Origin: a virus
Lineage: Duplodnaviria > Caudoviricetes
IMG/VR virus record: IMGVR_UViG_3300014208_000026
Span: 32,001 to 96,000 of that record
Length of the DNA stretch: 64,000 nt
Direction: 5' to 3' (one strand)
The translations under genes and the position numbers were made by a program. The notes under the pieces were generated by a model. It did no database searches. It had not been told where the DNA came from and saw nothing but the letters and a program-made list of their open reading frames with translations. Positions 1-64,000 of the stretch are shown here, one piece after another; the stretch's first letter is position 1, and every line of letters starts with the position of its first letter.

Positions 1-68
1 TTGACACTCTCTCGGATAACGAGATATCTAAGGGGCGTGTTCGCTACGAGGTAGCTGAGCGGACAGGG

Positions 69-275
69 GTGACCTATGCTTACGTTCGACAGCTAGAGGA
101 CAAGATGCTCTCCGTAGTCCCCAAGATCATCGCCAACGATCCTCACCTCCAGAAGCTCATCAACAGAGTGCTCGACCGTTCTGAGATCGAAGCCATGACC
201 TCCGGCTACAAGACAGCCAAGAAAAGATCCTTGGCTTTCCAGCGGATCACTGCCTCCGATCCAGTTCCCTTCTAA
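69..275 (+). CDS. small hypothetical protein
   Basis: 68 aa ORF with GTG start and purine-rich upstream sequence; TTGACA at 1-6 may be its -35 box. Confidence 0.5.
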   Translation: MTYAYVRQLEDKMLSVVPKIIANDPHLQKLINRVLDRSEIEAMTSGYKTAKKRSLAFQRITASDPVPF

Positions 276-282
276 TTTCTTC

Positions 283-311
283 TTGACAGCATCCCAGGTT
301 CCCGCTATAAA
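283..311 (+). promoter_or_regulatory. sigma70-type promoter
   Basis: TTGACA (283-288), 17 nt spacer, TATAAA (306-311). Confidence 0.85.
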
Positions 312-316
312 GGGGC

Positions 317-830
317 TTGTGTCTATTTGTTCTTTGAGCGTGGTCCTCCTGAGCTGTTCTCCCCGAGGCTTACACGGGAGACTTGAGGAGGTCCAAGAGA
401 TTGGGACAGAAGCCGTTGCGACTCTCCTTTAACGAGGGGGAGGTTCGGACTGGGAACCTTGATGTAGGACCCAGTATGCTGAGGGATCGCTGTCCACGCT
501 CAAACAGTACCCATGATGGGGTACGGGTTCTTTGACATAAAAGGATTCCCCCGTAGCAAATCTCCCTAACCCAAAAGGTGGGAGGTGGCTCGGAGCCGAC
601 TAAGACGGATCCCCTGAGCAGAGATCCTCCGGCAGCCGAGTAAGTCCCGAGTGGTGAGACCTAAGAAAGCGTCCCTTACGTAAGTAGAGGACAGGTTGAA
701 GACCCACTAACCCCTGAGAACAGATCCTCTAGAACATAGGTTCAGGATCTCTCAGGATCCTAAGGCCCTAGGATCTTAGGTTCTTGAACCCTCAGATCGG
801 GATCTCAAAATTCAGAAGTGATCTAAGAGT
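317..830 (+). ncRNA. candidate large structured non-coding RNA (ends approximate)
   Basis: Follows a consensus promoter and has no + strand ORF of 60 aa or more. Perfect 11 bp long-range helix 333-343/494-504, many nested hairpins, possible pseudoknot 449-454/470-475, boxA-like TGTTCTTTGA at 328-337. Confidence 0.6.
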
Positions 831-910
831 CCGTGTTCGAGTCCTGATGCTGGTTCTAAGGATGCTGGTGCTGATGGTCTGAGTCCTGGTCTGAGTCCTG
901 GTGATGATGG
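723..910. repeat. GATC-dense and low-complexity repeat tract (resumes at 2515-2630)
   Basis: GATC at 723, 746, 756, 772, 795, 801, 820; degenerate GATGCTGG and CTGAGTCCTGGT repeats. Confidence 0.7.
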
Positions 911-1018
911 TCCTAAGGGTTCTCAACAGTCCCCATAGGTAGCCTATAATGTGCCCTGATTGGTAACATTTAACCCGGGTGAAAGAGTCAGCGTTCATTT
1001 CGGGTCTCCGAAGTGGAT

Positions 1019-1047
1019 TTGACTCCCTCCAATATTTCCCCTATACT
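1019..1047 (+). promoter_or_regulatory. sigma70-type promoter of tnpB
   Basis: TTGACT, 17 nt, TATACT. Confidence 0.75.
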
Positions 1048-1071
1048 TCCCCTTAGTGGAGGCTCGATTTC

Positions 1072-2496
1072 ATGAAGTCCAAGAAGTCGCGATTCTTTTT
1101 TCTCCACCCAGACACCAACCCCATTAAGCGCTCAAAGGTCGAGGATCTCTACGCCGAGTTTCTATCCTATCGTACCCTCTGTGTCAAGACCCTTCTGGGG
1201 AATCGAAAGCTCAGCCTCTCCCGTAAGGAGATGAAAGCCTTTTTCCCGGGATCTGACGTCCTCACTTCCCAAATCCAAAAGAACGCTCAGGATGAAGCAG
1301 TGGTTACCGTCAGGTCTTGGGCTGCTGCAACTTACTCTCGTAAGATCAAAAAACAGATAACTTTGTTAAAGAAAGAGGGAGCAATAACAGAGGATGAGGC
1401 TCGACAACTTTACGCCGTGGGTAAGTACTCCGTAAGTAAACCCTCAGCTACTATCTCTCAAGAAGCAATCGACTTTTACTGGGATCTGTTGGATACCTTT
1501 GGCGGTAAGAAACCCGAGGTCCGTTATGGATCCCCCATGTACCTCACGGAGATGACCTCTAAACTAACGGATCCAGAAGAGACGATTATAGCTGACTATT
1601 GGTTGAAAATTTCTACTCTTGAACCAAGAAAAACAGTTTGGTTACCGTTAGTCGGGAATCCTTACGTAGCTCATGCCGATGAAGTCTCCAAGACGATTCA
1701 GTGTCAACCGACAACGAACGGTCGTTGGCGGTTCATGGTCGTAGAGAAAAAGGAATACGAGATCCCTGAGGTTGATCTGGATGCTCCTAGGTTGGGTTTA
1801 GACGTAGGATTAAACGTCCTGGCAGCTACCTCTTCGGGAGACTTGTACGGGGAGGACGTTAAGCCCAAATTCGACAAGAAATGGGAACAAATCAAGAAAC
1901 TTAGGGCTAACCGCCAGAGGCAAGGGCTCAAAGAAGATTCTCTCAGGTTGAAAACCCTGGAGTCGAAGCTGTCGGGGTTAGTTAAAACAGAGACCGGACG
2001 AATAGTTAACCTGCTTGTAGCTAAGCATCCTGGAACGGTCTTTGTCCTTGAGGACCTCGACCTTTCCGGATGCGCAGGCCAGAAACGGTTTGCTTACAGA
2101 GCACTCCAGCACAGCCTTGAGACCAAGGCTCCCTGTATAAAGATCAATCCTGCGTATACTTCGCAGGAATGTCCCTCCTGCGGCTATATCTCGCGTAAGA
2201 ATCGCACGGGGACGAAGTTCCATTGTCGCTTTTGCGGACGTGTCGCGCATGCTGACTGGGTCGGCTCAACTGGTATCCTGAGACGTTCTCAAGATGTCGA
2301 GATCAGTTTAGCCATGGATCCAGAAAGCGTGAAAGAGGTGCTGATCGGTAGATTCCTTCTTGCACAAAGAGGGATTCACCTATCGGGATTTCTTCGGAAC
2401 GAAAAGGAGCCCCCACCGTTGGGCCCCGGGCTTACTACCGAGGGATCTGGGTTAAGCCTAGACGTCGGCACAGCTCTAGAGTCAAGACCTATTTAA
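1072..2496 (+). CDS. tnpB: TnpB / Cas12f-like RNA-guided nuclease
   Basis: RuvC-I LGLDVG, RuvC-II VLEDL, zinc ribbon TSQECPSCG...CRFCG, RuvC-III HAD. Confidence 0.9.
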   Translation: MKSKKSRFFFLHPDTNPIKRSKVEDLYAEFLSYRTLCVKTLLGNRKLSLSRKEMKAFFPGSDVLTSQIQKNAQDEAVVTVRSWAAATYSRKIKKQITLLKKEGAITEDEARQLYAVGKYSVSKPSATISQEAIDFYWDLLDTFGGKKPEVRYGSPMYLTEMTSKLTDPEETIIADYWLKISTLEPRKTVWLPLVGNPYVAHADEVSKTIQCQPTTNGRWRFMVVEKKEYEIPEVDLDAPRLGLDVGLNVLAATSSGDLYGEDVKPKFDKKWEQIKKLRANRQRQGLKEDSLRLKTLESKLSGLVKTETGRIVNLLVAKHPGTVFVLEDLDLSGCAGQKRFAYRALQHSLETKAPCIKINPAYTSQECPSCGYISRKNRTGTKFHCRFCGRVAHADWVGSTGILRRSQDVEISLAMDPESVKEVLIGRFLLAQRGIHLSGFLRNEKEPPPLGPGLTTEGSGLSLDVGTALESRPI

Positions 2497-2729
2497 GTAG
2501 GTCTTGATGAACGGTGCTGATGTTGAGAGTGCTGGTTCAAGTTCAAGTCCTGATGCTAGTGCTGGTCCTGTAGGTAGTAAAGAAGCTGTACTGGTTCCTT
2601 CGGATGGTGAGTGCTGGATCCTGGTTCTTTGAAATCCTGGTGAACGGATCCTCTCAAAGAGACAGATCCGTTCCTGAGCCTATAGAACTCCCTCTGGTAG
2701 AGGGACGAACAGAAAAGAAGCTCAGGAAC

Positions 2730-3068
2730 ATGAACCTCTCAGAGAATCTAGCTCTCGCCTGTTTGTACGTGATGGGGGGTAGAGCCCAACCGTTCTTCCC
2801 AGGGACAGATCGCTGTGCCCCCTCCTTCATCGTAAGGGTGTTACTAACCCTTCCCGCTCCCTATAGGGAATCGGATCGGTGTAGGTTCCCCATGGATATC
2901 AAATGGGATCTATGGGAACTGATGGTGCCTCTGATAGAATCTGAAACATACAGTCCTAAGCTTCCTGTGAACCAACACCTGTTAAGAGCCACGGATTTCG
3001 ATCAGCTAGTCCTCTTGATGACGGGTAGAGTCGAGGAGGCTCTAAGAGAAGCTGGAAGGATCCCATAA
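2730..3068 (+). CDS. hypothetical protein (ORF track start 2604; ATG 2730 preferred)
   Basis: Open frame abutting the next gene. Confidence 0.5.
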   Translation: MNLSENLALACLYVMGGRAQPFFPGTDRCAPSFIVRVLLTLPAPYRESDRCRFPMDIKWDLWELMVPLIESETYSPKLPVNQHLLRATDFDQLVLLMTGRVEEALREAGRIP

Positions 3069-3073
3069 AGAAA

Positions 3074-3280
3074 ATGGCTGAACAAAGAAAGCTTACCATT
3101 GCCAAGGACAAAACTCCCGTTTGGATCCACTGTCGAGCTAGGAAGACCTGCCCAGGGAACATGGCGGAACCGGTGTTCGACCAAGAGTCCCCGGGAGGGG
3201 GTGGGATCGTGAAGCGATACCGCTGTCTCACCTGTAAAGGGACTTTCCACATTACTGTAGGGTCCCAGTTCAAGGGCTGA
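3074..3280 (+). CDS. small zinc-ribbon protein
   Basis: HC...C and CxxC motifs in 68 aa. Confidence 0.65.
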   Translation: MAEQRKLTIAKDKTPVWIHCRARKTCPGNMAEPVFDQESPGGGGIVKRYRCLTCKGTFHITVGSQFKG

Positions 3281-3288
3281 TCTCGCTG

Positions 3289-3301
3289 GATCGGGTATAT
3301 A
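3289..3301 (+). promoter_or_regulatory. conserved 13-mer putative phage promoter (copies at 9978, 13730, 15156, 22669)
   Basis: GATCGGGTATATA-like motif at five gene junctions upstream of replication genes. Confidence 0.6.
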
Positions 3302-3338
3302 AGAGGACTAGGAATCCTGTCGGGAGCCCTGTCCTCAA

Positions 3339-3995
3339 ATGCCACGACTCAGTTCTCTCCTCTACTATGGTCCAGGTGCCAGGGACAAGGCCATCGAAGA
3401 AGCCCTGTCGAGAGGCAGGCTCCTGTGCCCCCCGATCGGGGATCAAGGACTAAAGGTGGATGATGCGAGAGCCGTCGCAGAACTCCTGCAAGGCTCCGCT
3501 GTAGGGGATGCTCTCGGGGCTGTAGTGATCGGCCCTATGGACTGGGCCTCCAAAGAAGCACCTGACGTATTGCTGAAGTCTATAGAAGACACCTCAGAGT
3601 GGGTCTACCCCGTCCTGTGGGCTTTCGACATCGGAGAGGTAAGGGATACCATTATCTCCCGCTGTCTGGCCCACTGGGCCCCCGCAGAAGACGGTAAATG
3701 GGATCTGAACCAAAGGTCGGAACGGGTTGCTAACACCCTGTTGGAGTCCATCAAGGATAACGACACCATGACCGTCCTGACGATCGTCCGGGATCTCATG
3801 AAGAAAGACGCCAAGGATAAAGAACGGGAAGAGGACCACGATATCGGGGTCGAGCTGCTGGTCTCCCTGGTTCAAAGGTTGGACCCCGAGCGTACTGAGG
3901 ACTTGGAACTCTGGTTGCGGATTCGGAGGGCTATGAGGGTGTCTCACCCCTCCCCTGCCGAGATCCTAGATGCTCTCCTACCTGCGGTTAAATAG
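3339..3995 (+). CDS. holB: DNA polymerase III delta-prime-like clamp loader subunit
   Basis: KVDDARAV...EAPDVLLKSIED resembles the A.NALLKxLEE motif; adjacent to holA. Confidence 0.7.
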   Translation: MPRLSSLLYYGPGARDKAIEEALSRGRLLCPPIGDQGLKVDDARAVAELLQGSAVGDALGAVVIGPMDWASKEAPDVLLKSIEDTSEWVYPVLWAFDIGEVRDTIISRCLAHWAPAEDGKWDLNQRSERVANTLLESIKDNDTMTVLTIVRDLMKKDAKDKEREEDHDIGVELLVSLVQRLDPERTEDLELWLRIRRAMRVSHPSPAEILDALLPAVK

Positions 3996-4007
3996 TGAGG
4001 TCACTCC

Positions 4008-5003
4008 ATGGCTAAGTCCCTCCAGATTTTCTACGGGTCGAACACCTACCTGCGGGATCGGAACTGCCGAGAGGCTTTGTTCAAGGCCAGGAAGGCAGGC
4101 TATGAGGTGAACGAGGTAGCTGGGGATGATGTGATCGGGTTGGCGGCTCAACTCTCGGGCATTTCCGATCTCTTCGGGACGGGAAAGCCAAAGAAGAAGC
4201 TGGTCTATATTAACGACGAGGATAGCAAGCTGCTTTTAGCTCCTGTGAAGCGGTACCTGGAGGATGACACCACGACCGGTTTCATGCTCATTAAAGGCCC
4301 TGCGAAGCCGAAGGCCAAGTCGGGTTTGGCTCAGTTGATCCTGGAGCACCCCAAGCAGGCTCGGGAGTTTGTTGCCCCTCCTCCCTATAAGGCGGAGGAT
4401 GAAGCCATTCAGTTCAGCATCCATGAAGCCGGACTCCATTCCAAGAACATGACCCAGAAGACGGCGGCGGCTTTGGTCAAGGTGATCGGCACCGACCTGG
4501 TGATGCTCGCCTTTGAGATCATGAAGGCCAGCCTGTACCTGGATTCCCTCGGGGACAAGAACGAGATCACGGTCGAGTCCCTCCGGAAGACCTGGGCCCC
4601 GTTCGCTGAGGTAGAGGTGTTCCCGCTGGCGAATGCCCTCATCGACAAGGGAGCTAAGGAAGTTGCTCTCCTCCTGCGACGCATCGAAGACACTCACTCG
4701 GAGGATGCAAGCGGTCGGACCATCAAGGTGTGTAGACAGGTTGGGTCGAACATCATGACCTGGATGTCCATCCTCCACCTGCATGAACTGGGGGTTCGTC
4801 CGAAGGACGCCGCCGAGCGGATGGGGATGAACGCCTACCGCTATGAAAAAATTCTCCTGCCTGAAGCCAAGAAGGCCGGGAAAGTTTTTCTTCGAAAAGT
4901 CCTCGGGGTGCTTGCAGAATCCGAGAAAGGGGTCCGGAGAGGCGAGTTGAACCCCTGGATCGGACTGCAAACGCGCATCCTTCGGATGTTACTGAGAGAT
5001 TGA
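4008..5003 (+). CDS. holA: DNA polymerase III delta subunit
   Basis: 331 aa; IFYG start, IGTDLVMLAFEIMK and VFPLANAL match delta subunit architecture. Confidence 0.75.
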   Translation: MAKSLQIFYGSNTYLRDRNCREALFKARKAGYEVNEVAGDDVIGLAAQLSGISDLFGTGKPKKKLVYINDEDSKLLLAPVKRYLEDDTTTGFMLIKGPAKPKAKSGLAQLILEHPKQAREFVAPPPYKAEDEAIQFSIHEAGLHSKNMTQKTAAALVKVIGTDLVMLAFEIMKASLYLDSLGDKNEITVESLRKTWAPFAEVEVFPLANALIDKGAKEVALLLRRIEDTHSEDASGRTIKVCRQVGSNIMTWMSILHLHELGVRPKDAAERMGMNAYRYEKILLPEAKKAGKVFLRKVLGVLAESEKGVRRGELNPWIGLQTRILRMLLRD

Positions 5004-5140
5004 GATTCTGGAGGTAAAAAGCCTTGTTTTGCCAGGGCTCGTAGAGGCCGGGGCGGTACAGTAATAAGGCTATCGCGCTCGCTTAGAGGGTCGGATGTTT
5101 GTGGCCGACCCTCCCTGTCATAACCGCTTCGGAGCAAAGC

Positions 5141-8100
5141 ATGTTTGTCGGCGCCCAGCAGGATCGAAAAGTTCGCATCTTCTCCCTCAAGCCCGAGTTT
5201 GTTGCTCAGTACAAGGACAAGCAGCCGCCTTGGGGTCCTTTGGGATATTTCGTGTATAAGAGGACCTACAGTAGGCCTTTGTTTGCTAATAATCCTGATG
5301 GACCAACAGAAGAGTGGTATCAGACCTGTCAGAGAGTTGTAGAGGGTGTTTACAACATTCAGAAGCATCACTGTAGGGGCATGGGTCTGGAGTGGAAAGA
5401 AGAGAAGGCTCAGATTTCAGCCAAAGAGATGTATGACCGTATGTTCAACTTCAAGTTCCTTCCCCCTGGACGCGGTTTGTGGTCCATGGGTACGGATGCA
5501 GTAATGATCAAGGGCGGGGCAATTTTGAACAATTGTTTCGCAGGAGAGACAGAGATCCTCACTGCCGATGGGGTGAAGAAGATCAGAGACGTCGCTGGAA
5601 CCATACAGACTCTTCTGGTCCATGACGGGACGTGGGCCGAAGCCCCTGTCCGGTCGTTCGGTATTCAGAAGCTGGTCAAACTTACCGTGGAGAGAGGGGG
5701 GGCCTATAAGACTGTTTTCTGTACTGCGAATCATCGGTGGTTAGTGAGTGTTGATCCCACCTACCCAATCTGCAACATTAGTCATTATGGGTCGCCTGTG
5801 GTACTGAATGGTATTGAGGCACGAGAGGTTGAGACCACGCTGCTTGCCGAAGGGGTTCCTCTTTACAGCGTACTCCCCGGAGTTGGGGTAGGGCCTGACG
5901 TTGAACCTTGGTTCGTAGTCAGTGTAAAGGAAACGGGTCGCGAAGAAGAAGTGTTCTGCGCTACCGTCCCTCAGTACGGAAACTTCACTCTGGCAGATGG
6001 TTTACTCACGGGAAATTGCGGGTTCACGTCGACCGAAAACATCAAAGAAGACTTTGCCGATCCTTTCACGTTTCTGATGGATATGTCGATGCTGGGCGTC
6101 GGAGTCGGCGGGGATATGCTCGGGGCAGGGAAGGTGAAGATCCTTACCCCCAGGATCAAGGACGAGACTTTCGTAGTGGAGGACAGTCGCGAAGGCTGGG
6201 TCGAGCTGGTCGGGACGGTGTTGAACAGCTTTGTCCACAAGGGCTACATGCCTGCCAACATCGACTACACGAAGGTTCGTCCTCGTGGGGCGCCGCTCAA
6301 GGGCTTCGGTGGAACCGCTTCGGGTCCGGGGCCTTTGATGGATCTCATTGACAGTATTAAGAAGGTTCTCACGCCTCCGGAAGGTGTGGAGTCCTATTGG
6401 ATCACCTCACGACACATTTCAGATATCATCAACATGATTGGGCGGTGTGTTGTAGCTGGCGGGATCCGCAGAAGTTCCACTATTTTGTTCGGGGATCCTG
6501 CCGACGAAGAGTTCCAGAATCTCAAGGACCCGACTGAGCGCGATGCTCTTCGACGGGAATTGACCCTTCTGCGTGAGACGGAAGCAAGCAAAGTCCCCTC
6601 CGTGCGAAGTCTGCGGGACTCTATCGAGACGCTGGCGGCACAAGAGCGGAACGCTTGGTTCCTGCCGCTTCAGGAAGAAGTCCAGAAGTGCATGGAGGGA
6701 GGGAACCATACAAAGGCAACCGAACTCCTGAAGAAGAAGCAGCCGGAAGAGACTGTTCGGCTGCGGGAGTTGCGGGCGGAACTGAAGCGTCTCGTGAAGG
6801 AAGAATCGGATAAATCAACTTCCGTTCAGGAACTTGAGGGGAGGTTGTACTCTCTCCCCCTGGAGGCGTGGCGTTGGTCGAGTAACAACAGCCTCGTGGC
6901 TACTGTGGGAATGGACTACACGAAGGCGGCAGAGTCCATCGCTAAGAACGGAGAGCCTGGACTGTTCTGGTTGGACAACGCTCGGGCTTTCTCTCGCATG
7001 GGTCGAAAGCCCGACTGGAAGGACAAGCGGGCCAAGGGTTGCAATCCCTGTTTTGCTGGGGACACCTTGATTGCTGTCGCGGATGGTCGAGGGGCTGTTC
7101 CTATCAAGGATTTGGCAGAGACTGGAAACGACGTTCCGGTCTATGCTATGAATCCTGAGACTGGAGAGGTGGCTGTTCAGCGTGCGTGGCGTCCCAGGAA
7201 GACTCGTTCGGGTGCAGAACTTCTGGAGATCCAGTTCGAGGGAGGCGGATCTCTGCGGGTTACCCCCGATCACGGGATGCTCACTATGGACGGGAGGAAG
7301 ATTCCGGCCAGTGAGATCCGGCAGGGGTTCATGGTTCCGTATTCCCAGGAAGACCTTCGTGTAGAGCACCCTTTTGAGACTTTCGAGTGCGACAGTGTTG
7401 TCAAGCCCTGTGAAGTGTGCGGGAGAGCCCTGGAGGTTCCTTTTGGCCGTCGTGAGGAGTCTTGTTGTTCCCCTGAGTGTTTCGACAAGCTGGCCGCTCG
7501 GGAACAGCAGGGGAAGGTGTGGGGTGAGGGGGTAGAGGCACGCAGGGTGTCCGCTGTAGTGAAAGTCCGAGAGTTGGAGGATGTGTACAATCTGACTGTC
7601 AAAGACTTTCATACTGTGGGCATTGCTCTAGACAACAATGTTAGTTGTTGTTCTATTGTTTTTACGGAAAATTGCAGCGAGCAAACGCTGAACTCGATGG
7701 AATTATGTACCCTTGTTGAGACTTTCCCTGCTAACCATGATTCTTTTGATGACTTTGCCAAGACATTGAAGTTCGCATATCTCTATGCAAAGACCGTAAC
7801 TCTTGTCATGACACACAATCAAAAGACGAACAATGTTATGGCTCACAACCGTCGTATTGGTTGTTCGATGTCTGGCATTGTGCAGGCCGTGCATAAGCAT
7901 GGGCGTTCGGAGTTTAGAAATTGGTGTAAGGAAGGCTATAAGGAACTGTTGAGGTGGGACGAAACATATAGTGAATGGCTTGGAATACCTAAAAGCATAA
8001 AGATAACGTCTGTCAAACCCTCGGGCACAGTTTCGCTGCTCTGCAATGCTACTCCTGGTATCCATTTCCCCCACAGTCAGTTCTACATTCGTAATATCCG

Positions 8101-9970
8101 TGTACAGAATACCTCTCCCCTGGTTCAACTGTACAGGGATGCGGGCTATCCTGTCGAGAAGGACCGCGGGGCTCCGGACACCAGCGTGATTTCTTTCCCT
8201 GTGGAGGAGCCGAACTTCTGGAAGTCCAAGTCCGACGTTTCTATGTGGGAGCAACTGGCTCTGGTTGAGGACCTTCAGTGGTATTGGGCCGATAATCAGG
8301 TGTCCTGTCTGACAGGGAGCACCCTGGTTAGAACTAGCCAGGGTTGGCTCAGGATGTCCGAGTTGTCTAATTCTATGTTTGGGGAGGACCGCCCAGTTGG
8401 GGCTTATCCTTACTCGGGACCCTTGCAAGCACTCAACGCCGACAATGAGTGGTCTCCGATTTCCGCTCTGGTAGTGAATGAGCCTAAGCCTTTGGTGCGG
8501 GTGGTATGTGAAGGGGGGCAGATTCTTACCGGTACTCCTGAGCACCAGCTTCGGGTGATCGGTCCGGATTTGGAATTTCAGTGGAAGCCTTTGAGTGAGA
8601 TAGGGGTTAACGACTATCTCGTAGAGGTGATCAACCATAAGGGTTACAACTCCACGAACCAGATCGTTCAGCGTAGGTTAGAGAAGTTCCAGTTCTCCGG
8701 AAGGTCGGATGCAGACCGTAATTTCAAGGCTCCTACGTGCATGACAAGAGAATTGGGTGAGCTTTTGGGCTTCATAGTCTCTGATGGGCATATTCACCTA
8801 AGCACAGACCAGGGATTCGGTCTGACTCAGAGATCTTCTGCGACTGCTGTTGTAGACAGGTTTCACGAAATAGTTCCTGAGTTGTTCGGTTCAAAGGTCT
8901 GTACAATTGTTAATGCCCGATTTAACAAGGAGGACCCCGTTCTGTCTCTCGCTGTTAATTCTAAAAAGGGAGCTTTGTGGTTAAGGTGGTTGGGTGTATA
9001 CGACGAGAAAAAGCTGAAACGAGTGCCTTGGCCTGTTATGATGGCTGGAGAAGGGGTTATTAAGGCTTTTTTGCGCGGGGTTACCCTTGACGGGCATTTC
9101 TCTAATACTAATGGGCGTATTTACGTCATGACAACTAACTCTTATAAATTAGCGGAAGAATTGTGTGTGTTACTTAAGCATGTAGGTTTTCAGCCAGCTC
9201 TTTTACCAGCACAGGGCACTGATCACACCATGAAGTCTCCTTATAACGGTAAGGTTTACAACTGTGACCCCACTTGGACTGTCTCTCTGTCTACTGCACA
9301 GTCTGCCCGTTTCATGAGAATGATCGGTTTCGCTGAGGATCACAAGAATGAGGCTTATGCGGAACGCGGGGATAAGCATCGGCACAATCTGTTTGGTGGA
9401 GTTCCCGATTTTGGTCTCAGGGACCGGATGCGGACTCTTGAACATCGGTGTCAGAGTCGTTTCTTGAATGACCATTGGCACGGGGCTTCTTGTCATCCTG
9501 ATAAGGAAGTTTCGAGGGAAACCCTTCTTCAAATGAGGGATATGGGAGAAAGCATTCCGGAGAAACTGCTTCAGGACGATTTTGTGTTCCGTCGTGTTCT
9601 TGCGGTGGAGCCTGCAGAACCCGAAGTGACGTATGATCTCACTGTGACAAATGGGCACAGCTATATTGCGAATGGTTTTGCCTCGCACAACTGCACTGTA
9701 ACTTTCAAACCCGAGGAAGCCAAGGACATCAAGTCGGCTCTCGAAACCTACGAAACCCGTTTGAAGTCCGTGTCTTTCCTGCCTCTCAGGGACCACGGCT
9801 ACGACCAAGCCCCCTACATCGAGATCGACGAGGCTACCTACCGCCAGATGGTGGCTGCAATCAGCCCTGTCGACCTCTCTGTACTTGGCCATGACCAGGA
9901 GGATAAGGGGTGTGACGGGGAAGCTTGCCTCATCAAAGCCCAGGCTATGGCCGCTGAGCAGTCTGCTTAG
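5141..9970 (+). CDS. nrdJ: class II (AdoCbl-dependent) monomeric ribonucleotide reductase with three inteins
   Basis: FLPPGRGLW, LNNC, RWSSNNS, spliced NPCSE..ELC, VKPSGT, C-terminal CDGEAC; ATG 5141 follows a GGAG. Confidence 0.95.
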   Translation: MFVGAQQDRKVRIFSLKPEFVAQYKDKQPPWGPLGYFVYKRTYSRPLFANNPDGPTEEWYQTCQRVVEGVYNIQKHHCRGMGLEWKEEKAQISAKEMYDRMFNFKFLPPGRGLWSMGTDAVMIKGGAILNNCFAGETEILTADGVKKIRDVAGTIQTLLVHDGTWAEAPVRSFGIQKLVKLTVERGGAYKTVFCTANHRWLVSVDPTYPICNISHYGSPVVLNGIEAREVETTLLAEGVPLYSVLPGVGVGPDVEPWFVVSVKETGREEEVFCATVPQYGNFTLADGLLTGNCGFTSTENIKEDFADPFTFLMDMSMLGVGVGGDMLGAGKVKILTPRIKDETFVVEDSREGWVELVGTVLNSFVHKGYMPANIDYTKVRPRGAPLKGFGGTASGPGPLMDLIDSIKKVLTPPEGVESYWITSRHISDIINMIGRCVVAGGIRRSSTILFGDPADEEFQNLKDPTERDALRRELTLLRETEASKVPSVRSLRDSIETLAAQERNAWFLPLQEEVQKCMEGGNHTKATELLKKKQPEETVRLRELRAELKRLVKEESDKSTSVQELEGRLYSLPLEAWRWSSNNSLVATVGMDYTKAAESIAKNGEPGLFWLDNARAFSRMGRKPDWKDKRAKGCNPCFAGDTLIAVADGRGAVPIKDLAETGNDVPVYAMNPETGEVAVQRAWRPRKTRSGAELLEIQFEGGGSLRVTPDHGMLTMDGRKIPASEIRQGFMVPYSQEDLRVEHPFETFECDSVVKPCEVCGRALEVPFGRREESCCSPECFDKLAAREQQGKVWGEGVEARRVSAVVKVRELEDVYNLTVKDFHTVGIALDNNVSCCSIVFTENCSEQTLNSMELCTLVETFPANHDSFDDFAKTLKFAYLYAKTVTLVMTHNQKTNNVMAHNRRIGCSMSGIVQAVHKHGRSEFRNWCKEGYKELLRWDETYSEWLGIPKSIKITSVKPSGTVSLLCNATPGIHFPHSQFYIRNIRVQNTSPLVQLYRDAGYPVEKDRGAPDTSVISFPVEEPNFWKSKSDVSMWEQLALVEDLQWYWADNQVSCLTGSTLVRTSQGWLRMSELSNSMFGEDRPVGAYPYSGPLQALNADNEWSPISALVVNEPKPLVRVVCEGGQILTGTPEHQLRVIGPDLEFQWKPLSEIGVNDYLVEVINHKGYNSTNQIVQRRLEKFQFSGRSDADRNFKAPTCMTRELGELLGFIVSDGHIHLSTDQGFGLTQRSSATAVVDRFHEIVPELFGSKVCTIVNARFNKEDPVLSLAVNSKKGALWLRWLGVYDEKKLKRVPWPVMMAGEGVIKAFLRGVTLDGHFSNTNGRIYVMTTNSYKLAEELCVLLKHVGFQPALLPAQGTDHTMKSPYNGKVYNCDPTWTVSLSTAQSARFMRMIGFAEDHKNEAYAERGDKHRHNLFGGVPDFGLRDRMRTLEHRCQSRFLNDHWHGASCHPDKEVSRETLLQMRDMGESIPEKLLQDDFVFRRVLAVEPAEPEVTYDLTVTNGHSYIANGFASHNCTVTFKPEEAKDIKSALETYETRLKSVSFLPLRDHGYDQAPYIEIDEATYRQMVAAISPVDLSVLGHDQEDKGCDGEACLIKAQAMAAEQSA
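5534..6016 (+). mobile_element. mini-intein 1 in NrdJ (161 aa)
   Basis: Starts CFAGETEIL, has TANHRW block B, ends TGN before Cys. Confidence 0.9.
7049..7672 (+). mobile_element. mini-intein 2 in NrdJ (208 aa) with Cys-rich insert
   Basis: Starts CFAGDTLI, has TPDH block B, ends TEN before Cys, inserted inside NP-C. Confidence 0.9.
8306..9691 (+). mobile_element. intein 3 in NrdJ with LAGLIDADG homing endonuclease (462 aa)
   Basis: Starts CLTGSTLV, has LLGFIVSDG and FLRGVTLDG, ends SHN before Cys. Confidence 0.92.
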
Positions 9971-10019
9971 AAGCCCAGATCGGGTATATAGACGCACGAC
10001 CTTTTGACAGAGGGCCTTT

Positions 10020-12362
10020 GTGACCTCCCCTACTCCTACCTACTACTCCGGCAGAATTAACACCGTCCTCTTCTCCAATCCGGCGAAGTCCTTCTACGTG
10101 TTCAAGATGATGCCTGATGGCCGCTCGGAAACCGTGGCAGTCAGGGGTCAAGTGGTTGGCCTGGATATTGAAGTTGGCACGTGGTTTGGTTTCGAGGCTC
10201 ACTGGGAGAACCACCCCAAGCACGGGCGCCAGTTGGTTATCGACAAAGCCCCCGTGTTCAAGAACGGGTGGGACGCGGACACGGTAGTCCAGTTGTTGAT
10301 TTCCAGTGGGGTAGGGGAGGGCGTGGCTCATTCCCTCAAGAAGACTTTTGGATCTAACCTCCCCCAGGCACTCCTGGATGCTGAAACCCTACAGTCCAGC
10401 CCTGGCATTTCGAAGTTCACGGCTCAGCTTATCTCGTCCAAGTGGGATTCCATCCGAGCCTATCACGAGACCTTGAACTTCCTTCTCAAGATCGGCGTCC
10501 CCCAGGGGCAGATTCGTTCCCTGTGGTCCATGTACCGAGAGAAAGCGGAAGAGGTGATGAGTCGCAATCCGTGGGCTCTCACCCGCATTGACGGGATCAG
10601 TTTCGAAGTAGCTGACGAGATTGCCAGTCGTTTGAATATCCCCCTCGACTGTCCTGAGAGAGTTCAGGGAGCGGTGCTCTACGTAAACCGGTCCCAGAAG
10701 GAGTCTGGTCACCTCTATTTGAGTTCGGGAGATATCCTGAATGCCGTACGGAGGTATATCCCTGGAGTGACCCCGAAGGCAATCGGTGAGGCTCTGGTTA
10801 CTGCGAGTAAGGAGAAGTTGTTGGTACTCGACCGAGAAACCCGTCCTGGGTTGACGGCTGTATACGAGCCTTGGGGGTACAGGGTAGAGAATGAGTGCGC
10901 CCGTCTCCTGCATGACCGCGTTCGAACTGCGGGGGTCGGGGATCCTGTAGCCTATGCGGAGGCCCTCACCTCTTTGGGGGTTGTAGTTGAGCGGAAGTCG
11001 GAAGATACCTTGAAGCAAACGGTCGACAAGGTTGTAGATGGTTGGGGGAAGGTGTTGGGGTTGCAGCTTTCCCCCGACCAGATTCGAGGGGTAAGAAACG
11101 CCCTGATTGAGCCCGTGTCGATTATCAACGGTCTGCCCGGGACAGGAAAGACGGCTTCTCTGAAAGTCGTCGTCAAGATCCTTCAGGCTATCGGGGAGCC
11201 TTACCTACTCGTTGCACCTACGGGGATTGCAGCGAAGAGGTTGGAGGCTTTGACAGGCGCCAAGGCTGCTACGATCCATCGGGCGTTCGGGGCCCAGAAC
11301 GTCAGTTCGGATGAAGGAAGAGAAGCCACGTACGAGGGCATTGTTGGAACGGGGACCGGAGCCAAGACGGACGCGGAGGGGGAAGTTTGGGAGTACGGGG
11401 ACGGAAACACACATACTGCCAGGGTTATAGTCGGAGATGAGTTCAGCATGGCAGACCAGCACCTTCTGTACCGTATTTTATCATGTACTTCCGATAAATG
11501 CCGTTTGGTGTTTGTTGGAGATGCAGCGCAGCTTCCGAGTGTTGGCCCGGGGAATGTACTGAGGGATTTGGCTGGAAGCCAGAAGTTCCCTGTGGTGGCC
11601 CTCACCCAGATTTTCCGACAGGACCACACGAGCGGGATTGTTCCGGCGGCTCATGCGATCGTCCACGGAGAATTCCCCAAGACGGGTTGCGGAGCAGAAG
11701 ATGATTTTGTGTTGTTGGAGCGTGAGGGTGAGGCGGAGGTTTACAACACGATCCTGGGTTTGGCGGATCGGATGTACCGGCAGAGGATTCAGTTTCAGAT
11801 TCTCAGCCCGAAGCATGATGGGCCGGTAGGAGTCACGGCGTTGAATGCGGGGCTGAGGGAACTGCTCAATCCCGCAGCCGAAGGGCTCTTGGAAACTCGC
11901 ATGGGGCGGAACATCGTGCGGGAAGGGGACCGCGTCATGGTCGTCAAGAACAACTACAAGCTGGGGGTCTATAACGGGGACATCGGGAAGGTGAACCGCA
12001 TCAACCGGAAGACCGAGGAGATCGAAGTCAAGATTTTCGGGAATCCGGTACTATTTGTACCATTTAAGTTCAGTGAGTTTGCTGTTTATGTACGAATGGC
12101 GTTTGCCTGCAGCATTCATAAGAGCCAATCGCAGGAATTTGATAGGGTGATTGTACCTCTGGTCGACTCATTCAAGCACCAGCTACAGAGAAACCTGCTT
12201 TATACGGCGGTTACGCGAGCCAAGAAGAAGGTTTACCTTGTGGGGACGAAGACCGCTCTGGCTCGGGCCGTGGAGAATGACCGCGAGGATCGGCGGAACA
12301 CCTTGTTTCGGGATCGTTTGGAGAAAGCTTTCCAGAAGGGAACCGACAAAGATGAAGCCTGA
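10020..12362 (+). CDS. recD2: RecD2-like SF1B helicase
   Basis: N-terminal OB and HhH region, GLPGTGKT, VGDEFSM, VGDAAQLPSVG, SIHKSQSQE, LLYTAVTRA. Confidence 0.92.
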   Translation: MTSPTPTYYSGRINTVLFSNPAKSFYVFKMMPDGRSETVAVRGQVVGLDIEVGTWFGFEAHWENHPKHGRQLVIDKAPVFKNGWDADTVVQLLISSGVGEGVAHSLKKTFGSNLPQALLDAETLQSSPGISKFTAQLISSKWDSIRAYHETLNFLLKIGVPQGQIRSLWSMYREKAEEVMSRNPWALTRIDGISFEVADEIASRLNIPLDCPERVQGAVLYVNRSQKESGHLYLSSGDILNAVRRYIPGVTPKAIGEALVTASKEKLLVLDRETRPGLTAVYEPWGYRVENECARLLHDRVRTAGVGDPVAYAEALTSLGVVVERKSEDTLKQTVDKVVDGWGKVLGLQLSPDQIRGVRNALIEPVSIINGLPGTGKTASLKVVVKILQAIGEPYLLVAPTGIAAKRLEALTGAKAATIHRAFGAQNVSSDEGREATYEGIVGTGTGAKTDAEGEVWEYGDGNTHTARVIVGDEFSMADQHLLYRILSCTSDKCRLVFVGDAAQLPSVGPGNVLRDLAGSQKFPVVALTQIFRQDHTSGIVPAAHAIVHGEFPKTGCGAEDDFVLLEREGEAEVYNTILGLADRMYRQRIQFQILSPKHDGPVGVTALNAGLRELLNPAAEGLLETRMGRNIVREGDRVMVVKNNYKLGVYNGDIGKVNRINRKTEEIEVKIFGNPVLFVPFKFSEFAVYVRMAFACSIHKSQSQEFDRVIVPLVDSFKHQLQRNLLYTAVTRAKKKVYLVGTKTALARAVENDREDRRNTLFRDRLEKAFQKGTDKDEA

Positions 12363-13734
12363 GATTTTGATCCTTCCCGTAGGGGACAATCCGCCGAAGG
12401 CTACTCTGTACTACGGACAGCACGTTTTGGACGTTCTGAAGGAGTTGCCGGACGAGAGTGTTCATGCGATCGTGACAAGCCCGCCTTACTATTCTTTGAG
12501 GCGGTACGGAACAGAGCCGGTGATTTTCGGGGGAGATTCGGAGTGTATTCACGAGTGGTCCGGTTCAGAGGAAGAAGGTCAGTGGACGTGTTCTAAGTGT
12601 GGGGCTTGGAAGGGGGAGTTAGGGCAAGAGCCCTCCCCCGAACTTTTTGTTTTGCATCTCGTCGAGATCCTCCATGAAGCGAAGCGGGTTCTTCGGTCGG
12701 ACGGCCAACTTTGGCTTAACCTCGGGGATAGCTTTGCTAACGACACGAAGTGGGGCGGGTCGAGCGGAGGGAAACACGTCAAGGCCCTTCACGGGGATAC
12801 AGGGATTGGGCGAGATAAGAAGTCGACGGGACTAATGCCGAAGAGCCTCATTGGAATTCCTTGGCGGGTAGCTCTGGCTCTCCAAGAAGATGGCTGGTGT
12901 CTTCGCAACGACAATATTTGGGCAAAGAAAAATTCTATGCCATCACCCGTTTCAGACAGGTTCTCTTGTAAGCACGAACACATTTTCCTGTTGACCAAGG
13001 AACCGCACTATTTCTTTGACCTGGAAGCTGTGCGGGTGCCTTTCGAGTCAGGCAGTTATGACGAGGACGGGAATCACTGTCCTTCTCAAAACTGGTTTGA
13101 GAAGAATGAGGGGGAGCGGAAGATTGACAACATAGAGGCGAACCTGGGGGATATGTCGGGGCCTCCCCGTAGAGTTGGGCGAGGGCTTTTCAATCCAGGA
13201 GGGAAGAATCCCGGGGATGTGTGGCACTTAGCTACCCACCCGTACCCCAAGGCTCATTTTGCTTGTTGGCCACCCGCTATCCCCGAACGTTGTATCAAAG
13301 CCGGTACCAGTGAGCGTGGGTATTGCCCTGTCTGCGGTGCTCCGTGGATTCGACAGGTAGAGAAAGAGAAGATTCCGGACCGACCCAATCGAGTGCAGGG
13401 TAGGGAGGGGGACACGCTCGGGGAGGCCCACGGAAAGGACGGGAGGTCCGGTTCTCGATGTAGCCTGTCCGTTCGTACTTTGGGTTGGGAGCCTTCGTGT
13501 GATTGTGGGTCAGACCTGCCCCTTACCCGTGCTGTGGTGCTTGACCTCTTTAGTGGGTCAGGCACTACAGGCATGGTCGCTCTTCAGTTGGGTAGGGACT
13601 ACATCGGAATCGACCGGTCCGAGAAATACTTGCCGATGGCCAAGGAACGGATTTCGGGTATAGAGGAGGCTCCTGAGAGCCCTGTCTCACAGGACGGGAC
13701 GCAGCCTAGCATCACCGACCTTTTCGGCCGATAG
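12352..13734 (+). CDS. N6A/N4C DNA methyltransferase (beta class) with Zn-finger inserts
   Basis: VTSPPY, DLFSGSGTT; ATG 12352 overlaps the end of recD2. Confidence 0.9.
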   Translation: MKPEILILPVGDNPPKATLYYGQHVLDVLKELPDESVHAIVTSPPYYSLRRYGTEPVIFGGDSECIHEWSGSEEEGQWTCSKCGAWKGELGQEPSPELFVLHLVEILHEAKRVLRSDGQLWLNLGDSFANDTKWGGSSGGKHVKALHGDTGIGRDKKSTGLMPKSLIGIPWRVALALQEDGWCLRNDNIWAKKNSMPSPVSDRFSCKHEHIFLLTKEPHYFFDLEAVRVPFESGSYDEDGNHCPSQNWFEKNEGERKIDNIEANLGDMSGPPRRVGRGLFNPGGKNPGDVWHLATHPYPKAHFACWPPAIPERCIKAGTSERGYCPVCGAPWIRQVEKEKIPDRPNRVQGREGDTLGEAHGKDGRSGSRCSLSVRTLGWEPSCDCGSDLPLTRAVVLDLFSGSGTTGMVALQLGRDYIGIDRSEKYLPMAKERISGIEEAPESPVSQDGTQPSITDLFGR

Positions 13735-13774
13735 GGTATAGTAGGGTCGTCACTGCTTTCTGCATGAGGCCCCT

Positions 13775-15112
13775 ATGCCAGATACCACCACCACTTCAAT
13801 CCAGTCGTTCGAGGATCTCGTCAGCGTCTCCGATATCGAGAAGACTTACCGCAGTCTGGCTCCGATGGAAGTCGAGCTGGACGATGACCCCCTGGCTTAT
13901 GGCCCGAAGCGGTTGAACCTCAAGACCTCTGAGGTTCGTCGCTGTCTATCCCAGTTGGAGCGTTCCTTTTCAGAGTGGAGCCGCCAGCGGGCTACTTTGA
14001 ATCGGAGGGTTATCAAGATCAGTGCTCTCATTGAGCAGAAGATGCAAGACCTCATGGAGAACGACCCCTTGGTCCGTTCCGGTTCTTCCCGTCTCGACAG
14101 GGAGGACAGGGCGAATCGGCGGATGCGGGAGGAAGTCTCGGAGAAGACGCGGCTGGAAGAAGCCATTAATGAGATTGACAGTCTGCTTGTGGTGATCAAA
14201 GCCAAGCGGGCGGACTTGAAGGATGTTTCCGGTCGAATCAAGGACCAACTGAAGATATGCCAGGAAGAGTTAGGCCTGGGGGCTCGTTGGGGGTCCAGAC
14301 TGCCAGCGAACGCCGCTTCTATTGAGTTGGTCCCAGGTCTCGGGGCTGGAATGCTCGACACGGCTCAGGATTTGGATTCTGAATTGGAGTCTTTGATTGC
14401 CGTAGAGGAATCTGACGAGAGGAGTCGGAACACCACTCCGGCGTGGATGGATGAGGAACCTGTAGCCGAAGAGGTAGAGGAGGCCGTCGAGACGTCCGAA
14501 GAAGAGGAGCCTGAGATTCTGGTGAGCCAAGAGGTTCTGGGGGATGGAGAAAGCCCCCAGGCCATTGAGGCTGAGGTTGAGTGTTTGGCGGACGAGGTTG
14601 GTGCTCTTGTCTCAGAGCCGGAAGTGCTCGTTCAGGACAGCGGTCCGGTCGAACCAGAGGTAGTCGTTCCGGTTGAAGTGAAGGAAGAGCCCAAGCTGGA
14701 CTTGGATTTTGATCTAGGGGCTCTGCTCTCGGATGAACCTCCTGCTGTCCAGGAAGAGGAAGCCGTCGTTGAGGTTACTGTCCCTGCCCCAGAGGAGAAG
14801 GAGGAATGCTTTCCGATTCCTGAGGTAACAGAGCCCGAGGCGATTGTTTTGGAAGAACCTCCCGTTCTTGTCGCGGATACCGCCCCTGTTACCGAAGCGC
14901 CTCTTTCTCCTGCGGCTGAGGTAGAGGCTCTGTTCCTGGGGGTTTCGATCCCTTCTGGGGATTTCGATAGTGTCCAGGACCATCCTTTGGACTCCTTGCT
15001 GGCTGGAATCACCGAATCCAAGAGCACGGACAAGGTTGCCAGTGCCGTGGATTCCTTTGGTCTTCTCGTCACGCACGACGAAGAGATCATCAACGCCCTG
15101 ACCAACGACTGA
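13775..15112 (+). CDS. coiled-coil protein with long acidic tail, possibly a UvsY-like recombination mediator
   Basis: Helical N-terminal ~170 aa then Glu/Pro-rich region; sits next to ssb, ruvC and recA. Confidence 0.45.
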   Translation: MPDTTTTSIQSFEDLVSVSDIEKTYRSLAPMEVELDDDPLAYGPKRLNLKTSEVRRCLSQLERSFSEWSRQRATLNRRVIKISALIEQKMQDLMENDPLVRSGSSRLDREDRANRRMREEVSEKTRLEEAINEIDSLLVVIKAKRADLKDVSGRIKDQLKICQEELGLGARWGSRLPANAASIELVPGLGAGMLDTAQDLDSELESLIAVEESDERSRNTTPAWMDEEPVAEEVEEAVETSEEEEPEILVSQEVLGDGESPQAIEAEVECLADEVGALVSEPEVLVQDSGPVEPEVVVPVEVKEEPKLDLDFDLGALLSDEPPAVQEEEAVVEVTVPAPEEKEECFPIPEVTEPEAIVLEEPPVLVADTAPVTEAPLSPAAEVEALFLGVSIPSGDFDSVQDHPLDSLLAGITESKSTDKVASAVDSFGLLVTHDEEIINALTND

Positions 15113-15249
15113 AAAATGACCCTGTTTGTCGTTTTCCCCGAAGAGACGGGACGCCGATAGAGTATATATAAGATCGGCTGGTCAAGCGACCTGTGGGAAC
15201 CTGTCAAAGACCGAGCCGAGAACAACCACTGTGAGAAGAGGTAAAAGAG

Positions 15250-16023
15250 ATGAGTGACCAAGAACTGCTGCAAGAGATCGGAGCGATGGAGTTCGGGATC
15301 GATTCGGGCGACGATGACGTTGGTCGGAAGCACAATCGTTGGAGCCCGAAGGAAGGCGTGTTCCGTGTTTCGTTCTTCTGGTGGAACGGCATGGACAAGG
15401 GCACGATTGACCCGTCGGCTCTGGAGGCCAAGTCTCCGAAGTTCGTCCAGGTCAAGACGTTGTTCGACGACGCCATTGGGACCAACTTCTTTGCCAAGGG
15501 CCCTGAGTACCTGAAGCTCTGCCCTGGCAAGCAGGTCAAGGAGTACATCGGCTCGATCATCGTTGTGTGGCCGATCCAGGCTGACGGTGAGATCGATATG
15601 GTTGCCGTCAAGGCGGGCAAGGCCAAGGTCTACGTTTGGCGCATGCCTCCCGACAAATATGACCAGATCAAGTCCCAGCACCGCAAGTTCCACCTGGGGG
15701 CTTCGGACGTGGAAGTGACGGTCACGGACGCCACCTACCAGAAGATGACGTTCCAGCCCTACGGCAAGTCGTTCCTCAAGCAGCTTGTCGCTAAGTATGA
15801 GGAGCCGGGGATCAAGACCGTTCTCCAGCCGCTGCTGGACAAGGCCAAGAGCCTGATCGAAGTCGGCGTGGCTTCGGAGCTGGCCCTGAACCTGTCTCTG
15901 GACGAGCTTCGTGAGCGTATGGGCAAGGGCTCTCCGGCCACTGCCACGGCGCATGCGACTGCTTCCAGCGGTGAAGTGGACGCCGAACTCGACGGTCTGA
16001 TCGATCCCACGAGCAACGACTAG
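15250..16023 (+). CDS. probable single-stranded DNA-binding protein
   Basis: 257 aa, aromatic beta-rich core, acidic C-terminal tail, strong codon bias, recombination context. Confidence 0.65.
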   Translation: MSDQELLQEIGAMEFGIDSGDDDVGRKHNRWSPKEGVFRVSFFWWNGMDKGTIDPSALEAKSPKFVQVKTLFDDAIGTNFFAKGPEYLKLCPGKQVKEYIGSIIVVWPIQADGEIDMVAVKAGKAKVYVWRMPPDKYDQIKSQHRKFHLGASDVEVTVTDATYQKMTFQPYGKSFLKQLVAKYEEPGIKTVLQPLLDKAKSLIEVGVASELALNLSLDELRERMGKGSPATATAHATASSGEVDAELDGLIDPTSND

Positions 16024-16047
16024 TCCCAGATTGCGAGGGGTCGAGAC

Positions 16048-16707
16048 ATGAGAGTTCTCGGTCTTGACCCCTCGCTTTCTCAGTTCGGTTGGGCACTCGT
16101 CGAGCTTTCCGGTCCTGAAGGCTATGCTCAGTGCCTGAGTCGTGGAAGGTTGAGGGCGCCTGCTCGCAATTTTCCTGCTTTCGTCCAGCGATACCTCCAC
16201 CAGCGGGACGAGTTGAGAACTGTGATTCAAGAACAGAAACCCGACAAAGTGTCTATCGAGTCCCCCATCTTTGGGGAAATGTACTCGGAGGGCATGTACG
16301 GGCTGTTTCTCTATTGTCACGAGGCTTTGTTGCTGGAAGGTATGGACGCCGTGCATTTCTCTCCTGGACAGACCAAAGCTTGTGCTCGGGAATGCATTCC
16401 GCGTCCTCCGAAGTGGAAGATGGAGAAAGAGGATATGGTCGAGGCCGCCAAAACCGTATCCGGTATCAAGAAGTCCTGGAATCACAACGAGGCGGATGCT
16501 TACTGGGCGGCTCACTTGGGGGCTAGGTTCTGGCTCCTTCGGGAAGGGGCAATCCAGGAAGAACACCTGGGAGCCAGGGAGCGGGATCTCTTCCTGGAGA
16601 TCCACAAGTATATGAAGGGTAAGAAGGCGGGGCAGACGGAGTATTCCGGTCTGCTCTATCGGGAAGACGATCGTTTCTTCCTGTGGTCACAACTGAAGGA
16701 GGCGTAA
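16048..16707 (+). CDS. ruvC: RuvC-like Holliday junction resolvase
   Basis: MRVLGLDPS, IESP, HNEADA. Confidence 0.88.
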   Translation: MRVLGLDPSLSQFGWALVELSGPEGYAQCLSRGRLRAPARNFPAFVQRYLHQRDELRTVIQEQKPDKVSIESPIFGEMYSEGMYGLFLYCHEALLLEGMDAVHFSPGQTKACARECIPRPPKWKMEKEDMVEAAKTVSGIKKSWNHNEADAYWAAHLGARFWLLREGAIQEEHLGARERDLFLEIHKYMKGKKAGQTEYSGLLYREDDRFFLWSQLKEA

Positions 16708-16708
16708 C

Positions 16709-18067
16709 ATGCCAAAAGGCATTCCTAACAAGAAGCGGATTGCTCCCGTAGAGGATCCGGATCAGGGCGAGATCGAAGAGGGTGTTGTCGAAGTCGTCGA
16801 GAAGAATGAAACCCCCAAGGCTTCTATTTCAGGAAAGCCGCCCACGGCCCTGAAGCTGGCCCTGGAGGACCTGAAGAAGGACACCAAGGGCAAAGAAGGT
16901 AGCTACGTGGTGCTGGACCCGAAGCTGCTCACTCAGTCTTTCCCTCACTGGGGGACTGGTTCGATTACTGCCGATTACTACATCGGCGGGGAGCCCAACG
17001 AGAAGGGGGTTGCACCCTGCCCGGGATTGCCCAAGGGGCGTGTGACCCTGCTGTACGGTAGAGAGTCCTCGGGCAAGACCACCCTCGCCCTTACAATGGC
17101 TGCGGCCGTGTGTAAGGCGGGGGGTACTTGCTGTTACATCGACTACGAGCAGGAAGTGAACCTGTCGTGGGCTGAGACTCTGGGGGTGCCGGTCAAGGAC
17201 GAGGCTCGGTTCCAGCTTCACCAGCCGGACAACCTTGACGCAGGGGCCTTCGTAGCTTTGAAGATGATTCAGCGGGGCGTTTCCCTGGTCATTTTCGACT
17301 CGGTCGGAGCTTCTCAGACCAAGGCGGAGAGCCTGAAGGCTCTCGACGAGGCTGCTCGCGTAGGTGCTAACGCTGGGTTCTGGAGTCGAGTGGCTCCCAC
17401 GCTGAAGAACGCCTGCAACAAGTACGGGTCCTCTTTGCTGGCTATTTCCCAGGTTCGTACGAAGGTGGACACTTCGGGCGGTAAGGCCAAGGGGGATCCT
17501 GAGAAGCCCCAGGGCGGGAACATTTGGATGCACGTCCCGAGCGTTCGTATCAAGCTTGTCCGCATCGGCGCTCTGAAGGAAGGGGTTTTCGATCCGTTCC
17601 AGAACAAGATCGAAGACGCCGTGGTCGGCCTGATCGGCAAGATGAAGATCGAGAAGTGCAAGGTCAGCCAGAACATGGGACGTGAGGGGATCTATCACCT
17701 GCGTTCCGGTTTCGGGTTCGACAATCCTACGACGATCATCGAGCTTTGTTCCAAGCACCGTATTGTCCGCAAGGACGGGTCTTGGTTCACGGTCGAAGGT
17801 CCGGACGGGAATGAGTGCCGTGCTCAGGGTCTTCGCGGTTTCCGAGAGAAGGTTCTGAAGGACGAAGCTCTGTTCAAGTTCCTTTGGAGGAAGACCGTTG
17901 AGGCGCTTTCCGCCCACGCCGCTTCTCCCGTAGAGGAAGAAGAGGTGGAGATGGTCGAGGGGGACGACGAAGCAGAAGCTCTGCTGGCGGAACTCTCTGG
18001 GGAGAAGGGTCTGTCCACGGACGGGTCTGAGATCGATGACGACGAAGGCGGGATCGAGGGCGAATAG
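16709..18067 (+). CDS. recA: RecA/UvsX recombinase
   Basis: GLPKGRVTLLYGRESSGKTT, IDYEQ, VIFDSVG, GSWF. Confidence 0.95.
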   Translation: MPKGIPNKKRIAPVEDPDQGEIEEGVVEVVEKNETPKASISGKPPTALKLALEDLKKDTKGKEGSYVVLDPKLLTQSFPHWGTGSITADYYIGGEPNEKGVAPCPGLPKGRVTLLYGRESSGKTTLALTMAAAVCKAGGTCCYIDYEQEVNLSWAETLGVPVKDEARFQLHQPDNLDAGAFVALKMIQRGVSLVIFDSVGASQTKAESLKALDEAARVGANAGFWSRVAPTLKNACNKYGSSLLAISQVRTKVDTSGGKAKGDPEKPQGGNIWMHVPSVRIKLVRIGALKEGVFDPFQNKIEDAVVGLIGKMKIEKCKVSQNMGREGIYHLRSGFGFDNPTTIIELCSKHRIVRKDGSWFTVEGPDGNECRAQGLRGFREKVLKDEALFKFLWRKTVEALSAHAASPVEEEEVEMVEGDDEAEALLAELSGEKGLSTDGSEIDDDEGGIEGE

Positions 18068-18081
18068 ATAGGGGGCCCTAA

Positions 18082-19467
18082 ATGGCTGTCAAAGTCCGCA
18101 TCAAAAATTTCCAGTCACTCAAGGACATCTCCTTTGAAATCAAAGGGATGACGACCATCACGGGCCAGAACAACTCTGGTAAGACCGCTATCATGCGGGC
18201 CCTGCGGGGTGTCTGGGAAAACACGGCTTGTGAGTCCTACATTCGTTCCGGAGAAGCCTATTTCTCGGTTTCGATGGATTTCGAGGACGGGCAGTCCGTG
18301 CTTTGGGAGAAGGGGACTGAGAAGCCAAACGGGAAGGGCGGGACCATCAACCGCTACGTGATCAACGGTGTCACGTACAATGACGTCGGGCAGGGGGTTC
18401 CGGAGGCTCTGGACGCACTCAAAATCACGTCCGTCCAGGCCTCCGGACACACCCTCTGGCCTCAGATCGCCACACAGTTCCCCGACACGCAGCACTCCTC
18501 CCAGGTGTTCCTGCTCGACAAGACGGGTCCGGTGATCGCAGAGGCAATCGCGGACGTGGAAAAGGTCGGGTTGTTGAACAGAGCTTTGAAGGAGTCTGAG
18601 ACTGACCGCAGGACCGCCAACGCCGAACTGAAGACTCGACGTAAGGATGAATCCGAGGTCGCAAAGGGCCTGGAGCGGTTCGAGGGCTTGGAAGAGGTCG
18701 ACGTAGAGGTCATTCGACTTGAAGAGAAGTCGGCCGAGTTGGAGGAAGCCCGTAAAGGGTTGTTGCTCCATATGCTGCTCAGGGAGAAGGTGCAGAAGGC
18801 GGCGGGGGAAGTCTCTCGACTCCTCCCTGTGGAAAAGGTAGCTGTTCCGAGTACCGAGCGGGTTGCAGAACTGGAGGGCGCCCAGAAGAATCTGGCCCTC
18901 CACACCACGTTGCGGGATAGGGTTGTGAGAACCGACAAGGAAGTCTCTCGGCTCCTGCCTATCGAGAAGGTTCTTATCCCTGGGGCCGAGCAAACCGACA
19001 AGCTGCAGAAGTACCAGAAAGCGCTTACCACGGCTTCTAGGCTGAAGGGCTCTCTTGCACAGGCTGCGGCGGAGGTTTCCCGCCTGGGGGGTGTCGAGCA
19101 AGCTATTATCCCTGACGAACCGGTTTCCGTACAAGACCTCGGGGCACAGTTGCGGCAAGCCCACGAGATCCAAGCGGCCATTAAGAAGGCGGCGGGGGAC
19201 GTGGAACGGTACTCCGCGATTGAGGGGGTTGAATTCCCCTCCTCCGATCGGCTCCTGAAGATTCAGAAGACTCTGGGGGAAGCCCTGGACTTCAAGAAGC
19301 GGTTGTCGGGGACTGCCACGGAGGTGGCTTCCCTGACGGGGCAGTTGGAGACCGCTGAGAAGGGGTATATTGCAGCAGGGGTTGAAGTCGACTCCCTGAA
19401 GGCAGAACTGGGAAGCTGTCCTCTCTGCGGAGAGGTTTTCGGTGAAGGACACTTGCATGGATCCTAA
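18082..19467 (+). CDS. sbcC: SbcC/Rad50-like ATPase, N-terminal half ending at the zinc hook
   Basis: IKNFQS, Walker A GQNNSGKT, Q-loop, coiled coil, terminal CPLCG; no Walker B. Confidence 0.85.
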   Translation: MAVKVRIKNFQSLKDISFEIKGMTTITGQNNSGKTAIMRALRGVWENTACESYIRSGEAYFSVSMDFEDGQSVLWEKGTEKPNGKGGTINRYVINGVTYNDVGQGVPEALDALKITSVQASGHTLWPQIATQFPDTQHSSQVFLLDKTGPVIAEAIADVEKVGLLNRALKESETDRRTANAELKTRRKDESEVAKGLERFEGLEEVDVEVIRLEEKSAELEEARKGLLLHMLLREKVQKAAGEVSRLLPVEKVAVPSTERVAELEGAQKNLALHTTLRDRVVRTDKEVSRLLPIEKVLIPGAEQTDKLQKYQKALTTASRLKGSLAQAAAEVSRLGGVEQAIIPDEPVSVQDLGAQLRQAHEIQAAIKKAAGDVERYSAIEGVEFPSSDRLLKIQKTLGEALDFKKRLSGTATEVASLTGQLETAEKGYIAAGVEVDSLKAELGSCPLCGEVFGEGHLHGS

Positions 19468-20770
19468 AATCCTGAAGGCCGCTATTGGGGATAGCCCTGG
19501 TGTCGCCTCGTTGTACTACGGACAGGACGTGCTTGAGACTCTGAAGCAGTTACCGGACCAGTCCGTTCATATGGTGGCAACTTCGCCTCCCTATTTCAAC
19601 TTGCGTTCATATTTGCCCGAAGGGCACCCTGACAAGGCACGTGAAATAGGAGTCGAGGAAACCCCAGAGGAGTACGTCGAGAAGCTGGTTGTGGTGTTCC
19701 GTGAAATCTGGAGAGTGTTACACAACTCGGGTGTGATTTGGATTAATATCGCAGATAGCTATGTGGGTGGCGGGGGCTTTTCCCCTAATGCCCCGTCAAA
19801 TCTGGCAGGTTCTAAGCAGGCTACGCAGGGCGGGGCTAAGCCTGGGGGCGTTAAGCCCTGCGGTAAGCTGAAGCCTAAAGACCTCGTTGGTATCCCCTGG
19901 CTGGTAGCCCTGGCTTTGCGGGATGATGGCTGGTATTTGAGATCCGACTGTATCTGGCATCGGATCAATAGCATGCCAGAGAGCGTTTCGGACCGCTGTA
20001 CTAGAACCCATGAGTACATTTTCATGCTGACCAAGAAGCCTAAGTATTTCTTTGACGCAGAGGCGATCAAAGAAAAGACGGCTGCGGAGACTAGAGACCC
20101 CAGTACGACGGGGGTTACGGATTTTTTCGGATCAAATGAGGACACTTCTGATTCTGTTGATATTGATGTAACGAGAAATCATAGAACAATTTGGTCTTTT
20201 TATTCTCGTCCATATAAAGGCGCTCATTTTGCTACTTTTTGCGAGGAGCTTCCTGAGACCATGATCAAGGCAGGTTCCAGCTCATGGGGTTGTTGCCCTC
20301 GCTGTCTAGCCCCTTGGAAGAGAGTATCGGGGAAGCCCTGCGAGAAGTGCGGCGCTTTCGTCAGAACGGCTGCTGTCAAGTGCCCAGGTTGCGGTCACGT
20401 TCGGGATTGGAAGAAAGGCCGTATGGCCAAGGAAGAACTTCTAGCCGGGAATTTTGATTCCGGGTCGGGAAAGCACGTTCCCAGGTTCCCGGGCAATTAC
20501 AAGAACAACACGGTCTTTGGGGAGTGGGTTCCTACCTGTAACTGTCCGGCCCATGAGCCGGTTCCATGTACCGTGCTGGACCCTTTCAGCGGGTCTGGGA
20601 CTACGGGCAGGGTAGCCCTCCGGCTGAAGCGTAACTACATCGGGATCGATTTGAACAAAGAGTACGAGGCCATGGCCGTCAAGCGAATTGACGGGGTTAC
20701 GGAGCCCGAGGTTTCTACTGACGGAATTCTGGAGCAAGGGACGCTCGTTGTTTTTGGAGCCTCAAAATGA
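19457..20770 (+). CDS. second N6A/N4C DNA methyltransferase with Zn fingers
   Basis: ATSPPY, DPFSGSGTT, CPRC, CEKC and CPGC motifs. Confidence 0.9.
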   Translation: MDPKILKAAIGDSPGVASLYYGQDVLETLKQLPDQSVHMVATSPPYFNLRSYLPEGHPDKAREIGVEETPEEYVEKLVVVFREIWRVLHNSGVIWINIADSYVGGGGFSPNAPSNLAGSKQATQGGAKPGGVKPCGKLKPKDLVGIPWLVALALRDDGWYLRSDCIWHRINSMPESVSDRCTRTHEYIFMLTKKPKYFFDAEAIKEKTAAETRDPSTTGVTDFFGSNEDTSDSVDIDVTRNHRTIWSFYSRPYKGAHFATFCEELPETMIKAGSSSWGCCPRCLAPWKRVSGKPCEKCGAFVRTAAVKCPGCGHVRDWKKGRMAKEELLAGNFDSGSGKHVPRFPGNYKNNTVFGEWVPTCNCPAHEPVPCTVLDPFSGSGTTGRVALRLKRNYIGIDLNKEYEAMAVKRIDGVTEPEVSTDGILEQGTLVVFGASK

Positions 20771-21732
20771 TCAAGCTAGTTTACCGTAAAGACGCTCATC
20801 TTGCCGGACAGTCTCCGCAGTCCCGTAAGGATGACTACGCCGAGTCCATTCTCGCCAAGCTTCGACAGACTGTTGAAATCGCAGAGGAAGAGAACGCGGA
20901 CGCCCTGTTGGACGGTGGGGACCTTTTCCACGTCAAGGCACCGACGAGGAATCCCCACTATCTGACTACCCGTTTGATTGAGGCCCACTACTCCAGGGTT
21001 CGTACGTACCTGACTCCCGGGAACCACGACGTGGTGTACGGGGATATGCAGCACCTCGCCCAACAGCCCCTTGAAGTGTTGTTTGCCTCTGGGGCGATTC
21101 GACGCTTGTACGGAGAGCATGAGGCGGTGTTCGAGCGGGACGGTTTGAAGGTGCGTGTTGTCGGGGTAGCTTATCCTGGCAGGGAGTACGACAAGAGCAT
21201 TCTCGATATCAAGAAGAAGGACGAGGACTACCTCGTTGTGTCCGCACACCTCCTGGCCAGCAGCGAGGGCGGGTCTATGTTCGAGAATGAAGATATCATC
21301 TCCTACAGTGACCTCAAAGGGCTGGATGCTTCGGTCGTGCTGTTTAGTCACTGGCATAAGAACCAGGGCATTGTAGAATTTGCCCCTGGGAAGTGGGTCG
21401 TGAATATCGGGGCTCTCTCCCGAGGGTCTTTGATTCAGGACAACGTGGAGCGCACTCCCTCGGTGGCGGTTCTCTCGTTTACCAAAGAGGGCATTCAGGT
21501 TGTGGAACGGCCTCTGAAGGTTCTGCCTGCGGACGAGGTTTTCGATTTGCAGGGTAGAGTACGAGCGGAAGCCCGTACCATGACCATCGAGGATTTCGTG
21601 ACCCACGTCGATGAAATGCTGTCTCCTACGGTCACGCAATCGTTGGCTGAGACGGTGCGAAACCTGCCTGATATTCCGGAAGCTGTGCGGGAGAAGACTC
21701 TCGATTACATTGAACGAGCTAAGGTAGTCTGA
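20767..21732 (+). CDS. sbcD: SbcD/Mre11-like metallophosphoesterase nuclease
   Basis: DAH, GGDLFH, GNHD, SHWH motifs. Confidence 0.85.
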   Translation: MIKLVYRKDAHLAGQSPQSRKDDYAESILAKLRQTVEIAEEENADALLDGGDLFHVKAPTRNPHYLTTRLIEAHYSRVRTYLTPGNHDVVYGDMQHLAQQPLEVLFASGAIRRLYGEHEAVFERDGLKVRVVGVAYPGREYDKSILDIKKKDEDYLVVSAHLLASSEGGSMFENEDIISYSDLKGLDASVVLFSHWHKNQGIVEFAPGKWVVNIGALSRGSLIQDNVERTPSVAVLSFTKEGIQVVERPLKVLPADEVFDLQGRVRAEARTMTIEDFVTHVDEMLSPTVTQSLAETVRNLPDIPEAVREKTLDYIERAKVV

Positions 21733-21734
21733 CG

Positions 21735-22673
21735 ATGGAACAGCAGAAGATTCTCTATTGGACGGGGTTCGACCGTTACGAAAACTGCCCTCAGCAGTAC
21801 CTATGGTACTACGGCTGGCCCGGAATCGACGTGGGGGGAGGTCCTGGGAAAAAGAAGCCCGTCCCGAAGCAGCGGTCCGAGCACCACCTCCTCATGGGGA
21901 CTGTGATTCAGGCTGTCGTCGAGTGGATGTATCTAACCGAAGCATGGAAGAATCCGGTTACTCTGCGATCTTCCGCTCGGGAGACCCTGGACAAGCGGTT
22001 CGAGCGGGAGTTGGCTCGACGTTTTGTCGACTGGCACGAGGTTACCCGTCAGGAGATTTACGATATCTGCCTGAGCGGGGTAATGGGCTATCTGGATACG
22101 ATGGTTGCCAACCGGTTGGTTGGGGACGTGATGCGGCCCGAGATTGAGTTCATCGGTTGCCTGAAGCAAGACAGCTACCCTATTGCGGTTCGAGCGGACC
22201 TTGTGATTGTTCGCAAGAACACGAACGTTCTGCCTGGGGTGACCGTTCTAGACGGGAAGAATTCCAAGCACAAAGACAAGTACACGAATCCAGATCAGTT
22301 GAGGTGGACCGCCCTTTGCCATTATCTGCGTCAGGGGACTTTGCCAGACCGGTTGGGGTGGTGTTACTACCGATACCCTGCGGGCACTCCCATTCCTGGG
22401 ACGGATCAAGTAGAGACAGGGATTGACTGGGTGTCCTACACTCTGGACGAAGTCAAGGGTCTGGCGGCACGGGCCATCGAGGCTCACGACGGATTGTTGG
22501 CACAGAATTTCGATCCGCATCCGGTTCCGAAGGTCTGCAAGTTCTGTGATTACGAGCCCGTGTGTGAGGCTCGGCAGACTACCAAGAGGCGCCGGAAGCC
22601 CAAGCCAAGTTTGTTTGGGGATGGGGAGGATTGGTCCCCCCGTGAGGTCGAGATCGAGGGAGAGCCTGAATAG
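21735..22673 (+). CDS. Cas4/RecB-like PD-(D/E)XK exonuclease with probable Fe-S cluster
   Basis: N-terminal CP, RADL...LDGK, DQL, C-terminal CKFCxxxxxC. Confidence 0.8.
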   Translation: MEQQKILYWTGFDRYENCPQQYLWYYGWPGIDVGGGPGKKKPVPKQRSEHHLLMGTVIQAVVEWMYLTEAWKNPVTLRSSARETLDKRFERELARRFVDWHEVTRQEIYDICLSGVMGYLDTMVANRLVGDVMRPEIEFIGCLKQDSYPIAVRADLVIVRKNTNVLPGVTVLDGKNSKHKDKYTNPDQLRWTALCHYLRQGTLPDRLGWCYYRYPAGTPIPGTDQVETGIDWVSYTLDEVKGLAARAIEAHDGLLAQNFDPHPVPKVCKFCDYEPVCEARQTTKRRRKPKPSLFGDGEDWSPREVEIEGEPE

Positions 22674-22721
22674 AGTATATAGGGGACTGACGAGTTCACC
22701 GGACTGAGAGGTAAAAAGAAA

Positions 22722-22994
22722 ATGCCGGATCCTACGATGCAGTTGGAAGCCGCTCTCAAGAAGCGGGAGACGCTCTCGAACCTGAAGGAGCGGTTGACAG
22801 GTACTTTGGAAGCCGCTAAGAAGCGTCAGGAAGAGGCTCGGGCGGAATGCCAGAAGCGGGGGATCGACCCCGACAATCTGGACAACGTGATCAAGAAGTT
22901 GGAGACGGCCTTCTCCGAGGGCGTTTCCAAGTTCAGTGCAGATTTGGAAGTTGCGGAAACCAACCTCAAGCCGTTTGCAGGAGAACAAGGATGA
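22722..22994 (+). CDS. small coiled-coil protein
   Basis: 90 aa heptad-rich, strong RBS GAGGT. Confidence 0.75.
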   Translation: MPDPTMQLEAALKKRETLSNLKERLTGTLEAAKKRQEEARAECQKRGIDPDNLDNVIKKLETAFSEGVSKFSADLEVAETNLKPFAGEQG

Positions 22995-24142
22995 AGATTC
23001 AGGTTGCCAGCCAGGACCTCAAGGCCGCGTTCAAGGTTGCGTCGTGCGCCGTGGGTAGTGAGGGCGAAGACGTCCAGACCCATTTCGTGTTCAGGGCTTC
23101 GGACAAGGGGAAGGTGGAGATCCTGTCCTATTCCCAGCGTATCTTCGCCAGTTCCCCTCTGGTCTGCACGGTAGAGGGCGGGCCTTTCTCGTTCACGATG
23201 CGTGCAAAGGATATCCAGAAGTGGGTGCGGGCTCTGCCGGATGAGCTGTTGACGTTGGAATTCGACCAGGGTACCGCCAACGTGGTGGCCAAGGCCAGCA
23301 ATGCCACTGTCCCGTTCGGATCCCTGGATCCGGCCAGTTTCCCCTACTGGGACGGCGAACTGAAGGACGCCAAGGAGATTTCAGAGATTCCGGCCGGTGC
23401 CTATCGTGAGGCCCTGATCTATGCTCGCGGGTTTGCTTCGAAGGAAGACACGCAGCAGCCCGCTCTGTGTGTTGTGCGAGTGCAGGATGGTGTGTGCATG
23501 GCGACGGACCAGACCGGCGTGGTCAAGGTCACTATCCCTTCCCTGAAGGGCACCTCTACCCTGGCCCACACCAAGTACCTCAAGGGTCTGACCGACTACC
23601 TGGGGGGCTTGGGGACGAAGCCGGTCAAGGTGCTCACTCATCCCCGTATGACTGTGTACGTGGGTCCGGATGGGGAATATTTCGGGGAGAGCGCTCACGG
23701 GCTCATGTTCCCCGACCTTTCGATTGACGGGAATATCCAGGACCAGAACTGGTGGGAGTTCAACGTCAAATCGATGCAGTCGGCTATCGAGGCTCTGGGG
23801 GCTACGGCCAAGGACGATGATCAGAAGATCAAGTTCCGTCTCGACCCGCAGGCCAACAAGATCATGATGTCAATGGCTACTCGAACGGGCGGAGAGAGCC
23901 GTTTCGAAGTTCCCTGCCTGGGTTACGGGAAAGAGCCGGACTTCGATATCTACACCGACACTTTCACTTTGGGGAAGGGCCACCTTCTCACGATCCTGGG
24001 CCTGTATACGGACGCCACTGCCCGTCTCGGGGTGAACTACCCTGGAGCCAAGACGAAGACCGGTTGGGTTCGTCAGCGTCGTGTTGTCGCCAGCCCTGAG
24101 GGCGATTGCGAGTTCCTGGCAATCCTTCTCTGGCTGTTCTAG
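22991..24142 (+). CDS. dnaN: DNA polymerase III beta sliding clamp
   Basis: 383 aa, three-domain clamp pattern (SLDPASFP, MATDQ, FPDL); ATG 22991. Confidence 0.8.
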   Translation: MKIQVASQDLKAAFKVASCAVGSEGEDVQTHFVFRASDKGKVEILSYSQRIFASSPLVCTVEGGPFSFTMRAKDIQKWVRALPDELLTLEFDQGTANVVAKASNATVPFGSLDPASFPYWDGELKDAKEISEIPAGAYREALIYARGFASKEDTQQPALCVVRVQDGVCMATDQTGVVKVTIPSLKGTSTLAHTKYLKGLTDYLGGLGTKPVKVLTHPRMTVYVGPDGEYFGESAHGLMFPDLSIDGNIQDQNWWEFNVKSMQSAIEALGATAKDDDQKIKFRLDPQANKIMMSMATRTGGESRFEVPCLGYGKEPDFDIYTDTFTLGKGHLLTILGLYTDATARLGVNYPGAKTKTGWVRQRRVVASPEGDCEFLAILLWLF

Positions 24143-24153
24143 GAGACAAGACT

Positions 24154-24567
24154 TTGGAACCTCTAGTCTTATACTTGAGCAGACAGTTGGGGTTGGGGGT
24201 TTCCTGCAACGCTCTATGCCAGGAGTTGCTGGACGACCAGTCTTTGCTGGGGCGGGCCTATCCCCGGGTGTGTCGCAGTCGCGTAGCGGCACAGCTTAGG
24301 GCCCAGACAAAAATCCGCAAAGCTCTGGATTGTTCTTTCAAGCCTCTATTTGCGTGGTTCCTGGAACGCAAAGCGGGCCAGACCTGGGACGTGGTCAGTA
24401 AGCAGGTTGTTTTGGCGGGTAGTGTGAAGGAGGCTCGCGTGTTGGCTTCTGAAAAGGCCGGAGAAGAAGGGGCTCGGTGTTGGTTGTCGGGGCGACGGTC
24501 TACATGCACCCGACTCCCCTCTGTGGAAGGGCCTGCTCGTGCTCTTGTCAACAATTACGCAGGCTAG
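24154..24567 (+). CDS. hypothetical protein
   Basis: TTG start after AGGAGA; fills the gap between genes. Confidence 0.5.
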   Translation: MEPLVLYLSRQLGLGVSCNALCQELLDDQSLLGRAYPRVCRSRVAAQLRAQTKIRKALDCSFKPLFAWFLERKAGQTWDVVSKQVVLAGSVKEARVLASEKAGEEGARCWLSGRRSTCTRLPSVEGPARALVNNYAG

Positions 24568-24575
24568 GCTTTAAG

Positions 24576-25220
24576 ATGGAACCTCTTCTGGCTGTCCCCG
24601 CGATTACACCCCTTCGCTCAAAGCTGGAGAGGGTGAAGGGAGTTCGAGACGGCGAGCAGCTTCGTCTCTCTACCCTCCAGAAAGCTATCAAGAAGTTGGA
24701 AGAGGACGAAGAACTTCTGAGTCTGGTTTCCGCCCTCCTGCGTTCCCTGATTGATAAGGAAGTGGAAGCAGGGAAGCAGGTCATCGAACGTTTGCAGACC
24801 GAGGCGTTGCAGGCGGTGTTCGATGATCAGGATATTTCCCTGCGAGCGGAACTTTCCATCCAGAGGAACAAGGTAGCCGTCGAGTTGGTGACTGTCCAGA
24901 AGCAAGAGGACGGCACGGTGAATCAAGGTATCAGTTCGGACGCTTTCGGCGGGGCTGTGACTACGGTAGAATCCGTGCTGATGCGTATCGTCGTGATCCT
25001 GCGCCGAGAGCTTCGTAGGATTCTGTTGTTGGACGAGAGCCTTCCGGCGTTCGATCCCAACTACGTGACGAACATGGCGAAGTTCCTCTCCCTGTTGTGT
25101 GCTAAGCTGGGCTTGGATATTTTGCTCATTAGTCACAACCCCGTTCTGATTGAAGGGAGCGATAGCGCCCTCACACTGGTCAAGAAGGGCAATTTCGCCA
25201 AACTGACAAGGCTTCGTTAA
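24576..25220 (+). CDS. sbcC: SbcC/Rad50-like ATPase, C-terminal half
   Basis: Coiled coil, then signature-like SDAFGGA, Walker B LLLDES, D-loop AFD, H-loop ISHN. Confidence 0.85.
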   Translation: MEPLLAVPAITPLRSKLERVKGVRDGEQLRLSTLQKAIKKLEEDEELLSLVSALLRSLIDKEVEAGKQVIERLQTEALQAVFDDQDISLRAELSIQRNKVAVELVTVQKQEDGTVNQGISSDAFGGAVTTVESVLMRIVVILRRELRRILLLDESLPAFDPNYVTNMAKFLSLLCAKLGLDILLISHNPVLIEGSDSALTLVKKGNFAKLTRLR

Positions 25221-25221
25221 A

Positions 25222-25800
25222 ATGAGCACTGCTCAACGTACCGGAATGAAGCGTCGGAAGGAAGTTGAACAGAAGCTCCGACAGGTACGTTTCCGGCACT
25301 TGAAGGTCTATTTGAACGAGAAGCTGAAGCGAGCCGCCTGTAACTGTGAGTTTTCGGGCTGCTACCCCCAGGGAACAGAGGCCACTTGTGCTCATGCAGC
25401 CCTCCTTGACGTCCCCTATCGTATCTGCGATTCCAGGTTCGGAGGGGATAAGATCGCTCAGGTGTGTCCTCATTTCCAGGCCAAGCTGGGGGTCGAGCAG
25501 TACAAGGAAGAGTTCCGGCAACTCATGACCCGCAGTCGGGCTGAGATTGCTCAACGGTATCCTGATATCGCGGCTCTCATGTGGGTGCTCGGTGAGGATT
25601 TCGTGCAGGATATTCAATTGGAGGCTGATGATGTCTGGTCTGAAACCGAAACCCCGCAAGATTCTGGCTCTGCACCTGGACCAGATGACGAAGCCTGTAC
25701 CCGAGCGGGCCTCGGAGAAGGCGCCGACCTCACCGGCAGAGTGCCCGAAGGTGCCTCGCAAGAACCACGACCTTCTGGGGCGGGGGACACTGCCTCTTAA
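25222..25800 (+). CDS. Cys-rich hypothetical protein
   Basis: 192 aa ORF with several Cys/His clusters. Confidence 0.6.
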   Translation: MSTAQRTGMKRRKEVEQKLRQVRFRHLKVYLNEKLKRAACNCEFSGCYPQGTEATCAHAALLDVPYRICDSRFGGDKIAQVCPHFQAKLGVEQYKEEFRQLMTRSRAEIAQRYPDIAALMWVLGEDFVQDIQLEADDVWSETETPQDSGSAPGPDDEACTRAGLGEGADLTGRVPEGASQEPRPSGAGDTAS

Positions 25801-26341
25801 AGAAGGGACCCTGCTCGTAGAGTTTCCTGTTCACCCTGGACTCGCTCCTTACTTGGTTACAGGGGCTTCGAAGCCCCATCTTTGGATTGAGCGGGCTTTT
25901 GGCAAGGGCGGTAGGGGTGCTTACGTCCGTCTCGCGGTGAAGTCCCAGGAAAAGGATCTCGGAGCCTACTACTGGTCCATGGTGGAGACTTTGAGTCAGC
26001 GGAGTGATCAGTCCGGATGGGGGAGCATATTCAAGGCCACTCCGGAGGTGCCTTTTGAGGAAACCATCCGTAAGGCTCTCCAGTATGTTCTCTCGTTCGA
26101 TATCAGCGAGGTCGAGGTGTTGGTCCATCCCGACTGTGCAGATTCTGCCATGAAGGCCGTGGCTCCTGAATTTGTGACTCCGGTTACGTGGTTCAAGACC
26201 CCTTGTTGCGTGGTGGTGCCCAGGGATCGCGATTTCCTGGGGGCTCTCCTGGCCGTGTCCCCTGGAAGGTTTGTGGGGATCGTCCACAATGCCAGTCGTG
26301 GTTTTGCAATGGCTGTCCCGACTGCGGGGGTCGCGGTTTGA
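25751..26341 (+). CDS. hypothetical protein (start uncertain)
   Basis: Open frame ending in a TTGA overlap with the primase start. Confidence 0.55.
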   Translation: MPRKNHDLLGRGTLPLKEGTLLVEFPVHPGLAPYLVTGASKPHLWIERAFGKGGRGAYVRLAVKSQEKDLGAYYWSMVETLSQRSDQSGWGSIFKATPEVPFEETIRKALQYVLSFDISEVEVLVHPDCADSAMKAVAPEFVTPVTWFKTPCCVVVPRDRDFLGALLAVSPGRFVGIVHNASRGFAMAVPTAGVAV

Positions 26342-27036
26342 GAGCGTGGCTTGAAGAGGCTCTGTCGAATACTGAGTTGCCGGAGGACGCAATAGGGTAT
26401 CTATTACGGCGTGGCGCCAAACCCGAGACCTACACGAAGATGGGGGTTACAGTTTGGCAGGCTCCGGAAGCGGTAGCGCCGGACCAGAGCCGCAAAGACC
26501 GGTATGGCCCCAGGTGGGAGAAGCTTCAGGGACGGCTTGCTATCCCGCTAGTATCCCCCGCAGGTAAGGTAATTGGGGTCGAGTTTCGAGGGATGGAGCA
26601 GAAGAAGTTGGATCGGTATCTGCTCCCCGAGGCGGAGTGGAATCCGGTCTGGCATATGATTCCAGGGTCCGTGGAGGCTCTGTGGGCTGGACGTCCTGCG
26701 TGGTTGGTTGAGGGGGCTTTCGATATGTACGCCATGGAATGGGCGGCCCCTGGAGACGGTATTTTCGCAGTGCTGAGGGCGGCTCTTTCCAGGAAGCAAA
26801 TTGAGTTCCTGAGGCGGTTTGCCTCTTTCGTGAATGTTTGTTTCGACAGGGATAAGCCCGGGTTGGAAGGCATGCATGGAGGAAAGGACAAGACCGGTAA
26901 GTTTCATCCTGGGGCGTTGTACCTCCTCAGGAAGGCCGAGATCGCGTGTGCAGAGGTTGTTTTCCGGGGGGGTAAAGACCCCGGTGAATTGTGGGATGCA
27001 AGGGGTCGGGACATGACGGCATGTTTCGGTCGCTAG
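26338..27036 (+). CDS. dnaG: DnaG-like primase, TOPRIM core only
   Basis: VIGVEFR, WLVEGAFD, CFDRDKPG, GKDPGE; no N-terminal zinc-binding domain. Confidence 0.8.
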   Translation: MRAWLEEALSNTELPEDAIGYLLRRGAKPETYTKMGVTVWQAPEAVAPDQSRKDRYGPRWEKLQGRLAIPLVSPAGKVIGVEFRGMEQKKLDRYLLPEAEWNPVWHMIPGSVEALWAGRPAWLVEGAFDMYAMEWAAPGDGIFAVLRAALSRKQIEFLRRFASFVNVCFDRDKPGLEGMHGGKDKTGKFHPGALYLLRKAEIACAEVVFRGGKDPGELWDARGRDMTACFGR

Positions 27037-27061
27037 CACCATCGACAAGAGGAGAGAAGAA

Positions 27062-27580
27062 ATGGAGTACTGGCTGGCACCGGAAGAGGAACTGAAGCGG
27101 ATCCAGGAGATGGCGGACAAGTACGAGCGCCTGAATCAGGTCGCTCTCGTCTCGGATGAGATCGCCATCGTGTTTCGTGAGAAGGCGTCGAAGTCGGGCG
27201 GCAAGGTTTCGCTCGGGAAGACCCTGAAGACGAGTCCGATGCAGACAGCTTTGTCGGCAAAGGATTGGAAGTTCGTCCTTCAGGTCGGGCATGATGAGTG
27301 GGTGAAGCTTGACGCCACCCAGCGGGAGGCCCTGCTGTTCCACCTGCTGTGTGGTTGCGGCGTCAAGGAAGATGAAGAGGCGGGCGGGGATCTCGCGTTC
27401 ACCGTCATTCCTCCGGATATCCAGGCGTACCGCGAGGAACTTGAGATTTTCGGTGTCTGGCAACCCAAGGGTGAGGACGAAGAAGAAGCCTCGTCCGCCT
27501 CTGTCGAGGCTCTGTTCTCGAAGAAGGAACTGGACAAGGGCAAGGGCGTCGACGCTGCGGAAGAAGAGGATTCGGAATAG
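27062..27580 (+). CDS. phage metallopeptidase-fold protein with degenerate active site
   Basis: EWVKLDATQREALLFHLLCGC and PDIQAY in place of HELxH and HD. Confidence 0.6.
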   Translation: MEYWLAPEEELKRIQEMADKYERLNQVALVSDEIAIVFREKASKSGGKVSLGKTLKTSPMQTALSAKDWKFVLQVGHDEWVKLDATQREALLFHLLCGCGVKEDEEAGGDLAFTVIPPDIQAYREELEIFGVWQPKGEDEEEASSASVEALFSKKELDKGKGVDAAEEEDSE

Positions 27581-27624
27581 TCTCTGGACCGTTCTAGCTT
27601 GATGATCTCCCGAAGAGGTGCTGA

Positions 27625-29064
27625 GTGAGTTACGATACTTCGTTCCGGCCTCGAACCTACGATGAAGTGTTGGGGCAGGAAGCTATCATTCGAGTCCTTC
27701 GGGAGATCATCAAGCAAGGTCGGGGGTTTCAACAGTCCTACGTGTTTGCGGGTCTGTGGGGCGGCGGAAAAACCACGTTGGGTAGAATCTTCGCCAGAGC
27801 CCTTCTCTGTCAGCATCCGAAGGATACGGGAGATCCTTGTGATGAGTGTCTTTCTTGCAGGTCTTTCCTGGAGAAGGGAGTCAGCGAAGATTTTACAGAG
27901 GTAGACGCCGGAGCGACGTCCAAAGTAGAAGATGTGCGTAAGATTCTTGATCTTTTACAGTTCCAAACATTCTCCGGTAAACAACGGATATACTTGATCG
28001 ATGAGAGTCATCGTCTAAGTTCGGCCTCCAGAACAGCACTTCTTAAGTCTTTAGAGGATGAGGTTAAACCCGGCTCTAAAGATAAGCAGCTTGTTTGCAT
28101 ATTCTGTACTACAGAGCCAGAATCAATGCACCCAACGATCTTTTCTCGCTGTGCCCCTATCTTTAGAGTTCAAGCAGTGGCTCCCGAGATCCTTGCCAAG
28201 CGGCTGGCTTTCGTGTGTGAGCAGGAGAAGGTCCCGTACGACAGGGAGGCTCTGGTTCTAGTCTCCGAGATCGTGGAGTGCCATATCCGTGACGCCCTGA
28301 AAGCCATAGAAGGGATAGCCCTTCTGGGGGCCGTCAACTTGGAAAACACTCGGTCCTACCTGCACCTGGATTTGCAGGATACCTACCTGTCCATCATCGA
28401 GAACCTCGGAACGGACCTGCAAGGAGTCTTGTCCCGTACGGACGAAATGTTCCTTCAGATTTCTCCTGCGACGTTCTACGAGAAGCTGGCCGAGATTGCT
28501 TTGCTGGCCTACCGGCTCTTTCTTGGGATCCCCCCGCAAGGTTCTCACTGGGACAAGGTTCGGTTGCAGGCGGTGGGGCAGAGATTCGGGGAGAAGCTTA
28601 TCGACGTGGCATCTTGGCTGTCCCAGCGTCCGGTACGGCCTTCCCCCGCTATGGTGCATTGTGATCTGGCGATTCTGCATCGTGTAGTGTCTGGCGTGCA
28701 AGCTTTGCCCGCGACAAATCCCGACCCTGTTGTTTTCATGGCAAGTTCTGCCCCGCCCGTCGCGCACCCTATTAGCAATATGCCTCTTCCCGCACTTTCT
28801 TCTCCGACACCGATAGTTTCTCAGCCCCAGGCTGTTTCTGCAACTTCGGTATCTACAAATGGGAAGACTTCTGGTACTATATCGATGGTAACAGCAGGTG
28901 GGCGTTTCGATGCTGATCCACGAGGGTATCGAAGACCTGATTCTGTTGAAACAAAAAAGAACCCTGCGATCATGGAACCTGCCGATTTCGGACGGTTCCT
29001 GTATCAACACTTTTTGAGTATTGCCGATGGACAAACGGGACAATCCAACATGGGTGGTAGTTGA
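27625..29064 (+). CDS. dnaX: DNA polymerase III gamma/tau clamp loader ATPase
   Basis: RPRTYDEVLGQE, GGGKTT, PCDECLSC, IDESH, LLKSLED, RDAL. Confidence 0.92.
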   Translation: MSYDTSFRPRTYDEVLGQEAIIRVLREIIKQGRGFQQSYVFAGLWGGGKTTLGRIFARALLCQHPKDTGDPCDECLSCRSFLEKGVSEDFTEVDAGATSKVEDVRKILDLLQFQTFSGKQRIYLIDESHRLSSASRTALLKSLEDEVKPGSKDKQLVCIFCTTEPESMHPTIFSRCAPIFRVQAVAPEILAKRLAFVCEQEKVPYDREALVLVSEIVECHIRDALKAIEGIALLGAVNLENTRSYLHLDLQDTYLSIIENLGTDLQGVLSRTDEMFLQISPATFYEKLAEIALLAYRLFLGIPPQGSHWDKVRLQAVGQRFGEKLIDVASWLSQRPVRPSPAMVHCDLAILHRVVSGVQALPATNPDPVVFMASSAPPVAHPISNMPLPALSSPTPIVSQPQAVSATSVSTNGKTSGTISMVTAGGRFDADPRGYRRPDSVETKKNPAIMEPADFGRFLYQHFLSIADGQTGQSNMGGS

Positions 29065-29656
29065 ACTCAACCGGACCGGAGAGGTCAAGGTTGAGGAAGG
29101 TACCTTAGAAGAGTCCCTTCGGCGTGACCTGGATGCTGATCTTCCCCTTTTCATTCCAGCTAAGACCTACATGAAGGGCAATAAGCCCGTTACCGTACAG
29201 TTGATGCAGGGGTACGCTTTTGTTGGGGCGGGGCTCGACGAAGTTTCCTACTTCGCTTTGGAGAAGCGCCCTTACGTCAGTCGAGTTCTCTCTTCAAAGA
29301 ATGCAAGCAAGATGCGGGTTCTGCAGGTCGTCTCAGACGAGAAGGTCAAAGAGCTTCGTAGAAAGCTGCGGGAGGCGATAGCTTCCGATATCGAGATCGG
29401 GGCTCACGTTACGATTACGGAAGGGCAGTACGCCAAGCTAGACGGGAAAGTGGTCGGACTGGAAGAAGACAATGCCTTTGTCTACGTTGTGCTGCGATCT
29501 TTGAAGATCGTTGCGTCCGTGCCGGTGGTCTTTCTTGAGACCGTCGAATGCGGGGCAGATTGTGCTGTGTGTCTTGGACTGGGCGACGGCGAGAGAAGCC
29601 GCAACACCTGGGGAGATGCAGCATGGCACAATTTTGGTCCGGACATCAAGTCGTAG
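29027..29656 (+). CDS. nusG: NusG/RfaH-family transcription factor
   Basis: NGN domain (WVVV...LFIP...GYAFV) plus KOW motif (IGAHVTITEGQYAKLDGKV). Confidence 0.8.
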   Translation: MDKRDNPTWVVVELNRTGEVKVEEGTLEESLRRDLDADLPLFIPAKTYMKGNKPVTVQLMQGYAFVGAGLDEVSYFALEKRPYVSRVLSSKNASKMRVLQVVSDEKVKELRRKLREAIASDIEIGAHVTITEGQYAKLDGKVVGLEEDNAFVYVVLRSLKIVASVPVVFLETVECGADCAVCLGLGDGERSRNTWGDAAWHNFGPDIKS

Positions 29657-30228
29657 ACCCAACTGAGTTGGAAGCAAGGTTCTCCAATGAGGACGGGATA
29701 GGCTACCTGGAGTCCATTACCGAAGAGCCTTCAGAAGAGGCTCTAGAGAAGATCAAGAAGGTTCGGGTCATAATGGAGACGCTTCCGGACAGGGAAGCGG
29801 ACTTCGTCGACCTGTATTTCTTCAAACAGATTCGGCAGACTGGCATTGCCGATATTTTCAAGGTCAGTCAGCCGACCGTTTGTTACCGGCTCCAGAGAGC
29901 GACGGCTCGAATACGATTCCTGCTGGAACTGCCCGCCTTGATCTGGGAAGATTTCCAGCGGGATGTGGCTGTGGCTTTGCCTGATTTTCTTGACCGACGG
30001 ATCATGTTCCTTATGTATGGGACGGCTTGTCAGAGTGAGGTAGCCAAGATTCTGAAGGTGTCCCAGGGGTTGGTTCGGCACCGGTTCATCCGTTCCATCG
30101 TGCGTTTGAGGGATCACGCGGATATGGGCCTCTATGCCAAGTTGTTCGAAGCTATTGCCAGCAACCTGAATATCCGTAGGGAAGTCCAGCGTTCTTGGGA
30201 AGGCCGCGTCTCCTGCGTTGTTGCCTAA
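29623..30228 (+). CDS. regulator with two sigma70 region-4-like HTH domains
   Basis: LPDREADF...IADIFKVSQPTV and LDRRIM...VAKILKVSQGLV; no sigma region 2. Confidence 0.75.
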   Translation: MAQFWSGHQVVDPTELEARFSNEDGIGYLESITEEPSEEALEKIKKVRVIMETLPDREADFVDLYFFKQIRQTGIADIFKVSQPTVCYRLQRATARIRFLLELPALIWEDFQRDVAVALPDFLDRRIMFLMYGTACQSEVAKILKVSQGLVRHRFIRSIVRLRDHADMGLYAKLFEAIASNLNIRREVQRSWEGRVSCVVA

Positions 30229-30289
30229 TCTGGCACTTTCGTTTTCCTGTCTATAGCCTTCTTCTAGTAGAGCAGTGTCGGGAGTGGCG

Positions 30290-30616
30290 ATGTCAAAAAG
30301 TTCGGTCCAAACAGAGTCGAAAGGCACCCAGCGAGTCGTGATGTCACACAAGGTGGCCTCTCGTTGGCTAGAGCAGGCGGCTCAGCCTGAGTACCGCATG
30401 CGAGTGTTTGTGGGGTCCGACTATGAGAACCTCCCTAACCTCCTGCGATCGTTCCGTGACGGCAAAGTGGCGTTGAAGAAAGTGGCTTCTATTCCAGACC
30501 TGGGGATTGAAGTCCAGGCCGATTACGTGTCGGTGTGGTCGAAGAACAGGACCGCGTTGCTCACGCTCCGGAAGTGGTGCGAGGATCGAAAGTTGGAAAC
30601 CTCGGGAATCTGGTAA
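30290..30616 (+). CDS. hypothetical protein with KVASRWL tag
   Basis: 108 aa ORF with GGAG RBS. Confidence 0.7.
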   Translation: MSKSSVQTESKGTQRVVMSHKVASRWLEQAAQPEYRMRVFVGSDYENLPNLLRSFRDGKVALKKVASIPDLGIEVQADYVSVWSKNRTALLTLRKWCEDRKLETSGIW

Positions 30617-30627
30617 GGAATAAGACC

Positions 30628-31296
30628 ATGAGCACACTCAGGAAGGCTGCGATTCAGTTGGCCCATGGGAACCCCAAGGTTCGTCCATATCTGTTGCCTC
30701 TACTGGCCCGTACGGCGGCGGGAGGAAAGTGGATTCAGGACGCCATTAAGCAGCCTGGGGCTCTCCATGAGCACTTTGGAATCCCGAAGGATGAAACTAT
30801 CCCCCCTGAAAAGATCGACGCCGAGATTGCCCGCGTGAAGTCGAAGAAGAAGCCTTCTGCGGGGGATGCAACCCTGCTCAAGCAGTTGAACCTCGCCAAG
30901 ACCCTCCGAGGGTTCGGGAAGAAAGCGGGGATGGTGGGGGACACAGAGCCTGTGCTGGGCACCGCTTTGGACTACTTCTCGCGAGATCGGGCCAAGAACC
31001 TTGTGAACAAGCTGCTGGCGAAGTACACGAATGGTATTTTCAGGGACACTTCTTGGAAGCCTCTGGGGGATATCCGACGGGCTTTCGAGCAGGCTAATAT
31101 CCCCCTGATCATTTCGGGCGGGACTTATGGCCACAACGATGAGGGCACGCCGACCAACAAGAGCTGGCACCTGGAGGTCCCCTTCATTAACCAGGGCGGG
31201 AAGCCCACATGGCTGATCGGTACTTGTGTGGCGTCGGGAGCAGGTTCCGTTAAGGACCCTCTGGAACGCTATGATCTCGTAGCATACGTGAGCTAG
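30628..31296 (+). CDS. putative virion cargo protein with N-terminal LAHxNP tag
   Basis: MSTLRKAAIQLAHGNPKVRPYLLPLLARTAA. Confidence 0.7.
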   Translation: MSTLRKAAIQLAHGNPKVRPYLLPLLARTAAGGKWIQDAIKQPGALHEHFGIPKDETIPPEKIDAEIARVKSKKKPSAGDATLLKQLNLAKTLRGFGKKAGMVGDTEPVLGTALDYFSRDRAKNLVNKLLAKYTNGIFRDTSWKPLGDIRRAFEQANIPLIISGGTYGHNDEGTPTNKSWHLEVPFINQGGKPTWLIGTCVASGAGSVKDPLERYDLVAYVS

Positions 31297-31308
31297 GGGG
31301 TTAGGGCC

Positions 31309-32121
31309 ATGGATGACAAGCAACTCCGAAAAACTTTGGTGCGGTTGGCTCACCAGAAGCCCGAGCTTCGTGGGAGGCTTCTGCCCCTGATCCGTACCGC
31401 GGCAGTGAAGCGTCCGGAAGAGTTCAAGCACCTCAAACGTTACACCTCTTCTGATCTGCGGGAGTTCTGTGACTCTCTGTACACGAAGAATTTCCTCCGG
31501 ATGAAAACCCACGACGCCTGGAAAACAGGGATGCTCCTCTCCTCTCCTATGTACGCTCTGGGTTCGGGGTTGTTGGGTTCGTTTGGCGGGCCAGTGGGCA
31601 AGGCGATCCGTGAACGTTCATTGAAACCGATTCTTGCAGGGGCTGCGGACCCAGGCGGGAAGATTCTGGACGGTATCCTGCGTACGATTGGGCCGGACAA
31701 CGTTTTGGAACTGATGTCAGGGGAAAAATACGCTTTCATCACCTGGATTACGGACAACGGGGAAAACGTTGTGTCGGTGTCTTTCCTCCCTGACAAAGAG
31801 AAGAAGGCCCCTGGCGTTGGAATGAAAGTTTTTGAAATCACGGACTACCTTCAGGCTCATGGTCTGATTCCGTCCGGCGGTGGTTCCCAGTGGAATTACT
31901 ATGGTCTGGAAAGCAAACCTGGGGAGGGACCCTTCGTTCGTCTTGGGAAGAGGACGATTCGATTGGTGTGGCGTAGTCGGCGTACGGATCAGTGGGCTCC
32001 AGGTAGGAAAGGTCCGTTGATGGATGGCGGGGCGGACCGTGAATATGCGTTCGGGAACACCACTCCTGCAATGCTGGACGGCATGATCGAGTACGTGAAA
32101 AAACACTCGAAGGGGCGGTAA
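31309..32121 (+). CDS. putative virion cargo protein with N-terminal tag
   Basis: LRKTLVRLAHQKPELRGRLLPLIRTAA. Confidence 0.75.
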   Translation: MDDKQLRKTLVRLAHQKPELRGRLLPLIRTAAVKRPEEFKHLKRYTSSDLREFCDSLYTKNFLRMKTHDAWKTGMLLSSPMYALGSGLLGSFGGPVGKAIRERSLKPILAGAADPGGKILDGILRTIGPDNVLELMSGEKYAFITWITDNGENVVSVSFLPDKEKKAPGVGMKVFEITDYLQAHGLIPSGGGSQWNYYGLESKPGEGPFVRLGKRTIRLVWRSRRTDQWAPGRKGPLMDGGADREYAFGNTTPAMLDGMIEYVKKHSKGR

Positions 32122-32123
32122 CA

Positions 32124-32552
32124 GTGGCTGCAACCCGAACTCTAGTATCTGCAACGTACCAGTCCGTCGTAGACGAAGGCACCTTTACCTTTGTCGTGAC
32201 GGTGGACTCGAACTCCATTTCTGGAGTGCAGAGCATTCGGGGTCCGAACGGGACGTACTTGGATTCCATGACCTCGTTGCCTCAAACGGTCGTGCAGGAT
32301 ATCCAGGACGCAATCACGCAGGTGGAGGACCAATTGGCCCAGACAAGTGATATCAATGGTCAGTTGGTGTTTGCAGGGGAAACAACGAAGGCTGTGGTTT
32401 TCGTGACTCCCATGGGGAACACCAACTATCGGGTGGTTACTTCCGTAGTGGACTACGTCCCTGTTCGAGTGATTAGTAAGACGACGACCGGTTTCACGGT
32501 GGAGACTGGCGTCACCTATACGGGTCGCGTTGGGTACGACGTTTTCGTATAA
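32124..32552 (+). CDS. putative structural protein with lectin-like C-terminal module
   Basis: Beta-rich; C-terminus resembles that of 33111-34322. Confidence 0.6.
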   Translation: MAATRTLVSATYQSVVDEGTFTFVVTVDSNSISGVQSIRGPNGTYLDSMTSLPQTVVQDIQDAITQVEDQLAQTSDINGQLVFAGETTKAVVFVTPMGNTNYRVVTSVVDYVPVRVISKTTTGFTVETGVTYTGRVGYDVFV

Positions 32553-32570
32553 GAAAGGGAGGAAAAGACC

Positions 32571-33095
32571 ATGGATAACACGCTGCTTCGTAAAAATCTG
32601 GTTCGGTTGGCGCATGAGAAGCCCGAGCTTCGTGAGAAGCTGGTCCCCCTGCTGAAGAAGACGGCGGGCGCAAATCGGAAGGCTTTTGCTTCCAAGGTGA
32701 AGACCGAGTTCAAGATCATTGTTGATCATATTGAGAAGACTACTACAGAAGATTTCCCTGATTCGGGAGCCTCTGGAAAGTCCAGCATCGAGATTTCTAA
32801 GAGCAATCTCGGGTCTTTTGGCTCTTTCAGTGAGGTCGTAGGCTTTCTTCAGAGACAGTATGATTTTCCAGGCTCTAAAGAAAATTGGAATGCTTTCGAG
32901 CCAGGGCGTGTTACGACGAACCGTTCTGAGACGGACTCCGGGAGTGTCCCTGATACCACAGAGACACTGGGTTGGCAGAAAGGGGAACAACGGCTGTTCC
33001 TTGCAGACTACAATGTCTGGTTCCATTTCGCCCGGGTCTATACGCCGAGCGAGAAGGAAATTTCCAAGGTCTTCAAGATTCCGATGTATGACTAA
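32571..33095 (+). CDS. putative virion cargo protein with N-terminal tag
   Basis: LRKNLVRLAHEKPELREKLVPLLKKTAG. Confidence 0.75.
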   Translation: MDNTLLRKNLVRLAHEKPELREKLVPLLKKTAGANRKAFASKVKTEFKIIVDHIEKTTTEDFPDSGASGKSSIEISKSNLGSFGSFSEVVGFLQRQYDFPGSKENWNAFEPGRVTTNRSETDSGSVPDTTETLGWQKGEQRLFLADYNVWFHFARVYTPSEKEISKVFKIPMYD

Positions 33096-33110
33096 GAGAG
33101 GTAAAAGACC

Positions 33111-34322
33111 ATGGCTCAGGGACCTTTCCAGGTAGACCAGCTTAAGATCGAGCCCTCAGCGGCCGGTACACGAACAATCGGACGCCATACGGATGGATCT
33201 ATTCTGTTCACGGACCCTGTGGCCGGAACTCTGACTCTTGCGCAGTTGGCTGGTTTGCAAACCATGACCAACGTGCTCATGGTCGGTAAGGGAGGCCCCG
33301 CTTCTCGCTACACAACCCTTACGGACGCCCTGGCCACTATCCCCCCTTCCGCGTCGAGCACGAACCCTTACGTGGTTCTGGTCGGTCCTGGGGTCTATGA
33401 AGAGAACGTGATTCTCAACAGCGACGGTGTGACTCTGTTCGCCTTGGGTTCCGTTCGAGTCACGGCTCCCTCGGGGAGTACAACGGCGGCTCTCACTATC
33501 CAGGCGGACGGTTCTGTTGTGCCGAAGGGCTGCAAGGTCATCGGGTTTTCTTTCGTCAACCCAAACAGCAATCGAGACTGTGTTCGCATTTATGGTCTGG
33601 CGGGTTCCGAAGTTGGGTCCGAGTGGCTCTCTTTCCTTGACTGTGACTTCGAAGCTTCAGGGGATGGGGCTTATCAAATTCGAGCGGACACGGCTGACTT
33701 CATCCGTGTCCAAGGGGGTTCCTGGTCGAACAGCCACGTCAACTCCCGCACCAAGTTCACGAACTGCGCTCGGGTTGTGGTTGAAGGGGTGCAGGACGCG
33801 AAAGACTTCACCCTCCTGTACGACACGACTGGTTCCGTTCCGAGTGAGGTTTCCAGTGAGTACCGCTTGGCCTATCTGAGCGGAGTTGACACCATCGCCT
33901 GCACCCTGTCTGGAGCGGGTAGCCTCTTCCTCGACAACGTGTCTCAAACTGGCAACCTCACGGTTGACGGGGACCGGCCTCTAGACGCTAGCTTCTGTAG
34001 GTTCGGAAACCTTACCGTGAACGGAACGGTAGAGGCAACACTGTCTGCCTGTTCCAGAGGAACCGCGACGGGTTCTGGTACAAGCACTCTGGCGGAATCC
34101 TATCTGAGCGGGTCCGCTTCTTTCACGGCGGATGATACAGGGGCCGTGGCTTTCGACGTGGGCCAGCCAGATACCGACTATTCCGTGTCCTTGGAACTCG
34201 GGGCAAATGCCGGAGGGTTAGTTCCTGCTTCGGTAGAGACAAAGACGGTTTCTGGTTTCGATATCGTTTTCGACGCTGCTCAGACCACGACGGTAGGCTA
34301 TACCGTGACTCGCAAGCTGTAA
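33111..34322 (+). CDS. beta-helix (pectin lyase/pectinesterase-like) fibre or spike protein
   Basis: YTTLTDAL...VLVGPGVYEENV entry motif followed by beta-helix-like repeats. Confidence 0.7.
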   Translation: MAQGPFQVDQLKIEPSAAGTRTIGRHTDGSILFTDPVAGTLTLAQLAGLQTMTNVLMVGKGGPASRYTTLTDALATIPPSASSTNPYVVLVGPGVYEENVILNSDGVTLFALGSVRVTAPSGSTTAALTIQADGSVVPKGCKVIGFSFVNPNSNRDCVRIYGLAGSEVGSEWLSFLDCDFEASGDGAYQIRADTADFIRVQGGSWSNSHVNSRTKFTNCARVVVEGVQDAKDFTLLYDTTGSVPSEVSSEYRLAYLSGVDTIACTLSGAGSLFLDNVSQTGNLTVDGDRPLDASFCRFGNLTVNGTVEATLSACSRGTATGSGTSTLAESYLSGSASFTADDTGAVAFDVGQPDTDYSVSLELGANAGGLVPASVETKTVSGFDIVFDAAQTTTVGYTVTRKL

Positions 34323-34339
34323 CAGGGAGACGTTGGATT

Positions 34340-35413
34340 ATGAACAAGCAAGCTGCGGCTACCGCCCTCCAGATCGTCGGGGAGTTTCTTTCTCGCGAAT
34401 GGCCCGAAGCCAAGAAGGCTATCGACGTCCAGGATTGGACCAAGGCTCTGAGCTGGGTCGACATGATGCTGTCTGCCTATTTCCACGCGGCGGGGATGAA
34501 CGAGGCTGTTCTCGACCTCTCGGACACGGACGCAGCTTCTCGCCTCTCTTCCCTGAAGCGGGCTTTGGAGCAGGGCGATCCGGACAAGATTGCTATCTGG
34601 GTGCGGTATGTTGAGCAAGAGGCGATCCCCGAGTGGAAGAAGATTCTCGTCAAGTACCGCTGGCAGTCGAAGTGGATGGGCAAAGCGGAGACCCTCATGC
34701 GGATGGCGAATCCGATTCTGAATGAGGCTGCGGGGATGAGCACTGCGATTTGGAAGAAGGTTTCGGAGAAGTATTTCACTGCGGGCCCCGAGGCGGCTCA
34801 GGAAATGCTCGACAAGATTAATGCCCGCAGGAACAAGGTAGCCCAGAAGTTCTCGTATGAGGATATGGTTGCCAACTTCTCACAGGCGAGTCTTGACGCC
34901 AAGGACTACTTCACGGACGGCGGTCAGGCTTGGAACGGCCCGAACTTCTCTCGCGTGCAGGACTACGTTCGTAAGGAGCGGGACGAAGCAACCCTGGACC
35001 TTCCGGTTATGTCGGGAACCAGAGTGGCTTTCAACCCCACCCTGGAAGCACTGTTGACCTATCCGACTCCTCCGAATGCCAAATACGCTGGAACGGTGGT
35101 TCGGGTGCGGACGGCACACGGGGATATGACAGCGGTCAAGGATCTCGTGTTCGTGAAGTGGGATACCGGTTCGTTCATGCCGGTCATGCGTCAGCACCTG
35201 CGTAGGGCGTCGACCAAGAACCAGAAGACGGCTTCCTCCTATCGTGTGGTGACGGCCTCCCTGGGGGACTTGACCGAATTCATGAAGGTTGGCGGGGCCA
35301 GCGACTCTCTCATCCACAAGGCCACTCGGGATCTGTGGAGCCTGGAGAAGTCCGGCGGGAAGTTCGTGCTGGAACGGTTGTTCACGGAATCTGGCGAGCC
35401 GCTTAAGGTGTAG
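34340..35413 (+). CDS. multidomain hypothetical virion-region protein
   Basis: 357 aa ORF with a KTASS junction. Confidence 0.7.
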   Translation: MNKQAAATALQIVGEFLSREWPEAKKAIDVQDWTKALSWVDMMLSAYFHAAGMNEAVLDLSDTDAASRLSSLKRALEQGDPDKIAIWVRYVEQEAIPEWKKILVKYRWQSKWMGKAETLMRMANPILNEAAGMSTAIWKKVSEKYFTAGPEAAQEMLDKINARRNKVAQKFSYEDMVANFSQASLDAKDYFTDGGQAWNGPNFSRVQDYVRKERDEATLDLPVMSGTRVAFNPTLEALLTYPTPPNAKYAGTVVRVRTAHGDMTAVKDLVFVKWDTGSFMPVMRQHLRRASTKNQKTASSYRVVTASLGDLTEFMKVGGASDSLIHKATRDLWSLEKSGGKFVLERLFTESGEPLKV

Positions 35414-35415
35414 GG

Positions 35416-36114
35416 ATGCAGAAGAAAGCGGATGCTGGTCAGGATATTCTCTGGAGTCTGGTCGACCGGAGGGCTTATGCAAAAGTGCGTAGTCGTTTGA
35501 TTCGGGAGGACACCCAGGCTGGAGAATTTCTGTCACAGATCGCAGGCAAGCTTATCGAGCTTCTGGATCTCCCCCAGAACGAAGAGTACGCCCTCAATAG
35601 ACTCCGGAACGTGGTCACGAACCATTGGGATATGGGGAACATTCGGAATCAGGTGTTCAAGGCTGCGGATCTGTTGGGGCTGAATCTGCCCTCGGGCATG
35701 TTCGCTTCGAAGAGGGCCGGTCAGAAGAAAGGGCGCCATGCGGGCTACGATATTCTGTTCAAGCTGATCGACGAACAGAAGTACAACGCCAAGCACGATG
35801 AGATCGAGAAGGCGGGGGATGCTCAAACGGCTTCCCTATTCTTGGACATCGGGGCTACTCTGGCGGGTCTTTTCTATCGGATGGTGCCAGGGCGAGAGGC
35901 TTTGGACCATTTCCAAGATGTCGTTGAAAACGGGCTGCGTTGGGACGTGGCTCTGATTCGTGAAAAGGTGGTTTCGGCAGCAAACTCGCTTGGACTGAAG
36001 GTTTCAGGCCTTCGTCTCGCCTCTGGGGACAAACAGCTTCGTAGAGACTTGATTCGTTTGGCTTCTGCTAATCCAGGTCTGAGAAGTGCCCTTCTCCCCT
36101 TGCTTTCAAGGTAG
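35416..36114 (+). CDS. protein with internal tandem duplication and C-terminal tag
   Basis: AGQDILWSLVD and AGYDILFKLID repeats; ends LRRDLIRLASANPGLRSALLPLL. Confidence 0.75.
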   Translation: MQKKADAGQDILWSLVDRRAYAKVRSRLIREDTQAGEFLSQIAGKLIELLDLPQNEEYALNRLRNVVTNHWDMGNIRNQVFKAADLLGLNLPSGMFASKRAGQKKGRHAGYDILFKLIDEQKYNAKHDEIEKAGDAQTASLFLDIGATLAGLFYRMVPGREALDHFQDVVENGLRWDVALIREKVVSAANSLGLKVSGLRLASGDKQLRRDLIRLASANPGLRSALLPLLSR

Positions 36115-36120
36115 TGATCT

Positions 36121-36990
36121 ATGGACTCAAAGCAGCAGACTCACCGCATCGTAGCCCGATGGGCCCTGAGACGGGCAGTTCAAGAGGTCTGTGCCTCTCC
36201 AGATTTCCACGTCCGTACCGCTTCTCTTGTTGGATTCACCCCCGAAGTGGTAACTGCTTTTGCGGACAGTTTCATCCTGCCGGTCATTGATTTCCACGAC
36301 CGGACAGCTTTGTTTGGAGGGCTCACCCGTAGGCTATCTCAGTTTGTGGAGATGCTTCGGAAGGCTCCCGCTCTTTGGGAGAAGATCAAAGAATTCCTAG
36401 GGATCAAGAATCTGTTGGATATTCCGAGAGCCATCAAGAAGTGGGCTCAAGAAGGATTCCAGGCGATCCGGAACGTGTTCAAGAAGCTGACGCACGAGTT
36501 TCCCTTGGCTCTGTTCTTCACGGTCCCGAAGGCTATGCCTACAATCACCGATGCTGTGAATCGTATCATGGCGAAGAGCCCCTTCATCCAGCGTGCGGTC
36601 AAGAGCATTCAAGGGGCGGCGGTGAAAATCGATCAGCTACTGGATAGGGCTCTGCCGACTTTCCGGCGTCCCATCCTGGCGGCAATTTTCATTTGGTTCT
36701 GGATGAACATTGCAGAACTGTCTTTCGACCTCCCGGGGACCATCGAGGGTTTCCTGGGTGGGGTTACTCTAGGACAACTTTTCAATGAGTTGCCCGAGAA
36801 CGGTTTGAGTTTCCTGGCGGGCATGTTCGGTTTGGGTTACGAGTTCCTGCCTCTGGTCATTATTGCCCGTGTTGCATGGTTGGTGTCTAAGCGATACATG
36901 AAATGGGTGCCGGGTAAGGGGTTGATAGTTGACTGGGGTGCCGTTACGGCAGGGGCGGAACGGTCTCAAGAATTCGTGTCCGTTTTTTAG
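36121..36990 (+). CDS. probable membrane protein
   Basis: Hydrophobic segments ILAAIFIWFW and FLAGMFGLGYEFLPLVIIA. Confidence 0.65.
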   Translation: MDSKQQTHRIVARWALRRAVQEVCASPDFHVRTASLVGFTPEVVTAFADSFILPVIDFHDRTALFGGLTRRLSQFVEMLRKAPALWEKIKEFLGIKNLLDIPRAIKKWAQEGFQAIRNVFKKLTHEFPLALFFTVPKAMPTITDAVNRIMAKSPFIQRAVKSIQGAAVKIDQLLDRALPTFRRPILAAIFIWFWMNIAELSFDLPGTIEGFLGGVTLGQLFNELPENGLSFLAGMFGLGYEFLPLVIIARVAWLVSKRYMKWVPGKGLIVDWGAVTAGAERSQEFVSVF

Positions 36991-37025
36991 CCTTTAGGCT
37001 TTCCTCTATAGGAGGAGAAGCCCTC

Positions 37026-37652
37026 ATGAGCAGTACAAAACGAGTTGCTAGTCGATATCTACAGCGTCAGTGGCCTCAGAATTTCAGAACCAAGACGGCC
37101 GGTGAGGTCATCCACGTCAAGGACAAGGCGGGAGACGCTCTGGAATGGGCTTATGCCCGTGGCCCGTCCGGTCGTGAGATTTCCCCGAACTTCAAGTTCA
37201 ACGAGAAGAACGTCAAGGTGCTGGCAAAAGTGATGCGCTCCCTGTTGGCCGCCCTTGGCCACACCATGACGGGGTACCACACTTTCACCAAGATCAAGTC
37301 GGTTGGCCTCTCCCCCGACGGCAAGTTGGGTGGCAAGGGTTACGTGATAGAGATCGCCACCATCCGTAAGCACCTGACGAACTGTATCGAGGCCCTCTCT
37401 TCGATCACTGACACCCTCTATGACGAAGTGAAAGCCCCGCATTGGGCCGCCGCTTCTCGTCAGGAGACTCCAGAAGCCAAGCAGGAACTCCATGAGGTCG
37501 TGGAGCAGGCCAAAGAAATCAAAGAGGACCCTGAGGGTTGGGCCGAAGAGCAGGAAGAGGATATGGGGGACGACGTTCCAGAGATCAACGACGAACCCGA
37601 TGAGCCTGTGAACCTTAAGACCGCCAGTACACGCTATCGCAGGAGCCGCTAA
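37026..37652 (+). CDS. hypothetical protein with RVASRYL tag
   Basis: 208 aa; KRVASRYL, KTAG and KTAS. Confidence 0.75.
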   Translation: MSSTKRVASRYLQRQWPQNFRTKTAGEVIHVKDKAGDALEWAYARGPSGREISPNFKFNEKNVKVLAKVMRSLLAALGHTMTGYHTFTKIKSVGLSPDGKLGGKGYVIEIATIRKHLTNCIEALSSITDTLYDEVKAPHWAAASRQETPEAKQELHEVVEQAKEIKEDPEGWAEEQEEDMGDDVPEINDEPDEPVNLKTASTRYRRSR

Positions 37653-39811
37653 TGAAACCTAAGAGTGCAAAGTCCAATCTGCCGTTTGACACGACTCCGT
37701 CCCTCGGCTCCAACTACGGCCTGGATGGTTTCGATTTCGACCTGGAGTATGGCGAGGGTGTGAAGGATAAGGCTTCTCTCCCCTCTGCCAGGGGCCTGTC
37801 TGGTTTGCCTGACGGGGTTGTCATGGGCAAGCCAAATATCGAGAAGTTTCCCGTAGGAGTTGTTCGGGCCTCGGAAGGCAACTTCGATTTGACAGCGTTC
37901 ATGTCTGAGCCTCAGTTGAATGACCTGGACTGGTTGGAGTTTGCTGAGCAAGACCTGGAGCGCCTTCCGGAGAATCCCATTCATATTATCCCCGAGTTGG
38001 TCGACGCTTGGGGGGTTGAACGGCGTACTGACGGTGTGAACAAGCGTCTCCCTTACCAGACCAAGGAAGCCATTGATCAGGCCCGTCCCAAGGTTGCCAA
38101 GCCTGGAAAGACGGCCAGCGAGATCAAGGACGTTGTCCGGCAGGCTATGCGCCGGTCCGCTTACGGTGAGCCTCTGGACAAGATTCTGAGAGAAGCGGCT
38201 CTGGCCCTCGGCCCCGATGCTGAGAAGGCCAAGACGGCTATGGCGGCTCTCAGGGCGGAACACGGCTTGGTTGGCAAGGTTCATATTCGAGCCTCGGTGT
38301 TCCCTGGGTGTTGGAACGGTCGTTTTGCGGAAGAGATTCGGAAGTACGCCTCGCAGGCTAAGTACGTGGTTGCGTCTCCTCATTGTGCGGGTTGCGTTCA
38401 CGCCCAGAACAACCACTGCGCGATTTTCAAGAAGGAGATCGTGGTCGACGTTCCGTGGGAACAGGCTCGTACTGCCTATGCCCCTCGTTTGGCGGCGGCT
38501 GGTCAAAAGGTCGCTTCGGACGGCAATGCAAAAGAGGCTTTGAAGGCCGCTCTCACTTCTACCCCCCGTAAGATGCAGTCCTCGCTTGGCCAGATTTTCC
38601 CGACCATCAAGACGGCAACTGGTGTGACCCCCGAAGAGGCTTTTGCTAAGCTGGCTTCCCTTTCCGCTCCGGTCCAGGAGAAGATCGGTATTGCAGACAA
38701 GCAGGCGGCTGAAGAACGAAAGCAAGTGCAGGTCCAGATTGCCAAGTGGCATAGGGCCGGTTTGCTCCCGAGTAAGGAAGAAGCTACTCGGCTGGTGAGA
38801 TCCTCGGCGGACCCCAGGAGTATTCTGAAGGCCGGAGCTGCTTTGATTTTAGCTTCCAAGGCCACTTCGTACAGCGGGTCGGGGATTGTAGTCGACACGG
38901 GAAAGACCGCTTCGCGTGGTCTGGCTTGGAGGGAGTTGGAGCGGGCGGAGAAGGCCAAGAAGGCAATCAAGGCCCGTGTAGAGAGCGATGCTTCCGAAGC
39001 CCTCGGGAAGATGGTCAAGGCCGGACTCCTGAAGGATGAAGAAGTTCGTCGAATCGTCGCCAAGCAGTTGCCCCCCGACGAACAAATGCGGTTGGCTACG
39101 GCTGTTGTGGCTCGCAGGGCTTCCACGGTAGCCCTCCCGCAGAAGACCAAGGCTGCGGCTGACTACACCGGAGCCGGAGAAAGGGCTCTGCCCGCTCGTG
39201 TGGCAGTCCCGAAACCGGCGGCATTCTCCTCACAGCATATTGCCAAGGTCGTGTCTGAGGCAAAGCGGTTGATGAACGCCGGACACGCTGGAAAGATGCT
39301 CGATGGGCTGCTGAAGGTTCATTTCTCCGGTGGTTTGCTGAAGGCGGCTTCGGTAGCGCTCAAGGAAGCCCGGGACGCCCACGAAGGTCTGGCCGGTCAC
39401 GTTTACGTGGATGCTTCCGTTTATGCTTCCCAGCGGGGGACTACAGGCTGCGACGCGGGGGCACTCCTGCATCGTACCAAGGGCACCAAGTTCCTGTTGG
39501 CTATGGATCGGTGCAACGGTTGCACGGCCCACAACGTAGAGGGCGTGTGCCAGAGGTACGGGAAGCAAGTAACCGCTTCAGTTCCCGTGGAGAACCCGAA
39601 GGGGTTTCAGCGGGAAATGATTCGGTTGGCTAACATTTCGGATTCGGAACGAACGGCTGAGTTGTTTGTGACGGACGGCGGGCAGGTTCTCGCTGAGTTC
39701 GGCGGGCTGTCGAACGCCCCCCTGGACGATATCGACCTGGATACCGCCCCGTCGTCCAAGGACCTCGGAGAGATTTTGTTCGGCGGACTCGATGCAGGGA
39801 GTGACGAATGA
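37652..39811 (+). CDS. large Ala-rich protein with duplicated Cys-rich module
   Basis: 719 aa; two HxGLxGxVxxxAS...C...CxGC...C modules. Confidence 0.75.
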   Translation: MKPKSAKSNLPFDTTPSLGSNYGLDGFDFDLEYGEGVKDKASLPSARGLSGLPDGVVMGKPNIEKFPVGVVRASEGNFDLTAFMSEPQLNDLDWLEFAEQDLERLPENPIHIIPELVDAWGVERRTDGVNKRLPYQTKEAIDQARPKVAKPGKTASEIKDVVRQAMRRSAYGEPLDKILREAALALGPDAEKAKTAMAALRAEHGLVGKVHIRASVFPGCWNGRFAEEIRKYASQAKYVVASPHCAGCVHAQNNHCAIFKKEIVVDVPWEQARTAYAPRLAAAGQKVASDGNAKEALKAALTSTPRKMQSSLGQIFPTIKTATGVTPEEAFAKLASLSAPVQEKIGIADKQAAEERKQVQVQIAKWHRAGLLPSKEEATRLVRSSADPRSILKAGAALILASKATSYSGSGIVVDTGKTASRGLAWRELERAEKAKKAIKARVESDASEALGKMVKAGLLKDEEVRRIVAKQLPPDEQMRLATAVVARRASTVALPQKTKAAADYTGAGERALPARVAVPKPAAFSSQHIAKVVSEAKRLMNAGHAGKMLDGLLKVHFSGGLLKAASVALKEARDAHEGLAGHVYVDASVYASQRGTTGCDAGALLHRTKGTKFLLAMDRCNGCTAHNVEGVCQRYGKQVTASVPVENPKGFQREMIRLANISDSERTAELFVTDGGQVLAEFGGLSNAPLDDIDLDTAPSSKDLGEILFGGLDAGSDE

Positions 39812-41184
39812 TGCAGAACCGAAAAGCCTATATCACCGACCGACCTGAGATGGCAGAAGACCTAGCCGCTCTGCTTGGATTGCTTCATGCCCTGTACTGG
39901 AATGGCTGGACTTCCCACTGGCAGTCGAAGGGGCCTACTTTCCTGGCAGACCATGACCTTTTTTCTCGGGTCTATACGGCCTATCCTGACGAGATCGATG
40001 CTCTGGCAGAGAAGACGGTAGGGTACTTCGGGATTGAGGCCGTGAACGTGTTCCCCCACGTTGAGCGATTCAAGGAGTGGTTGGATTCCGCCATGGAAAC
40101 GGCCGACCCCTTTGAGCGGGCTCTTGAGGGCGAGAATTCTCTGATCCTCTTTGCGGGGACTTTGCGGGAGAAGCTTGGGGACGACTTGGGTCTGTTCCCT
40201 GGTCTTGACGATTTCCTGACGGGACTGTGTGACGCCCATGAAACGAGTGTCTACCTTCTCCAGCAGAGGATCGGGGGAGATCAGGAGCCTGTCGTTACCA
40301 TCCCCGACGTGCCTGTAGAGATGGATCTTGACTCAGAGTGGCAGTCTATCCCTGAGCCTGGGGATGGCGTCCCTCCCGTTCTCGACGACAGTGCCTTGAC
40401 CGATGAGTTGGATTCCGAATGGCAGAAGGTCGGGGCCGCAGTGGCTCCCTCGGCTGAAGGTTTGTTTTTCAACAACCCCGAGCAGCGTGAGGTTCGGGAG
40501 TTTGCTCAGACAGGGGCTCCGTCGAACAACACGGGGATCGCAAAAGCCTCTCCCTTGGAAACCGGAGACGTGCAGGCTACTCCTCCGACTCCTTCCGAGA
40601 TTTTGGAGCAGCCTGGGGCGGACCAGTTCTCGACGCTCAATCGTTACTTGATTCGGACAGAGCAGCCTACGGATGAAAAGGTTACGCAGAGTCACGATGA
40701 ATTGCCGAAGCATCCCGATATGATGCAGCTTCAGGCTTCTTTGGAGCGGGATTGGGTCAAGCTGGCTGCAGCTTACCCCTCTATCATCACCGAGGCTAAC
40801 TGGGAAGAGTTTGAGGCGGGTGAAGGCATTTGGGAACGGGACGGGTTGAAGAGGGCTTGGAAGGGCTACAACGTTTCCATGACCTACGAGATTTACCAGT
40901 CTCCGGAAGAGGATGACGATGAGCCCGCAGATCCCGAGAGGGGCTTTGAGTTCAAGGACCGAAACTACGAGTACCTCGAAGATGCTTTGGACTCCAATTC
41001 TAACCGCAATTGGTTGGAGTGGTCCTCCTCACACCCTTCGAGCGGGGATTGGATTACAAGCGAGGACAGTGAGAACTACCGCACTGGGGAGAGGACTCAG
41101 TACTCCCTTTTCATCAAGCGGGGGGACAAAAACCCCCTGACCAAGTTGGAAATCGACTATATCACCGAGCAGTTCAGGTTGTAA
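39808..41184 (+). CDS. Dps/ferritin-like domain fused to an acidic linker and unknown C-terminal domain
   Basis: SHWQSKGPTFLADHDLF...EIDALAEK Dps ferroxidase pattern. Confidence 0.8.
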   Translation: MMQNRKAYITDRPEMAEDLAALLGLLHALYWNGWTSHWQSKGPTFLADHDLFSRVYTAYPDEIDALAEKTVGYFGIEAVNVFPHVERFKEWLDSAMETADPFERALEGENSLILFAGTLREKLGDDLGLFPGLDDFLTGLCDAHETSVYLLQQRIGGDQEPVVTIPDVPVEMDLDSEWQSIPEPGDGVPPVLDDSALTDELDSEWQKVGAAVAPSAEGLFFNNPEQREVREFAQTGAPSNNTGIAKASPLETGDVQATPPTPSEILEQPGADQFSTLNRYLIRTEQPTDEKVTQSHDELPKHPDMMQLQASLERDWVKLAAAYPSIITEANWEEFEAGEGIWERDGLKRAWKGYNVSMTYEIYQSPEEDDDEPADPERGFEFKDRNYEYLEDALDSNSNRNWLEWSSSHPSSGDWITSEDSENYRTGERTQYSLFIKRGDKNPLTKLEIDYITEQFRL

Positions 41185-41186
41185 CC

Positions 41187-41687
41187 ATGAGGCATACCGG
41201 AGCCCAACCTCGATTCAGTTTGCTTGTGGCACATTTCTCAGGGGCGCATGACGCCCAAGGAAATCCTGTGAAGCTGCGTAGCGTGATCACGCAGCAGCGC
41301 CTGAGCCTCAGTAATACCACTTGGGGCACAGGGCTGATCACCAGTGCTGTCGACGCCCCGTGTACAGCGACCATTACGGTTGCGGACAACGATTTCTCTA
41401 CGGGAGCCGTAGAACTGCACCTCGACGACCACCTGTTGGTTTCCGGTGTGCATTACGCTATTGGAGCCTCAGCTACTGACACGGCACACAATCTTGCAGC
41501 CGCGATTACGAACCTGCATGGATTCAATGCAACTCATTTGCTTGGGGTTGTATCAATTACGGGTCCTGTGGGTCCCGACGGCGGTACAATTGAATTGAAA
41601 GTGTTGCACCGTGGGACGATTCTCAATGTTACATACACGCCCTTCGTTGTGGGGCAACCCCGTCTCGGGCCGCTCAGCATCGCCTAG
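41187..41687 (+). CDS. putative structural protein
   Basis: Beta-rich 166 aa in the virion cluster. Confidence 0.6.
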   Translation: MRHTGAQPRFSLLVAHFSGAHDAQGNPVKLRSVITQQRLSLSNTTWGTGLITSAVDAPCTATITVADNDFSTGAVELHLDDHLLVSGVHYAIGASATDTAHNLAAAITNLHGFNATHLLGVVSITGPVGPDGGTIELKVLHRGTILNVTYTPFVVGQPRLGPLSIA

Positions 41688-41731
41688 TCCGTTTTTCATC
41701 CTTTACATTCCGTCACTGTAGGAGGAAGGCC

Positions 41732-42409
41732 ATGGCTGCGTCACCGCAGGCTATTGCAAGCAAACGTCTTTTGGTCGGTTTGGGCCCAGACGTGAAGCGT
41801 ATTCGTGTCATCAATAGCTACGGTCAAGAGACTTGGAGAACTCCGACTACCGTTGCCGATGCAGACGTGGTCATGACCAACGCCGAGGGCAAGCCCATCG
41901 TCATGCTCCAAGAGCCTGGGCGACCTAGGAAGGTTGAGGTCGAGCCGAATACCGAAGCTATTGCTGAGATGCTGCGGCTGAAGAAAGAGGAGGGGGGACG
42001 GTCCAAGATCATCAAGGCTCTGAAAGAGGACCCCGACTCCCTCAAGGGGTTGGATGCGCTCATCCTCGGTATGGCCGAAGAACAGGAATCTATCCGATTC
42101 GAACGCACGGTAGCCGAAAAGCACGGCAAGGATACGAGTACGCTGTCTATCCGCAGATCCCAGGCCCTACGTGCAATCGCTGAAACTTTGCTGAAGAAGC
42201 GGGAACTGGCTACGGCTAAGGAGATCGATCTGTCCAGTCCTACTTTCAAGGTTCTGTTGCGTTTCATCCTTGAGACTGTCCAGGAGGCCATGCGGGCGTC
42301 GGGTCTTCCAGAGGATGCAATCAACGACGTGTTCACCAAGTTCGGCAAGAAGATGAACGCTACGGAGTGGGAAGCAGATGCTAGACGGTCCATGAAGACC
42401 GCGAACTAG
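41732..42409 (+). CDS. possible terminase small subunit
   Basis: Helical 225 aa protein directly upstream of the terL cluster. Confidence 0.45.
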   Translation: MAASPQAIASKRLLVGLGPDVKRIRVINSYGQETWRTPTTVADADVVMTNAEGKPIVMLQEPGRPRKVEVEPNTEAIAEMLRLKKEEGGRSKIIKALKEDPDSLKGLDALILGMAEEQESIRFERTVAEKHGKDTSTLSIRRSQALRAIAETLLKKRELATAKEIDLSSPTFKVLLRFILETVQEAMRASGLPEDAINDVFTKFGKKMNATEWEADARRSMKTAN

Positions 42410-42521
42410 GGAGGGGGAGATAGAAAGTGCTTTTCAGAGTTAGTGCCGATTCGTCCAACTGGGAGTTGGACGTTAGCTGGGCCATGGTGGCCCGGGAATG
42501 GCCTCAAGGAGGGGCCTTATA

Positions 42522-43676
42522 ATGTTGAGAGTTACAGAGTTCGTCGAGCGAGACCTGGGGTTCAAGTTGTTTCCGGTGCAGAAGTTTTTCCTCAGAATGG
42601 CTTATGGGGAGGCTCTGGACACCAAAGAGAAGTTCAAAGTCCCGCGAAGCTGGCACCTGGATAGCTTTTATGACATGACAGAGGCCGAGTATTTGCAGTT
42701 TCTGTACAACGAAGGGCGTTGCAATGCTTCGGAGCCAGACCCGTCCTTGAGAGACGTGTTTCTGGCAGGAGGCAGGCTCGGCTCCAAGTCAACCCTGAGC
42801 GCAATCCTATCGGCCTACGAGACATATAAGCTGATTCAAAAAGATAACCCACAGAAATACTACGGAATGTTGGAAGGGACGACAATTGACGTATTGTCTG
42901 TGTCTACAGACAAAGATCAAGCCGGAATGGTTTACCAAGAGGCGTCATTACTGCTGAGCCGCAGCGGGTACACCCGTCCCTATAGGGCACTTTCGACCCT
43001 GTCGTATACGAGGTTTCAGTCCCCCGCGGACGTCAGGCGTTATGGTTTTTTCCAGGGCCAGGAGGCGGGGTCTAAAGCCACTCTCCGTATGACTTTCAGG
43101 TCATGTATCGCAAAGGGTCTTAGGGGTCCTAACTGTGCCGCCGTGATTCTTGACGAGATGGCCCATTTTTGCGACGAAGGTCAGGGCTCAGCGGAAGCTG
43201 TCTACGACGCTGTGACCCCTAGTATCGCAAATTTCACTCCCAAAGACCCGACTGATCCGAGGATTGTGATCGGTCCTCGGGAGTCTAGTCTTTTTGTTCT
43301 TTCCACCCCCCTGATTGCCGTTCAAGGGGATGAGCCTGATTTCTTCTGTAGTTCGTACTCCAGTTCTTTCAAGTCTGGCGGGTGCCTATGCCTCCAGATC
43401 CCGACTTGGGAGCTTAACCCTGCTATTCCGGTTGGGGTGTATCAGAAAGCCTTTGAACGGAACCTCGCTACTTTCGAGGCAGAGTTCGGGGCGCGGTTCG
43501 TTACGCGGGAAAAAGTCGTGACCCCCTCATCCGGGATTTCTCGAATCAAGGTGCTGGTGCTCAGGTCGGGCGTAGAGACGTGGTTGCAGCTAGAAGGGCT
43601 CCAGGAGACTGACGTCATCCCCTTGAAAATTGATGGTACTCCTTTTATCGCAATGACCCGAACCGGAGATAACTAA
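42522..43676 (+). CDS. terminase large subunit paralog 1, ATPase domain only
   Basis: LFPVQ, GGRLGSKS, ILDEMAH, IPTWELNP; no nuclease domain; ATG after AAGGAGG. Confidence 0.8.
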   Translation: MLRVTEFVERDLGFKLFPVQKFFLRMAYGEALDTKEKFKVPRSWHLDSFYDMTEAEYLQFLYNEGRCNASEPDPSLRDVFLAGGRLGSKSTLSAILSAYETYKLIQKDNPQKYYGMLEGTTIDVLSVSTDKDQAGMVYQEASLLLSRSGYTRPYRALSTLSYTRFQSPADVRRYGFFQGQEAGSKATLRMTFRSCIAKGLRGPNCAAVILDEMAHFCDEGQGSAEAVYDAVTPSIANFTPKDPTDPRIVIGPRESSLFVLSTPLIAVQGDEPDFFCSSYSSSFKSGGCLCLQIPTWELNPAIPVGVYQKAFERNLATFEAEFGARFVTREKVVTPSSGISRIKVLVLRSGVETWLQLEGLQETDVIPLKIDGTPFIAMTRTGDN

Positions 43677-43677
43677 A

Positions 43678-44628
43678 ATGCATGGAATCATCGAGTTCGC
43701 CGAGAAGAGCCTGAATATCCGTCTCTATCCTGTCCAGAAAGTCGTCCTCAAGACTATCTATGGAGAGCCTTTGGACGACAGGGAAGCCTTTAAGATCCCG
43801 ACCGATTGGAGACAAGAAAAGTATCTCTCCATGACAGAGGCAGGATACCTTCAGTATCTATATGAAGAGGGACGAAGCAACGTGAGGGAGCCTAATCCCG
43901 CACTCAAAAAATCCGTTCTCGTAGCCGGACGTCGGGTAGGTAAGAGTTTTCTGGAAACTATCATCATGAGGCACGAGATCCAGAAGTTGGTTTCTCCGGA
44001 TTTTGGAGATCCTCATGCTAGATATGGTTTGTCGCTGAATGACAAGATCAATGTTATATCGGTTACTCCAGGGAGTGATCTAGCCCGCTACATCAAGACA
44101 GAGTTCTGTGCTCTTGTTCCGGGAGTGCCTACTTACGGGGAGTCTGGGACAAGATTCCGGACTTCTGCTCTGAACAGTTCTCTGCGCTCCCCTGCGGAGT
44201 ATAACGTGCGGGCTATGTTCCTGTCTTCTTACTCTCCAGAAGTTTTGAGAGGTTTGAATGCCTATGTTTTGATTTTGGATGAGGCAGGGCATATGACGGA
44301 CAGGCAGTTGTGCGATATCACAAACGCTTGTGGTGCCTATGTGTTTTTTCCGAAAAAAGAGGGCAAGCCTAGCGGGCCTCTGGAGTCCAGAGTTGTCACT
44401 ATCTCCTCTCCTGGAAGGCCCTTTTACGATAAACGCAAAACACTATTCCAGCAGATATATGAGATAGATTTCAGAATGGGGACCAGTACGTGTTTCCAGA
44501 TTCCGACGTGGGAAATGAACCCCACTATCCCTGCCAAAGAGTATTCTAAGCACTATGACAAAGATCCTCTTATTTTTGAAATAGAGTTCGGGGCTAGGTT
44601 CTTGGAGTACAAGGAGACTCTTGTATAA
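43678..44628 (+). CDS. terminase large subunit paralog 2, ATPase domain only
   Basis: LYPVQ, GRRVGKS, ILDEAGH, IPTWEMNP; ends at EFGARF. Confidence 0.8.
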   Translation: MHGIIEFAEKSLNIRLYPVQKVVLKTIYGEPLDDREAFKIPTDWRQEKYLSMTEAGYLQYLYEEGRSNVREPNPALKKSVLVAGRRVGKSFLETIIMRHEIQKLVSPDFGDPHARYGLSLNDKINVISVTPGSDLARYIKTEFCALVPGVPTYGESGTRFRTSALNSSLRSPAEYNVRAMFLSSYSPEVLRGLNAYVLILDEAGHMTDRQLCDITNACGAYVFFPKKEGKPSGPLESRVVTISSPGRPFYDKRKTLFQQIYEIDFRMGTSTCFQIPTWEMNPTIPAKEYSKHYDKDPLIFEIEFGARFLEYKETLV

Positions 44629-47600
44629 TGGCTGGTTTAGGTGACATAGCCCTCGACATTGGGCGCAAGGCTTCCACGGGGAAGGGTAGCGGCAAGATTG
44701 CCAACATCATCGACTTCGTCGAGTCTCCCTGGGGGTTGAAGGCCAGACTGTATCCTGTCCAACGGGTGATCCTCAAAGCCCACTACGGGATCCCCCTGGA
44801 TGACCGGAACAAGATTGTCAATCTCACGGATTGGCGCCGCGAAGATTCGCGCATGATGACTGAGGCTGACTATCTTAAATTTCTATTTGATGCGGGTAGA
44901 TGTAATATTAGAGAAGTAGATCATGAACGTAGAGAGATGATACTCTCGGTCGGACGTCGCTCGGGCAAGTGCAATTTGGGTGATAGTTTAATATTAACTA
45001 ATAAAGGTGTAACAAGAATAGATGCTCTAGGCGATCCTAACGGACCGGAGTTTCAGCCTCTCGAAATCGAGGTTGCCCAGGAAGCAGATAGAAAGGCGAT
45101 TTCGAAGTTTTTCTACAACGGGGGTGTGAAGCCCACCCGTACTTTGACCACTCGCTGCGGTTACAGACTTGGGGGGACGGACAACCATCGTATCAAGGTT
45201 CTGACCCAAGACGGCATAGTGGATTGGAAGTACCTTGCGGATATCCAGGTCGGGGATACCGTTTGCATTCACCGTAAGACGGACCTGTGGGCTTCCGAAT
45301 ACGTTGACTGCACCCCCTACTGGACAAGCGGGGGGTTGAAAAAACTCACTTTTCCGACTTTGTTGGACGAGGATTGGGGTTTCTTGTTGGGTCTTCTCGC
45401 GGGGGACGGAACCTGGGTTCACAAGACCGGCATAGAATTGACCGTGGCTGATATTGAAACCAAAATTCACGCTCGTGCCCTGTGGGATCAGCTTTTTGGC
45501 AGTCACAAAGAGCAGCAGGTTAAGGAATCTCCGATAACCAGTAGAGTGCAGTTTTTCAGTGTCGCTATGAGGCAGTTCCTTCACAACCTAGGCTGGGAGC
45601 TTGGCATTGCTCGGGACGCCAAGATGGTGCCCTGGTCCATCATGAGGTCCCCTAAGTCTGTTGTCCAAGCTTTCCTGCGGGGTCTGTTTGAGACGGACGG
45701 CGGGGTTGAATCTGGCGGTAAGGTCGTTTCATTCAGCACTGCGAGCGGCCGACTGGCCCGAGAAGTGCAAACTCTCCTTCTCAATCTGGGTATTGTCAGC
45801 CGTATCAAGCCGAAACCTATCAAGGGCAAGATTTACTGGATCTTGTGCGTCAGAGGGCTTCGGAGTCGGATTGCTTTTGCTGAACTCGTAGGATTCGACT
45901 CGCACAAGAAAATGGATCCCCTGCTGGCGTCGATTGAGGCGGCAGGGAAAGAAGGGAGCAATGCAGAAGGGATCCCGTACCAAAGACCCTGGTTGCGGAA
46001 ACTGTTGGAGTCTGTTCCTGCCCTTCAGGGCATTCCGGGGCACAAGCAGGAGTGGAGCCGGTCCAAGCTTCGGGCGGTATTAGGCAACACTCTCAAGCCC
46101 AGCACCGCTGAAGAAGTAACATATCCTATGTTGTTGAATGCCCTTCCCGTTGCTCGCTCCCTGGGAGCAGACCTTAGAATCATTGCCCATTTCGAGGAAC
46201 TTCAGCGCCTCGACTATTTCTTCGACCCCATCGAGACCATCGAGGAGGGGGAACATCCTGTCTACGACCTGAACGTGCCCGACGGGGAGTCTTTCGTAGC
46301 CAACGGGATGACAAACCACAACACGATGATCTCGGCTCTCATTTCCGTCTACGAGATGTACAAGCTGATCCAGAAGGGCAATCCGCAACACTACTATGCT
46401 CTTCCGCAGACCAACAACATTCAGATCATCTCGGTCGCTACGGACAAAGACCAAGCAGGAATTCTCTACAACGAGGCTTCCGGCTATTTCCGTTCGTGTG
46501 ATTTCTTCCAACCGTATACCGCCAACAACACCCTGTCCTATGCTCGTTTCCAGTCGCCCGAGGATATCCAGTTGTACGGTCCCTACGCTGAGGACCCTAC
46601 GGCCAAGGCTACTCTCCGCATGACCTTCCGGTCCTGCGTTGCGAAGGGGCTCCGTGGTGCTGGTAACCTTGTGGTCATCCTCGACGAGGTAGCCCACTTT
46701 ACGGATTCGGGGCAGTCCTCTGCTTCCGCCGTGTATGACGCTGTGCAGCCGTCTACCGCTACGTTCTTCCCGAAGGACCCGAAGGACCCTACGACCCCTC
46801 TCGGTCCTGGTGAGGGCCGTACCATTCTGATTTCTTCCCCGCTCGGTCGAGAAGGCATGTTCTACAAGCTCTTCGAGATCGGGTTCAAGGGCGGAGAGGC
46901 CGCCGAGAACATGCTTTGTGTTCAAGCCCCCACCTGGGAGGTAAACCCGACCGTTCCGGCCAGTGAGTTCAAGAAGCATTTTGCCAAGGACGCCAAGGTC
47001 TTCTTCACGGAGTTTGGGGCGGACTTCTCGGATCGTACTCGTGGTTGGATTGAACGCGAGAAAGACCTGACGGACTGTATTAAGCCGGATGCGAAACCGA
47101 CGTACAAGGCCGCTCCCAGACAGCCTCACTTCTTGGGTCTGGACGTCGGGTTGGTGAACGACGGTACCGCTATTGCCATCGGACACAATGAAGGCGACCT
47201 GATCGTCCTGGATATCATGGACTACATTCGAGCTGGAGAGGGCAAGTACGTTCACCACGAACGGTTGGAGTTTGAGGACGTGGCCCAGTGGGTTTACGAG
47301 TGGACTCGCCGTTTCCATATCAAAGAGGGCATTTTTGATAAGCACCTTGCAGACGTGATGGAGCAGTACCTGACTAAGAAGGGTATCGGGACGCTGGTTT
47401 CGCAAAGGTTCACTCCGCAGGAACGATCAGATGTGTACCAGTCGTTCAAGGATATGATGTACGACCGGAGGCTGGTCCTCTATGACGCTCCGATTGTTTC
47501 CGGAGAAATCCACTGTGCGTACATCAAGGAACTGTTGGAGTTGCAGGCAGAGACGCGCACCAAGTATATCACCGAGGTCAGAGCCCCGAATATCGAAGGC

Positions 47601-47834
47601 AAGCACGACGATATGTCGGACGCCTTGACCCGTATGGTCTGGTTGGCTTCTCAGGCGGCCTGTAAGACCCATCACATTGCTGTGACCAGCGGGGCTACCA
47701 GCAGGGACTACGTTCGTGACCCTATGTTGTCCTCATCGAGCAAAGCCGTTATGCGCCGTCACCGGATGACCCGTTCAGGGAGTTCTCCTGAGCGAATGAT
47801 TCCGAGGGGCGGGCGGCTTGGAAGGCGGTTCTAA
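44628..47834 (+). CDS. terL: terminase large subunit, full length, with intein
   Basis: LYPVQ, spliced GRRSGKT, ILDEVAH, nuclease LGLDVG...HDDMSDA. Confidence 0.92.
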   Translation: MAGLGDIALDIGRKASTGKGSGKIANIIDFVESPWGLKARLYPVQRVILKAHYGIPLDDRNKIVNLTDWRREDSRMMTEADYLKFLFDAGRCNIREVDHERREMILSVGRRSGKCNLGDSLILTNKGVTRIDALGDPNGPEFQPLEIEVAQEADRKAISKFFYNGGVKPTRTLTTRCGYRLGGTDNHRIKVLTQDGIVDWKYLADIQVGDTVCIHRKTDLWASEYVDCTPYWTSGGLKKLTFPTLLDEDWGFLLGLLAGDGTWVHKTGIELTVADIETKIHARALWDQLFGSHKEQQVKESPITSRVQFFSVAMRQFLHNLGWELGIARDAKMVPWSIMRSPKSVVQAFLRGLFETDGGVESGGKVVSFSTASGRLAREVQTLLLNLGIVSRIKPKPIKGKIYWILCVRGLRSRIAFAELVGFDSHKKMDPLLASIEAAGKEGSNAEGIPYQRPWLRKLLESVPALQGIPGHKQEWSRSKLRAVLGNTLKPSTAEEVTYPMLLNALPVARSLGADLRIIAHFEELQRLDYFFDPIETIEEGEHPVYDLNVPDGESFVANGMTNHNTMISALISVYEMYKLIQKGNPQHYYALPQTNNIQIISVATDKDQAGILYNEASGYFRSCDFFQPYTANNTLSYARFQSPEDIQLYGPYAEDPTAKATLRMTFRSCVAKGLRGAGNLVVILDEVAHFTDSGQSSASAVYDAVQPSTATFFPKDPKDPTTPLGPGEGRTILISSPLGREGMFYKLFEIGFKGGEAAENMLCVQAPTWEVNPTVPASEFKKHFAKDAKVFFTEFGADFSDRTRGWIEREKDLTDCIKPDAKPTYKAAPRQPHFLGLDVGLVNDGTAIAIGHNEGDLIVLDIMDYIRAGEGKYVHHERLEFEDVAQWVYEWTRRFHIKEGIFDKHLADVMEQYLTKKGIGTLVSQRFTPQERSDVYQSFKDMMYDRRLVLYDAPIVSGEIHCAYIKELLELQAETRTKYITEVRAPNIEGKHDDMSDALTRMVWLASQAACKTHHIAVTSGATSRDYVRDPMLSSSSKAVMRRHRMTRSGSSPERMIPRGGRLGRRF
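44970..46322 (+). mobile_element. LAGLIDADG intein in TerL Walker A (451 aa)
   Basis: Starts CNLGDSLIL, has LLGLLAGDG and FLRGLFETDG, ends NHN before Thr. Confidence 0.92.
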
Positions 47835-47836
47835 CC

Positions 47837-48085
47837 ATGAGCGCACTTTCCCCAAAGAGTCCTATCAGGGCGGATCACCGAGTGATCTGGAAAGTTGTGA
47901 AGCTGACAGGCGGGAACGGGGCTCTGCGAATTGACAGTGAGATGACTCGCATCTCGAACGTCTTTCGAAGGCTGGGTGGGTCCTGGACGGGTTTCTTCAA
48001 AGGGAGCATCGACGATGTGACTCTGTTGAAGAAGGTGGTGCGGTTCGCTATGAAAAAGGGATACGTGACGAAGAGTTCTGAGTAA
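47837..48085 (+). CDS. small basic hypothetical protein
   Basis: 82 aa ORF in operon. Confidence 0.55.
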   Translation: MSALSPKSPIRADHRVIWKVVKLTGGNGALRIDSEMTRISNVFRRLGGSWTGFFKGSIDDVTLLKKVVRFAMKKGYVTKSSE

Positions 48086-48103
48086 GAAGGTAGAGTAGAG
48101 ACT

Positions 48104-48430
48104 ATGAGTAAGATGCGGGCCCGTCTATCTTCCATGGAAAACGATAGAGAGGTGCAAAGCCATGTAGCCGAGGCCGAAAGTGCCTTGGCGAAGGCAATGC
48201 AAGTTGCCAGGGCTGCATCGGGAGAGGCTGGTTCTGCTCAAAGGACACGTTCGGTTGCCGTGATTCGGGATATCGAGAGGGCGTTACATGCCCTGTCTGG
48301 AATCCGGAGAATCGGGGGGATTGATCTTACCGATGAGGATTTGATGGGTTCGGAGGAGAGAAAGAAGGTACGGGAGGCACGAGCGGTTGCCCGTGACGAA
48401 AAGACTCAACGTGCTCGAAGGAGTGCTTAA
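48104..48430 (+). CDS. hypothetical protein
   Basis: 108 aa ORF in operon. Confidence 0.6.
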   Translation: MSKMRARLSSMENDREVQSHVAEAESALAKAMQVARAASGEAGSAQRTRSVAVIRDIERALHALSGIRRIGGIDLTDEDLMGSEERKKVREARAVARDEKTQRARRSA

Positions 48431-48432
48431 CT

Positions 48433-50304
48433 ATGGCTGTCCAAAAACCGCGTACACGTCGAGTGTCTATCGTTGGGAATCGAGGGACCCCCCGGAGGGT
48501 CGTGGCAGGGGCCATGCGGTCGAACGGGTTGGAGGGGGCTGTTGAAGTCTCTAAAGTAAAGCCTCGTCCGGCAACCCTGGGCCGTCCCGCCGTCAGGACG
48601 GGAAAGCCAGGGAAGATTGCCTCTGGCTCGATGCGGTTGGGTACTTCCGCTTTCGGCATGCCCGGGATTGGGAACTCTACGATGGGGCAGGGAGGTAACT
48701 TCTACTCCCCTGAGTTGTCGACTGACTTTTTGGAATTGCCGCAGAGCAGGGACGAAGAACGAAACTACTATCGGTTCTTCTACAAGCACGATCCTTTCGT
48801 CGGTCAGGCTATTGACCTCCAGACAGATATTCCGCTCTCGAAGATTCGATTGGGTAAGCCTGAGATTCCAGAGTTTGATTTGGACTATTTGAACAGCCCC
48901 GAAGGAAAGGAATTCTTGAAGGGGGCGGACAAACTGGCCAAGCAGTCCCAGCGGTTCTGCAAGAAGTGGAACCGTAGGATTCACTTGCTGAAACAACTTC
49001 TGGATATCTCCCATGATTTGAACCTTCTCGGTGAGGTTTTCGTTTTCATAGAGGACGACAATCCAGAGATGCCTGACGACGTGAGATACAACACGGTCCT
49101 GGCGATTGATCCCGAAGGGGGGGAGCCAGTAGAGCAGAAGCATGAGCGCGAAGACGCGGATGAGCGGGCCTACGAGTGGCTCCGGACGCATTACAAGGGA
49201 TGGACCGCCATGCGGGTTCTGCCGCCCGAGCAGATCAGTATGAAGTCTTTCCCCTTCACTGACGAGAGGCTCATCCAGCTCATTATTGATAGTAAGACCA
49301 AGGATCTCGTGAACCAAGCTATGGCGGGGGATCCCGACTCCCAGCGGATCATGGAAAGTCTGCCTGAGGATGTGGTTAATGCTGTGCTAGAAGGGGTCAA
49401 CATTCCTTTGAACACGGACCCTGAAGCAGGATCTTTCGTACATTATATATCTCGTCGTAAGTCTCAATATGAAGAGAGAGGCACTTCTGTATTATCAAGA
49501 TGTATAAGAACACTTGTTTTTATGGACAAATGCCGTCAGGCAAATACTTCGATTGCATCTCGTCATATGACACCTATGCGTATTGTTTGGGTTGAAGATG
49601 GCGATGCGGCTGATGTTGAAGAATTGCGTGAACAAGTTGATATGGCGCTTCAGGACCCCGACTATTCGATCATCACGAACTATCAGGTCAACTGGGAGGA
49701 GATGGGGGCGGAGCAGCGGCTTCTGGATCTAACTAGTGAGTACGAGCGAGCAGACCGTATGTTGTATGCCGGTCTGGGAGTTACGGAGTCGCTGTTGTCC
49801 GGTGAGTCCTCCTACTCAGGGGATAGGATCAACCTGGAGGTGATCAACACCCGTTTCATGCTCTTCCGCGAGTTGATGCAAGAGTTTGTCGAAGAGCACC
49901 TCTACGCTCCGATGTGTCGCCGGATGGGTTACGTGGTCACGGACGAGTGGGGGGACGAGATTCCGCTGGTTCCTGGACTGTCCTTTACTCGACTGGCTCT
50001 GCGGGACAATGCGGACACGTTCGACTCCATGCTGAACCTCTACCAGAAGGGCAGTTTGGATATTGACGTGATCCTGGAACTCTTGAATATCGATCCCGAG
50101 ACGACCCGCGAGAAGCTGAAGCGGGATCTGTTCACTCTCCAGGACGCCACCTTCAACGAACTTCTGCGTAGCATCTACAACGACGCGGCTCAGAAGCTCA
50201 ACGACAATTCCAACATGATCGACCTCATGGCGAAGAAGATGGGGATCGACGGGCTGGTGTACAAGAAGGCACAGGAAGAAGGCGACGGTCGGTTCGGCGG
50301 CTAG
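48433..50304 (+). CDS. probable portal protein
   Basis: 623 aa downstream of terL; YRFFYKHDPFVGQAID, RGTSVLSRC and LYAGLGV patterns. Confidence 0.75.
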   Translation: MAVQKPRTRRVSIVGNRGTPRRVVAGAMRSNGLEGAVEVSKVKPRPATLGRPAVRTGKPGKIASGSMRLGTSAFGMPGIGNSTMGQGGNFYSPELSTDFLELPQSRDEERNYYRFFYKHDPFVGQAIDLQTDIPLSKIRLGKPEIPEFDLDYLNSPEGKEFLKGADKLAKQSQRFCKKWNRRIHLLKQLLDISHDLNLLGEVFVFIEDDNPEMPDDVRYNTVLAIDPEGGEPVEQKHEREDADERAYEWLRTHYKGWTAMRVLPPEQISMKSFPFTDERLIQLIIDSKTKDLVNQAMAGDPDSQRIMESLPEDVVNAVLEGVNIPLNTDPEAGSFVHYISRRKSQYEERGTSVLSRCIRTLVFMDKCRQANTSIASRHMTPMRIVWVEDGDAADVEELREQVDMALQDPDYSIITNYQVNWEEMGAEQRLLDLTSEYERADRMLYAGLGVTESLLSGESSYSGDRINLEVINTRFMLFRELMQEFVEEHLYAPMCRRMGYVVTDEWGDEIPLVPGLSFTRLALRDNADTFDSMLNLYQKGSLDIDVILELLNIDPETTREKLKRDLFTLQDATFNELLRSIYNDAAQKLNDNSNMIDLMAKKMGIDGLVYKKAQEEGDGRFGG

Positions 50305-50361
50305 TTTTTTTTTTGCCTATAGGGTCTGTCTGGGTAGGTGAGTTTCTTAACTTGAAAGGTT

Positions 50362-50856
50362 ATGACCATGACGACCCTGAAGAGCGCGTGTGTGAAGTTG
50401 GCGTATGAGAATCCGGAACTCCGCCCTCTGCTGATGCCTCTGCTGCGAAGCAAGACGGCAACCGAATTCCCCTCAAAAGAGGCTCTTGAGAAGTACCTCA
50501 AGGATCACCCCGGGGCAAACCGGTCGAACCATAAAGTTGTCGAGAACAAGGGTAAGGGAGAGGCCAAGACTGAGGGCAAAGAGGATTCTAAGGCTGTCTC
50601 CATGTCTCGTGAAGGCTACAAGGCTATTGCAAATTCCCTCCGTGGGTTTGGCAGTTCAGGTTCTTGGGAGCACGTTATTTCCTATGCCATTTCGGATAAG
50701 CCCATGGAAAGGAAGCACGTGGATAAGGTTCTTTCCGACATCAACGGGTATCTGAAGAACTGGAAAGCAACCTCCGAGAGTAACCGTTGGGGGGACAGGG
50801 ACAAGAAGAGCCTGACTCGGGCCAAGGGCATTCTGGAGAATTGGTCCAAGAAGTAG
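50362..50856 (+). CDS. putative virion cargo protein with N-terminal tag
   Basis: LKSACVKLAYENPELRPLLMPLLRSKTAT. Confidence 0.75.
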   Translation: MTMTTLKSACVKLAYENPELRPLLMPLLRSKTATEFPSKEALEKYLKDHPGANRSNHKVVENKGKGEAKTEGKEDSKAVSMSREGYKAIANSLRGFGSSGSWEHVISYAISDKPMERKHVDKVLSDINGYLKNWKATSESNRWGDRDKKSLTRAKGILENWSKK

Positions 50857-50919
50857 TTCCCATTCTCCCCACTCTCGCGCAATAACCAGTCTATTCCTTT
50901 CCTCTAATAGAACCTCTGC

Positions 50920-52026
50920 GTGAGTTCTGCCGTGGGTGCTATTCTATACTTGACCAACGTCAAGGTTTTCGAAGAAGCCTTGGCAAACTTGAATCGGTCG
51001 ATTCTCTACCCGACTGACCGTTGGGATCTGGCTATCAACTACGACACGCTCATGAGAAACGGGAAGCGTTGGGCAGACTACATCATCGACAAGCTGTCTG
51101 TTCCTCCCGCCTATGCCAAGTCGGTGGAAATGATTTCCAGGGAGTTTGCCAAGCCTCGGCGTCCCAAGGATATTCCAGCTTGGTTCGAGAAGAACAAGAA
51201 GCGGTTGGAAGTCCTGCTCCTGGCTGACAAGTGGCCCCAGGCTTCTGAGAACGAGGGTACAGAGGGAGAGGTTTTCAAACACGGGGGGTTGACAATCCAC
51301 AACGTCATTCGAGCAAGCGGTAAGGCTCTCGAAGATGCTTTGAAGACCCTCGATATCGCGATGAGGAATGCTGCGGGTACGGGGATCTCGGATTTCCGGT
51401 CGGTGGTGTATGGGGACGTGTACCTCGTCGGGCAGTTGGGCCGAAAGAACTGGGCCGCTTGGTATATGCCCGCCAAGGATATGATTTACCTCCGACCTGG
51501 GGTCAGGGGCTTACCTCCCGAAGAGTGCGCCCAGCACCTGTTGCACGAGTTCGGGCACCGGTACTGGAAATTGAAGTTGTCTCGTGAGGTAATGGGGACT
51601 TGGAACTCACACCACTACCTCATGGAACATGGAATCGGTGCGGGTGGAGACGCTGAAGCCAAAATGCCGGAGGTCGGGGATGCACTCCCTATGAATGTGG
51701 ATAGGAAAAAGGTCAAGGTTGAAAAGATTGAGAAGTCGACTTATTCTCTTGTTGCCGTAGATACGGGGGCTCCTGCGGGCACAATATCTTTTAGTCAGCT
51801 ATTCAATTGGCTGTACAATTATTCAATAGCCGAGAAGTTTCCGACCCTGTATGCCCGCACGGATGCCGAAGAGCACTTCTGCGAAGCATTGTCCCTGAGG
51901 GCTCTGGGCAAGCTGAAGGCTCACAACCTGGAAGCATTCGACAAGATTGTTCTGGGAGAAGGGAAGGGACAGGGGGCTGTGAGGGTTGCGGGTCGGTGGT
52001 TGCGAGGAAAGGGCTGGGCAAGATGA
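50920..52026 (+). CDS. zincin metallopeptidase (HEXXH) protein with C-terminal tag
   Basis: LHEFGH...YARTDAEEHFCE; ends RVAGRWL. Confidence 0.75.
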   Translation: MSSAVGAILYLTNVKVFEEALANLNRSILYPTDRWDLAINYDTLMRNGKRWADYIIDKLSVPPAYAKSVEMISREFAKPRRPKDIPAWFEKNKKRLEVLLLADKWPQASENEGTEGEVFKHGGLTIHNVIRASGKALEDALKTLDIAMRNAAGTGISDFRSVVYGDVYLVGQLGRKNWAAWYMPAKDMIYLRPGVRGLPPEECAQHLLHEFGHRYWKLKLSREVMGTWNSHHYLMEHGIGAGGDAEAKMPEVGDALPMNVDRKKVKVEKIEKSTYSLVAVDTGAPAGTISFSQLFNWLYNYSIAEKFPTLYARTDAEEHFCEALSLRALGKLKAHNLEAFDKIVLGEGKGQGAVRVAGRWLRGKGWAR

Positions 52027-52787
52027 ATCACGCTACATCAGTTGCTTTGATGAAGTTCCTTTCAGGGGTCGCTAGGAGACTCGGAGTGGGAAATGACACA
52101 TATATTGTGGGAGGAGCTGTGCGTAATTTTACGCTTGATCCAACAGGACTCAAGTATCCGATCAAAGATTTGGATATTGTAATAGATCCGGTATCTGTAG
52201 GCAGAAAAGATGCTTCTGATTGGTTTGCAAAGCAATTGTCTGAGAACATACCAGCAGAAACCAAGATCGTTACGAATAATTATGGAGTTGCGATATTGTC
52301 GGTAGTTGGGGAATGGGTTCTTGATGGGCAATCTATGCGCGGAGAGGTCATTGAGATTGCTAATGCTCGAAAAGAGAGTTATGGGGGTGGGGATAGTGAA
52401 AAGGATTCGGGAAAAGGATATAAACCTCATATGGTTGAACCAGCGACTATATATGAAGATATAAAAAGAAGAGAGTTCACCATGAATTATCTCCTCTGGC
52501 GTTTGTATGATCTTGCAGATGGTCCAGACAAAGCTGAGATATTGGATCTTGGGGGTTGTGGACTAAGGGATCTTAAAGAAGGTGTGTTGCGTTGCCCCTC
52601 CGATCCGGACAAGACTTTTTCCGATGATCCTAGTAGGCTTTTGAGGCTTTGTAGGTTCTCTGTGAAATACGGCTTTAAGATACCTCCTGAAATAGTAGAG
52701 TCTGCTAGAAGAAATGCGCATAAACTCAAGAACATACCTCCTAGTGCTCTTTCCAATTTACTCATTAAAATACTAGAGGGAAAATAG
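52023..52787 (+). CDS. cca: class II tRNA nucleotidyltransferase (CCA-type), N-terminal piece
   Basis: IVGGAVRN, KDLDI, EDIKRREFTMN, DDPSRLLR. Confidence 0.85.
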   Translation: MNHATSVALMKFLSGVARRLGVGNDTYIVGGAVRNFTLDPTGLKYPIKDLDIVIDPVSVGRKDASDWFAKQLSENIPAETKIVTNNYGVAILSVVGEWVLDGQSMRGEVIEIANARKESYGGGDSEKDSGKGYKPHMVEPATIYEDIKRREFTMNYLLWRLYDLADGPDKAEILDLGGCGLRDLKEGVLRCPSDPDKTFSDDPSRLLRLCRFSVKYGFKIPPEIVESARRNAHKLKNIPPSALSNLLIKILEGK

Positions 52788-53822
52788 ATGCCTGCTTCAC
52801 CTGAAAAAAGATGGACTGAAGAACAAGACAGCACCCTGCGTGAAGGTTGGGCTGGTGGCGTTTCCGCAGAGGATCTCGCGTTGAAGTTGTTAAGAACGGA
52901 AACATCTATTCGCGGACGAGTTGCGATACTGGGAGTGCGGAGGAGTCCGGGATATATTTCTTCTATTCGTTCAAGTCTGAGTGTTGGTAAGCGTTTTAGT
53001 TGGACGGAAGAAGAGGAGAATATGCTACGTGTCTTTTACGAGGAGCAAGGGCTGTCTTACGAGGAGGTGGCTGTTAAATTACCTGTTGCTAAGACCTATA
53101 CTGCAATCCGGATGAAAGTACGGAAACTAGGGCTTCACCACACTAAAGAACAGTTTCTAGCAGTTTGTAGTCGTATGTCTATGGGGGACAGAAATGGCAT
53201 GTACGGAAAACCCGGGATTAATCTAGGGAAATCTCCTTCGGAAGAAACACGGAATAAGATAAGAGAGAACAAGCTGGAGGGTTTTGCTTCTGGGAGGCTA
53301 CATGGCATGGTTGGCCCTCTTAATCCTGCATTTGGTAAACCCAGCTCTATGCGCGGTAAACATCTTCCGGATTCTGCAAAGCAGACTCTTAGCCAGAAAG
53401 CCCGTGTCCGGTGGTTGGATAGGTCTGAGCAATATAAGTCAGACCATTTGTTAAAGATGCGTAAAGGCTGGATAACCTGGGCTATGAGAACGGAGGAAAA
53501 CAGAACTTGGATTGAGAAACTGGTAGCAATATGGCTGCAAGAAGAGGCTCTGGCATTTACGGAGCAGACACAGGTCGGTTTCTATATTGTGGATTTCCTA
53601 GTCGGTAATAAGGTGATCGAAACGCAAGGCGACTACTGGCATGCCAATCCTTCTGTTTACAGTCAGTTGGACTCCACGCAGAAATCAAATGTACGGAGAG
53701 ACAAGGCCAAAGCAACTTACCTGAAAAATCGAGGTTTCGGATTTCTGTCTTTGTGGGAGTTAGACCTGAAAAAGAATCCCGAGGGCTGTCGAAATCTACT
53801 ACGGGAGTTCTTAGCCTCATGA
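52788..53822 (+). mobile_element. free-standing homing-endonuclease-like ORF (Myb/HTH repeats, NUMOD3, Vsr/EDxHD-like nuclease)
   Basis: WTEEQD and WTEEEE repeats, GMYGK...SEETRNKI, IVDF...IETQGDYWH. Confidence 0.8.
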
Positions 53823-55939
53823 ATACAACTGCTGCAAAAAAAGCCCTGCTCGAAATGCAAAGGCTTGGTCTGCTCGAAGTCATCAAGGAGATCGTCCAGG
53901 AGAACAAGGCGTTCCGGAACGCCCTTGGGAACTGGTCCGAGAAGACGGACCTGACGTTCTTGTTCGACCTCATGGATCTTGGTATGCCGGTAGGACGCGG
54001 GCTCTCTTTCCTCAGCAAGCCGGAGCAGGAGAGGGTTCGAGAAATCACCGTCGATATGGACGCCGCTGAAGGCCGCAAGTTCGTGACCATTCTGGAGCAG
54101 CCCGGACAGGTTATCAGCACTCCAGCTCTCATGGAAGAGTTCAATCTGAAAGGCCCCCAGGTTCGGCAAATCATGTTGACCGCGAGGGCTCTGTTGCTTG
54201 ACCGTCCAGAGTTGGCTCAGGACGCTGCAAAGTGGGAAGGGTTGGTTCGGGACCAGTTGCGGCAGGTTTTGAAGACCGCAGCGTGGGCCCCCTCAAAGAC
54301 CCCTCTTCGCAGAAGTGGCATATCCCGTTCATGGGATGCTTTCGCCAAATCCCATCGCAAGAACTTCTGGTATCTGCCCTATACCGTGGCCGCGAACGGG
54401 GAGATGATCGAAGATCAGTTGAAGCGTATGTACGTGCGGTACTGGACGGAGGACCCTACCACTGCGGACGTTACGTTGGGGGTGTTCCTACGGGGACACG
54501 AAGAGTTCCTGCGTAAGCGTGGAGAGGCAAACCAGAGGGCTCTGGACAACGCAGGCGATCAAGAGGCCCTGTTGGGCCGCTTGATGGCCGGAACGGCCTC
54601 TGCAGAAGATGTACGCGAGATCGGCAAGCTGTGGTCGAAAGACAACGTGTACACCTCCGATACCCGCAGAGCAAAAGATACGGTCAAGCGTAGAATACTT
54701 GAGCTGGCTCGACGACACCATTGGATGTCCGGTTACGGGGTGGACAAGCGGGTTACGAAGTACCCGTACATTTTGTACGTCGACACGCCCTTTGGTCAGG
54801 TGGCTTTCCACGAACAGTTGCCCTCTGTGCATCGGGAATATCCTGGGGAGTGGGACCGGAAACACGCAACGTGGGAAAGGGCCGCTAAGGTCTTGGAACG
54901 GTACGGGTTGAAAGACGGCGGCGGGGGAGCAACGATGGAGAGTAGAGTCGCATCGAGGTATCTGCAAGGCGGTGTGGGGATGGATAAGCAAAGTTCGGTT
55001 CGGCAGGCTCTTTTACATGTGACCGGTTCCCCCTCAATCACCCCCTGCCCCAAGAAACCCGACCGAGTGTGGACGATCCTGCGGGATAAGCACCCTCGAT
55101 TGCCGTTCACTCCGATCTTTGAAGTGAATGCGTTCCCCGAAGACCAGATTCATGACTGGAAGTGGTCTCAGGGGAACCTCCGGTATTTCAGCAGGATCAC
55201 TACCGAGAATCAGCCCCGGTGGTTGCTTTTGGAGTTCGGGAAGGAAGAACCGAAGATGTGCCCGAAGTGCGACAAGGATTTCCCCGCTGGTTCGAACTTC
55301 TGCCCCGATTGTGGGGTAAAGCTGGTAAGCAAAGTTGCATCGAGATACTTGTGCACAGCAGCGGCAGAAGAGGTCGTCGACTCCAACCTCAAGGGTGTCG
55401 TCGAGGTTCCCAGGAACACGTTCCCTGTGGAGGTTCTCCCTCCCAAGAAGAAGCGGAAAAAATGGCCCTTCGAAGGGTTCATTGATTTCCAGGGGTTGGA
55501 GATCGACGTAGAGAACGACAAGGGATCGGTGCGGAGCGGGGTGTCAGAAGATGGAACCCCGTGGGCTGTCGAAATGTTCTGGCCGTACGGTGAGATCAGA
55601 GGGACAGAAGGGGTCGACGCTCCTGACGCCTTGGATGCATACGTAGGCCCCAACCACGATTCCTCTCTTGTCGTGGTTATTCACCAGCATGACCCAGACA
55701 CGGGAAAGTACGACGAGGACAAGGTCATGCTGGGGTTCGACTCTACTGAGGAAGCGATCGGGGCGTACAAGAAACAGTACAGCAAGCCTGGGTTCTATGT
55801 AGAAGGTGAGTATACCGAAATGCCCATTGGGCAGTTCTGGCGGTGGGTGCATGATGACAAGAACAGGGGCAAGAAAGTGAAGGCTCGGGTTCAAAGAATC
55901 GCCTCTAGGTGGTTGAGGGAGGATTCTTTTGCAGAGTAG
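53819..55939 (+). CDS. polyvalent protein: CCA enzyme C-terminal piece, unknown domains, zinc ribbon and pyrophosphatase-like domain
   Basis: Begins KKALLEMQRLGLLE (continues the CCA body domain); CPKC..CPDC; PYGEI..GVD..DALDAY...DEDKVMLGF. Confidence 0.75.
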   Translation: MNTTAAKKALLEMQRLGLLEVIKEIVQENKAFRNALGNWSEKTDLTFLFDLMDLGMPVGRGLSFLSKPEQERVREITVDMDAAEGRKFVTILEQPGQVISTPALMEEFNLKGPQVRQIMLTARALLLDRPELAQDAAKWEGLVRDQLRQVLKTAAWAPSKTPLRRSGISRSWDAFAKSHRKNFWYLPYTVAANGEMIEDQLKRMYVRYWTEDPTTADVTLGVFLRGHEEFLRKRGEANQRALDNAGDQEALLGRLMAGTASAEDVREIGKLWSKDNVYTSDTRRAKDTVKRRILELARRHHWMSGYGVDKRVTKYPYILYVDTPFGQVAFHEQLPSVHREYPGEWDRKHATWERAAKVLERYGLKDGGGGATMESRVASRYLQGGVGMDKQSSVRQALLHVTGSPSITPCPKKPDRVWTILRDKHPRLPFTPIFEVNAFPEDQIHDWKWSQGNLRYFSRITTENQPRWLLLEFGKEEPKMCPKCDKDFPAGSNFCPDCGVKLVSKVASRYLCTAAAEEVVDSNLKGVVEVPRNTFPVEVLPPKKKRKKWPFEGFIDFQGLEIDVENDKGSVRSGVSEDGTPWAVEMFWPYGEIRGTEGVDAPDALDAYVGPNHDSSLVVVIHQHDPDTGKYDEDKVMLGFDSTEEAIGAYKKQYSKPGFYVEGEYTEMPIGQFWRWVHDDKNRGKKVKARVQRIASRWLREDSFAE

Positions 55940-58904
55940 CGCCCACAAGAGGGTCATAGGAGGGATACGTACAGCAGCTTTCTGCCACCTCGGCCCTCTC
56001 TATCATGGAACCAAGGATCCCGAAGGGCTCCTGGAAGCCCAGACCTTTGATTGGAGCCGGTTGCAGTCTCGGGATTCGGGTTTCTTCGGGAACGGCTTTT
56101 ACCTCGCAGACAGTCCGCAACATGCTCGATCCTATGGGGGGACGGTCTTGGAAGTGGCCCTGAAGCCCTCGGCCAAGATCCTGTGCGCCATGGAGCCTGG
56201 AGTCTTCTCTGGAATGACCCCCACGAAGTCTCCCTCTTACCAGGAGGAATTCGCTGTTTTCATGACCGGACGGATTGTGAAGCATCGGGGGGATATAGAA
56301 AAGGCCAAGAAAATCGTAGAGGGGGAGTACACCCCGGGAGGCACTTCTTTCGACTCCATTGGTTGGAAAAAAGATATCACAATGTGGGTACGGGACGAGA
56401 AGGTGGCCGATGCTATCAATTGGGGGTCTGAGACAATTGTCCTGAACCCCCAAGCTATCGCCAGCATCCGACGAATCCGGTACCGTAAGACTCAAGCAAG
56501 TGCGGCTGACGGCATCAAGACCGGCAAAGGCAAAGGGGTCGGTTTCTTCATCCCGCTCCCGTTAGATGAAGCCGCCAAGTTCCCCTCTCTCGGAGACCAG
56601 GATAAAAGCCCGAGCCACGTTACCTTTTTATACGTTGGTGACGTAACTCCCGAGGAGGAGCCAAAACTGCTGAGTGTCGCTCGCAACGTGTTCCGCTCTT
56701 TCGCCAGGGGTCCTGTGAGAGCCCATTCCCTGCCCGTGGAATACTTTGTCCATCCGGCCATGGGGCGTCGGGTAGCTGTCGTACCTTGGCAGTTCGACAA
56801 GGATCTGGCCGGACTCCGCTGGAAGCTGCGGGATGCTCTACAGGACGCGGGTTTCAAGGTAGAGGACAGTTTTCCTCTTGTATACCGTCCCCACACGACT
56901 CTCCGGTATTGTGAGAGCCTCCAGGAGGAGTACAAAGGCTCAGTGCCAGTTGCGGGCTGGTCTTTCGACGCGGTTGAGATTTGGGGCCTGCCATATTTGT
57001 ACCGGATTCCGTTTGGGGAAGGTTGTTCAGTGAGGGTTGCCGGAGCCCCCCTGTCCTTTGCTCCTGCGGAGGACAAGAGAGGCAAGCCCCTCTCCCCTGG
57101 GGACTATGTGCAGCTTCGAGGTCGGGACGGATGGGTGGCAATTAGCCCCAACGTCCAGGGGTTCTATTACCTCGACGAAGAAAATACGGGGATGGCACCT
57201 CAACTTGTTATCGTGACAACGGATTGGAAGGGGGCTGTTAAAACCTCTGAGGTTGTCAAGACGCAGACCGTCAGGATGTCCGCGTATAAAGATCCTCCCG
57301 AGGACGTGGCTCGGGTTCTGCAGACGCTTAGGGTAAAAGTCTCCCGTACTGCTCAGTGTGGGGGATTGGCTTCGAGAGTAGCCAGCCGATTCCTGGAGGC
57401 TTCCAAGAGTCTCCCCATGAAAGGGCGTCGTTACGGATTCTTCATCTACGGGGACAAGACCGGGGCCTGGGAGTTGGGAGATAGTGCTCGCTGGGGAGGG
57501 TTGGAAGACGGAGCGTGGCAGGCTATCCCGAGCTTCTCTTCGAAGAACGAGTGGCGCAACCTGTCTGTAGAGGGGGCTACTGAGCATCACCCTGGATTCT
57601 TGAAGGCTCTCAGGGAGATGGTTCGAGAGTATCCCGAAATGACAGATTGGTGGGTCCAGTTCGACGGGCCTTGGATTGAAGTACGGGACTTGGTAGGAAG
57701 CGGCTCCGTTTCTCCCAAGTTCAATTGGGAGTCCCTCAAGCTATACCACGGCACCAGCATGGCGGCTTGGGAGAAGATCCAAAAGCAAGGGCTCCTCCCT
57801 CGCAATCTGAGCGGGATGGGGCCTTCGTATGGGACGCTATCGCAGGCAGGGGAAGGGCATAAAGACGCTGTGTACCTCACGACCCAGATTGGCACTGCTA
57901 GAATGGCCGCCAGAGACGCGGCTCGCGTCACAAAGAGTAAGCCTATAGTTTTGCAGATAAGGGGGCTGGATGCGGAGTTCGTGGTTGCCGACGAGGATAG
58001 CCATTCGGCCAACCCTGAAGTGAGCCTCCAGACCTTGGGTTCTGTGGCTTACGTAGCCCCGATTCCTGCAAGTAGGGTGGAAATGTTCGAGTATTTAGTG
58101 GACAGCGGGTGGACTAAAACCGCTCGTTTCGATCCCGAACTGGAGGGGTTGGGCGGGTTGCTTCGGGGAGAACCGACCACTCTGTACCACGGGACCACAC
58201 GGCAGTTCAAGAAGTTCGACTTGTCCAAGTCCCGTACGGAGTTGGTGAATGATTTCTACGGGGCTGGCATTTTCCTGACTCCTTCTCAGAGTGTTGCTTG
58301 GGATTACGCCGAGGCCAATAGAAACATTGGATTACCGTCGTCGATTGTGCAGGAACTCAAGAGGAAGAATCCCGTTGCGGGGGATTTCTTGGAAGCTCTG
58401 GTCAAGCACGGGGATGCTGCTTGGGATATAAAGTTGCCTAGCGGGCGCACTTGGGCACAGTCCTTCGCCAGCGACGAGCTAGAGGCGGGGGTCGATCCGA
58501 ACAGCATCAGTGACATTGCGCAGTACGTCGAGGGCAGCAAGGTTCATCCGTTGGCCGACCAGACCGGTTTTGTTAATATCTTCAGTACCTCTACAGGAGC
58601 CCCTGAGTGGCTGTACGACCTGTTGGCAGAGGTGGGCCTGGACGACAAAAAGTACCGTCCCAAGGTCTACGCAGTATCTGTGAAGGTAGACAAGGTGTTG
58701 GTGACAGCCAAGGAGAGTGAGGCTAAGAAGGCCCACAGTCGGGGTTACGATGCGGTGATATTCCACGGGTCCAGGCTGGTGGGCGGAGTACCCGAGGTTG
58801 CAGTTTTCGACCCGAGCAAGGTTCGTATCCTGAATGTTCGTACGGGGTCCTTGGTTCAACGAGTTGCCTCCCGATACTGTGAAGGGGGTCTGAGTGGGAA
58901 GTAG
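55929..58904 (+). CDS. polyvalent protein: three ART-fold domains plus 2H phosphoesterase
   Basis: Three LYHGT motifs (GFYLA, VYLTT, GIFLT) and two HxT motifs (SHVTF, PHTTL). Confidence 0.8.
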   Translation: MQSSAHKRVIGGIRTAAFCHLGPLYHGTKDPEGLLEAQTFDWSRLQSRDSGFFGNGFYLADSPQHARSYGGTVLEVALKPSAKILCAMEPGVFSGMTPTKSPSYQEEFAVFMTGRIVKHRGDIEKAKKIVEGEYTPGGTSFDSIGWKKDITMWVRDEKVADAINWGSETIVLNPQAIASIRRIRYRKTQASAADGIKTGKGKGVGFFIPLPLDEAAKFPSLGDQDKSPSHVTFLYVGDVTPEEEPKLLSVARNVFRSFARGPVRAHSLPVEYFVHPAMGRRVAVVPWQFDKDLAGLRWKLRDALQDAGFKVEDSFPLVYRPHTTLRYCESLQEEYKGSVPVAGWSFDAVEIWGLPYLYRIPFGEGCSVRVAGAPLSFAPAEDKRGKPLSPGDYVQLRGRDGWVAISPNVQGFYYLDEENTGMAPQLVIVTTDWKGAVKTSEVVKTQTVRMSAYKDPPEDVARVLQTLRVKVSRTAQCGGLASRVASRFLEASKSLPMKGRRYGFFIYGDKTGAWELGDSARWGGLEDGAWQAIPSFSSKNEWRNLSVEGATEHHPGFLKALREMVREYPEMTDWWVQFDGPWIEVRDLVGSGSVSPKFNWESLKLYHGTSMAAWEKIQKQGLLPRNLSGMGPSYGTLSQAGEGHKDAVYLTTQIGTARMAARDAARVTKSKPIVLQIRGLDAEFVVADEDSHSANPEVSLQTLGSVAYVAPIPASRVEMFEYLVDSGWTKTARFDPELEGLGGLLRGEPTTLYHGTTRQFKKFDLSKSRTELVNDFYGAGIFLTPSQSVAWDYAEANRNIGLPSSIVQELKRKNPVAGDFLEALVKHGDAAWDIKLPSGRTWAQSFASDELEAGVDPNSISDIAQYVEGSKVHPLADQTGFVNIFSTSTGAPEWLYDLLAEVGLDDKKYRPKVYAVSVKVDKVLVTAKESEAKKAHSRGYDAVIFHGSRLVGGVPEVAVFDPSKVRILNVRTGSLVQRVASRYCEGGLSGK

Positions 58905-60030
58905 AGACCTACAGGCTTCGTTGGTCTTATACCACGGCACCTCTGGAGGTTTTGGGGATCTGGACCCGGACAAGAGCGGTCTAGGGACACATTTCGGTAG
59001 TTACCGTGCGGCCACCCGGCGTTTGCGGGGGCTGAAAAACGTGCAGGGGCCGCATCCGGTTGAGGTCCGAAGGTACAAGATCCTTTCTTCGAACCCCCTG
59101 CTTCTGGATGACGTCGGGGCTTGGGACAGTCTGCCGGATGTCGAGCACGCTCTCATCAAGGTTGGGGTCATGCCCTTGGAAGAGCTTCCCAATAGCCGTC
59201 AGTTGAATGGGTCTGCTGCATGGGAACACCTTCGGGATTTGATTGAATCCGCAGGTTACGATTCCGTGGTCTACGCCAATCGGCTTGAGGACCGTGGTTC
59301 TCTGTCCTACATTGTCTGGGACCGTTCTATGGTGCAGAGACTCCCTGACGCCAAGATTCCCAAGCACCTGAAGACCGCTTCTGGCACGGTCCCCATTCTC
59401 GTCCTCCCAGCCGAAACAGTGAAGTACCGGAAAAAGTTTCCCGGATTCAAAGACACTCTGATCGTGGGCAAGTTCCTAGCGTCGGTCTCCCTATATCGGA
59501 TTTTCGACTTCGATGAGTTCCTCGGTTTGATGTACCGCTTTAACTCCGATATCAAAGGTGGTACCTTTGCGATTCCTGCTGAGAGAACTTTCGGGGCGTC
59601 CTGGAGCGGTAGTTTGCAGGATGCTTTGGACTTCGGGACTGGTTGGAAATCTCGGGGTAGATTAAAGGGGCAACTCTACATTGCAGAGATTGACGGGAAT
59701 GGCAAGACTTTCAGCCATCTGGCTCCCAACATCGATCCTATTTTTGACGGGTTTGCTCTCGATAATGCTTTTCAATCTAACATGCACGTTGATAGCTGTC
59801 GTGGTGAGTTGGGTTGCTCTGTAGTCCACGTTCGTCCCTCCAAGGTGAAGACGTGGTATAGGGTGGACGAGAGCGGGCACCCTGAGAAAGTTTCTGTCCA
59901 GGAGTTGCAGGCGGAATTCAAGGAATGGGAAGAGAACCGGAAGAAGGAGTACATGACGGCCTCTGCGGACAAAACCGCAGCGACGCTCACGAAAGCTTGG
60001 ATCATGTCTGTCCGGCGAGGTTGGAAGTAG
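58894..60030 (+). CDS. polyvalent protein with two ART-fold domains
   Basis: LYHGT..GTHFG..GYDSVVY and LYR..ASWS motifs separated by KTAS. Confidence 0.7.
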   Translation: MGSRDLQASLVLYHGTSGGFGDLDPDKSGLGTHFGSYRAATRRLRGLKNVQGPHPVEVRRYKILSSNPLLLDDVGAWDSLPDVEHALIKVGVMPLEELPNSRQLNGSAAWEHLRDLIESAGYDSVVYANRLEDRGSLSYIVWDRSMVQRLPDAKIPKHLKTASGTVPILVLPAETVKYRKKFPGFKDTLIVGKFLASVSLYRIFDFDEFLGLMYRFNSDIKGGTFAIPAERTFGASWSGSLQDALDFGTGWKSRGRLKGQLYIAEIDGNGKTFSHLAPNIDPIFDGFALDNAFQSNMHVDSCRGELGCSVVHVRPSKVKTWYRVDESGHPEKVSVQELQAEFKEWEENRKKEYMTASADKTAATLTKAWIMSVRRGWK

Positions 60031-61323
60031 TTACGGGTAGCATAGACTTTTATCCAAGCTACACATTTCTTGGGTATCAGGGACTACATGCTCCTGACCG
60101 ATCTCCGCCCAATAAAATCCACGTCTATTGTCCAAAGATCGCCAGCCTTCCCCCAGAGGGGTTAGGTTCAGGCTAATATTCCGGGAGGCGTTCAAGTCAG
60201 CATTTGCGGCGAAGCCGCATTTCTTGCACTTGAACATCTCTCCTTTTCTATTAGCCTTCTGGACCCATCCACAACACGAACATCTCTGGCTCGTAAAAGC
60301 TGGGGGGACTTTAATGATCTGGACACCAGTGTCTTCACAAAGTCTACCCAGCTTACCAAAGATCTCCGTATATGTCCAACTCCTCATGGACTTGGACGTT
60401 CTCACGCCTAATCTAAGATTCTTGATCGCCTCGATCTTAAGTGTTTTTACTCCCCGTAGGTTTAGCTGGTTCAACGACCAGTTGATGTAGTTGGTCCTGT
60501 GGGCTTGAGCCCTCGCGAAAGCTTTAGACCCCTTCTTCTTATGGTTCATCTCAGCGATGATCTTGGGCAGGGTCCAACCATGCACGTCTTCCTGGGACTG
60601 AACCCCGTCGCTCGAAGAGAACACTTTCTTATAACCTATATCCACCCCAACTGTTGTTCCCTGAGATACGGGTTCGGGTTTGGGAATAGAAAATACACAC
60701 GTTACAGAGTTTGAGTTTAGTCTAAGCCCAGGTCTGATCTCACCTCTGGACTTCATCTCGTTAAAGTGCTTAGTTAGTTTGATCGGGAACACGATCTTTA
60801 GGGAGTGGTCCCAACCAGGAGGAGTACCTAAACAGGTTAGATTTACATAAGCATCGAACGAGGTCTCGGACTCCCAGTCGATCTTGACGAATCTTGAGTC
60901 CAGTTGGGGATTCATGTTCTTGAGATCCGGCTTGGACATTTTGGTCTTATCTATGACCTTCTTGAGCTTCTGGGCTTGTTTGGTCTTACCCTCAGCTAAA
61001 AGTTTAGCATAGACGAACTCACGCCTTTTCTGCTTTTCACGAGTTCCTCTCACGATCCCAGAAGCCTGTTTAGCTGCGGCTTGGACAGCACGAGCCGAGA
61101 GCCAAGTCTGGGTCGAGACTTGATCTGTAAAGTTTTTCGAAAACAACCTCTGGATCTCAGCGTCCTCTCCGAGAGTCCAGAGAGGGTCGACGAACAGAGC
61201 GGTTACTCGCCAGTACTCTTCAGTAAAGAGATCGATGAGATCTCGTTTTCCTGGGTTGGTGAATTTGAGGGACAGTTTAGAGGACCGGATCAGGGAGTAT
61301 TTGTCTTTCTTGGATCGAGCCAT
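60031..61323 (-). CDS. tnpB: TnpB RNA-guided nuclease (solo element)
   Basis: VGVDIG, IEAIKNL, TSQRCSCCG...CKKCG, NADLNAS. Confidence 0.9.
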   Translation of the reverse strand: MARSKKDKYSLIRSSKLSLKFTNPGKRDLIDLFTEEYWRVTALFVDPLWTLGEDAEIQRLFSKNFTDQVSTQTWLSARAVQAAAKQASGIVRGTREKQKRREFVYAKLLAEGKTKQAQKLKKVIDKTKMSKPDLKNMNPQLDSRFVKIDWESETSFDAYVNLTCLGTPPGWDHSLKIVFPIKLTKHFNEMKSRGEIRPGLRLNSNSVTCVFSIPKPEPVSQGTTVGVDIGYKKVFSSSDGVQSQEDVHGWTLPKIIAEMNHKKKGSKAFARAQAHRTNYINWSLNQLNLRGVKTLKIEAIKNLRLGVRTSKSMRSWTYTEIFGKLGRLCEDTGVQIIKVPPAFTSQRCSCCGWVQKANRKGEMFKCKKCGFAANADLNASRNISLNLTPLGEGWRSLDNRRGFYWAEIGQEHVVPDTQEMCSLDKSLCYP

Positions 61324-61360
61324 CGGGTCCTGGACTCCTTCAGTTCCTTCGGAAAACCGG

Positions 61361-61404
61361 TTGACAAAAAATCCATCCCTGTCTATAGTACCCTATAGAC
61401 AGGG
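61361..61404. promoter_or_regulatory. sigma70-type promoter (+) overlapping a 12 bp palindrome at the left end of TnpB element 2
   Basis: TTGACA, 17 nt, TATAGT; CCCTGTCTATAG-TACC-CTATAGACAGGG at 61377-61404. Confidence 0.65.
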
Positions 61405-61535
61405 TATTGGAACACGATACTTTAGTAAACTCACGATACTCTGGTAAACCAGAGTAAACTGCCTACACTTCTTTCAAACCCGCTAAGTTCCCTATAGCCT
61501 CGCTATGGTTAGGAGCCTATCTAAGGGACTGCCTT

Positions 61536-61925
61536 ATGCCCGACCGGAATCTTACAACCCGAATTGCCCAAAGGCACTTGCAGGCTCGCAAGTTTGTCTT
61601 GACTCCGCAGGTAGTCGCCGAGTTCCGCAAAGAATTCCTGATGTTGATGAAGAACCTGAAGCGAGTTCAGGATTACGAAGGGGCGATGGCCCTGAAGGAG
61701 GCTCTCCGTACCTGGAACCAGGACATGGATTTCTTTTTCGAGCAAATCCGTGATTTCCTCGAAGATCTGGTTCGAACCGAGAAAGACTCCGGTACAGGTA
61801 AATGGGCGGAGCATTACCTCAAGGAGTTAGGTCCGAGTTTCGGGGCTTTTCTGCATTGGGTTCCACATCTTCCGGTGACTAGGGTGGGGACGGTAACTTT
61901 TGATTTTGATTTCGATTTTAGATAG
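61536..61925 (+). pseudogene. 5' piece of a tagged zincin peptidase gene interrupted by TnpB element 3
   Basis: Starts with RIAQRHL tag; rejoins 63144 in frame when 61876-63143 is removed. Confidence 0.7.
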
Positions 61926-63143
61926 GAAATTTCATATGATCTTGGCACACCGCATACAGCTTGACCCGACTTTCAAACAGGTCCGGTATTTTGTCCAAGC
62001 CAGCGGTACGCACAGATTCGTTTCTAACTGGGCTTTGGCTGAGTGGAATCGGCTTTACGAAGCCGGAGAGAAGCCAGACGGAATGAAGTTGAGGAAATCT
62101 TTCAACTCCCGTTACCCCAAGGAGTTCCCTTGGATCTCGGAACTCCACAGGGACTGTCATTCACAGCCTTTTAACGATCTCCAAGTGGCATTCTCTAGGT
62201 ATTTCAAAGGCGAGGCCAAGCATCCTGTATTCAAGAAAAAGGGAGAGCACGATTCTTTCTATGTAGCAAATGACATTATCTCTTTGGATGAGTCAAGAGT
62301 TCGAATTCCACGTTTGGGTTGGGTTCGGATGACGGAGCCCCTCCGGTTCGCGGGGAAAATTATGAGTGCCCGAGTCACGAGAACCGCTGACAAGTGGTTT
62401 ATTTCTGTCCAGGTGGACATAGGAGATCCCGCTCAAAGTGGTCAGTGGGAGCGAATTTCTGACGGGACAGTCGGGGTAGACCTGGGAATCAAGCATGCAG
62501 TGGTCACCTCCGACAATGAGGTATTCGACGGCCCTAAGCCTCTGAAGAAGAACTTGGAGAAGCTTAAACGTTTGCAGCGACAACACGCCCGTAAGCAGAA
62601 GGGCTCCAAGAACAGGCACAAACTCACGATGCGGCTGGCTCGGCTCCACGCCAAGATCGCGAACATCCGGAAGGACTTTCTACACAAAGTGACGACCAAG
62701 ATCTGTCGTGAGAACCAAACGATAGTTCTTGAGGATCTGAACGTAGCGGGGATGATCAAGAATCATAAGCTAGCTCGGGCGATCATGGATATTGGGTTTG
62801 GAGAGTTCAGGAGGCAGGTTGAGTACAAGTCCGGCCTCTACGGGAACACCCTAATTCTGGCGGACCGGTTCTATCCTTCTTCTAAGTTGTGTTCAAAGTG
62901 TGGACACAAAAAAGAGGATCTGACTCTAAAGGATCGGACGTATTGTTGTGAAGCTTGTGGTGCTGAGATCGACCGGGATCTCAATGCGGCTTTGAATTTG
63001 CGTAATCTAAGTACCCTCGGCTTGAGGGGAGCTTCCGGAGGCGATCTACCTCCGGTAAAAGCCTGTGGACCGAAAGAGCCTCGGAGCGTCGGGAAGAAGC
63101 AGGAACCGAAACGTGTGAAGGGATAAATCCATGCACAAGTCGG
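61876..63143 (+). mobile_element. solo TnpB element, IS607-like GG core
   Basis: CGG at both junctions; typical right end GCCTGTGGA...GAAGCAGGAA...hairpin...GTCGG. Confidence 0.8.
61936..63126 (+). CDS. tnpB: TnpB (IS605 OrfB type with N-terminal HTH)
   Basis: MILAHRIQLDP, VGVDLG, IVLEDL, SSKLCSKCG...CEACG, DRDLNAA. Confidence 0.92.
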   Translation: MILAHRIQLDPTFKQVRYFVQASGTHRFVSNWALAEWNRLYEAGEKPDGMKLRKSFNSRYPKEFPWISELHRDCHSQPFNDLQVAFSRYFKGEAKHPVFKKKGEHDSFYVANDIISLDESRVRIPRLGWVRMTEPLRFAGKIMSARVTRTADKWFISVQVDIGDPAQSGQWERISDGTVGVDLGIKHAVVTSDNEVFDGPKPLKKNLEKLKRLQRQHARKQKGSKNRHKLTMRLARLHAKIANIRKDFLHKVTTKICRENQTIVLEDLNVAGMIKNHKLARAIMDIGFGEFRRQVEYKSGLYGNTLILADRFYPSSKLCSKCGHKKEDLTLKDRTYCCEACGAEIDRDLNAALNLRNLSTLGLRGASGGDLPPVKACGPKEPRSVGKKQEPKRVKG

Positions 63144-64000
63144 ATGAGCAGTATCAGTACGCCGATTTTCTGAAGGAACTGCCAACCTGGGAGAACCGAA
63201 TCCGCGCCAAGTCCTCGACCGCTTGGAAGTATCTCGCCGAGTTGGCGGAGTGGGCTGTACGGGATGATTTCGGCGGAGGTGGCGGGAAGCCCGTAGTCCT
63301 ACGGAGGAGAGAGAAAGAGAACGTCCGGTTGGAGGGGTTTGCAACCCAACTCGTAGGATACGAGGACGATGAAGAATGGCACAGAGATAATCTTGCACGC
63401 CTGAAGGCGGGTCTTGCCCTGTACCGGAAACGGGCTCAGGCGGTCTATCCTTGGCTGCTGAAGTACCAACTCCCCCTGGTCGTGAACTTCGAAGAGTCTT
63501 CTCGGGAGGACTCCGCCGCTAGTTACGAACGCTCTTTCATTCGGATTGGGGTTTGGGCTGTCTCCGACCTCCCCATGGATTTTGTTCATGCCCTAGCTCA
63601 CGAGATGGGGCACCACATGTTCAAGACCCTGGTGACAGCCCAAGGTCGGGAAGCATGGACTGCTTTCATCAAGGGGTCTTACAAGGCGCTTGACCTCCGG
63701 GACGTGCTAGCAAAGTCACGTCCAGATGAAACTCTGTTCCGGTTGGACGATAGGATTCAGCGGGAGGATCCCATCCTCCACATTCAGCTACAGACCCTTA
63801 TCTATGACCCGCGGTACAAAGAGTACGATTTGATCAGCACTACGAGCATCAAGGAGTACCTGGACGCGGGGAAAGACCCGATCGTCCAGGTTCCGGCCCA
63901 TGCCATTTCGGGCTACGCAGGGAAGAACCAAGAGGAAGCGTTCTGCGAGGCGTTCGGGAACCTTGTGGGCTATGGTTCTCGTTCCGTACTGCTTGAGGTT
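63131..64000 (+). CDS. 3' piece of the zincin metallopeptidase gene (runs off window)
   Basis: Frame open from ATG 63131 to the window end; AHEMGH and YAGKNQEEAFCE. Confidence 0.8.
   Translation, partial: MHKSDEQYQYADFLKELPTWENRIRAKSSTAWKYLAELAEWAVRDDFGGGGGKPVVLRRREKENVRLEGFATQLVGYEDDEEWHRDNLARLKAGLALYRKRAQAVYPWLLKYQLPLVVNFEESSREDSAASYERSFIRIGVWAVSDLPMDFVHALAHEMGHHMFKTLVTAQGREAWTAFIKGSYKALDLRDVLAKSRPDETLFRLDDRIQREDPILHIQLQTLIYDPRYKEYDLISTTSIKEYLDAGKDPIVQVPAHAISGYAGKNQEEAFCEAFGNLVGYGSRSVLLEV

Follow-up and report, generated by a model that had tools for sequence, protein, structure and literature searches.

The 64,000-nt window analyzed here (positions 32001-96000 of a linear, 257,181-bp phage record) contains a tnpB gene that splits a very large phage gene into two coding pieces. 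The inserted DNA appears to be a transposase-less IS607-type element, made up of tnpB and its guide RNA, which lies in sense orientation inside a giant huge-phage gene and probably extends from 61827 to 63151. Its right end carries an ATG, placed within the predicted guide-RNA hairpin, from which translation of the downstream part of the gene could plausibly restart. The features discussed below are collected in Table 1.

Table 1. Features of the split gene and of the inserted TnpB element (window coordinates unless stated otherwise)
Feature	Position	Strand	Basis or remarks
Sigma-70-like promoter, TTGACA/17 nt/TATAGT (predicted)	61361..61389	+	11/12 consensus match only; upstream of the split gene
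Host gene, N-terminal part, 97 codons	61536..61826	+	Ends ...KWAEHYLKE; homology, HMM alignment, phage-like codon usage
AGGAG, proposed transposon-adjacent motif abutting the left end	61822..61826	+	Flanks of relatives, published IS607 motif, motif-reading region of TnpB
Proposed left end, 109 nt	61827..61935	+	Codon-usage break; rival boundary 61875/61876
tnpB	61936..63126	+	396 aa, intact; Pfam PF12323, PF01385, PF07282
Guide-RNA (omega/reRNA) scaffold region (predicted)	62965..63151	+	5' limit estimated from the published scaffold length of ISFba1
Scaffold 3' domain (predicted)	helix 63106-63109/63140-63143; hairpin 63114-63137; tail 63144-63151	+	Single-stranded tail AUGAGCAG
Putative restart cassette inside the hairpin	63118..63133	+	AAGGGA 63118-63123, tnpB stop TAA 63124-63126, ATG 63131-63133
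Host gene, C-terminal part	63152..64000, on to genome position 101820	+	Invariant HEMGH; farther downstream, an HD domain, and RVASRFL as an internal motif
Proposed guide/target TATCAGTACGCCGATTTTCT	63152..63171	+	Unique in the 257-kb genome

To establish what the element interrupts, homologues of the flanking ORFs were collected. The 129-residue upstream ORF, used as query in an exhaustive HMMER search, retrieved 41 proteins with a homologous N-terminal domain, and in most of them this domain heads a protein of 400-2600 residues. Uninterrupted homologues on three viral contigs join the N-terminal piece to the beginning of the large one in a single ORF, and in blastp the fused reading was matched over about 400 residues, with identities of up to 47%. 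Since the two host pieces are contiguous in these homologues, the split is genuine, and on sequence comparison the element interrupts a real gene. A sequence-only reading of this DNA had already proposed that a TnpB element interrupts a gene at this place, and the homologues bear this out. No homologue of the host protein exceeded 49% identity, and the phage record collection gave a single match, of 34%. The intact gene would comprise 97-113 codons on the small piece plus about 2,225 on the large one, i.e. roughly 2,300 codons. The small piece carries a RIAQRHL motif, in a region where the homologues show three predicted helices, in agreement with the earlier suggestion that the downstream piece has been parted from an N-terminal tag. 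A complex prediction of the N-terminal piece with the first module of the C-terminal piece scored 0.26, below the mark of 0.32, a value that speaks neither for nor against binding of the two.

The sequence-only reading had called the host a peptidase gene. The sole Pfam match of the large protein is an HD domain at residues 1030-1116, and no Pfam peptidase was found in it. The sequence AHEMGH, however, is invariant in 24 homologues, and a Foldseek search with the AlphaFold model of one of them (pLDDT 86) returned weak matches (E 0.06-0.4) that were nearly all zinc metallopeptidases of families M1, M9 and M61. A zincin-like peptidase module in the host protein is therefore plausible, the label being drawn from the invariant HExxH and the weak fold matches only; the name says too little of a modular gene of some 2,300 codons. 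The first module has relatives that are joined to topoisomerase IB, SprT-like, SOD, PRTase and HD modules, and the host is probably a giant modular virion gene or a "polyvalent"-type gene of the 257-kb phage. It resembles the polyvalent and giant modular proteins of huge phages in this joining of a first module to varied enzymatic modules and in the invariance of HExxH, but differs from them in that its first module has no curated family and its peptidase activity is a prediction.

The inserted tnpB is one of four TnpB-like genes in the phage genome. The encoded protein has HTH_OrfB, OrfB_IS605 and Cas12f1-like TNB domains (Pfam), and its RuvC D-E-D residues and CxxC...CxxC zinc finger align to those of ISDra2 TnpB (8BF8) and ISFba1 TnpB (8IAZ). 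In architecture and catalytic residues it is similar to the IS607 TnpBs of ISFba1, ISXfa1 and the C. botulinum IStron. Its nearest relative is 66% identical and many others are 50-60% identical; where the DNA of relatives at 50-59% identity was inspected, tnpB lay directly downstream of a serine recombinase with a MerR-HTH, which is the IS607 arrangement. On the other hand, the whole 257-kb record contained no match to PF00239 or PF01797, and thus no serine or Y1 transposase, and a search of the left end of the element for a tnpA remnant found none. The absence of tnpA here and its presence in these relatives indicate that the copy in the window is a non-autonomous IS607-type derivative, different from known IS607 TnpB systems in residing in a phage without any tnpA. 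No Rfam family, RAGATH-18 included, was matched in the whole window at the gathering threshold, in 62700-63300 at E 10 or in eight relatives; the lack of a RAGATH-18 match in the window also sets it apart from those systems.

The right end was located by alignment of 22 relatives. After tnpB all of these have GCAGGAA as a conserved sequence, then a short helix whose two strands enclose a hairpin, and a single-stranded tail of 7-8 nt ending in AGCAG, which terminates the element eight bases past the helix; immediately beyond AGCAG the flanks diverge. The helix and hairpin covary, with 85.5% of cells paired, two-sided changes in 8 of 11 pairs and a covariation score that no shuffle reached. The window repeats this plan with CCGA in the left strand of the helix, UCGG in the right strand and a tail running to 63151. 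A covariance model built without the window found its best match there at 63087-63151, a full-length match but a weak one (7 bits, E 0.11). The element thus likely ends at 63151, where the AGCAG tail stands at the family offset after the covarying helix. The terminal hairpin of the window is about 7 nt longer than that of the relatives, and the added bases hold the tnpB stop, the Shine-Dalgarno (SD)-like site and the ATG, an enlargement by which it departs from other IS607 TnpB systems.

The motif that should precede the left end was also sought in relatives. In those bearing TnpA, the flank left of the conserved left end reads GGAG (n=17), AGAG (n=9) or GGAA (n=1), whereas more distant relatives have a GGG left flank and right ends finishing in ACGG. 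AGGAG is the adjacent motif of 18 of 22 IS607 TnpBs, and every base of it is required (Ren et al., PMC11061315). The window TnpB shares HRD[AC]H[AS]QPF and SFYVAN-D with the (A)GGAG class, and these are absent from the GGG class. The residues by which ISFba1 TnpB contacts its motif are kept only in part (N57, N112 and S144 are present, two lysines are not), and the motif was therefore deduced from the closer relatives instead. With the proposed left end, an AGGAG would lie directly left of the element, as in the IS607 systems. Zedaveinyte et al. (bioRxiv 10.1101/2023.11.20.567912) showed that the right end copies the motif except for a single mismatch at position -3 and that the element thereby escapes its own nuclease; AGGAG and AGCAG in the window match this one-mismatch design. 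The arrangement parallels the C. botulinum element, with its one-mismatch mimic at the right end and one crossover dinucleotide common to both sites (TGGG/TCGG there). The dinucleotide shared by the left flank and the right end would be AG here, in contrast with the textbook GG.

Codon usage breaks exactly at 61826/61827: the 16 codons of 61827-61874 rank at the 2nd percentile among coding windows of this phage (likelihood ratio 0.07; neighbouring host windows 18-37). With the conserved AGCAG tail, the AGGAG flank and this break all pointing to the same pair, 61827/63151 are the likely ends of the element. Deleting 61827-63151 preserves the frame and yields ...KWAEHYLKE|YQYADFLKELPTW...; xAG codons are so frequent in the host ORF that most AG-ending junctions come out in frame. 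The main evidence against these ends is that the reconstruction would lose a helix, P.W.F..E[LV], which all homologues possess after the YL[KN] motif and which is confident in the AlphaFold homologue model. In addition, 28 homologues have 58-111 residues between the two conserved motifs flanking this stretch, and the reconstruction has 33. Host DNA beside the right end may have been deleted after insertion. The segment YQYADFLKEL was considered as the missing helix and rejected, its score being no better than that of random tails. An attempt to extend the in-frame reconstruction to three other relatives (L013, L015 and L110) was also abandoned: the RGAG junction gave an open ORF, but controls shifted by 1-2 nt did so equally often. 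The downstream ORF of L110 had no match in the phage collection.

The sequence-only reading had set the ends at 61876 and 63143 with CGG at both junctions, a guide ATGAGCAGTATCAG... and an empty site encoding ...VPHLPDEQYQY...; the crossover dinucleotide would then be GG. CGG is indeed found at 61873-61875 and 63141-63143, and deletion of 61876-63143 (1268 nt, 2 mod 3) is in frame, joining CCG G to AT GAG CAG TAT to read ...VPHLP-DEQYQY.... GG cores are moreover the usual IS607 case, the distant relatives with the GGG flank finish in ACGG, the fused protein scores slightly higher against the family HMM (227.9 versus 222.0 bits), the linker of 52 residues is nearer the family range and DEQ also fits the host family (5%). 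However, some 60 x 25 end pairs are possible, among which several in-frame pairs with 3-nt microhomology are expected by chance; hence the ends cannot be read off the CGG repeat. These ends, and with them the junction peptide, clash with what the family has at its boundaries, the conserved tail on the right and the adjacent motif on the left: the element would stop at the helix and the host would have to supply AGCAG at the family tail position by chance (about 1 in 1000), the implied adjacent motif would be CGG where the family uses (A)GGAG, the TCCGG left flank fits no family motif, the motif-reading region of TnpB is of the AGGAG and not the GGG class, and 61827-61874 does not have the codon usage of the phage. 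The 26-mer across this junction, the only junction searched, was absent from the viral contig collection. We regard these ends as very improbable.

A combination of the two readings, in which 63151 is the right end and a non-canonical or decayed left junction lies near 61875, would keep the helix and leave AGGAG at 61822 as mere AAG and GAG codons. A left flank ending ...CATCTTCCG, for example, would keep the frame and read ...VPHLP|YQY.... The 16 codons that follow 61826 (LGPS...HLP) resemble the helix found in every homologue, weakly, as 3-4% of random peptides score equally, and the sequence TGACTAGGGTGGGG at 61876 is like the first bases of the relatives' left ends, although not beyond chance; nor do the closest phage-borne relatives, L109 among them, show a left junction that is clearly canonical. 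Against this stand the low percentile of these same 16 codons, a junction without an AG core and an empty site that TnpB could then not recognise. This alternative seems improbable to us, and 61827/63151 were retained as the ends.

With the right end at 63151, the guide would begin at 63152, be drawn from the right flank as in other IS607 TnpB systems and start with TATCAGTACGCC, for which the genome holds no AGGAG-adjacent near match. The sequence proposed earlier as the guide, ATGAGCAG, most likely belongs to the scaffold and forms its final 8 nt. TnpB would cut an element-free allele, in which TATCAGTACGCC... directly follows AGGAG, and the occupied allele would serve as the template for repair. 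The earlier reading had it that empty alleles of co-infecting phages would be cut; this would be the published TnpB homing and retention mechanism transferred by analogy to a phage, and it could operate only on an empty site of the form AGGAG|TATCAG. The junction of the sequence-only reading places the self-type AGCAG before the target, so that target should be spared.

We then analyzed how the downstream piece could be expressed. The ATG at 63131 is in frame with the downstream half and opens an ORF of 2229 codons that runs to genome position 101820; within the terminal hairpin predicted for the right end it occupies an internal loop, and both the frame and the overlap with this hairpin had been noted correctly from the sequence. 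An independent gene caller begins the large ORF at the same ATG. The tnpB stop is in the apical loop of the hairpin and the ATG follows 4 nt later. AAGGGA lies 7 nt before it, and the native start of the host gene at 61536 is preceded by the identical hexamer at identical spacing. An SD-like 4-mer precedes 27 of 32 likely gene starts, compared with 24% of all ATGs. On the left side, the host ORF reads 32 extra codons into the element and stops at a TAG (61923-61925) that is separated from the tnpB ATG by 10 nt. The ATG, the SD-like site and the nearby tnpB stop thus make coupled ORFs plausible, as the proposal of two expressible pieces would require, but the number of ORFs is three and not two.

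Three ORFs on one transcript with coupled translation form a coherent model of expression, as far as the sequence goes. A single transcript would start from the host promoter near 61361-61389; no other strong promoter-like site was found before tnpB. The N-terminal host ORF would be translated first, as 129 residues from 97 host codons and 32 left-end codons, and tnpB second. Ribosomes halting at the TAA at 63124 would have melted the terminal hairpin and could re-initiate at the ATG at 63131, yielding MHKSDEQ fused to the product of the roughly 2,222 host codons that remain. This transcript would at the same time be the guide-RNA precursor.

A restart at 63131 is plausible from these signals, and its main competitor is that they are coincidental, the insertion having inactivated or truncated a gene that was hit recently or is dispensable, with the large ORF untranslated from 63131. 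Roughly 2-3% of cases would be expected to have an in-frame ATG with an SD-like 4-mer within the last 7 codons of the right end, and the pattern was noticed post hoc; the SD itself is weak (-5.1 kcal/mol) and partly paired within the hairpin, and two further assemblies of this phage show an identical sequence free of polymorphism, so the insertion cannot be dated. Yet the 2229-codon ORF is fully open with good phage codon usage, the arrangement duplicates the AAGGGA and spacing of the native start, the 4-nt gap between stop and ATG is a classic coupling distance, and the codon usage of tnpB falls inside the phage range, which suggests residence over a fresh hit. Coincidence is on this balance somewhat unlikely. 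The idea that the right end was remodelled, so that the guide-RNA hairpin doubles as a translational coupling cassette while the host frame stays open through the left end and no ribozyme is needed, is put forward as a speculative proposal that we hold to be rather unlikely.

IStrons are IS605 or IS607 elements fused to a group I intron. The element described here is like them in that a TnpB element lies in a gene in sense orientation and one RNA would have conflicting roles in host expression and as guide RNA. It differs in having no ribozyme, its left end being only about 109 nt and the Rfam searches giving no intron match, even at E 10 in 62700-63300, and in that rescue would be translational, by two polypeptides, and not by splicing. 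A gene in pieces is a well-known outcome for homing endonuclease genes. Such genes split Aeh1 nrdA (mobE), T4 gene 39/60 (mobA) and gene 43 of phage 25 (PMC2988022). These cases share with the present one a selfish nuclease gene within a phage ORF, two separate coding pieces and an RNA hairpin over a ribosome-binding site. In contrast, the nuclease here is RNA-guided and transposon-derived, and the two pieces are predicted from their ORFs, SD-like sites and coupling distances. Literature searches returned no published case in which a TnpB element divides a phage gene and provides a translational restart.

These results indicate that the ends of such elements are best set by family-wide conservation of the ends together with the motif class of the nuclease, and not by in-frame microhomology; the two approaches yielded different guides and different predicted target sites here. 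If the restart works, it would be a protein-level route by which a TnpB element can sit harmlessly in a coding region, and would stand beside the RNA-level solution of the IStrons and the genes in pieces of homing endonucleases. Maturation of the guide RNA would then compete with translation of the 6.7-kb downstream ORF on one RNA, a conflict between translation and guide processing analogous to that between splicing and guide formation in IStrons.

The closest relatives of the TnpB encoded by the element that interrupts the split gene (L109, L110, L024 and P0002) are co-oriented with their neighbours within phage-like gene arrays, and their start or stop codons overlap the adjacent genes or come within a few bases of them. 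These neighbours include SSB/primase-like, DnaB and RHH genes. At locus L109 the ATG of the next ORF sits within the right-end tail (GGATGACCAG), which is nearly identical to that of the window element (GGATGAGCAG). At the extreme start of the proposed left end of the window element, a small hairpin (TCCGAGTTTCGGG) is followed by a T-rich run, a combination that is terminator-like as judged by a loose consensus.

Among the relatives' loci L010-L107, the IS607-type ends fall in two classes, one with GGAG/AGAG in the left flank and a right end finishing AGCAG, and the other with GGG in the left flank and a right end finishing ACGG. The TnpB motif goes with the class of ends, HRDAHAQPF with GGAG/AGAG and TK[NC]APQ with GGG.

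Features of the window and closest relatives of the interrupting TnpB
Feature	Position	Strand	Remarks
Closest relative	L109:792-1949		
Closest relative	L110:1501-2670		
Closest relative	L024:3001-4176		
Closest relative	P0002 context		
Left-end hairpin	window 61832-61844		
TnpB-like ORF	window 60031-61323	-	430 aa; Pfam TNB domain only; PHROG 'transposase'
378-aa ORF	window 58894-60030		
12-bp palindrome	window 61377-61388 / 61393-61404		perfect
18-nt direct repeats	window 61413-61430, 61432-61449		

The window carries a second TnpB-like ORF, convergent with a 378-aa ORF, and the two stop codons abut. The guide-RNA region of this TnpB-like ORF would overlap the end of the 378-aa gene in antisense.

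Upstream of the split gene, the palindrome overlaps a promoter-like sequence (TTGACA, 17 nt, TATAGT) and is followed in the leader by the two direct repeats. The 61361-61449 region resembles an operator or a regulatory leader.

In other phages (P0136, P0164-P0170) the split gene's first module is joined to topoisomerase IB, SprT-like, superoxide dismutase and phosphoribosyltransferase domains, fusions that suggest a family of giant polyvalent proteins. The HMM consensus for the family to which the split gene belongs begins with [RK][VI]A[SGQA]R[YFWH]x, a motif found again within the giant ORF, the C-terminal part of the split gene, at residue 1265. In + strand ORFs between 62 and 120 kb of the genome (window about 30000-64000 and beyond) it occurs 15 times, against 0.1 expected from shuffles, and it looks like a module-start or a processing/targeting signal.
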